The translations under genes were made by a program, and so were the position numbers. Of a stretch of DNA of 51,442 bases, positions 1 to 51,442 are shown piece by piece; positions within the stretch are counted from its first letter, which is position 1, and every line of letters begins with the position of its first letter. The notes beneath the pieces were generated by a model. That model saw only the letters and a list, made by a program, of their open reading frames with translations. It made no database searches and was not told the origin of the DNA. The stretch is from NCBI GenBank assembly GCA_001938485.1, contig MQRK01243178.1, forward strand, positions 1 through 51,442, read 5' to 3'. This DNA comes from Girardia tigrina (lineage: Eukaryota).

Positions 1-197
1 TATCAATTTATTATGAAAAATTCTGTATTTAATATGAAAAACATCAATTTATTATGAAAAATTCTGTTATTATTTCAAAAATTTACCTTACAGCATTAGT
101 GAGGCAGTGAGGCAGGCAGGAGTGACTTGGGCTTTTATAATATAAAAAAATTGAACCCCCGGCAAGAGAGGGCCGCGAAGCGGGCCGAGCGCGCTAG
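1..197 (+). mobile_element. Helitron-like 3' terminus
   Basis: GC-rich imperfect hairpin ggccgcgaagcgggcc (171-186) followed 7 nt later by CTAG (194-197) then T. Short AT-rich tandem repeat (tcaatttattatgaaaaattctgt x2) lies upstream. Confidence 0.55.
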
Positions 198-257
198 TAA
201 TGATAATAATTAATTAAAAAAAACAAAATATAATAATTAAAATGTTCGAATCCCAAA

Positions 258-389
258 CACTGGTCTTCTGAAACTCGAGTCGAGCCTGTAGCTAGGGTTA
301 TAAGTTTGAAGAGGTTTGAGACATTGAAGAGATATTTTCACGTGAATGATAACTCTAAAATTCCCGATAATAATCCTGATCGCCTGTAC
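258..389 (+). pseudogene. piggyBac-like transposase fragment
   Basis: Manual translation HWSSETRVEPVARVISLKRFETLKRYFHVNDNSKIPDNNPDRLY matches the piggyBac YWS...RFE.I.R.LH.NDN...DRLYK block. Confidence 0.7.
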
Positions 390-539
390 AGTGGTTTCCA
401 ACCTGTGGGGCGCGCCCCCCAGCTGTTTCCAAAATATCACTTTCGAATGCAAACCTAAAAAATCCAATAGGTGTCACGAAAAATGAATCAACATTTTTTT
501 TAAAAGCGGGCACCGGTACAAAAAGGTTGGAATCCACTT
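389..539. mobile_element. Small non-autonomous hAT-like MITE
   Basis: Terminal inverted repeats cagtggtttccaacct / aggttggaatccact around ~150 bp. No matching 8-bp TSD. Confidence 0.55.
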
Positions 540-908
540 CTTTAATCGATTTCACGTACTATTTAGTTCTCGCTTTAAAGTTCTTTTCAACTTGACTTCA
601 TTGTACTTGTTTGCTATCGGACTCAGACAAGTATTAATCCTTACTTCCAAATTGGGTCTAAATTCTCAAAAACCTTGCATACTCCGACAGGTCTAACACC
701 TGCTCTGGACAATACCACAATCAAGTAAATTCTTAGTGTACTCAGCTAATAAAGATACAATCTTTACACCGCAATTCCTAGTTCAAAGGCCATAATTTTG
801 TGCAGGGGTTTTCAGGTCGTTATTTATTATCATTGGAATCTTTATTACTTTCTTTTCTTTACTCAATGATAGGCTTAAGTTTAGCGGTTAATAATTGAAT
901 CTGAGGTT
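540..908 (-). pseudogene. Decayed 28S rRNA 5' fragment
   Basis: Reverse strand reads acctcagatt...accgctaaacttaagcctat...aaaagaaa and tccgatagcaaacaagtac...aagttgaaaagaactttaaagcgaga..aaatagtacgtgaaa. These are conserved LSU 5' core motifs, with many substitutions and deletions. Confidence 0.8.
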
Positions 909-1419
909 GGGAAATAGGGTATTTACATTGCAATTCTGTGTACATTCTGGCAGTTAAGCAGAATAAAGATTGACGTCCAATGTTATATTATTTAGAACCA
1001 GCTTGTAATAAAATTACACTCTTATATTTCAACTAAATACACATTACATTCTCAAAGAGCCTGTCTTTTTCAGTAACTGATTTCAGCAGGTGTTCTGGAT
1101 CCAAACACTGAATTTCTTTTTCAGGGTTGCTGAAATAAGTCCACTTTACGGTGCAAGAATCATTCATCAGGAGGATTTAGAAGCAGTTGCCGACATGTTA
1201 CCTCTAAATTTTCAGTTTTGGCTTATGTCAAATAGTGTAGAGCTTGACGATATCGTTTGTCAAGCTTACCAAGAATATGAAGGTATTTCAGTACTGAGAT
1301 CTGTGAAGTGGCAATTTCACTGAATAATAATCATGTCTTAGTGAATTGATTTACTTTACCACTTTTATGCATGGCTATGATATTTATCGTTATCTGACAC
1401 CTTGGCCGAGGAAGATAGA

Positions 1420-2480
1420 TACCATGGCAACATTGCAAAAAGTGCTCATCGATCTCTGCACAGTATACAAATGTGCTAATCGATACGGCACATGTGCTTA
1501 TAGATAGAGCACAGTGTGCTTCACATGTCAAATGTGCAAACACTGTGCGACACATGTACAAGTGTGCAAAAATCGATAAATTCAAAATTTCCCAATTTTT
1601 TAAAGTGCTAGTTATTTTGATTGGTACATTGTGCTATGTGTATATTTTGATTCTCTATTCAACTGCGCAATTAGAATTTTGTATATTGATTTATTTTTCC
1701 TATAATAAATTTTAATACTCATAGGATGTAGAGGCCGATGTAAGCATTTCTGCATTTCAACGGGTACCCCATTACTTCAAATTCTACCCAGGCTCCTTGA
1801 GATACTACTGCTTGGCCGGGCGCTGTCTGCGGTTTTTCGAGTACCTGCTGCACTTGTTCCGACTGCACGGTCGCTACTCCATCATTGTTACGGAGCATCC
1901 AGTGTCGACGGGTGTTCTTACTAGAAACCCATAGGTCAATAGTCGGAATATGATTTTAGATTTTCGAAAAAATGCACAGAAATCGATTATTGAGATGCTG
2001 TTTTTTATAGTGCAAAGTGTTCTCAAACGCCCATATAGTGTACAGGTCCAAGGAAGCATAATATCGAAATTCTACTGATGCACTTACATAGAAATTCATA
2101 TATCAATAGTCCAAATCTGTGTTAACATTTTCGAAATAAATTTCAAAAGTTCATTTTTCGTTCACGGTACACAGTGACAGTGAACGTGCAGAGGGTGTAA
2201 TTAGAACTAAGCAAAATATTAAAATATTGCTAATGCACTTAGATAGAAACCCATAGGTCAATAGTCAAATTCCATTTTCACATTTTCGAAAAAGTCAGCC
2301 GAAATTAATTTTTCGAATATGTGTGCACTAGGCTGCAATATTAATCCAATATATGAATTAGAAAATCTACCAAAATCAATAAATTCATTAGTAAAAAATA
2401 AATAAAAGCATTAAAATCGCATAATCGACCTTCAGAATTACCTTATTAACCATCAAAATTACATTATCAACTATCAAAAA
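1420..2480 (+). repeat. Diverged partial copy of the Polinton-like terminal/subterminal repeat
   Basis: Collinear with 13200-13650 (e.g. ttttgattctctat, gcaattagaa, atattgatt..tttttcctataat) and with the reverse of 27300-28700. Confidence 0.7.
1730..1915 (-). pseudogene. Gypsy-type aspartic protease fragment inserted in the repeat
   Basis: GC-richer island. Minus strand gives VDTGCSVTMM (D-T-G active site). Confidence 0.45.
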
Positions 2481-2482
2481 CA

Positions 2483-2870
2483 GAATGCAGACCCAATTTG
2501 GTAGTAAAGATAAATACTTGTGTTAGTCCGATAGCAAACAAGTACAACGAAGGCAAGTTGAAAAGAACTTTAAAGCGAGAGCTAAATAGTACATGAAATT
2601 GCTTAAAGGTAAATGAATGGAGCCAAAACTGATAAATGGAATTCAGTTGTTTGTATTGTTTTCAAATTTGGATACAAATTTATTTTGATAGTACTCGAAG
2701 TTGATTTTAAATTTTTCATTCAATGAACTTTCCATACACCAAAAGTACGACCAATTATACGGTTTCTCTGTCGTTTTGCGAAGGTGACCAGGTCTTAGGA
2801 ATTGGTTTTATAGTTTTTTGCACGGTGAAATCAATATATTGGTACTGGCAATTTACAAATTTTGCACATG
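2483..2870 (+). pseudogene. Decayed 28S rRNA fragment (core after D1, running into D2)
   Basis: gtccgatagcaaacaagtac..aagttgaaaagaactttaaagcgagagctaaatagtacatgaaa; homologous to 540-670 in opposite orientation. 3' boundary uncertain. Confidence 0.75.
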
Positions 2871-2944
2871 TCCAATACCTCCCCCCGTACAATATCGATT
2901 GATGTCGAATAACCTGAACTAACTGAACATTCTTATTACATTAC

Positions 2945-3673
2945 AGTTCTGAACTAACTCAAAGTGCATGACTCGCTCAAAGTTCTACCAGACGTACAAC
3001 ATGATTTTCAAGCCAAATCGATCTTGTTTTGGAACTGACGGCGTTACTTGAACCGATGGAACCCATCGCTTGTCTCGGTTGTGGATGACCAAGTAGACCA
3101 ACTTCTTGTCCGACGTCACAGTTCGTTTCCAAAAGCTATCATCTCGTGGATTCTGTAGCAGTTGTCGGTAAATTTGGACTCTTTTATCGGTCTGTGCTTT
3201 GATGAGTTCGTGTGGATCTTGATGCGGTTTCTTGTGCACAAAGTCGAGAAGCTTCAAATGCCAATGTATGGTTGACATACCAACTCCAAGCTTAAATGTC
3301 AAATCACGAGTGCTTGGCTGAGGCTTCATGCCCAACTCTGCTTGCAAGTCATCGTTATCCAATTTTGTTGGTCTTCCAGAACTGGGATTGTCATTCAAGT
3401 CAAAGTACCAACTCTTGAACCAATCAATTGCCGTACTTTTTCGACTGTTTGTGTACCTTCAACTTTGCAAATCGCCTTGTCAGGATCTCGTGTTGTCAAA
3501 CCATTCTTACAATAGTGACGCAGCAACACATGGATTTCAAGCTTTGTAATCTCGTAGTCCATATAATGCTTTAAATAAATCAATATATATCAATATCAAA
3601 TAAATAATGCCAAAAAATTGAAAAAAAGATTGTATTTTCATTATTGACCGGGAACTTTTAGGATAACCTAATA
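2945..3673 (-). mobile_element. 3'-truncated mariner element with broken transposase
   Basis: TA + TIR ttaggttatcctaaaagttcccggtc at 3646-3673. Translation shows SGRP, HTH region, WKRTVTSDKK (first catalytic D), KIMLYVW*NFE..HFELV. Frameshifts and stops present. Confidence 0.85.
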
Positions 3674-5049
3674 GTGTCGTTTCATATGTTTTGGGGACCA
3701 GCAACTTCGATGGAGATAAAGCAGGAAGGATTATACAAGTCTCTATATCATAAAATTCAAAAGGGCAAAGTGAAGCTGTTTTTTGAGAAATATTTCAAAG
3801 CTAGAAATTGTAGAAAAATTGAAGTCCCATGAAGGATATTTATTCGGGTTATCCAAGAATTGTTTTTTAAATATATGTGGAAGTTTTCAAGTATATGTTA
3901 CATTCAATAAGTAGCCAGACTAGACGATATAGCAAAATATGAAAATAAAAATACTTTATCCTGTTGAGGATATATGTTTAAAGGAGTTAAAAGATGTATT
4001 TTATGTATTTTAACTTGTTGTGGTGCTCCGGTAAAACGACCGAAAAAAAATCAATTAAAAAAACAATTTTCATCTGTTTAAGTTTACTAAATAAATAAAA
4101 GAGAAGTGACAATTTTAAATATTGTAATTGTGTAAAAAAATAAATATCGTCTTGCTTCAATTTCCAAACTTATCAAAACTTGTAATGAGATCGGATTCGA
4201 AAAAAAATGAAAGCGACCCACAACGCTCGGACTCGACTGACCGAACCACACACACCGCCGCCTCACGCTACTTGGCGATGCACGATAGAGAACCACGACC
4301 GCATCAATACAACATCCGAGTTGTAGATTAACGCATCGACGGGATCATCCACTGCTTCAACGGATCCGGCGTTCACTGGGCCGGTAACGCGATACGGAAA
4401 GAATTTAAAATAAATTAAGGATGTCCAATTTTCCAGCGGGACAGGTAACATTGGTGTCGTCGCGCATGTGTCATGAGATCGAATAAAAGTCGATAATGTG
4501 AAATATTGTCGATATTTTGTTATACATTCAGTTTAATCGATTTTTTATATGAATTTTTTGTAGATGTTATTGAATTGTTTTGAAATTACTGTTGTAAATT
4601 CTTTAATTTATCATAAATATTAATTCTTAAATTATAGCCTTGAGACAACATTAATATACGAAATCTTTCAAACACTACTGCTATAACAAGTTTACTAAGT
4701 AGAGCACTAAATTTCCTTTTTATCTTTATGACAATCTTATCTCGTGTTAATAATCTTGAACTGTTAGTGTAAAATGTAAAATTTTAATATCCATTTTTGT
4801 AATATTGTTTGTACAACTATTTCTTCGTCCTGTGTCTTGATTGCCGTCAAGCTGATGTACTTGCTAAAGTGATCTATCAATCCGAGAATGTATCTTTCTC
4901 TTCTTACTGTCTCATGCCACCGTCCACATATATTTATAAATATATTTATAAATATATTTATANNNNNNNNNNNNNNNNNNNNNNNNNNNNNNNNNNNNNN
5001 NNNNNNNNNNNNCTATATTTTCAAATATTTCTGACGCTGTTATTTTAAC

Positions 5050-6632
5050 GTTTTCTTCCTTTGTCTTCGTTCTCATTGTCTTTGTTTTTTGGCACTTTGT
5101 GCATGTTCCGACAACCTCCTTTACTGTTTTCTTTTCTTACTCCATATCAAACTTGTCCCTCAGATATTCGTATACTTTTTCTGCTCCTGCATGACACAAT
5201 AATCTATGTGTCTGTATGATTAAATCGTTCCTTTTTTCTTTTGGTATCCATTTTTTTGACCTGCTCTCGCTTGGCTCCTGTATACTGGTGAACATAATTT
5301 TTAAAACACCTCTAATTTTAGAAATATGAGGATTCCATATTATTTTATGGTTTATACTATTATTTAGAAGAATGGTAGTATTATAAAATGCGAAAATGAG
5401 TAGCTTGATATTTAAATAAATAATACTGGGTGCAGTGAAAATTGAAAAATGATAATACCTGAAATTCAAAAAGAGCACAATTTTTAAAACACCATGTATT
5501 TACCATTAAAACATCATTTATAGTCACTGCTAACAATCTGGTCTTATTCTGACCCTTTTTAGCTTCTTCATGTTCCATTTGACACTGGGTACACGTGTCG
5601 CAATTTCGTCTGGATAGCATATCCGCGTTGTGTAGTTCTCCTTTCCTGTTTTCTATTTCTATATCTAAACAACTCAAGTAATTCATCCACGTTTTTAATT
5701 GAACTGTTAATGGTTTCTTTGTATGAAACATGAACGTTATAACTTTATGGTCCGTTCTCAGTTTAATTTTTTTCCCGTACAAGTGATGATTGAAATTTTG
5801 GCAGAAGTAAAAAATTGCCAAAAGTTCTTTTCTTGTTATGCAATATCCTTTTTCGTGTGCTGACATTGAATGTGATCCATATGCTATTACTTGCTCCTTG
5901 CCTGATTAGCCTATCTGCGATAGTACCGCCCCTATGCTGTCAAAACTAGCGTCACTATCTAGAATAAACTGTTTCTTGAAATTTGGAAAAGTCAATATTG
6001 GTGCCTTTATCAATGCTTTCTTCATGTCCTGAAAAGCTATTTCACATGCATCTGTCCAAATTAATTTTTCTTTATTCGAGCCTCATATTCCTTCCAATAT
6101 TTTAGCTTTCTTAGCATATCCATTTATAAACCTTCTGTAGTAATTGTAAATTCCTAGAAAACTGCTTAAATTTTTTATACATGTGGGTCTTCGAAAATTC
6201 TCTATTGCTGCTATTTTTTCTGAGTCTATCTGTATCCCTTTATCATTTATAACGTGTCCTAAAAATTATACTTCTTGTCGTAATATTTTACATTTCGGGG
6301 GTTTGATTCTTAATCCTGTCTCCTTTATTCTTCCAAATACTTCTTTTACTACGTTATAATGTTCTTCCTTTGTGCTTGTTGCTATTAATATGCCGTCCAG
6401 ATAAACTGATGCTCCCTTCTTTATGGGTTTTAATACTTTGTTCATTAGTTCCTGAAATGTTCCTGGAGCTGCTGCTATCCCGAAAGGCATCCGTTTAAAA
6501 CAGAATTGTCCTGATTTACTGGAAAACACCGTTTTTTCCTGTGATTCCTTGTCCAATTCTACATGGTAGTACGCATTTCCTAAGTCTATTGTGCTGAAAT
6601 ATTTGGTTCCATCTAGCCTATCCATCATTTCC
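5050..6632 (-). mobile_element. Ty3/Gypsy pol fragment (RT, RNase H, integrase zinc finger), degenerate
   Basis: YFSTIDLGNAYY, MPFGIAAAPGTFQ, YLDG(D)IL, DAS..IGAVLSQ, ELLAI, RTDHK, NADMLSR, HRLLCHAG. Confidence 0.92.
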
Positions 6633-8741
6633 GCTTGTTTCCGCCATCTTGTTCCTGCCACCCGTAACGTTTCCAATTCTGGGTCTGGTTCCGCTCTCCA
6701 TGGTAGAACAACACTGAATCAACACGTCGTATAGATTCTGAAGTTAGTTTCAGGATTGTTTCCTCCTCTCCCTTGAGGTATCCTTGCTCGTGACCGTCGA
6801 AGTCTTCCAACCGCCAGAAATGTTCAAGATCCTTTTCTGTCTTGGTTTCTGTGGAGAGAAAAGCCCAACAGAGATTAGTTTGCTCCGGTTTTGGACTTCC
6901 CATCACTCTTCCAATGCACGTCCATCCTAACGGAGTGAGCCGTGCTACTGGATCACCTGGACGTCCGCGAATTTCTTTTAATGCCACTTGCAGGCCTAAA
7001 TAATTTGCCCGATCAATCCATTTACTCTCTTACTTTTACCGACCGAAGGAAACTTTATGTCCTTTAAATGCTCCCATTTCCATTTCGCCTTACTCCAATT
7101 TGTAACTTCTAGTAGCCCCCGACACACTATACACCACAAGCGCTGATATTCTCTCTTCAGCTCTTTTATTTAGATCAGAAATTTGGAATTGTATCCTTTC
7201 CGCCGAGAACCCTTGCTAGAGCCTCCCAATACTTGTACATTAATCTCCTCACATTGTCCACAAAGACCCAATTCGTCTGCCAGAGCGCGATTCACGAACG
7301 TTTCATCGAGAAGAAAGTTCCCCATGATGGATTTATGACCGTTCGACACCCACACTCCCACAGTTCTCAGCGCTATGTATCCTCTTTCGTTCCCTCTAAG
7401 CATAGTTGTTCTAGTAGTCAATGCATATTCCTCGTCTTCCCTCGTCACAGGCTCCTTGCCTTTTCTCTCCTCAGGCTTTCCAGATTTCTTGTGTAAGAAT
7501 CGGCAATTCGCCGATCTGCAATTCCCCTTCAGAAAATTCCTACACTCTTCAGGGTGTCGGTAACGACAAGTGACTCCGAATTTACACTGACCCTTCTCGA
7601 ACTCCCAACAGATGCCTGATTTATTCCTCACCATTCTGATTAAGAAGTCATCGCGTTTATCTCTTCTAAAGGTCGTATTCGAAACAAATGTCTTTTTTCC
7701 GATCATCGTTGCCTGCTATCTTACTCTTATTGTATACTGTTAAAGCTGAATAGTTCCGGCTGTCTCCACCGTAATGGTTCTCGAGTTTTTCCTGGATGGC
7801 TCTATACGCACCGCCTCCAAATACAAAATTTTTCACCAAATCTTTGGCCTCGCCGTCAAGGCATCCCTCCAATTGTAATTGCTTATCAACCTCTGGAATA
7901 TCTAATCGCTCGACGCATTCACCGAACGTCTCTCGCCATTTCCGATAATCTATTACGTTCCCAGAATATCTAGGAAGTTGTAGCTTTTTCAATCGCAAGT
8001 TACTCACTCTCTTTGATGGCTCGATCGCCTCTTCATTCTTTACGCTCTTTTCAAGATCCTTCCGCAACCCTTCTGTTCTGTGGCGTCTCTACTTTAAGAC
8101 CTCTTCATTTAGATCTTCAATGCGTTCGATCTAGATTTCAAGGGTATTAAACGTGTCTTTCTTCTTCTGCCTTTTGGCTGTTGTGAGTAATTCTTCGAGT
8201 TCTGCTATCGTTTTTTCGTACAGCATCTGGAAGTCCCGACATCTCTCTTCGAATTCATCGTCTTTAGCTAGTAGAGCTATCTCCCGTAACTTCCATACAT
8301 TACGTTGATTTGCTCTCCTCTGGCTCATTCTTTCCCCGAAATCCTCATCGGCCCCTCCTCTGATTCGAAATTTCAACTCCACCAATTTATTTTCCGGGAC
8401 GACCATGATGTTGTCTATTACGTAACCATTATCTAATAAATAAAGATCTCCGGTTACGAATAATTGTATCTCATCTCGCAGAATTTTTCCCGTAACAGGC
8501 AAGGAACAACGTATCCTTTTCACCTCACCACTCGGGAACCTCACAAAATTCTCCTGCATTCTGCTCGAGTCTGATAATTTGCTTCCAGCTCTACTCTCGA
8601 TGCTTCCTTGTTTGTTGTTGATGGTGATTTATTCTTTTTTTCTTTAACTTTAATAAACTTTTCTTAAAGTAAATTTTTTCTTTAATACAAAAATATTTCT
8701 TAGAAACGAGAGAAAAATATTATTTAAAACGTAACCGAACA
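6633..8741 (-). mobile_element. 5' half of a BEL/Pao LTR retrotransposon nested in Gypsy pol
   Basis: Probable 5' LTR starts TGTTCGG at 8741 (~8608-8741). DUF1759-type LKKLQLPRYSGNVIDYRKWRETF, DUF1758-type protease LLDETFVNRALADELGL, and BEL hallmark RLTPLGWTCIG...LEHFWRLE. Multiple stops and frameshifts. Confidence 0.85.
8353..8559 (-). CDS. Ubiquitin-like N-terminal domain of the BEL/Pao Gag
   Basis: 69 aa from MQENFVRFPSG to VELKFRIRGG, paralleling ubiquitin MQIFVKTLTG...LHLVLRLRGG. In frame with the downstream helical Gag sequence. Confidence 0.7.
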
Positions 8742-9118
8742 ACTATTATAAATCTTATTTTCTCTGATTTCTTTCCAATTCTGATCAGTGTCTCTATTTC
8801 TCCTCTAACATCCATTTGTACTCCATTTGCTACTGTCAGTTTCTGATTTGTTTGTTCCATTCGTGTGCTCTTTAGGTTTTTAACAATTTCTTCTGTCATC
8901 GCGTTTAAGGCTGCTCCCGTATCTAATAGACATTCAATTTCTGTATTCTCAATCATGACTCTGATACTTGATTGATCCTCTAATCTGTTGTATACAATTG
9001 GTACATTTTCATAATTATTTATTATCAACAATTCTCTTTCATCATACGTGTCCTTTTTTATGAACTTTGCGACTTTGTGATTTGTTTCAAGTTCCTGGTA
9101 GAAGTTCGGCTCACTCAT
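8742..9118 (-). mobile_element. Gypsy aspartic protease region
   Basis: CLLDTGAALNAM...LTVANG...FIIV; cut by the BEL LTR. Confidence 0.85.
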
Positions 9119-9396
9119 GAATTCTGACTTATTTTTTATTAATTTTATATTTTATGTTATTTATATTTAATTTATCAGCATCATTATTGTATTCAAATTA
9201 TTAAAATTTAATATGAATAAAAATAATTTTTTAAATAAACATTAATTTTTAAAATATGTTACATTTAATAAGTTAAAAATGTATAAAAAACATTTCAAAT
9301 ACATTCCAGAATCGTGCATATTGATAAATTGTTGTCTGTTGATTAAAATTTTTCTTTAAAATCAGAACAAAACATTTAAATTGATTCCAAATAGAA

Positions 9397-9580
9397 AAAA
9401 GTCACAAATCCATAGCTTCCTTTTGATAATCCGGTACGATCATTTATTATATTTACGTCTTTGATTGAACCATAACTGGAAAAGAATGTCTTTAGTTCCT
9501 CTTCTGTTGTATTTGAGGTTATTCCGCCAACAAAAATTCTATTTTTTGATCAATGTACCAATTTTTGGTATTGATACGTG
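9397..9580 (-). pseudogene. boule: Boule/DAZ-family RRM fragment, frameshifted and truncated
   Basis: Manual translation PKIGTLIK/NRIFVGGITSNTTEEELKTFFSSYGSIKDVNIINDRTGLSKGSYGFVTF matches Boule P.YGT.IPNRIFVGG...SKGYGFVTF. One extra A near 9542-9547; similarity ends after RNP1. Confidence 0.8.
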
Positions 9581-9864
9581 AGAAAAGGAATTGAGTTGAT
9601 TTATTTGATTGATCTTGTTATGCTTCACTTTATTTATAGTTTTAGAAATTCTCAATGCCTATAAAGAGTATTCCACATTTTTTGTACATCAAAAAGCAGT
9701 CTTTCCATTGCGTTTAATAGAAAATTGTATTTTACGTTTAACTGCGATAAACTATCTTGTTGATCTTTATATATATATATATATTTATATATATTTGTTA
9801 AATTATATATATTATTATATATATTGTATATGTTATCAAGATAAATATAAAATTTTTTTGTGGA

Positions 9865-10102
9865 TATTTGTGTTTTTTAAATCATTTTTTTAATTAAAAC
9901 TTTGTTGGTAAAGTAGACTTCTGAATGCATAAAGAATGGATATAAAAATTTTATTTTTTTGATTTACTAGTTTAACAAAAAATATATTTTCAGTATTTAG
10001 TAAATCAAAAAAATAAAATTTTTATATCCATTCTTTATGCATTCAGAAGTCTACTTTACCAACAAAGTTTTAATTAAAAAAATGATTTAAAAAACACAAA
10101 TA
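9865..10102. repeat. Near-perfect inverted repeat, ~105-bp arms, 28-bp spacer
   Basis: 9865-9969 is the reverse complement of 9998-10102. Confidence 0.92.
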
Positions 10103-11339
10103 AAAATACAATTTGCTATTAACGTCAGAACATTTTTGAATTTAAAGTATTTTAAATTTATATTTATTTAAACTTTTCATGTTTTGAAATTTATTTTTTT
10201 ATAGGAAATATCCAGTTATCAACGAAAAATAGTGTCATTATTCATAATAGATCGAATTAATTATTCGCTAGTATACGTTCAAGTAAATATCTTATTTATT
10301 TTCATCACTTATGTTTTTTTTAGGTTGTAAATCTGTCTGTATATATGTACGCTATCGTTAGCATCATTGCTCATCAGAACATTCATTCGTTAGAGTCCAA
10401 AGGTTTGGAAGAATTTGAATATTTTGGTTTATATCTACCACCATTTATGAGTACTTGTGAAGTTATGATATTCTTAGGTTTGAATAAGGTAAAATCAAAA
10501 TTAGAAAATAATTTTTGGTATGATATTTTAAATTAAGTAATCAAATATTTGTTGTTAACATACTTTCTTATATTTATATTCCACAAATTAAATTTAGAAT
10601 CTTCTGTACGTTATTTTGTTGTCATTGATAAATATTTTAATTAAAGTATTTTTCATAAGCACAAATTTCGTTTCCTGTTTGAAATTGTTTGTTTCTAGCT
10701 AATTTGAATGCGCTGATCACGAATCTAAATTTCAATTTTGTCGAGGACCTCTAGTTTATTATGTATACGTCAGTGGTGACTGTGGTTAAGGTTTCATACA
10801 TTGATTCACACTCAAGGTTCACACATTGTTACTATTAATTATTTGAGTGTACTGTAAATGCAAAAATGTCAATGTAGAACTAAATATCATTTTTTATCAC
10901 TCAAAACTATATCACTAATCAGTATAAAATTCTAGAGTTTTGTATTTAGTTAAATTTGAGTTTTCTAGAAAATTCCAATGTTCTATTTCTACTAAAATTG
11001 AGTATTATAGACAAGTTAGAAGATGCCAGTTTTAGATCTTTTTAAAGCTGAAGATCTTTTTAAATACTGAAAATATATTTTCTCAAAACTATCATCCTAT
11101 TCGGATTCAGCATGGTCGAAAACCTTTGGTGATTAAGCACATTTTAAAAATAAATGCTTTTTCTCGAAATTCTTTATCAAAAGTAAAATATTTGCAATCA
11201 CAAGATTTACACATATTCTCAATATAGCTCTGTAACCTACCATCAAATCTATATATTTAACAAAATCTAGAAATTTCTGTGTTTTATTTTTAGTAACATT
11301 TGGTATATAAATTTGCTAGCAAAGCCAAGGCATCTCATT

Positions 11340-12330
11340 TTTAGCGCAATTTCCATACTGACATCTTTTTAATACATCTTTTGAACTTCCACATATAGTC
11401 TCTAAAGGTTTCGCTATTTTTGAGTAATCCTGGATAAATTTCCTAAAGTAATTACACAACCCTAAAAAGTTTCTTAACTTTTTTACGCACATTGCTTGTT
11501 TGAATTCGACTATAGATTTTATTTTATCTGGATCTGTTTTAATACCTTCTCTATTAATGATATGTCCCAAAAATCGAAGTCTTGTCTGAACAACTTACAT
11601 TTTTCTGGATTTGTCTTTAATCCAGCGGTCTGTATTCTTGAAATAACTTCTCCAATCTCATTAGATGCTCTGCTTCTGAATCTGAAAATACTAAAATGTC
11701 GTCCAAGTATACTGAAGCTTCTTTCCATATCATTTCTCCCAATATGTCGTTCATCAATCCTTGGAAAGTTGCTGGTGCAGCGGAAATACCAAATGGCATT
11801 CTTGTAAAGCAAAACTATCCCGATTTCTTTGAGAATGCAGTTTTCAACTTTGAAGAGTCTTCAAGTTATACTTGGTAGTAAGCATTACCTAAATCAAAAG
11901 ATCTGAACCATTTCATTCCTCTTAGTGAATCCAACATTTCATCTATATTCGGTATTGGAAATGCTGGTCTTTCTGTAACTTGATTTAATAATCGGAAATC
12001 TAAACACAATCTAATCTCGTTTTTCTCTTCTTTCCATACACACACCATAGGTGTGTTCCGCGGGGACGAACAAGGGACGAACACGGTCAATAATCCCATT
12101 TTCTTCTAAATTCGTGATTGCTTTTTCTATATGACGTTCTAAATATGCTGGTTGTCTCCGTGGTTTTTGTAAAATTGGTTGTTTTAATTTCATGTTTTAT
12201 TAAAGAAGTTTTCCCAATATCCCATTTTCCAGCCAAAAAATACTTTTATAATTCTCAACGATTCTAAATATATCCGTACCCTCTTTTAAATTTAATTTTT
12301 CTTTAGCATTTAATTGTCGTAGCATTTAGC
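11340..12330 (-). mobile_element. Second Ty3/Gypsy RT fragment
   Basis: IRLCLDFRLLN, FDLGNAYYQV, MPFGISAAPATFQ, YLDDIL, GHII...FLGLCNYFRKFI; frameshifted. Confidence 0.9.
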
Positions 12331-12849
12331 ATTTACCTCGTTCAAAGTCTCGAGGCATTTTGAACGTTTTGTTCCCATTTCCGACTTTCATTTCATTAGG
12401 TTGAACCATTTGCAGAACAACGAATTTCGATGTCACCCGTCTAGCAATCAATTTCAATTCTCGTAAATACGCAATCGACTTTGGTTTCAGTCATTATTCT
12501 ATTATATTTTCTGATGCACCATTGAACGCAGTATTAATCTTCCGTCCTTAAATTTTTTTCTGATTCCAACGCTTCCTCCTTCAGTGGATTACGTGTCGTC
12601 AACCGGTTGATCGGTGGTACAAACGGTCTCTCGACATTCACTGTCGTTTGGTTCTCACTGCCAGTATAATAAAATCGCCTTCGATGATCTCCTTTGCTTT
12701 TACTCCTTTATAACGACACAAAAAAGACAATCGTTTTTGATTTCTTAAATTCGATTCAGAGATCGCTAGAATGCGATAAGGATTACTCAAACTCCTAAGA
12801 GTCCAGAAATTCACATTCGAACCTCCGGTTGACTATGGCATGCCCGTCT

Positions 12850-13686
12850 AGTAGGGGGAAAATGCGGGTTCTCCCCCAACCCCTGGGGGTAGCCCGTTAC
12901 AATGGCAGCGGTCGCCGCTACCATGGCAACGGTCACGGTTACCATAGCAACGGTTGCGGTTACCATAACAACGGTTCCGAACACCCTACCAACGGTTACG
13001 AACACCCTAGCAACGGTCCTCATCACCTTAGCAACGGTTCCGGTTCACTTGGTAACGGTAACCAAGGTCTTAGTTACCATAGCAATGGTAACAAAGGGAC
13101 GTTTTTCAATAGCAACGGATACAGTGATTCAAGGCGGTTGTAACCATGCTAACGTTTACCGCATCCATAGTAACCGTGACCCTTAGCAACCACAGATCAA
13201 AAATGTGTGGCACAATGTGCAATATCGATTATCACATCGGGGCACAATGCAGTGATCAATTAGCATTTTTTTGTGTTAGCATAGGGCTTTTCAAGCTGCA
13301 CATGTGCAAAAGTGCAAATACATAATTTTTTTTAAAAGTACTAGTGTCAAAAATCGATATCATGTGTTTGATATACATTTTGATTCTCTATCTGAATGTG
13401 CAATTAGAACTTACATATATTGATTACTTTTTCCTATAATTAGCATAATGTGCAAATTTACACAAAATGCACATCGATTTTAGAGATAGAAGAAAGCAGA
13501 ATATCAAAAAAGTGCTGATGCACTTGAATAATAACCCATATACGCATATTCAGATTCCATATCAACATTTTTGAAAAAGCGCTGATAAATTGATTTTTTC
13601 GAATATTTCTGAATAATTCGAATAATTCTTTAAAAAGTGCACAAAAATCGATTTTTTCATATATATTTGAAACCCCTATGATATAT
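12850..13686 (+). repeat. Left terminal inverted repeat
   Basis: Reverse complement of 20663-21367; the right copy has fewer 21-bp units. Confidence 0.92.
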
Positions 13687-13965
13687 AGGAAACATTTCAG
13701 GTTCAAAATTATTCAGAGTAGTCTTTTTCAAAGCATTGATATTAATTGGCTCACCATAATCACACGTCACTGTAATAGATTGTATGGTGATATTGAATGG
13801 TGGATCAATTGGTTGTTTACAGTCAATTATTCGACATTTTCCATTGCGGAAGAATATGATGGTGTACTCCGAAAAGTGTAAAATACATTGACACGGTTTA
13901 GTACCAAAATGGAGGTCATTCAGGCATTCTTCAGTAAATCCTTTGTAATTGATATTACGCAGCAT
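13687..13965 (-). pseudogene. Compact TBP-like (TATA-binding protein fold) gene, 3' truncated at the TIR
   Basis: TIIFFRNGKCRII resembles TBP TALIFSSGKMVCT. IQSITVTCDYGEPININAL...FEPEMFP resembles TBP IQNMVGSCDVKFPIRLEGL...YEPELFP. Confidence 0.7.
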
Positions 13966-15364
13966 TTTGTGAAAAATGTACGTCAGTATTCATTTCAATT
14001 CAAAGTCCTTGCCTTGTGTCTAAAATGAAGTGGAAGTTTAAAACCTTTAATGAACTTAACCAGGTAACTGAAGAAAAGAAGATTGATGATAAGACAATTA
14101 ATGGACCTAACCAATTAACTGAAGAGATAAATACTGATCAACCTAATCTAGTTGAACAAGTCAGACCAGTAGGGCAGTCTAGACTAGTCAGTCTTCCTAG
14201 GCTAGTTGGATAACCAATAGTAGCCAAGGCTAGCCGGGCTAGCCTAGGCACTCAGACAACCAAGGATATCCAGGCACCAATTGCTGAAGCTTTGGTTAGT
14301 CAGGTTAACCAAGCTAGTTATTTTCAACCAAAACAAAGATGCTCCACAAAAATCTTCCTCATCATGGGTTTCTACATCAACAACATATAGAGGATATCAG
14401 ATTAACCTTTTGAAATATCTGAAATCAATTAAATTGAGAGATCCGGTATATGTTAGAAAGAGCAAATCTTTTGAATATTGCCCTACAAGAAGTTGGAAAA
14501 AGACCAGATGGGAATGTGAGTGAACATAGAGAACAATATTTTTGATCAGATGATGGATTAAAATTCAGAGATTTTATGGGTCATGAAAAACCAACAATGG
14601 ACTTGTCTANNNNNNNNNNNNNNNNNNNNNNNNNNNNNNNNNNNNNNNNNNNNNNNNNNNNNNNNNNNNNNNNNNNNNNNNNNNNNNNNNNNNNNNNNNN
14701 NNNNNNNNNNNNNNNNNNNNNNNNNNNNNNNNNNNNNNNNNNNNNNNNNNNNNNNNNNNNNNNNNNNNNNNNNNNNNNNNNNNNNNNNNNNNNNNNNNNN
14801 NNNNNNNNNNNNNNNNNNNNNNNNNNNNNNNNNNNNNNNNNNNNNNNNNNNNNNNNNNNNNNNNNNNNNNNNNNNNNNNNNNNNNNNNNNNNNNNNNNNN
14901 NNNNNNNNNNNNNNNNNNNNNNNNNNNNNNNNNNNNNNNNNNNNNNNNNNNNNNNNNNNNNNNNNNNNNNNNNNNNNNNNNNNNNNNNNNNNNNNNNNNN
15001 NNNNNNNNNNNNNNNNNNNNNNNNNNNNNNNNNTATGGAAACTGTCAGAAATTCGTTGTATTTAATTGTTGATACCAGTTGTATTGTTGTGTTAATAAAT
15101 CTTGTAATAATTTAGTCTTGATTTTATATAAAATAGCTTAAAACACTTGTTAAAATGGATTTAGAAACACAAATGAAATATGTATTAGAGACACTGAAGC
15201 TGAATTTTAAAATGAATGGAGAAATGTACTTGTACGTTAATAAATGTTTCCCATGTTACTTTCTGAAATGATTATTTGATGAACCTTTAATTGAATTAAA
15301 ACGTAACAAGATTATAAAGAACATTTATTTATTTACATATGTACAATATATACAAGTGCATCAT

Positions 15365-18300
15365 TCACAAGAAATAATGTCCGTGAAGTAATGTACTTAT
15401 TCATTCTGTCAAAATATGTCGTTTATCGTCAAACCAGTCTAGGTTTTTCTTCCGCATCATTACTGTGGAGACTTGAGTTCTCTTGATAAGATCCTTCGCA
15501 TTTCAGAAATTATATTGATTTGTTTCCGCAGCACTCTCATATAATCATGGAATCCGATTTGGTTTGCTAACGTTGCCCGTTGAACTCCCTTTGCCCTCTT
15601 TTTGATCTTATCATTCACATCAATGGCATTGATTGTTAGACCGTAGTGCCACGAATCTAGAGATGATTTAACCATTGACTTCATCCTTAAACTTGCCAAG
15701 GACCTTTTTATTTGATGTTGAATAATTTGGATGGTCCTTTTGATAGTCTGAGGTTGACCCATTTGAAAAAACTCCTCAAACAGATCTTCTGCATTAATCT
15801 GATAGCTATCAGTGTCCATATACATTAGCTCTAAATCCAAGAATTTAGGGACCATGATGTCATAGTGGATGTCGTCCATCAATGTCTTGGATAGATACAG
15901 GATTGACATCCCCACAAATACCGGCTTATTAAACTCCAGGGATGTCTTCAGCATATGTATACTCACAAGGTTTTCAGTATATATAATACTATTGTGGAAG
16001 TTTGATTTAGCAATTTAGCTTCTTTACTCGCTTCCAATCACATACCAGTTCGATGTTGATTCTGTTGCGGATATTCTCCATCGTTTTGCCAAAAACGTTG
16101 TTCTTGTACAGTTTGAACTGAACCTTTTCAAAGTCGCTTTTGGTATTTGTCCTCAGATTGGTGTTAAAGTCAATGGCTTAAGCCATTTTGACTGACTAAA
16201 CTGAAGAGCCCGATGGATCTTTGTGACTATGAGACCATTCCTTATAGCTTGTTGGAGATTGATGTAATGGGCTACATATCTTCTTATGTTTTCCATTAGG
16301 AGGACATTTACTCTCAGGCAGAAAAGGCAGCTGCTCATGTCTTGTATGTATGGATTTGGGATATTCAACATTGACTTCCAATATGTAGCCCACATCTCCA
16401 TTAGGGTTCAAATTTTCTATTGTGATGTCTTCAGGTTGATCCACCTATTTGAAATTGTCAAAAGGCAATGGAGCACTCATTGCCCATCCATATAAATTAT
16501 TAGCATCCAAGTATGTTATGTATGAGGATGCCTTGGATGGATCATAATTTTTCATGTATTTATTGTTTGCATCACCATAACGATGACTAGACTGACAGAT
16601 TCCACCTCGAATATCTTTTTCCAGCATGAGGATCATGTAATAATCTTTCAGGATTTGAAGCCTTATACCTGTATATTTCAACATTGCTGCCCAACTCATA
16701 CCTGGTGATGTAAAGAAATGAGCTGGATCCAACTTGTGGCTCTTAAGTGTCACATCCCGAAAGCTCTCAAAGACATCTGTAAGAAGCAGCACATCTGTTT
16801 GGAGGTATACATCACTATATTCCCCAAGTATTTGGCATTTGAAGGCTTGCCATACATTTTGTGCATGTTGATAATCAGCATCACTAATGTCGGTGTCATT
16901 AAGCTTGTTGTAAAATACCTCTTTTGCTGGCAATGTTGTTTCATCCAGCGATCTCCATGATGTTATGTAGTCATAGGTGAATTCTCCTTTCCTTTTGACC
17001 AAGTCAAATTTATTTGGGAAGAACTTTTTAGTTTCCTTCAGTTCATCTACAGGAAGATACTTGACAAGGCTGTCCAGTGATGATTACATTAATCGGAAAC
17101 TATCAATGAATCGTAGCTTAATTCTACCCACATGCTTGGTAAATGTGATGTATTTTTCCTCACTATTTGGAATAACATATATATTCCCTTTGATTTTTCC
17201 CAGTTCTCTTACTATGAAATGGGAGTCCTATCCACTAAGATTGTGGAATACAACAGGAATATTTGTAGATGTTTTACATCGCAAATTGCAGTTATTACAT
17301 GCTGCTCCTCGATATTTTCCAGTAAAATGACAATGGTCTTTGACTTTGTGATAGTCATTTGTGAATGATTTTTCACATATGTAACATTGTGTTGCCTTGC
17401 TCCATTCACATTTTTCTTGACATGTCATCACCATATCTAGCTTGTGTTGTGGCAACATGTCTTCAATTGTGTTGGCATAAGTCTCCATACGTTTCATAAA
17501 ATGTTCCGCTGCATCCGGACCTCTGTATATGAATAGCTCCTTGTCAATACCCAATGCATACATACAGTATGATGAGAGCTCATGATACTGGTATGCTGTC
17601 GTACTGCTAAGTTGTGGATCCGGATTGCATGTTTGAACTGGGCTTAGAATGGCTTCAAAGTCACAATATATAATAATGGGAACTTTCTGCATCTTTTCAT
17701 ATTCTTTGAATTCAATATAATCTTCCTTTGGAAATTCCGCTCTGATGCAATGATTGTTATTGCAATAAGCCTTGTGCTCCTCCAACTCGATTATAGCTTC
17801 ATCGCCATTGAAATGTGTAAAGCATCTTTTACAAATCTCAACCCTTCCTTTATGTTTTGATATTTGGGACCCTAATAGGCGCTCAAAGTCCTTGATCCAG
17901 ATAAAGTGCCTCTCTTCTCCATCATCAAGCAGCAGCAAATCCCTATGTCCTTCCAATTCTTCCTTACATGCAAGTAATGGATAAAACTTTTACCACGTTT
18001 TTCTTAGCTTGGTTTCTTGTCTGTCTGTCTGTTTGTCTGTCTGGAACAAATCTTGCGATTGATTTTTAGACCACTTTCAGTCATCCAATTGAGCTGAATT
18101 TTTTATACAGGCTTGCTTTCGATCCAAATATGTTGATTGAGACATTGTTGATGCTTCCAAATTTAGCGACTTCTTCAAAGCTCGGTGGGAATGATATGCA
18201 GTTGAAGTCATATGTGTGCTGCAGATTGTTGTATTTCGATACTCGTGATGCATGTTTCGATCCTCAAAAAATTTTGACAGCATTGCATACTTGAAGCACA

Positions 18301-19118
18301 TGTTGTCATTATTTTGTACATTGATGCATGCCTTTTTCTTCACTATCCATTCAGGAAGCGGTATGTAGGGGCTGCCTCTCATTGGTGAGTATTTATGTAC
18401 ATGAATGACCAATTGGTTAATGGATGCAAGAGTACATCCACTCTTCTTCTCCTTGCTTTCATCGGCTTCCTTTATTATTTTGGTATGCTCTTCACTGAGC
18501 CATTCCAAAATATCATCGGATTCTAACATTGGTCTATTTTTGGTCTTGAAGGCTCTATGTGATAATTCATCATCGACATTGGTGAATGTCGCTTCTAATT
18601 TAAGGTTGACTTTGATAGCCTTGAAATCAACCATATTGTCTTGTAGAATCTCCATGGTTTCCTTCTTGGAATATTCCAGAAAGTCATGGAGACTTGTAAC
18701 ATTGCTATCTAGGCTGCCTAGGTTAGCCTGGGGAGCCTTGATAATATATTGACGTACCTTCTTATTCAATGAAGCTTTATGAATTGGTCTCTGTCTTGAG
18801 CTTTTTGATGGAAAATTTATGATATTTGTATCATTTGCACGTTTTGATGGAATATTTGCAGCCTTGGCAGCATTTGAAACAGGTATCTCCATTGGAACAT
18901 CTGTAGTATTTACATGTCTTAAGGGAACTTTTATCGTATTTGAAAGATTCTTCTCAATTGGGACATTTAACACATTCTTCTCAATTGGAACATTCGAAAC
19001 ATTTAGTGGTGCGAGAACTGGATACGTTGATGATTGGAAGATAATCTTCTTGGACTTTATTGAAAAGTCACACAAATAGTCCTTGTGACTATCATAAAAT
19101 TGATGATTGTGAGTATTG

Positions 19119-19132
<14 letters not shown>
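15365..19132 (-). pseudogene. Protein-primed family B DNA polymerase (Polinton type), fragmented
   Basis: Exo I YCDFEA, FHNLSG*DSHF, FIDSFR, RKGEFTYDY, YLQTDVLLL, RGG, motif A YLDANNLYGWAMS, motif B K...NNVFGKTMEN, motif C YMDTDS, KKRAKGV, C-terminal DDKR...HGHY. Many frameshifts and stops; true start uncertain. Confidence 0.93.
17991..18121. mobile_element. Short insertion with (CTGT)n in the polymerase
   Basis: Absent from the second polymerase copy at ~38540-38560. The CTGT microsatellite resembles those in DINE-1/HINE-type elements. Confidence 0.55.
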
Positions 19133-19486
<354 letters not shown>

Positions 19487-20049
19487 TCATTACAAATTTG
19501 TGGATTATGAACATTTACCTGGCGGCATCTGTATAATGGACATTTTTGAATTTTCGTAGGAATTTTCTCTTGAATCATCTTCGACATATTTTCTTTGAAT
19601 ATATTCTTTTTCGATTTGATGAAAGGAACTAGATGTTGTTTATGGTTGTAATCTTCTTCCATTATTTAAATATTGAATAATTTAAATAAATAAAAGACAA
19701 GATCAGTTATTTGAAAAGTTTATTAATAACTAAATCTATCGATTTAAACAATCGATAAAAAAATCATTATTTTTTATTTAACAAAAATTAAATTAAAAAT
19801 CATTATTTTTAATTCAACAAATTGAATTAAAATAATTTATTGATTAAGTAAAGTTGTCACAATGGTCATTGTAAAATTCTTCAAAACTAGTTCTGTACAC
19901 TGCCTCACATGTTGGACATATAAAATATTCTTGTGAAGAGAAATTGTATTTGTAGTATTGGGATAAATTTGAATTCTAAAAAGATATTTTTTACGGAGCT
20001 GAAAAAAAAACTCACCATTTTCTTAACAAAATTTTGAAATAATGATAGA

Positions 20050-21367
20050 TGTCTGATTAGAAATTAATTTGATTAAAATTCAAATTTTGTTAACATAATG
20101 AATGCAATTCGTTGACATGATGAGTGCATAACAAATTGCATGATGAATGCAATATGTTGACATGAAGGATGCATGACATATCACCTTGGATGCGGTCATG
20201 TTTTGTATGGTTGAAATGCTAATTATATATTATAATATTTTACATAATAGTTTGTTTTAATGTATCACTTTTCATAAATATATAAAAAAATGGAATAGAA
20301 TGAACTCTGACAAGGTAAGTAGATGTCGAACCCTCCCCCGGGGGGTCTCCTGATTTAGAAAGCCTATGCATGTTTTAGGTATTCCATAGGATTTTATATA
20401 TAAAATTAAGGTTATATTAAATGGTTACGGTAACCAAGGTACTATGATAGTTTATGTCTAGGTTTATCTACTTTACCAGATCATGTACATGTTAGGTATA
20501 ATGTCTATGCACGTTTTAAGTACTATAGGAGTTTTGTACATGTAGATTTCACATGTAAAATAAAAGGTTATGTATCTTGGTTGTGGTAACCATGGTGCTT
20601 GTGATTATTAAGGAAGTATATTAGGCAATTTATGAGGTATTGTTTGATGGTAAACAACATACATATATCATAGGGGTTTCAAATATATATAAAAAAATTG
20701 ATTTTTGAGCACTTTTTAAAGAATTTCAGAAATATTCGAAAAAATCAATTTATCAGCGCTTTTTCAAAAATGTTGATATTGAATCTGAATATGCGTATAT
20801 GGTTTACTATTCAAGTGCATCAGCACGTTTTTGATATTCTGCTTTCTTCTATCTCTAAAATCGATGTGCATTTTGCGTAAATTTGTACATTATGCTAATT
20901 ATAGGAAAAAGTAATCAATATATGTAAGTTCTAATTGCACATTCAGATAGAGAATCAAAATGTATATCAAACACATGATATCGATTTTTGACACTAGTAC
21001 TTTTAAAAAAAAATTATGTATTTGCACTTTTGCACATGTGCAGCTTGAAAAGCCCTATGCTAACACAAAAAAGTGCTAATTGATCATTGCACTGTGCCCC
21101 GATGTGATAATCGATATTGCACATTGTGCCACACATTTTTGATCTGTGGTTGCTAAGGGTCACGGTTACTATGGATACGGTAAACGTTAGCATGGTTACA
21201 ACCGCCTTGAATCACTGTATCCGTTGCTATTGAAAAACGTCCCTTGGTTACCATTGCTATGGTAACTAAGACCTTGGTTACCGTTACCAAGTGAACCGGA
21301 GCCGTTGCCATGGTAAGGGGCTAACCCCCGAAGGAGGATGGGGGAGAACCAGCATTTTCCCCCTACT
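20050..21367 (-). repeat. Right terminal inverted repeat and subterminal region
   Basis: Ends in CTACT. Collinear, with deletions, with 27120-28876 and 40140-42302. Confidence 0.88.
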
Positions 21368-21907
21368 CCGTCGCACCATTCCTGCATGCAATTCTCGGCC
21401 GAATCGCAATCACTCACACAAATACTCTCCAGATTCAAGAACGGACACCCGAGACAAGCTCTGAAATTGCTGTCAATTCGAACACTCGGGACGCCACATA
21501 CAGTAAATTGATTCACAAGACTTAAATACGAATTCATTATCCGGTTCGACTGTCAAAACGAGCTTATTATTCAAATCCATAATCATTGTAATGGTGGATT
21601 TAATCCACGCAATCAAATAATAAAATTCGCGCCAAAAAATTATTTTGATCCGATTAAACAAAAAAACATAATTAATATTCGATCGATTTCTACTCAAATT
21701 CGATTAAAAAATACACACATGCGCATATTTACCGAATGAAAACAAGCAAGCAACACAACAACTGCAGTCAGAAATAAAACACGTGAGAAAGAATGACACG
21801 CATCCTCTCGAAATCGATAATGTATGACACCACTTCATGACTTGTTGCGTCGTTCACAAATCATATAAAACTGAAAAAAAATTGATCACCCTCAAGAAAG
21901 TACACGC

Positions 21908-22264
21908 TTGAGTTCAAAACCGAAACTCGGTAGCCAACAAGGAGAAACGGTTCGACTACGCGATATCGTGTTTGACGATTTGATGGAAACAGCTGGAGAA
22001 CAGGCACTGGGGATGGTAACCGTTGACATGGAGGCACTGGTTTCAGGCGGCATCGTCTGGAACGATCTGTTGATGGTGTACTGGACAGATAAGTTGATTG
22101 ATTCACTATCTGTACATACGAAATTTTTCTCCGATAAATCGATTTTTCCCTCGGTTTCGTTAAACTATCACCAAATTCGCCGTTTGATCCTTGAATTTAA
22201 TGCCGATTTTGTCGATTTCTGTCACGACAATCATCAGAAATTCGCTTCATTGGAGCAATTTTGA
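21908..22264 (+). CDS. Unknown ORF in a CpG-rich island
   Basis: 118-aa open frame with protein-like composition. No family recognised; no clear ATG start. Confidence 0.3.
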   Translation: MSSKPKLGSQQGETVRLRDIVFDDLMETAGEQALGMVTVDMEALVSGGIVWNDLLMVYWTDKLIDSLSVHTKFFSDKSIFPSVSLNYHQIRRLILEFNADFVDFCHDNHQKFASLEQF

Positions 22265-22576
22265 AAAATGTGCAATCGGCCAAATTAGATCGTTTAAACA
22301 ACGAGATTTATTTTTTCTTCAGTCAAAGAAATATTTTTATGACCGGAAAATTGAATTTTTTTTGAGTGAAAATTTTTTTGGAATTATTTAACATATTTGT
22401 TTTTTTCAATTATTCGATTTTCCTTTTTTACTTTTTTTGTTACTCGCAAAACAAGCATACTTGCATTTATTTTTTCTTCTTATATATATATATATATATA
22501 TATNNNNNNNNNNNNNNNNNNNNNNNNNNNNNNNNNNNNNNNNNNNNNNNNNNTATATATATATATATATATATAT

Positions 22577-22790
22577 ATGGCGACACACGACCACGTGATT
22601 CCGAACATCAGTGGTCCGGAGATTTTTGATGGATCAGAAACAAAAGATGATGCATTCATAACGAGCTTTAACAGGTATGCGAAGATAATAGGATTTTCAG
22701 AGGAGAGGAAATCTTATTAGCAACACCATATATGACTCCGGATGTCATAATAAAATATGAAGCAGCGGAAGGTGAAACATGTGAAGATAT
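22577..22790 (+). mobile_element. Retrotransposon Gag N-terminal fragment
   Basis: MATHDHVIPNISGPEIFDGSE...FITSFNRYAKI; homologous to 25400-25520 (-). Confidence 0.6.
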
Positions 22791-24396
22791 ATATATATAT
22801 ATATATATCTGAGTTTATATAGATGAGTTTATATATATATATATATATATATCTACAAACAAAATATATGAAATAGATCTGAAAAACTGCCCTCGTTGTC
22901 TTGATAAGTAGTTGGTATTCTCTTCGATTCTTTGTATTTTCATTACTGTTTTTCTTTCTCGATCAATTGCTGAACTTTATTCACGATATTGCTAACAACA
23001 ATTGTGTGTATGCTACTTCGGTCAAAAATAACTTTCACTTCACCAGCCTTAATTCTTGAAACGTCAAGCGAAAATTATTTGGTGACATTATTTTTAAGAA
23101 AAATATATGCTATGAACACAAAAACTTCCAATTGTATCATATTCCTATATATTTCTGTGGAATATCCAAACACAGAATGATTACTTATACTTCGAGATGA
23201 GTTTTCAATTTGAATATATTTTTAAATCCAAAATTTAATAGCAATACAATAATAATAATCAAAGTTATGTAACTTACAGCTTCTAAAAAAATTAAAACCT
23301 TTACATAATATATGTAAATAGATAGAGTGGAAACTTTAAACCCTGTCTGTGATGGGGTTTTAAAATAAGACTAACCCTGATGTAACACACGCGAAAAGTT
23401 TATTTTCAGAAACAATGTTTAATTGATAATATTCAAACAAAATATTTATCAAAAAGGCATATATTAAATATTTGAAATAATCAAAATATCTAATATCCAA
23501 CACCTGATATTGTATATATAGTTTTCTATCTTAAAAAAATAAATTTGAAATTAATTTTTCTTTCTTAAACTTTTATCAATTATATGATTACATAACAATG
23601 TATATTGTTAATTTGTTTTGAGATTTAGGTGATTTATAAAACCATTATTGTATTTTCATGTATATAACCAGCGTATTTTTATATTGTAGAACTTTATTAC
23701 GTCTAAACTTTTAAATGTAACCTATCCTTTTCGATTCATCAATTTAATTCAAACTTTGAAAGCTTCGTATCACAAATAAATTATATGTTAGATATTTTAT
23801 TTGAATTTAGAAAGAAATTATTTCTAAAGTTTATTGTTTTGTCATTTCTTCGTTTAAACTTTATATCGTAAATTTTCAATTTACTTAGATAGTAGCCTAT
23901 ACTTTCCGGTAAAAGCCATCCTTAATTAGCTGATTATGTACATGAATTTACAGTTATGTATAAATATTAATTAATATTGAATGTTATATGTGTAGCTAGC
24001 GATGAGTATGCAAAATCCTCTAGGATTTGATGACAATGATTTCGATGTCAACGAAATATTTATCTTTAACCAAGAGGTTTTATTTTATTTTAATTTTTTT
24101 AATAAATATTAAATATAGAGATATTTATTGTATTGAAATGTAATTTTAATTCATTATTTTATTATATCCAAATATATGAATTTCTTAATTAATTTCATCA
24201 ATTAATAAAAATCATAGACGTCTTAATCCCAGAAAGTTGAACTGGACCAAATACAGATTGAATATTATTAAGAAAACCAATTTGACTTTTCAGATTTTTA
24301 GTAACATAGCAAGTTTGATTGTCCTCAAAACAATCTTTGTCGTAGCTTTCGTATGATTGCATTTTAACTAATTGATTAATGACTTTAATATTATTA

Positions 24397-25240
24397 AATG
24401 CCCGCTCTCGCCGCAACAATGCCCGGAACGAATACAAGTCACGGGTCACCGTAAACAGGCCCTCAACAATCCCCAACTGCTACTCGTTTCCCGCTCGTTC
24501 GGTTTTGGGGCGCGGGCACCTCCTTGCAATGTGGCCAACCCGACCGCAGGTGAATCATNNNNNNNNNNNNNNNNNNNNNNNNNNNNNNNNNNNNNNNNNN
24601 NNNNNNNNNNNNNNNNNNNNNNNNNNNNNNNNNNNNNNNNNNNNNNNNCGGTCCTCCTGTATCGGGTGACAGTAACGGTGGTGGCCCATCCAATGGCCGT
24701 GCAGCTGCTGCTGTCTCATCAGTGGGTTCACGTCTTACATTGACTTGCACTCGAGCCAACCGGACCAGGGTTTCCAGATCCAACGTTTTGGTCAGCGCCT
24801 CGGCCTCCACACTTCTCATGACTCCCTTGGGCAGTCCATTTATGAACGCCTGAGCCACAAAAGCCGCTCAGTTGACTCTGTTCCATAGATGACAGCCGCT
24901 GACCGCTTCAAATCAGCCATGAAAACATCTATGCCCTCGCCGGGCGCAAGTCGTGGGGAAGCAAAGCTCACCCATGATAGCCTCGGGCTTGAGGCGAACG
25001 CTTCTGTAAGTGCGGCTAGGCTCTTCTCAAAATCTTACCGCGTCACATCCCTGAATCCACAGAATGCGAATGACGCCTCGCCCGTAAGTGCTAGGGGCAG
25101 CATCACCAGCTTGTTCTCCTTGAGCGTATCCGCGCATTCGCGGTATCGCTCGATCCAAATGGAAAAATCCCCATGCCAGTCATACGCCGGCACGATTTTC
25201 AGAGTTTTCATCACAAAGCCGCGATAGCTTGTGAACGACA
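24397..25240 (-). mobile_element. GC-rich Gypsy gag fragment
   Basis: DFSIWIERYREC...LPLALTGEA...AQAFINGLP, degenerate knuckle xFTCGRVGHIARRC; stops and an N gap. Confidence 0.75.
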
Positions 25241-25399
25241 ATATCGAAAATAATAATTTATTTCTAATACAAGATTTTCAAACCGTTTGCCGAATTCAGA
25301 TTATTTAAACAGGTTTTCGGCCAGTACTCTCTGGGGCCTTCTCGTATCTCAGAATCGCATCTGGAGTCAAGTAGGGTGTTACCAGTAAGATTTTCCTCT

Positions 25400-25520
25400 C
25401 CTCTCATAATCTTTGAATACCTGTTAAAACTTGTCAAGAATTCTTTTAATTTGTACTCGGATCCATCAAATGTTTCTGGACTTTTAATGTTCGGAGTCAC
25501 GTGGTGTGAAGTTTGACATT
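25400..25520 (-). mobile_element. Gag N-terminal fragment, same family as 22577-22790
   Basis: HHVTPNIKSPETFDGSEYKLKEFLTSFNRYSKI. Confidence 0.55.
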
Positions 25521-26099
25521 TGACAGAACATATATGACATTCACATTTTATAACATCTTTATAACATCTTATAACATGTTCTTTAAATAAACTTCTTATT
25601 TTGCATTTAGTATTATTTTTATATTTAACAGATAAATAAGATGCAACAAATAAATAAATACATGACACAAAAAATTAAATCGGCATATCTCGAAAAAAAT
25701 TATACAACAAAACTACAAATTAGTAATGTCTAGAGAAATTACAATAGTACCCCGCCGAGAAGAGCGGAAATATAATCCAAATACAATATAATGCAATTTA
25801 CAATACAATTATTTTGGATTATATTTCCAATGAACGTTATCTTAAAACATTACACTGTTCAATAAAAGTTATATATATAATAACATTACACTGTCTAATA
25901 AACACTGTCTAAATATATAAAAATAATTTTATAGCTTTTTATTAATTTATTTTAATGTATCACTTGTAGTAAATAGACACAATGCGGGAATTTGAAATGT
26001 AGATTCTTCAAATAAAGAACAGGGCTGGATTTTGAATTGGTAATTCTCTAAATATAGTCGATTTTTGGTATAAAATCATGTAAAATGTTTTATACTTTA

Positions 26100-27919
26100 C
26101 TGGCTAGCCTAGGTTAGTCCTGGCTATCTTAGGATAGGTTATACCATATCACCAATATTAGTATACAATCTATTGAAGTAATAAATGATTAGGGTCAACA
26201 TATTAATACTATGGATATATATGAATATGAGCGATATGTAGTCTGTTACGTAATAAAAAGATGTACAATTGTGCAATTATTCAACCTTGTCGTTGACTGT
26301 GATGATTTATGTTATGTATATCAATATATCACTAGAGGTAATTATACTACAAGACATGTATTACATATCTTCATCATTGAAAAAATGCATATATTACATT
26401 ATTTTACATGAAAATCATGTATTTGTCTATCTTTTTCAGTAATTTATGTAAATTTTTAAAATTCATTCTTACAAAACCTATAAATAGTTTACACACTACA
26501 TTTAGATTATAGCCTGCCTAGGTCTGGTGCATGCATATAACACATAGATTGCATTTACTTCGATGATTCAAGTTTCAGTGTGCTATATAACCATGATATG
26601 TTACAAATAGATAATAATATAATATATAACATGTAAAACATCATGGAAACATTTGAACTGTGTTGTGAATCATATAAGTTGTGATCACAAGTTGTAACAA
26701 TATAATATATATGAAACATATGTATATTAAAATGTTCTCTTTTTGAAAGGTTCATAAGGTTAATGGTTGATACAATTAGGGTCACTTTTTATTGCTGTTA
26801 AGGTAGATTTGAAGGTTTTTATATTCAAATGGCTGTTCATTAGGTGATTTTGATGGTTGATGATATGGTTGTTAAGGTATATTTGATAGCTGATATTGTA
26901 CTTTTAACGGTTGATAAAGTATGGTTGATGATATATCTGATAAGATATATGGTAATTTTGATGGTTGATGATATGGCTGGTAAGGTATTTTTGGTGTTTC
27001 ATATGTTAAATTTGAAGGTTGATAGCATGATGGTAATGTTTGATAATATAGTTCTTTTAGTACTTTATATATTATTCAGCATTTTCTGTATTTTTTACAT
27101 GTTCAGCTGTGTATTGATATGATGAATGCAATACGTTGACATAAAGGATGCATGACGATATCACCTTGGATACGGTCATGTTTTGAATGGTTGATACGAT
27201 ATTGGTTGATAACATAGTATAATATCATAATATAATACATATCTATAATTTCATATTTGCACACATAATGTGCATATATTCGAAAAAGCACTACGTATCG
27301 ATTTTTTCAAAAATGTTGATATGGAATCTGACTACTCATATATGAGTTACTATCCATGTGTTCAAACATATTTTTCATATTTTGCTTGCTTCGTCTTATA
27401 TACCCTATGAGAGTTCTCCCTCCCTTTACACTATAAAACACAGCATCTCAATAAAGCACTATGTATTGATGTTTTCGAGAATCTAAGATCATATTCCGTC
27501 TATTTACCTATGGGTTTCTCCCTAGGGTTACATGTGTTCAGAGAGATTTTTGATATTTTGCTTCCTTGAACCTGTATACCCTATGAGAGTTCGACCCCAC
27601 TTTACACTATATTATATTAAAACATATAGTGCACTTTGTACAATTGTGAATTTATTGATTTTGTACACTTGTACTAAGCTTAATTGTACTTTAATTAAGC
27701 TTAAGCTTAATGTGCAGCCTTCCTAGGCTTAGTGCAGTATTGATTAGCACATGTGCAGTATTGATTAACACATGTGCAGCCTAAGCAGCACATGTGTAGT
27801 ATTGATTTTTGCACTTTTTGTGTAATTTGGACAGTTTTTAAATGTTTTCCATGATTTTTAAGGTGTTTTTCATGGTTTTTAAGATAACAGTGATGGTTTC
27901 TAAGGTGTTTTCGACTGTT

Positions 27920-27952
<33 letters not shown>

Positions 27953-28876
27953 AATGTTATGTAACATGGTTACGGTAACCATGATACTTTGATAGGTGAT
28001 GCATTAGATGATTATGCAGATGTTATGTATTATATTGATGCATGTTTGAAGTACAACAGGAGTTTTTACAAGTCGTTTTAACATGTAAAATAAAAAGTTA
28101 TGTATCTTGGTTACGGTAACCATGGTACTTGTGATTATACTTGTGTACATTAGGAGATTCATGAGGTATTGTTTGATGGTAAATAACATACATATATCAT
28201 AGGGGTTTCATATATATACGAAAAAATAGATTTTTGAGCACTTTTTTGAGAATTTCAGAAATGTTCGAAAAATTCGATTTATCAGCACTTTTTCGTAAAT
28301 GTTGATGTGGAATCTGAATGTGTGCGTATATGGGTTACTATTCAAGTGCATCAGCACATTTTGGATATTCTGCTTCCTTCTGACTCTAAAATCGGTGTGT
28401 ATTTTGTGTAAATTTACACATTATGTTAATTATAGGAAAAAGTAATCAATATATGAAATTTATAATTGCACATTAAGATAGAGAATCAAAATGTACATCA
28501 AACACAAGATATCGATTTGTGACATTAGTACCTTTAAAAAAATTTATGTATTGATTTTTGCACTTTTGCACATGTGCAGCGTAAAAAGCACTGTGCTACC
28601 ACATTAGAAATGTGCTGCAAAATGTGCCCTATCGATTAGCACTTTAAAAATATCTATTAACACATCTGGGCACTGTGCAGCGATCAATTAGCACTTTTCT
28701 TCGGTTGCTATGGATACGGTAACCATTACCATGGTTACAACTACCTTGAATCACTGTATCCGTTGCTAATGAAAAACGTCCCTTGGTTACAGTTGCTATG
28801 GTAACCGTGACCGTCGCCATGGTAATGGGCTACCCTCCCCCGGGGGTTGGTGGAGAACATACATTTTCCCCCTACT
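26100..28876 (-). mobile_element. Orphan terminal/subterminal arm of the Polinton-like family
   Basis: Ends cattttccccctact at 28876. Collinear with 38950-42302 and 20100-21367; non-coding. Confidence 0.85.
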
Positions 28877-29390
28877 CATGTCACCTATTCATTCCTCAAC
28901 TGGCATCTGCTAGCAAGGGCAATGTAAAGAAAGCTGTGTCTGGTGGTCATCTGTTCATGACAATTGACGAAGCTGATGTCAGTGGATATAAATATATAAA
29001 CGTTTTGGTGGGTACGGTGGTGGCCCCAAATAAGTCGTAAATGCTGGACTGCATCCCTATTGCAGGTACCATGAACAACCAAGTTATTTGTCATACAGTG
29101 GATGATATGATTCAATTCCTTGAAATCCCAAAGGATTGTGGAAAGGAGTGTTTCCATACTGAAAAGAATTTTGCGAGGTAATCGCAACTTTGACGTGGAA
29201 AATGTGCGATACTATGCACTGCTGAATTTTAATTCCGCTATTTGAATATTTTTACTCTATATGTTATTAATAAAATTTTTGATATACTTGTTATCTTAAC
29301 TAATTCTTTTAGGTTAAAAATAAGTCAAAATATAGGAATAATAAAGTCAAAATTTTGATTTTTTAGGTCAAAAAAAGGCCACCCTACTCA
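28877..29390 (+). mobile_element. DDE transposase fragment (CGGBP1/hAT-related) with a probable element end
   Basis: LFMTIDEADVSGYKYINVLVG...NNQVICHTVDD resembles the first catalytic IDETTD..G...NVLVG strand. Confidence 0.5.
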
Positions 29391-29886
29391 TCATTATCTT
29401 TCTGCCATCTGAATTCTTTTCATTCATCGTCAAGGGCTAAGATTCTTGTTTTAATTTTTCCTTTCTCAGCTTCTTCGTGCATCGTCTGACATTGTACACA
29501 CATTTCGCAGGAATTCCTCGACATTGCATCGGCGTTAGAGTGTTTTTCGCCTTTTCGGTATTCCATTTTCATATCCAACCCACTAAGGAAATTTATCCAA
29601 GTTTGAAACTGTGGGGTTATTGGATTCTTTGTCGTCAACATAAATGTAATGGCTTTGTGATCCGTTCTTAATAAAAATTTCTTGTCGTAAAGATAGTGTT
29701 TAAAGTGTTCTTTAAAATAGTAGATTGCCAACAGTTCCTTTCTCGTAATACAGAATCCCAATTCATGCTTGTTCACTTTGTGGAATCCACTCTTTCTCTT
29801 GTATATCTTTCTGTGATAGCACGCTCAAATGGTATCAAAGCTGGCGTCTGTATCCAATATGAACTCATTTTCAAAATCTAGATATA
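29391..29886 (-). mobile_element. Gypsy RNase H region
   Basis: FILDTDASFD, CITRKELLAI, RTDHKA, NADAMSR; related to 5520-5970. Confidence 0.9.
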
Positions 29887-30820
29887 CTAGTTGGACAGGA
29901 AGCCGTGTCTCCGCGATATTTTAGAAAGAGAAGAATTGTTTTTCAATGTGCATGTCGGTTGAAAAGTGCTTTTCATTTTATTGAACAAAATATTCAGCGG
30001 AATCCCATCTCGTTTACGCAATTCTAATGTGGCGATATCCCAACCGAGAAAATGATGACACGCATCTTTATCTGCCGGCGCACTCTTTATCGATGTTATG
30101 AAGAATTCAGGCACAAATTTTAAATTGGTTGAACAAATGACTTTCAGTTGTTCATCTTTATATTGGCTTTTAACTTAATGTCCGAATTTTTCCCACATTT
30201 TCATTATTTTTGTCAATTTATTTCTATATATTTAAATCGCCGTAAAATTATTTGAAGACTTTTATTTGAAGACCTTTTATTTTATTGACAAAATTCTCTT
30301 TTTTACATTGAAATTGAAAATTGACGATTGTTCACAAAAAGAGACAGATTGGAGCATTTATTTTTTTTAAGCTAATTTTTAAAATTGTGATAACAATTCA
30401 CAAAATTAACACACATAAAAAACATACAGTCATCCAATCAATTATTTACATTTCATCAAACACAAACACAAACACAGTGGTAGACAGAGAGAGACAAGCC
30501 ACATATTAATTACATTGCATTCCAGTACAATGAGGCTCACCATTTGTTAATAATTTTTACTTTATCGATTTCTTTGAGAACCCATGAATACATTTAAAGA
30601 TTCGGGATTGGAATTTTTGAAATATGCCAAAATAAATTGTGTAACTCATTATTAAATTAGTATTTCGATCCTTTTGCTAATTTAATTTTTATTTTAATAT
30701 ATTTTATTTAAATTATTTAATTTATTTAATTTTTTTCTTTTTTTTTAATTTAATTATATATTTTATTTACTTTCCTGAAACTGGCAAAAATGTTCGGTCA
30801 AATCAACTAATTCTCCGCTC
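29887..30820 (-). mobile_element. Unclassified insertion splitting Gypsy RT from RNase H
   Basis: Interrupts the RT-RNase H connection; short degenerate ORF, family not recognised. Confidence 0.4.
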
Positions 30821-32740
30821 CACTAGTATTAGTGTTTTGATCATTTTATCCTTTAATTTTTGAAATGCCTTGTTACACTCTTCCGTCCATATTATTTTTT
30901 TATCTTTATTCTTTCCACACAGCCCTTCCAATACTTTTGAATATTTTGCGTAGTCTTTAAGAAATTTTCTGTAATAGTTTGTTAAATCCAATAATCTTCT
31001 TAAGTGTTTAACACATGAAGGGTTCTGAAACTTTCTAATCGCATCGATTTTTGTCTGATCTGTTTCTATGCCATCTTTGCTGATCACGTATCCTAAAAAC
31101 TTTGTCCTTTCAACCAAGAAGTGGCATTTCTCAGGGTTTATTCTTAGACCAGATTCCTTTATTTTACTAAATACATGTTCAATTCGTTTGAGGTGTTACT
31201 TTGTATCTTTCGTAAAAATTAAAATATCGTCCAAATATACAACTACATCTTTCCAGTTCAATTTGCCCAAAACTTTTACCATTAGTTTTTGGAACGTTGC
31301 TGGTGCCTCCGCAATTTCGAACGGCATTCTCTTGAAACAGTATTGACCATTCTTTGTTGAAAATGCTATTTTGATTTTTGATTCATCTTCCAGCTCTACT
31401 TGATGGTATGCGCTTCCTAAGTCGATCGTGCTAAAGTACTTTGCTCCATTTAGTGTGTTTAGTATCTCTTCTACATTTGACATTGGAAAAGCAGGTCTGA
31501 CCGTGATTTTGTTTAATTGTCGAAAATCTACGCACACTCCTATGTCCTGTTTCTCCTTTTTCCAAACACATACCAGAGGGAAATTCCACAAGGAACTGCA
31601 CTTTTCGATAATATCGTTTTAATCATAATTTCTAATGATATCGTCTAATTTTTCTTCGAAATGTTCGGCTGTCGATACGGTTTCACTAATACCGGTTCTC
31701 CATGCGCTTCGACTTTATGTTTTGTCAGTAAGGTTCTTCTAATATCCCATTTATCGGCCATAAATATTGATTTATATTCTGTGAAAAGTCCCATTATTTG
31801 GTCGTCAATTTTATTTTCGTACAGCTCTTTAATTCTTTTTAGTCTATCCTCATCAGAAGGGCTATCTCCTAATACTAATACATTTTCTGTGTGAGGCGTT
31901 TCTTTCTTCAACTTTATTCCAAATTTGTCCAAAAAATCTACACCGTTTATCATTTCCGGATCTAGATCTTTACAAAAAAATCAATCGTTTTCTCTAACCT
32001 TTTAATTATCACTTTTAGTTGCACAATTCCATAGTTTATAAGTTCCGAATCATTTGCACAGTGTATTCGTCTTTTTGTTTCTTTTATTTTGCTATCTTTC
32101 ATATCTTTGATAATCTCTGCTTTAATAACATTGACTCGGGCCCCTGTGTCCAACAGGCAATGTCCACTTTTATTCTTTATGCGAAATTCTATACTTGGTC
32201 GTCCATTCAATTCTTTATAATTTATGTTAAACATTAGTATTCTCAATACATCTGCATTCTTTTTTCTCTTCTTCGATTTTCATATTATCCCATTTTCCAT
32301 CATTTCCACCATGTTCACCATTTAGTATACATATCTCCAGAGGAATATTTTTAAACATATCATCAAACATACAATTACATACACATTCATACATAAAATC
32401 AATCATACATCTACATTTACTTCCTATTGTAGCACACTGATCACTTCTCCCTGTGATCGTGCATCCTCGTTTCCCTTCTCGCCTCTGAATTTCCCATTGT
32501 TCGTGAAGTAATCTCTTCTTTAACATATTCCCTTCTATCTGTTCTTTCGGACATTCTGTCCCATTCCACATTTCGTTCTCCTAATTCAGCCACTGAATAT
32601 TTTCTGTTTGTCTTTGAACTTCGCTCTCCATATTTCACATTCGTATATTTTCTCCTGTCATCTCTTCCAGTCTTTCCGTTGTCCCGTTTCCATTGCTCCC
32701 GTTTTCTGAATCTATTTGGATTTTCATAGCATTGTGTTCT
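30821..32740 (-). mobile_element. Gypsy gag end, protease and RT, degenerate
   Basis: CLLDTGARVN, CVDFRQLN, YFSTIDLGSAYHQV, YLDDIL, FLGYVIS. Confidence 0.92.
32432..32475 (-). promoter_or_regulatory. Putative -1 ribosomal frameshift signal (gag/pol)
   Basis: G GGA AAC, 6-nt spacer, hairpin gcac-gatcac/gtgatc-gtgc; conserved at 37448-37491. Confidence 0.6.
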
Positions 32741-34505
32741 ATAAATTGTTATTTGACGTTTAGAAATAAAATTAAATTTATCAACTAAGAATGATGTCTA
32801 ACTATGAAAGTTTTATGGGGAATTCCCTAGCGGCGATTCATTTTGTGATACAAATAAATGTATTAAAAATCCAATTAGTGTTCTTAATACTTATAATTAC
32901 AGATGGGGTAGAATAATACGAAGAAATATATTTTAATATTAAACAATCGATTATTTTTTGTAAATTATTAGTTTACTTTGAATTTATTTGAATTTTTATA
33001 AGGATTATATAATTTCTGAAAAGGATTAAAACATCCCAGAAATAATATATTTTAATACTATACTTGTTTTGTTAAACACTATAAAACATATTTTGTATAT
33101 GTAAACTTCAGTCAATTATTTGTAAAATCCATCTAAAATTTTTATAGATTTAATGAAAGAAGAGCAAAATTAATTATGAGTTTGATATAATAATATTTGC
33201 TATGTAATACAAAAAAGCTAATCATAGAATGACAAATATTATAATTCACTAATAAATTCATTATTAATATGTTTTAGACTGGACGAATTTTTACAGATGG
33301 AAAAGATTTTAAAGATCGAGTTATCGTTTATCAAGATAACTTTTATGGTAAAATGTCTGTTATTTTGTCTCAGACAAAAACTTCTCTTGCTCTTTTGAGT
33401 AAATGTGGAAATTATTTGGGGTCGCAGTGGGATATTAAGTGAGTACAATTCTTTTATTACTGAATTTTATTCAATATAATGTTAAGTTTTTTATATAATT
33501 TGTTTTTATGAAAAGTATCAAAACAATTATTTAGAGGTGAAGTTTATGAGTCTTTAAACTCAATTTAAAATAAAAAAACTTATAAAAAATTATTTGTATT
33601 TTGATTAATCTCATATAAAATATCTGGTTTGCTTATGGTTTTTATAGTGTTTTTATTTATGGTTTGCCTAACCCTTTCAATGCGATTTATCAATTAATAA
33701 ATATAAAAGAACTAGTCCAAAAAAGAACAAGTATGAGCTATAATTATAGCTGTAACTTGTGTATATAAACTTGTCTAAGCCTCAAACTACAAAGTTCAGA
33801 AAATATAAAGAGGAACATATATAGGAATGCATTCTGGATTATACAAATGATACGAGTTCCCAGTAATTGAGTACCGGTCGGATCTGCTATATTTCTTTTG
33901 TATTGCAATCTTCAAATTCTACAAATTTTCAACATTTCTTCAGGCCCTGTAGTTCTGCATTTACTTTGGCATCATACACTTGGGCCGATGCGTATTCCTG
34001 AAGCACTGTTTTGAACCCATGACACCTGTCTTTCCTTCCAGTACAATTTTACTGAGAAGCATGAACCACCAAACCCCCCCCCGTGAAATCCTGATCACTA
34101 TTTTTTACAAGCGGTGATAGCACCCGTTCGATCATTGCTATTTCATCTGACTCTTTTTGATCTATTGTTGATTCTGAATGGCATCAACAGTGCTGTTGAT
34201 TTAGACTTAATTTTTACGTCCTGCAGAATCTCCTAATCCAACCAGTCTGACCTACTCCCTGGGTACCAAATTTAATCTGTGCTTCGTCAGCTGTGACATA
34301 GGCACCACTCAACCCACATCCTACTCATACCTGAAAACCGCTCAATTCCATTTCTACCCAACTGTCATGTTTAAATTTGATCGGGCTGATAAATATTTCC
34401 GGCTCGATCCATGTGGTCCGATTTTACTAGTATTTACGAAGTCCTTGACTGCACTTTAACTACTTGCAGTGTCGCAAAATTTTTTAATTCATAAAAGTTC
34501 ATATA

Positions 34506-36060
34506 CACGGTGACGCAAAATAAACTCCAAGGTACTTTTCTATTGGATCTTTTTATCCACCTACTTTTTTATAGGTAAAGTATACATTTTTAGAATCCTG
34601 AGCGTCGCCAAATTCTGATGGTNNNNNNNNNNNNNNNNNNNNNNNNNNNNNNNNNNNNNNNNNNNNNNNNNNNNNNNNNNNNNNNNNNNNNNNNNTTTTT
34701 ATTCCATAAAAGCATAACAACAATTAATTATCGAATTTCAACTTGTCCTCCATCTCTAAGAAAACATTCATGCAAACGTCGTCTGTAGTCGGCCACAACA
34801 CGTTCACGAAGTGCTCGATCTCCACGGATTTCATTGGCAACTCCTTCAATCGCTGCTCTCAACTCTTCGAGTGTGCTTGGACGTTGTTCGCGATGATAAA
34901 TTCGACCTTTCATGTAGCCCCACAACCAATAGTCACATGCTGTAAGATCTGGCGAGCGAGGTGGCCATGTAACTGGAGCAGGATGCGCCCGTGTTCTGCA
35001 ACCTATCCATCGATTTGGAAACTGTTGACTCAACAATTCAAGAAAATCTCCAAGAATGTGTGGCGGAGCACCGTCATGCTGCTCAATGAGAGAATTGAAA
35101 TTCGGCCAAGTTTGAAGCTCTGGAATAACGTGCTCTTGATAGTCATCCAACGACCATTGATTCCGCGCTCATTTCCTTGTCGCTCCCAAAAATATGGGCC
35201 AACAACACCTTCGACACCAATTCCCATCCAAACTGTCAATTTTTGAGGATGAAGTCGACGAACATCAAACCAATGAGGATTATCATCGGCCCTCATGATC
35301 CAGTCTTGACGATTGACGCATCCGTCCAAATGAAAGTGGGCTTCATCCGTAAAAAGAAGATTGTTGAGTCTGTTTGCATCTTCATCCAATCGATCCAATT
35401 CGGTTCGAGCAAACTCAATTCGAGCGGCATAGTCGGTCTCCTCCAAGGCATGTGCCATTTGAAAATGATAGGGACGCATCTGTAAGTCTTCTTTCAAAAT
35501 TCGCTGCAAGCTTCATTGTGACATACGAACTGTTCCGTGATCGTCTTCTTCGCTGTCAGTGTCGTCAGTTGAAGCAAATGGATTGCGTGGAGTTGATAGA
35601 TGAGGATTTGCAGTAAAGGCTTCACGGACATCTTCAATGGCTTCTTTGATGCGAACACGTTTTGGCTTGTTCTTTCCGCGCTTTCCATGGACACTTCCAG
35701 TCGCTCGAAAATCGTCAATCCATTTTACAATGATTCTTTTTTCCGGAATCTTTGCTCGACCATTTCTTGTTTCACTTCGGAATCGAGTTTTGAGCTGCGC
35801 ATAATCATAGGCTTCCTCAANAAGCATCAAAACGAGATGAGCTTTTTGCTGATCCGTATACGTCATTTGAATCAAATTTTAGGGTAAAACTTTCTAAGTT
35901 CATTTAATAAAACGCTTGTTAAATTTTTCGTTTCAAAATTTTTTTTTAATTTTTGATGTTTTTTTTATTTTTTTATTTTTTTATATACCATCAGAATTCG
36001 GCGACGCTCAGGATTCTAAAAATGTATACTTTACCTATAAAAAAGTAGGTGGATAAAAAG
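34506..36060 (-). mobile_element. rosa-like Tc1/mariner element with long TIRs and frameshifted transposase
   Basis: TA|CACGGTG end; TIR homology 34547-34622 vs 35987-36060. Motifs DDFRATGSV, FTDEAHFHLDG, QHDGAPPH, WPPRSPDLTACDYWLWG. Confidence 0.9.
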
Positions 36061-36119
36061 GTGGATAAAAAATATGTAATGTTTAAATTTATTTTTAATT
36101 TCAAAAAATTTTAAAATAC

Positions 36120-37790
36120 AACTAATAGAGAAATTGGTAGAGAAAAAGCTAGGTAAGAAAGAACTATCAAATTTAGTATACGCTAACTTGATAGATGATG
36201 ATGATGTACAAAAACAAATAGCCATTCAAGGTATCATGAAATCTGATGAGATTGAAGAAATACAAACAAGAATGTTTGAAAACGAGAAAAAGAAAAGAAA
36301 TGCACCAGTGGCAGCATATAATACAAGCAGAGAAAATGAATGGAAACCAGTGGAAAATAAAAAGAGAACAAGACCGCGGAATAGAGAAATTCCAGAAGAT
36401 ACAAGAAGAAATTTGAGTCAGGAAAATTACTTGTTGGGCATGTCATGATGAAGGACATGTTAGAAGAGATTGTCCAAATGTGACATGTAATCATTGCAAT
36501 AAAAAAGGACACATAAGAACACAATGTTATGAAAACCCGAATAGGTTTAAGGAACGCGAGCAATGGAAACGGGATAATGGAAGAAATCGTTGGGAAAATG
36601 ATAGGAAAAATTACTCGAATCAAAGATATAGAGACCGGTCAACGTACACAAATAGGAAATATTCAGTAGCGGAATTGGACGAATTAGACGATGAATTGTA
36701 TGAAGGAGATAACTCTTCAAGACGGTGCTATACCGACGAAACCAATAGAAAAGAAGATCTAAAAGACAGTTTAATATTTGGGAAATAAATAATTTTCGAA
36801 ATCTTCTTTTATGACCAAAAATTAATGGACTCCGTGAATTCAATTCAAAAAAGAAACTAATAGCGCTCAAAAAATTAATTTTATTTCATATAAACAAAAC
36901 AATTAATTTCCATTCTTTAAATACTTAACAGTAAAATAATTAATTAATCTTTTTAAAATAACTTTCCTTCATACACAATAAAAATAATAATTTTTTATCT
37001 TTCTTTCCATATTTAAAATCGGATATTTTCATACAAGTTTTAAAATAACATCGAGATAAATCATGTCTTTATACAGATTTCCAAAAACTAGTCAAAAATA
37101 CTAAACTGTCGTTGGAGGTTCAACTTCTATTTAAGAAATTGACAAATAATCATAATAACGACTAGATACAAAATATTTATACTTTTTCATCGGAAAAGAA
37201 TAAAAATCGAGCACAAATATCAAAAAATTTCATTGTTCACACTCTTCAACAAATTTCACAACAAACTAATGCCATCTCTCATTTGCAATTTGCAAGGCAC
37301 CACACATCAATTTTTACACTAATGAAATTATTAATTTTTTAATTAAATTAAATTTGATTTATTACGCTTCCAAGCAATGCCTCGCTCGCAATATGTTACC
37401 ATAGACAGGATTATCCCCGAGGTTTTCAGAAAATTCAGAGATGATCAGGGAAACTAGGATGCACGATCACAGGGAGAGGTGATCAGTGTGCTTCATTAGA
37501 AAGTCAATGCAGATGTATGTTTGATTGTACATATGAATGTGTGTGTGATTGTATTTTTGATTGTATGTATGAAAATATTCCTCTAGAAATGTGTGAATTA
37601 GATAGTTTGAATAAAGAAAATTATGAAAAATGTGATAGCATGGATTTTGAAAAAGAAAGAAAGGAAAGAAATATTACAACAGATATATTAAAAATAGCAA
37701 AGTTTGACATAAATTATACAAAAAATTGAAAGGACGGCCAAGTGTAGAATTTCGTATAAAAGATAAAAATGTTTAAAGCCTTTTAGATAC
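36120..37790 (+). mobile_element. Gypsy gag/protease start, second copy inverted relative to 32150-32740, with ~635-bp insertion (36756-37391)
   Basis: Two CCHC knuckles CWACHDEGHVRRDC, CNHCNKKGHIRTQC; NRKYSVAEL shared; Cys-rich pol start shared. Confidence 0.85.
37448..37491 (+). promoter_or_regulatory. Putative -1 ribosomal frameshift signal, second copy
   Basis: gggaaac taggat gcacgatcacagggagaggtgatcagtgtgc. Confidence 0.6.
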
Positions 37791-37799
37791 AGGAGTAAG

Positions 37800-40727
37800 A
37801 TATAGATACACATACGATTGGAGTAACCTATATATGAATAGTCAGAATATGATCTTAGATTTTTGAAAAAATCAATACGTAGTGCTATTTCGAACATATA
37901 TACATTATGTGTGTATATATTATATATTATGATATTATACTATGTTATCAACCAATATTGTATCAACCATTGAAAATGTAACCATATCCAAGGTGATATC
38001 ATCGTACATCCTTCAAGTCAACGATTTGCACTCATCATGTCAACTAATTGCACTCATCGTGTCAACGTACTGCATAGTTAACATTTTATACTATATATCA
38101 ATATTATATATATCAAAAGTTGTTTTTTATAAGTTTATGAATAAAGACAGGTATAAGACGAGTATTTTCAACAAACATTTATTTACATATGTACAATATG
38201 TACAATTTACATATGTACAAGTAGATCATTCACAAACGCTAACGTTGCCCCTTGAACTCCCTTTGCTCTCTTTTTGATCTTAACATCCACATCGATGGCG
38301 TACATCTTAGATCGTTGCAATAGGCCTTCTGCTCCTCCAATTTGATTATAGCTTCAACACCATTAAAATGTATAAAATATCTTTTACAAATCTTGATCCT
38401 TTCTGTATGTTTTGTTATTTGAGATCGGATAAGGCACTCAAAGTTCTTGATCCAGATGAAGTGCCTCTTTTCTCCATCATCTAACAGGAGCAAATCTCTA
38501 TGATCTTCTAATTTTTCTTTACATACAAGTAATGGATAAAATTTTTCATTGTCCAATCCAAAGATATTGATTGAAACATTGTTGTGGCTTCCAAATTTAT
38601 TGACTTTTTCCAGACTTGGCGGGAATCTAATACAACTGAAGTCATATGTGTACTGTAGATCGTTGTATTTAGACACTCGTGATGCATTATGTTGATTATC
38701 AACGAATTTCGATAGTATTGCATACATGAAACACATGTTGTCTTCATTGTGAACATTGATTCATGCTCCTTTTTTTAACTATCCATTCAGGAAGCGGAAT
38801 GTATGAACTGTCTCTCATTGGTGATGTATATATGTTCGAAAAAGCACTACGTATTGATTTTTTCAAAAATCTAAGATCATATTCTGACTATTCATATATA
38901 GGTTACTCCCTAGAGCTCCATGTCTTTAGACAGACTTTTGATATTTTGCTATTGAAAGAATGCACATATTACATGATTTTACATGAAAATCATGTATTTT
39001 TCTATGTTTTTCAGTAATTTATGTAAATTTTTATATATACATTCTGACAAAACTTATAAATAGTTTGCACACTACATATAGATTATAGCCTACCTAAGCT
39101 TAGTACAGCCTGTATAGGCGTAGTGCTGCCTGTCTAGGCTTAGGGCATACATATAACATATAGATTGCATTTACTTTGATGATTCAAGTTTCACAATGCT
39201 ATATAACCATAATATATTACAAATAGATAATAATATAATATATAACATGTAAAACACCATAGAAACATTTAAACAAGTTGTGATCATATAACATGTAACA
39301 ATAATATATATGTATATAATGTACTATATGTATATAACAATAATATAATACATATGTTACGTATGTATATTAAAATGTTCACTTTTTGAAAGGTTGATAA
39401 GGTAATGATGCAATTAAGGTATTGATGCAATTAGTGCCACTTTTTATTGATGTTAAGGTAGATTTGAAGGTTTTTATATACAAATAGTTGTTCATGAGGT
39501 GATTTTGATGGCTGATGATATGGTTGGTAAGTCATATTTGATAGCTGATATTGTACTTTTAATGGTTGATGATATGTCTGATAAGGTATATTGGATAGTT
39601 GGATATGGTGATTTTGATGGTTTTTGCCTGACTAGGCCTAGGCTGAAGTAAATTTGACAGTTGATAGGTAAATTTTATGGTTGATATATGGCTGATAAGG
39701 TATATTGAATAGATGATATGTCAATTTTGATGATTGTTGCCTGGCTAGGCCTAGGCTGAGGTAAATTTGATGGTTAATGGTATGTTTGATGATCTATATT
39801 TGATGGATGATGTATAAAGTATATATCTGATAAAGTATATGGTAATTTTCATGGTTGATAGTATGGTTTTTAAGGTATTTTGATAGTTGATATGTTAATT
39901 TTCATGGTTTTTGCCTGGCTAGGCCTAGGCTGAAGTAAATTTGACAGTTGATAGATATATTTGAAGGTTGATATATGGCTGATAAGGTATATTGGATAGT
40001 TGATAGGTATATTTGAAGGCTGATATGATGATTTTGAAGGTTGATAGCATGATGGTAATGTTTGAAAAGGTAGTTCTTTTAGTACTTTATATATTATTCA
40101 ACATTTTCTGTATTTTATACATGTTCAGCTGTGTATTAATATTATGAATGCAATACGTTGACATGATGGATGCATGACGATATCTCCTTGGATACGGCCA
40201 TGTTTTGAATAGTTGATACAATATTGGTTGATAACATAGTATAATACATATCTATTATATAATATTTGAACACATAATATGCATATGTTCGAAAAAGCAC
40301 TACGTATTGATTTTTCTAAAAATCTAAGATGATATTCTGACTATTCATATATGATTTACTATACATGTGTTCAAACAGATTTTCGATATTTTGCTTGCTT
40401 CGCCCTTTGCCTAGGCTATACCATATGTATGTTCTGCCTCACTATATTATATTAAAACATGAATACATTGCACCTTATACAATTGTGAACTTATTGATTT
40501 CACACACTTGCACATGTATAGTATTGATAACCACATATGTATCCTAGACAGCCTGCCTAGGCTTAGTGCAGTATTGATTAGCACATGTGCAGCCTAGGCA
40601 GAATTGATTTTTGGGCGCTTTTTTGTAATTTTGATAGTTTTTGCATGTTTTCCATGATTTCTAAGGTATTTTTCATGGTTTTGGAGATAGCAGTGATGGT
40701 TTCTAAGGTGTTTTCGACTATATATCC

Positions 40728-40781
<54 letters not shown>

Positions 40782-42302
40782 NNNNNNNNNNNNNNNNNNN
40801 NNNNNNNNNNNNNNNNNNNNNNNNNNNNNNNTATATATATATATATATATATAATATTAAAATGTTATGTATCATGGTTACGGTAACCATGATACTTTGA
40901 TAAGTTATGGTTAGGCTGAGGTACACTAGATTATACAGATGTTATATATTATATTGATGCATGCTTGAAGTACAATAGGAGTTTTTACATGTAAAATAAA
41001 ATGTTATGTATCTTGGTTACGGTAACCATGGTACATGTGCTTGATGATTGGGTACATTGGGCAATTCATGAAGTATTGTATGACGGTAAACAACATACAT
41101 ATATCATAGAGGTTTCAGATATATACGAAAAAATAGATTTTTAAACACTTTTGAGAATTTTAAAAATGTTCGAAAATATCGATTTATCGGCACTTTTATG
41201 AAAATGTTGATGTGGAATCTGAATGTACGTATGTGGTTTCCTATTCAAATAGAGAATTAAAATGTGCATCAAGCATACGATATCGATTTATGACACTGGT
41301 ACTTTTAAAAAATTTTTATTTATTGATTTTTACAATTTTACACATATGCAACTTAAAAAGCACTGTGCTAGCACATTAGAAATGTGTGGCAAAATGTGCA
41401 CTATCGATTAGCACTTTCAAAATATTCCTTAGCACCTCTNNNNNNNNNNNNNNNNNNNNNNNNNNNNNNNNNNNNNNNNNNNNNNNNNNCATGTGCTTGA
41501 TGATTGGGTACATTGGGCAATTCATGAAGTATTGTATGACGGTAAACAACATACATATATCATAGAGGTTTCAGATATATACGAAAAAATAGATTTTTAA
41601 ACACTTTTTTGAGAATTTTAAAAATGTTCGAAAATATCGATTTATCGGCACTTTTATGAAAATGTTGATGTGGAATCTAAATGTACGTATGTGGTTTCCT
41701 ATTCAAATAGAGAATTAAAATGTGCATCAAGCATACGATATCGATTTATGACACTGGTACTTTTAAAAAATCTTTATTTATTGATTTTTACAATTTTACA
41801 CATATGCAACTTAAAAAGCACTGTGCTAGAACATTAGAAATGTGTGGCAAAATGTGCACTATCGATTAGCACTTTCAAAATATTCCTTAGCACCTCTGAG
41901 AACTGTGCAGTGATCGATTAGCACTTTTTTCTACGGTCCTTAGTTACGGGGTCACGGTTGCTGCCTAGGCTATGGTACGGGAAACGTTATCATGGTTACA
42001 GCCGCCTTGGATCATAGTACCCGTTGCTAATGTAAAACGTCCCTTGGTTAGCGTTACTATGGTAACCATGACCTTGGTTACCGTCACCAAGTGAACCGGA
42101 ACGGTTGCTGCCTAGGCTAAGGTGATCTTAACCGTTGCTAAGGTGATCGTGACCTTTGCTAGGGAACCGTCCACCAATCAGAAGCGTTGCTAAGGGGATC
42201 GCGACCGTTGCTATGGTAACCGCAACCGTTGCCATGGTAACCACGGTAACTAGGGACGACCCCCCCGGGGGGCTGAGGGCGAACCCGCATTTTTTCCCTA
42301 CT
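37800..42302 (-). mobile_element. Rearranged Polinton-like derivative
   Basis: Ends tttttccctact at 42302. Long subterminal arm collinear with 26380-28876; contains a polymerase remnant. Confidence 0.85.
38170..38825 (-). pseudogene. Internally deleted second copy of the pPolB gene
   Basis: CFMYAILSKF...SINIFGL...HRDLLLL...RHFIWIK matches 17760-18390. It is then joined to KKRAKGVQRATL (15570-15625) and to the 3' flank (15320-15370). Confidence 0.88.
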
Positions 42303-43110
42303 AAATTATCAGAAAAGGAAGACACTAACAACCAAAACAAAAGAAAAGCATATAAAGCAATTAGCGAATGAACCTTATCAGAAAATATACATTGATTTTT
42401 GTGGACCATTCAAAAGAAATATAAATGGATGTCAATATATATTTGCAATAATNNNNNNNNNNNNNNNNNNNNNNNNNNNNNNNNNNNNNNNNNNTCAAGA
42501 TGAAATAACAGTTAGAAAATTGTTATTGGACAGATGGATATGGAAATTCGGACCACCAAAAGAAATCCACGTAGACAGAGGAAAAACATTTGAATCGGCT
42601 TTGTTCAAGGACATGTCGACAAAATTTAAAGTTGAGGTATTTTATTCGAGTCCATATCATTACAACACAAATGGAATCAGGGAAAGACAGTTTCGCACGA
42701 TCAGAGATCCTTTGAATAACAGAATGAAGGATGGAGATCATAAAGATTGGACAGAAGTCTTATCAGAAGTCGAGTTTATGTTGAATAATACTGTACAAGC
42801 TACGACAGGCATGTCACCGGCCGAGATAGTATTTGGAAGAAAACTGAGACATTGGTGGAAAAACAATTACGAAGATAACAAAAATTTGAAAGCAGTTGAA
42901 CAAAAAACAGAGACAAGAAGAATTTTTGAAGTCGGAGACAAAGTATTAATTAAGAAGGAAAATGTCTCAAAAGAAGATGACCGTTACATGGGTCCCGCAA
43001 CAGTGGTGAAAAGAAATCATGAAATAAGTTACGAGTGTAAGCTTGAAAATGGAAGAAGTTTTATTAGAAATGTTGAATGGCTAAAGCCATTTAAATCGAG
43101 GGGGATGTGA
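42303..43110 (+). mobile_element. Gypsy integrase C-terminal part with PPT and 3' LTR start
   Basis: FGPPKEIHVDRGKTF, YHYNTNGIRER, SPAEIVFGR, YMGPA (GPY/F-like). Purine tract aaatcgaggggga followed by TGTGAGG at ~43106. Confidence 0.9.
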
Positions 43111-43644
43111 GGAATATTTGAATGTTTGATGTTTTGTGTTTGAATGTGTATGTTGATTTGGAAATGTGTCTCTCCTACCCAGATGGATGATTAATATTTT
43201 AATTCTTATTATCTAAAAATATGTAATGTTTAAATTTATTTTTAATTAAATTAATTTTAAAATTTTAAATAAGTTAATTAATTTTTATAATATTTAATAA
43301 ATAAATCAAATTAATATTTTTTAAATAATTACTTAAGTGATCAAATAATTATCTCTTATAAAGAAAAAAAACATCTCTTATTATCTAAATAAATTTAGAA
43401 TTTTTAAACAATACTGTATATTTTTTCTTTTAATTGTGTCATTATTTTTAAATATTAATTATAATTATTTATACAATTAAGTCAAAAGAAACGTAACAAA
43501 GGAAGGCGAAAAATGAAAAAAACAGCAATGCAAAATCATGGAACTGGAGAAGTCTAATAGCAAAATATCAAAATATTTTTTAAATTATATTTATTGTAAT
43601 TTTCAGTTTTAATAAATACTCATTGTTTCATTTTTAAACTTTGA

Positions 43645-44764
43645 TTAATGGCATAAACCACTTCCATTACAGTTATAACGTTCTGGGCATTGAGAACATG
43701 GTATTCCGACTTTATATGGTTTTCGATAACCAATATTTCCACTGAAATATATATTAATAAAAATTTACTTAAAAAAACTTACCCTGGTGCGTAATTGCAT
43801 ACAAGATACATATTTCCCAATTGAAACTGTCGACAGTCCGCTAACCCACATCCAACCATATCTGTATCAGCCCATACTAACTATAAATGATTAATTTTAA
43901 AATATTGAATTTATAAACTTACAGCAGTGTAATGTAAACAAGTAAATTTATTACAATTGCCAGTAAAGAAATTAAATCCTTCAACTTCATTAAACCATAT
44001 TTGAATACCTCTAAAAATATTTTAATTCAAATTTTCTGTATTTTTTAACGAAAGATAATTTTTTATCGAAAGATAATCAATATCATTCAAATATCTTAAT
44101 TTATTTTAGTATTTATGATTTTTTTATTAAGTCATAGTAAATTAGAAATGTATCAGTACGTGAGGCTTTAAATAATTCTTTTATATTGAGTGAAAGTTGT
44201 ATTTATATACAGTGAAATGTTTCAGTATACTAATACTAACATTTTCTGTTAAGGTTATAATCATAATATTATAATTTATACTTTAATTAATAAGATTTTT
44301 CATTTTTGATCATTTTTGATTTTGTATGTTAATTTAAAATCGAGACAAATTGTATCACGAAATAATTGTCAGATTTTCAACTAACTCAGTAATATTTGTA
44401 CTGTACCAATAAGCAATATTTTGTCCAACCCAATGATAATTATCAAATTTTCTATTTTTAGCTGGATCGTGGTCAAACTGACATTTATTTGCCCAATGCT
44501 GAGCCCTCCGAGCAGCGTCATTATTCCATTGCTAGGACATGAAAAATATACATGTGTTAATATATTATTAATAATTTGTACCATTTGTTTCATATTAGAT
44601 GCAGGTGGTTGGTTTTTCACAGCTCCCATAGCTACTCGAAGCCGTAGATCGTTGTGTGCTTTCAGTAGTTGATTTTTTTGTTTTGTAGTCAAACCACCGA
44701 GAAGTGAATTAATTAAAATATTTATAATAAATATTTTTTTAATAATATTCAAAAACATCAACAT
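43645..44764 (-). CDS. CAP/SCP/TAPS (venom allergen-like) secreted protein, 5 exons, 203 aa
   Basis: Exons 44764-44582, 44531-44386, 44010-43923, 43880-43783, 43741-43645, all GT-AG, total 612 nt. Hydrophobic N-terminus, HNDLR, QPPASNM, W, GQNIA, WFNE, HYTALVWA, VGCG, LVCNYAPGGN, PY..G.PCSQCP. Confidence 0.92.
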
Positions 44765-46019
44765 CTATATGTAATATGGCTACTGATATTAGAAATTTAT
44801 ATTTTAGGACAGCCAATCAATAGTTAAAGTCGGTAAAATTAAATGTCAATTTATTAAATTTTAGTTTATTTATTGATAATTTTGTTTATTGAAGCAATCA
44901 AATCTACTTCCTTCTTTGATATTGTCAAAATGATTTGATAAGATCTAGATTTCAATTTTATTTTTCGGTTTTATTAATACATAACGGTTATGAGAGTTTT
45001 GCAAGATTCCTTAAATAAACACATCCATATATCCATGTATATACACACAAAGAGATTAATAACAGAGGACAGTGTTATATAAAAATAACATTTTTTATCA
45101 CAACAAATGTAATAAATACCAAATTAAGGGAAAAGTTTTATGCGATTCCTTGTAAAAATGTTTTTATGGAAATCTTTCACGGCTATCAATCTATACTTTT
45201 TCTGTTTTTTAATATACTGACTTCGTCGAATAGATTGTTTATAATTATGACTAATTTATTTTTGTATCATACACAATTAAACTATAAACTTTCAAAGATA
45301 TGAGGAGTATTTTTAAATTGGTATGTGGAATTTGGTATTTGGAAATGTTTTCCCATTCAGATGGAAAATTGGTATTTTAGATGTTCGTGATGATTAATTT
45401 TTCGAGCATGATTTACATTTTAAATTTCAACATGGTATTTAAAATTTTTTAACTTTTAAATTGAATTAATTAATTTTGTTTAATCATAATTTTCAAAATG
45501 AAAAAAAATTTAACGTCGGAAAAATTAATGCTAGTGATCAAATATTCCCCCGACACACTTTATTCATTACATATTCATTACTCCCAGAACATTTCAACTA
45601 CTACATTATCACATTTCTTGATACTCCATAATATTCCATCTGACCTCTGATATATCTTCTGTTCGTCAATTTCTGCTTACAATCTTTAGAATAGTTCTTT
45701 TGTACTGATGCAACCCTAACGAGGAGACAGGCATAGTGTGCCGACTCATACTTTTCTCATCCCACTCTATTGAATCTTCGTAGTCTTCAATATCTTCTGT
45801 TTTCATCTTCTACGTCTTGGATAAATATAACTCACATTGGTGTTACCTAGCATCGACTTATCGATGGACAGTCACGAAATCGATATCTTTCTTTGTCCCA
45901 AATCAAACAACAAACCGATCAACAAACAATCTATTCTTCTATGGCGTGTTTTCCAACTGCAAAAACATTGTCCAAGTTTTAGACTTTCTAATACATGTGT
46001 TTATTCACCTAATGGAACA

Positions 46020-46168
46020 GGTCGTTTCTCCTCTGACGTTTCTCCTCCGGTCGTTTCTCCTCCGACTATTTCTCTTCTAGTCGTTTCTCCTCCGACGTTT
46101 CTCCTCTGACGTTTCTCCTCCTACGTTTCTCCTCCGATCGTTTCTCCGTCGACGTTTCTCCTCCGAAA
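46020..46168. repeat. Tandem ~14-bp repeat (cgtttctcctccga), about 10 copies
   Basis: Directly visible; probably the subterminal array of a DNA transposon. Confidence 0.85.
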
Positions 46169-47324
46169 AAAAACACTTATATAATTTAATACATTAAATG
46201 ATTAAAAAAACTTAAATTATATTATTTTAACAAATAAAAATTGAAACTGCTCAAATTTTGCCATTGAATATTAATTTTTTGTCACTGTTTTAGAATTTTG
46301 TAATTCTAAATTCATATTTTTTCATTTTATATAAAGATTTCGTCATTGAATACTAATTTTTTTGTCACTGTCTTAAAATTTTGTTTATATTTTTAAAATT
46401 AACAATTAATAGAAAATAACAAACAAGATTGTGAAAATAAAGTCCCAAACAAGTAGACTTATTGTTATAATCATTTTTTCAGCTACAATAGTCGGCATAA
46501 TCGCGATGTAGTGCATCAACATCCACCTATATTATCAACGATGTTTGCGAAAAAAAAGAGAAGCCCCTCAACGGCTCACCGGCGTGCGAAAGTATAAAAC
46601 CCCTAAATGACCTGATAAACTGATCCCTGCGCAGATCGAGAAAGAGATTGAGGATGATATGCAAGCTCACATCGAATGAGAATTGAGAAATATCGTGGCA
46701 CGAGAATCTGCTCCGAGCGAACTTTCAAATTTGCCCCGAACGACAATCGAGTTCAAAAATCTGAATTATCTAGAATTTCAAAGACCGCTCAGGCCCGTGG
46801 ACAGTAATCCGGCGATGCCTCAGTTCAATTGAACGCTGATAGACCCGAGCTCCCCAGAAGTTTTCTTTACCAGAGCCATCAAACCTTCACCATCAAACAC
46901 CTGAAAATAAACTTTCTCGTAGACTCTGGTTCCGCAGTATCACTCCTACCACTCTCTTTTCGACCAGAGCAGAATTCCCACAATCTTGACGTCCTCAGAT
47001 CAGCAAATGGGTCCCCGATTCGAACAGCAGGATCCACAATACTGTGTTTACCCTACCATCTTTCGAACAATCTTTCACTTGTACGTTTATAGTGACAGAC
47101 GTCGAATTCCCGATCTTAGGAGTCGATTTTTTCACGCATTTCGGCATCCTCATTGACTGCCAAAACAAACAGTTACAGAACATCACACCAAAAAACAACA
47201 CTCACAAGCACACAGCACCTATACTAAAAACGACAATCATACAGAAATTGACAAACAACCATTTTGTCGTCTGCCGGGATCCACTAACACCGGGTAAGGT
47301 CTTCTGATGGAGGAGCACGTCGAT

Positions 47325-47912
47325 TTAGCTGCGCGCGTGCAACGAGGACCGCGTTGCGAGGATCGTGAGCGTGTCGACAATGTTGACGACGAACTCCAGT
47401 GACCGGTACTCGTCGAGCAGGCTGAACAGACAGTGACGCGTCTCCTCGATCGTGCCGGACTTATGGTGGAAGCATCGCTCCGATTTGATCGACTCGATCT
47501 TCAGTACGGGTCGCTCCTTGAACATCGTCGGGCGAATCGACTTGGGCATCTCTTTGGTCGAATATTTCAATCGTAAATATTTCACTTTCGAATCGATCAT
47601 GCAAATCGCCCTCTCAATCGAAACAACCAAATTATCCAACGTTAAATCATCGGATTTGGTGGCAATTATTTTATCGAGAATCGAACTCAAATCCGAATCG
47701 AATTCATTAATGTATTTTGCTATTTCAATGAAATTATCGCATGTTGANTCTGATAAAATAGTGTCGAGATTCTCATCGATCGATTTATTGNGGATCTCAA
47801 GGATGATTATGAACGAGTATCTCGTGTATCCCGGTGATGCGATCTTTCGGGAGATCAATCTCGACTGATTTACCAAAATATTATCAAATGAACGAAATGT
47901 ATATCGAATCAT
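47325..47912 (-). CDS. Unknown 195-aa ORF in a CpG-rich island inserted between protease and RT
   Basis: Open frame with helical, protein-like composition; no family recognised. Confidence 0.35.
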   Translation of the reverse strand: MIRYTFRSFDNILVNQSRLISRKIASPGYTRYSFIIILEIXNKSIDENLDTILSXSTCDNFIEIAKYINEFDSDLSSILDKIIATKSDDLTLDNLVVSIERAICMIDSKVKYLRLKYSTKEMPKSIRPTMFKERPVLKIESIKSERCFHHKSGTIEETRHCLFSLLDEYRSLEFVVNIVDTLTILATRSSLHARS

Positions 47913-48697
47913 TCGATTTTGAATTTTATTATTATCAGACAGTTGTTTAGCGAATCTGTCTCATCGCTTTTCATGATTGTCGACAGTTTATTATTAATGT
48001 ATTAATTTAATCGATGAAAATCGATTATCGATTTACCGAAACCAAATAACGAAATGAGATTCAAAAATTCAAAAGAAAATCTTTATTTACAAATTTAAAA
48101 GTGTGATGTACATGGCATATTATTTAAACAAGTTTGGATTAACAAAACGAATAATTATGGATATTGTTATTGTCAATTTGAAAGAAAGTCTATTTTCAAG
48201 TTTTTCAGAATTTATTTTCAATATATAAAAAAATCATTTGATTTGGTTGAGGATTTGCCTGTGAAAATTTGTAATTATAAATAAGAAATATAGGATTTTA
48301 TGTATATTCATATTTATAAATACTGATTAAAATTTGTGTCACTACAAACCATTACTCCAACTTAATCACAAACACATCAAAACACGTACATTTTGCCGAT
48401 GAATTTAACAAACCAGTAAACCAACCCAAACACGACATTACAACAAATAGAAACACAAAAAATGCAAACAAGCACAGCAAACAACTAACAGCCAACCACA
48501 ACAAACATTTCACAACACCACCGACCACGAAAACATAAAACCATACACGGCAGCACTACCGCAAGAACTAATCGACTACATCAACACTGCCTGCAAGAAC
48601 ACAATCACGAAATCAAAGACAGTCAACTCCAAGTATAACTCGCAACACAACATAATCACCACATGTCACCCTATCAAACAAAAACTACGAGCCACAC

Positions 48698-48837
48698 ATT
48701 CCTTCTAATATTTTAGCTTTCTTCGCATATCCATTTATAAATCTTCTGTAGTAATTGCAAATTCATAGAAAACTTCTTAATTTTTTGATACATGTGAGTC
48801 TTTGAAAATTCTCTATTGCTACTATTTTCTCTGGATC
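48698..48837 (-). mobile_element. ~135-bp inverted fragment of another Gypsy RT
   Basis: Closely similar to 6089-6227. Confidence 0.8.
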
Positions 48838-51442
48838 TGCCAGAAATACGCTCAGCTGTCGAGAAAGAATTCCTGACGCTCGAAAAAGATGGAATCGTAC
48901 GCCGTTCAGCATCACTCTGGGCTACACCCCTGCACATAGTCCCCAAAAAGGACGGTACCATGAGACCATGTGGAGATTATAGACTCCTCAATTCTGCCAC
49001 AGTTCCAGATAGCTACCCCCTCCCACTAATAACCGATATCTTTCACCGAATTACCTCGTTAAACATGTTTTCGACGATCGACCTTCACAAAGCATACCAC
49101 CAAGTACCAGTAAACCCGACAGATATCGCTAAAACAGCCGTCACAACACTTTTCGGCCTTTTCGAATACATCTAGATGCCGTTTGGCCTGCGCAACTCTG
49201 CACAAACCTTTCAGTGGAACATAGACGAAATTATCGCTGACTTTTGCAAACCATTATATCGACGATATACTCATCACTTCACCCAACACTAGCGAACACA
49301 TCCAACACCTCCGACTAGTTTTCTCGCGATTACAAGAGGCCAACCTACAGATAAACTGCAGCAAATGTAACTTCCTCAAACCATCAGTTACCTTCTTAGG
49401 CCACACCATCTCGGATCATGGTCGTCATTCGACCACTCGTCAATCGACTGCAATCCATTCAGTCCATCACATCACCGAAAACCGTTTCCGAACTCCGCAG
49501 TTTTCTAGGAACGGTGAATTATTGTCACAGGTACGTCCCAAACTGCTCCTCGTTAACAGCACCACTTTCTGCAGCAAGCTCAGGTCCCAAAAAGCAGGTC
49601 GTTCAATGGTCAGAAGAACTCAAACAATCATTCGAAAGGGTCAAGGCAGCCCTGACAAAATTAACCATGTTAGCTTACCCCTTAAAAGACGCACCTTTGG
49701 AGATCATTATAGATGCTTCCAATGTCGCAGCTGGCGCAGTGCTGCAACAAATTATCTCTGGCAATGCTGAACCCCTAGAGTTCTTTTCTTACACATTCAA
49801 CCCCACCGAGCAACGTTATTTCGTGTTCGATCGAGAATTGCTCTCAATTTTCCTCGCCGTCAAAAATTTTAGACCGTTTTTGAATCGCCACCGCTTCGTC
49901 ATAAAAACTGACCATTATCTTTCATATTTATATACTATCCATGAAAGACCCGTTACCACGCCAACAACGTAAAATATCTTTTCTTTCCGAATTCAGTTTC
50001 TCGATAATACAGATACCCGGCAAAGACAATGTCATCGCCGACTGCCTCTCCCGTTCAGTCGCATCAATCAATTTCCAACCGATTTTCACACCACAAAAAC
50101 TCCGAGAAAACCCACCATCCGCCAACGATATATCGAAATTCACACAAATATCCACAATCGAGGGAATACATTTCGATCTTTCACTTTCAGGCACCCCAAG
50201 ACCAATACCTTGCGAAAAGCAGCCTTCGACCACATCCACAACCTTCATCATCCCAGGAATGCCAACACATACAAACTGTTACACACACTCGTGATTTGGC
50301 CAGGGATGTGGACTGATGTCCATAATTGGGTCGGAAAATTTCTACCGTGCCAAAAATACAAGATAAACCGGAAGTTAAAATCACCGCTTTACCAGTACCC
50401 GTCATCAACCCGATTCGACACGGTCCACATCGACATCGTCGGACTTTTACCCTCAAATCACGGTTACCAATACCTTTTAACGATGATCGATAGAGCCACC
50501 AAATGGCCAGAAGCCGTGCCGCTCCGCAATATCGACGCAGATGCGATCACCAAAACGTTCCTATCCAGGTGGGTCTGCCGTTTTGGCTCCCCAAAACATC
50601 TAATCTCCGACCAAGGGAGACAATTTGAGGCAGGTTTATTCAAAGACATAGTCAAACGTCTTGGCACCACTCATATCCAAACCTCATTATACCATCCCCA
50701 AGCCAAAGGCGCAATAGAACGTTTCCATTGCACTTTCAAAACATCAATGCGAATCCTCGCCGAAAAGACCAACAGTTGGATCGATGTGTTACCATTTGTA
50801 CTTTTAGGTTGGCGCAACACACCTTGTTCTTCCACCAACACTTCACCCTCCCAGGCTGTATTTGGTCATTCAACATGTTTCATCACCGAACTCATCGATC
50901 AAAACGCCCCACCGTCAGAGTCAGACATTCAAAAAGCAAGACTCCATTTCGAATCCATAGACGACGATTATTATTGCAAGAGTTATAACAATTTCAAGCC
51001 GCACCTACCGAAATCACTACACGACGCCAAATATTTTTGGTTAAAGAACCAAAACACATCTGCTCTAGCTCCATCATTGACAGGCCCTTTCAAAATCGTC
51101 CAACTTTTTTCCCATAACGCCAAAATTCTAAAAGACAACAAAGAAATAGTTGTTCATCTGCCCTGCACCAAACCTACATTTTTCATAGATGATGACGGAT
51201 CCATCGAAAAATCAATCACAAACACTCCATCATCACAACACGACAACTTGAGCATTCTAACCGACATTCTCGCAACACCGATAAAAACACCTGCCACAAT
51301 AACCTACACTTTCCCAACACAACTGTGAAGGATTTTTCTTCTTTGGATATCCCCACTTTTAGTAAAAATTCCACAGAACAATAATAAATATTTATTCCAA
51401 ATAAACTGTAATTACAATTTAACTATTTAATTCATCAATTAA

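What the first reader, a model, noticed from the sequence alone, without database searches (positions are those of the whole stretch)
12896..13086. 21-bp-phased array of RFX X-box-like palindromes in the terminal repeats
Seen: 14-mers start at 12896, 12917, 12938, 12959, 12980, 13001, 13022, 13043 (exact 21-bp period, two helical turns), e.g. gctaccatggcaac and gttaccatagcaac. The same phase recurs in other copies (28792/28813; 42207/42228 gttgctatggtaac, gttgccatggtaac) with variable unit number. Established: the RFX X-box consensus is GTNRCC(N0-3)RGYAAC; RFX factors drive ciliary and sperm genes and bind some viral enhancers. Inference: a host-factor-loaded origin or enhancer, analogous to NFI/Oct-1 sites in adenovirus ITRs.
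Basis: partly seen in the sequence, partly recalled or inferred. Interest (0 to 1): 0.7.

Follow-up and report, generated by a model that had tools for sequence, protein, structure and literature searches.

The report
RFX-site array in Polinton ends
The ends of a very abundant virus-like jumping element (a Polinton/Maverick) in an animal genome carry a row of sites that match the binding site of the host's cilia and sperm regulator RFX, which probably lets the host factor switch the element on, although binding has not been tested.

Summary
The array is real: eight 14-mers at exact 21-bp steps (12896-13043). The window holds 11 X-box matches against 0.08 expected, all in copies of one element end. 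That end belongs to a decayed Polinton/Maverick at 12850-21367, with AGTAG ends, a 5-of-6 target duplication, protein-primed polB pieces and a broken TBP-like gene.

The units fit the RFX code, and variation in the RGYAAC half falls mainly on its degenerate positions. The 21-bp period is not special to the X-boxes. It is also the top or second lag in non-X-box parts of the end, and tandem X-boxes in 60 other repeat families have periods of 15-44. None of 19 related Polinton contigs shows such an array, though most lack their ends.

Best reading: a lineage-specific host-RFX docking cluster acting as an enhancer (about 0.5). Origin helper, element-encoded binder and neutral minisatellite are the rivals. 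RFX at a viral terminal repeat is known from AAV; I found no report for Polintons.

The parts
12844..12849 (+). Left target-site duplication (6 bp)
   Evidence: 5 of 6 bases match the flank at 21368-21373, against 1 of 6 for the flanks of the other two ends; chance of 5 or more of 6 is 0.008
12850..12895 (+). Terminal 46-bp core, starting AGTAG, with G/C runs and a predicted hairpin; putative origin and integration end
   Evidence: All four ends start with the same AGTAGGG; 82-88% alike between ends; hairpin predicted
12896..13063 (+). Eight 21-bp units, each an X-box-like 14-mer plus a 7-bp spacer; units 1-4 near-full palindromes, units 5-8 mainly the RGYAAC half
13064..13190 (+). Shared core with further X-box-like and half sites at 13073, 13103, 13140, 13161 and 13176, out of the 21-bp phase
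   Evidence: present in whole or part in all four ends
13191..13686 (+). Inner AT-rich part of the terminal repeat; the match to the right end stops at 13686
   Evidence: 95% identity to 21148-20663; contigs of runs X4 and X19 begin at 13687 (table 8), which suggests a deletion junction in this copy
13657..13989 (-). Broken TBP-like gene of the element, cut off where the left terminal repeat begins
   Evidence: Pfam TBP E=2.9e-5; E=1.3e-23 to a profile of 34 short TBP-like proteins, profile positions 2-104 of 155; a family member folds like TBP
15460..19141 (-). Broken protein-primed DNA polymerase B gene with an endonuclease VII/HNH-like insert, in several open frames
   Evidence: 5683 homologs of one frame, several with PF03175 and PF02945, best 49-62% identity; PF02945 in the 17231-17989 frame
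20663..21367 (-). Right terminal repeat of the same element, with 2 in-phase units; lies upstream of polB
   Evidence: 95.6% inverted match to 13025-13686; units
21368..21373 (+). Right target-site duplication
26376..28876 (-). Second right-type end with a long, gene-poor inner region; 2 in-phase units
   Evidence: lag 21 is the top lag in its inner part
38951..42302 (-). Third right-type end, with an interrupted array; a polB piece lies inward at 38238-38835
42174..42181 (+). CCAAT-box-like word (NF-Y type, motif recalled) between X-box units of the third end
   Evidence: found in 1 of 4 ends here; the same word is in a loose end seen in 133 records of run X1 (table 7)
1418..1709 (+). Isolated piece of the inner terminal repeat with one X-box at its edge

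Best explanation
The array is a cluster of docking sites for the host's RFX transcription factor, built into the terminal inverted repeat of one Polinton/Maverick lineage. Shown: it sits just inside a Polinton-type end, its units fit the RFX code, and the unit number changes between copies. Inferred: (1) host RFX binds the full palindromes as dimers and the half-sites more weakly; (2) the cluster opens chromatin and acts as an enhancer for the element's genes, the nearest being polB about 2 kb inward of the right end, in RFX-rich cells such as sperm-forming or ciliated cells; (3) the units multiply and shrink by slippage, and the 21-bp period reflects this end's general 21-bp repeat structure more than a required helical phase. 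This copy is decayed, so the sites are inherited from active relatives. I put RFX binding at about 0.7 and the enhancer role overall at about 0.5.
For: 11 X-box matches vs 0.08 expected, all in copies of this end. Half-sites at 27 per kb in the ends vs 1.1 per kb elsewhere. In 17 pooled units the R and Y positions of RGYAAC vary only among allowed letters (8 G/9 A; 14 C/3 T); 11 of 16 right-half variants fit the code. Of 4 listed differences in 12896-13190, 3 move towards the X-box pattern in 90% or more of the depth laid in run X1, and 1 moves away (table 3; only the 40 best-supported of 257 differences were shown). No RFX, D5-type winged-helix or helicase family that could supply an element-encoded binder among 125 of 213 ORFs of related Polinton contigs. 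Tandem perfect X-boxes: at least 116 metagenome stretches in 60 families, against 9 in 596 Gb of prokaryote genomes. A CCAAT-like word sits inside one array. Precedent: RFX1/3 bind the AAV terminal repeat and raise transgene expression (PMC5760533, passages). In Schmidtea, Polintons are desilenced during neuronal and epidermal differentiation (PMC8532177) and an Rfx orthologue links to cilia modules (PMC12660999); these bear on the case only if the host is a planarian, which is not shown.
Against: Motif columns are not more conserved than spacer columns (0.79 vs 0.77), and the first three spacer bases are the best kept (1.00 in 8 units, 0.94 in 17). Half-sites are barely better kept between copies than the rest (0.84 vs 0.81; 0.88 vs 0.86). 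The allowed variants are transitions, and the units are related by duplication, so they are not independent. All 23 left-half variants break the symmetric pattern. No array in 0 of 19 related Polinton contigs, of which only 2 show terminal repeats. NF-Y and YY1-type words are not enriched near tandem X-boxes in the 60 families. I had no control pattern for the metagenome scan. An X-box alone does not predict RFX regulation (PMC2375033). No expression or binding data; host not identified.
Confidence: 0.5

Rival explanations
1. Auxiliary replication origin: host RFX bound just inside the terminal core helps load the element's polymerase and terminal protein on the DNA end, as NFI and Oct-1 do in adenovirus (recalled). 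It could coexist with the enhancer role.
For: The first unit always lies 47-63 bp from the end, right behind the conserved terminal core, at both ends of the element. Polinton end motifs are thought to serve protein-primed jumping-back replication (PMC8097293, passages).
Against: Unit number ranges from 2 to 8 and the distance from the end varies by several bases, which fits a rigid origin complex poorly. No array seen in 19 related Polinton contigs, most of which lack ends. In AAV the shown effect of RFX is on expression.
Confidence: 0.2
2. Iteron-like sites for a protein of the element itself (an RFX-like winged-helix, integrase or packaging protein). The likeness to the host motif would come from a related fold or from mimicry.
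For: Subterminal arrays with a 21-bp period are typical of iterons and transposase sites (recalled). The best-kept word runs past the X-box into three spacer bases. The autonomous element's gene set is unknown.
Against: No RFX, D5-type or helicase family in 125 ORFs of related Polinton contigs or in the element's frames scanned. The same palindrome is arrayed in 60 repeat families with no similarity to this window and no polB match, which points to a shared host factor.
Confidence: 0.13
3. Neutral subterminal minisatellite: one palindrome that happens to fit RFX was amplified by slippage in a region prone to 21-bp duplications, and does nothing for the element.
For: Lag 21 ranks first or second in 4 of 5 non-X-box stretches of the end (z 3.4-5.7) and in 0 of 3 control regions. 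No excess conservation of motif over spacer. Units drift along the array (10-19 of 21 bases identical). The region folds better than shuffles as single-stranded DNA (z -2.7), which would favour slippage.
Against: Only 0.4% of 14-bp palindromes come within one change per half of the pattern. X-box-like sites also occur outside the tandem phase in all four ends. Variation favours the degenerate positions.
Confidence: 0.12
4. The repeat is not a Polinton end but the 3' end of a non-autonomous Helitron-like element (hairpin, then CTAC, inserted before T) that captured polB and TBP-like pieces.
For: All four ends are followed by or end in T after CTAC and carry a GC-rich hairpin. Three of four ends face the same way, and the ends are laid far deeper than the interior. 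Helitron end rules are recalled.
Against: The two most similar ends (95-97%) face each other around polB with a 5-of-6 flank duplication. A second polB piece lies inward of another end. AGTAG fits published Maverick end motifs at 5 of 6 bases.
Confidence: 0.05

Closest known systems
Polinton/Maverick (adintovirus) terminal inverted repeats (PMC8097293 and bioRxiv 2023.08.22.554363, passages read)
   Same: AG-rich end motif, 6-bp target duplication, repeat length within the 100-1500 bp range, pPolB with an HNH-type insert inside
   Different: The end reads AGTAGG, not (AGT)2. Integrase, ATPase and capsid genes were not found in this decayed copy. The passages read describe only end motifs and lengths, and no paper in my searches links RFX to these repeats.
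[quoted passage not shown]
   Same: A host RFX site inside a viral terminal repeat; shown there by EMSA and knock-down to support expression
   Different: AAV has one imperfect site in a single-stranded-DNA parvovirus. Here there are 2-8 tandem near-consensus sites plus further half-sites in an integrating double-stranded element, and binding is untested.
NFI and Oct-1 sites of the adenovirus terminal repeat (recalled, no call)
   Same: Host-factor sites directly behind a terminal core in a protein-primed linear genome
   Different: Adenovirus has single sites at fixed spacing. Here the sites form a variable tandem array, and no replication role is shown.
Transposon-borne arrays of host transcription-factor sites, such as heat-shock elements in Caenorhabditis Helitrons (recalled); putative sites in the C. 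elegans Polinton repeat at eri-6/7 (bioRxiv 2024.01.15.575659, passages read)
   Same: A mobile element spreads clustered host-factor sites through a genome
   Different: Other factor and other element class. The eri-6/7 passages name no factor and no array.

Membership tests
Polinton/Maverick | Protein-primed DNA polymerase B | tested here: met
   Homologs with PF03175 and PF02945; relatives found with the profile lie beside integrase, A32 ATPase and double-jelly-roll capsid genes. The gene is broken in this copy.
Polinton/Maverick | Long terminal inverted repeats | tested here: met
   13025-13686 vs 21314-20663, 95.6% over 663 columns, and 86% over the terminal 46 bp
Polinton/Maverick | 6-bp target-site duplication | tested here: met
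   5 of 6 bases; P=0.008 for one pair; other flanks 1 of 6
Polinton/Maverick | End motif (AGT)2 or (AG)3 | tested here: inconclusive
   All four ends read AGTAGG, 5 of 6 to (AGT)2 (motif)
Polinton/Maverick | Integrase, packaging ATPase, protease and capsid genes | tested here: inconclusive
   Not found in the five frames of 12850-21367 scanned; a 424-base assembly gap lies at 14610-15033; no intact family member was available
RFX X-box | Match to RTNRCC N1-3 RGYAAC | tested here: met
   1 of 8 array units exact and 7 of 8 within 2 mismatches; 8 exact sites in the window, all in the ends (consensus)
RFX X-box | Conservation of the motif above its flanks | tested here: not met
   0.79 vs 0.77 across 8 units; 0.84 vs 0.81 and 0.88 vs 0.86 between copies; low power, four decaying copies
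RFX X-box | Binding by RFX and RFX-dependent expression | not testable with these tools
   Needs EMSA, ChIP or RNAi
Helically phased (iteron-like) array | Period kept at whole helical turns because the phase matters | tested here: inconclusive
   21 is kept within this family, but it is also a leading lag of non-motif DNA in the end, and other X-box arrays show no peak at 21 (4 of 60 families; 3 of 22 with three or more units)
Helitron 3' end | Hairpin plus CTRR end, insertion between A and T, no target duplication (recalled) | tested here: not met
   Ends read CTAC then T, and one pair has a target duplication and faces inward around polB

The most novel reading that the evidence does not exclude
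A Polinton lineage has wired its ends to the host's cilia and sperm regulator RFX, and pairs this with its own TBP-like gene, to time its activity to germ-line or ciliated cells. Its mass expansion has scattered very many RFX clusters through the host genome, which could act as enhancers or as a sink for RFX. Capture of tandem X-boxes may be a repeated strategy of unrelated animal mobile elements: 60 independent families were seen, the largest with X-boxes in inverted arms.
Probability: 0.3. Interest if true: 0.75.

Novelty: new variant of a known kind. Interest (0 to 1): 0.5.

Why it matters
How Polintons are switched on, and in which cells, is largely unknown, and the passages I read describe their terminal repeats only by length and end motif. 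A named host factor makes the question testable with EMSA, ChIP and RNAi. If the ends are as abundant as four in 51 kb and the laid depth suggest, they would also be a large source of RFX sites in this genome, with possible effects on cilia and sperm gene control. If binding fails, this is an ordinary subterminal minisatellite.

Tried and rejected
No whole genome is held for this window, so copies could not be counted.

Protein-coding heptad repeat: rejected. The 97-codon open frames of the left end shrink to 65 codons or fewer in the other three ends, have no Pfam match, and the ATG at 12835 lies outside the element. Known RNA family: none; 2 matches far below threshold.

Relatives of the end: two perfect X-boxes 21 bp apart gave 0 hits in IMG/VR, and a 25-base core pattern gave 0. 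The variable-spacing pattern gave 1 (L001, between divergent genes of an unrelated virus). None of 117 pattern loci resembles the window by blastn or matches polB. A single polB frame found no viral locus; the profile found 19, none with an array.

TBP-like profile: 1 viral locus, L146, not followed up, and a weak hit next to the 17-bp X-box array of L015 (E=6e-4). The ORF list of L015 shows host-like DNA with a receptor-type gene, so I treat that hit as chance. Co-motifs near tandem X-boxes in 60 families: NF-Y and YY1 not enriched; CRE-like and E-box words 3-5 times denser but in only 5 and 9 families (motifs recalled).

Host identification failed: the CAP-domain exon found one unnamed relative and the Atlas gave only generic CAP clusters. 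Run labels are coded. RNA status of runs X3 and X19 is a guess and they are contigs, so they show no expression.

Literature: 'Polinton' plus 'RFX' gave 1 paper with unrelated mentions; searches listed no paper on RFX arrays in Polinton repeats. The library lacks most subscription papers and Repbase reports, and no supplements were read. Earlier scan notes had nothing on this sequence.

Full report
Observation. All 11 lie in copies or pieces of one repeat. Units 1-4 are near-complete palindromes, and units 5-8 keep mostly the RGYAAC half. Against GTNRCC-NN-RGYAAC the mismatches are 2, 1, 0, 1, 3, 2, 1 and 2. More sites follow out of phase to 13190.

What the repeat is. The array begins 47 bp inside an end that starts AGTAG at 12850. 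Three more ends of the same kind finish at 21367, 28876 and 42302. The ends at 12850 and 21367 face each other and are 95.6% alike over 663 columns. Their flanks agree at 5 of 6 bases (P=0.008), while the other flanks agree at 1 of 6. Between them lie broken frames of a protein-primed polymerase B with an endonuclease VII-type insert. Relatives found with a profile of its homologs sit beside integrase, A32 ATPase and jelly-roll capsid genes. End motif, target duplication and repeat length fit published Mavericks (PMC8097293 and bioRxiv 2023.08.22.554363, passages). So 12850-21367 is a decayed Polinton/Maverick. It also holds a broken TBP-like gene at 13657-13989, which belongs to a family of short proteins that all hit Pfam TBP (34 of 34) and one of which folds like TBP. 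The adintovirus preprint lists a TBP-like gene in a figure legend (bioRxiv 697771, passages). Unchecked notes of this scan report TBP-bearing Polintons in other genomes. polB reads inward from the right end, its first frame starting about 2.2 kb from that end.

Abundance and host. Four ends lie within 30 kb. In run X1 the terminal repeat is laid up to about 30 times deeper than the TBP-like interior and over a thousand times deeper than the flank. The tool warns that this is no copy number, so I take it only as a hint of a very large family. The stretch is also covered in runs labelled as three other organisms. The host is an AT-rich animal with a CAP-domain gene, and I could not name it. A freshwater planarian is my inference from base composition and from the mostly aquatic habitats of metagenome runs that I did not lay, so it is weak. 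Dugesia genomes do show a Maverick expansion (bioRxiv 2025.12.11.693146, passages).

For RFX. The units fit the published consensus RTNRCC N1-3 RGYAAC (PMC2375033, passages). Half-sites are 25 times denser in the ends than elsewhere. In 17 pooled units the two degenerate positions of RGYAAC vary only among the allowed letters, and 11 of 16 right-half variants fit the code. Of the 4 listed differences between this copy and the laid contigs in 12896-13190, 3 go towards the X-box and 1 away (40 of 257 differences shown, and units from other places can pile up here). Only 0.4% of 14-bp palindromes come this close to the pattern. No candidate element-encoded binder was found in 125 of the 213 ORFs of related contigs. 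Pairs of perfect X-boxes occur in at least 116 metagenome stretches, which fall into 60 families unrelated to this window, against 9 stretches in 596 Gb of prokaryote genomes. The largest family (52 loci) has 44-bp units with a YY1-like word (motif recalled), and in L074 these lie in inverted arms. RFX1 and RFX3 bind the AAV terminal repeat and support expression (PMC5760533, passages).

Against, or weakening. Motif and spacer columns are equally kept (0.79 vs 0.77), the first three spacer bases are the best kept, and between diverged copies half-sites are only 2-3 points better kept than the rest. The power is low, with four decaying copies and units related by duplication, and the allowed variants are transitions. 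The 21-bp phase is not tied to the motif. Lag 21 ranks first or second in 4 of 5 non-X-box stretches of the end and in 0 of 3 controls. Only 4 of 60 other families use it, with periods spread from 15 to 44. No array was found in 19 related Polinton contigs, but only 2 of them show terminal repeats and the true termini may be missing. An X-box alone does not predict regulation.

How it most likely works. Shown: position, motif fit and variable unit number (2-8; contigs skipping about four units). Inferred: host RFX docks on the cluster and opens the end, which enhances transcription of the element in RFX-rich cells (0.5). In Schmidtea, Polintons gain active marks when stem cells become neurons or epidermis (PMC8532177, passages), and Rfx is tied to cilia modules (PMC12660999, passages). 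Both would fit if the host is a planarian. A role in sperm-forming cells would give the element access to the germ line; RFX2 as a regulator of spermiogenesis was seen only in a search listing. Rivals are an origin helper of the NFI/Oct-1 type (0.2, recalled analogy), sites for an element-encoded protein (0.13), a neutral minisatellite (0.12) and a Helitron end (0.05).

Novelty. Host-factor sites in viral terminal repeats are a known kind, including RFX in AAV. A tandem RFX array in Polinton ends did not appear in my searches, which miss most subscription papers and Repbase; PMC7498320 (passages) and bioRxiv 2024.01.15.575659 (passages) add only background. I rate it a new variant of a known kind, interest 0.5: a real and testable lead on Polinton regulation, with function unproven and the phasing claim weakened.

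Noticed in passing
window 13657-13989 (-): Broken TBP-like gene inside the Polinton. It belongs to a family of short TBP-like proteins (106 hits, most over the TBP-like part) with a TBP fold.
   Followed up: partly
window 1418-2480, 26376-28690, 38951-41440: The long gene-poor inner end regions hold several unrelated 20-22-bp tandem repeats and a 54-bp repeat; lag 21 stands out throughout. Unexplained.
   Followed up: partly
window 12850-12895 vs 21318-21367: The two ends of the same element differ more in the terminal 46 bp (86%) and in unit number (8 vs 2) than in the inner repeat (95-97%), so the tip is a hot spot of change.
   Followed up: partly
window 37820-38909: A polB piece (38238-38835) is flanked by an 86-bp, 99% inverted repeat made of the element's inner sequence; probably an inversion or fold-back.
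   Followed up: no
window 19119-19456 and 9865-10102: Two near-perfect fold-back elements (arms of 141 and 105 bp), the first just upstream of polB.
   Followed up: no
window 43780-44704 (-): Exons of a host CAP/SCP-domain gene; one unnamed relative at 77% identity.
   Followed up: partly
window 34549-36060: Tc1/mariner-like element with 74-bp inverted ends around broken transposase-like frames (family judged from the translation).
   Followed up: no
window 46020-46166: 14-15-bp tandem array of about 10 copies next to a retroelement fragment.
   Followed up: no
L074 4472-5072 and 51 related loci: An abundant repeat family with 44-bp units of an X-box plus a YY1-like word, placed in inverted arms in L074.
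   Followed up: partly
L001 10001-10057: Two perfect X-boxes 43 bp apart between divergent genes of a 40-kb viral contig.
   Followed up: no
L047 346-568, L091 154-492, L023 410-1459, L015 160-253: Long X-box minisatellites (periods 21, 21, 23 and 31, 17) in unrelated eukaryote-like contigs.
   Followed up: partly
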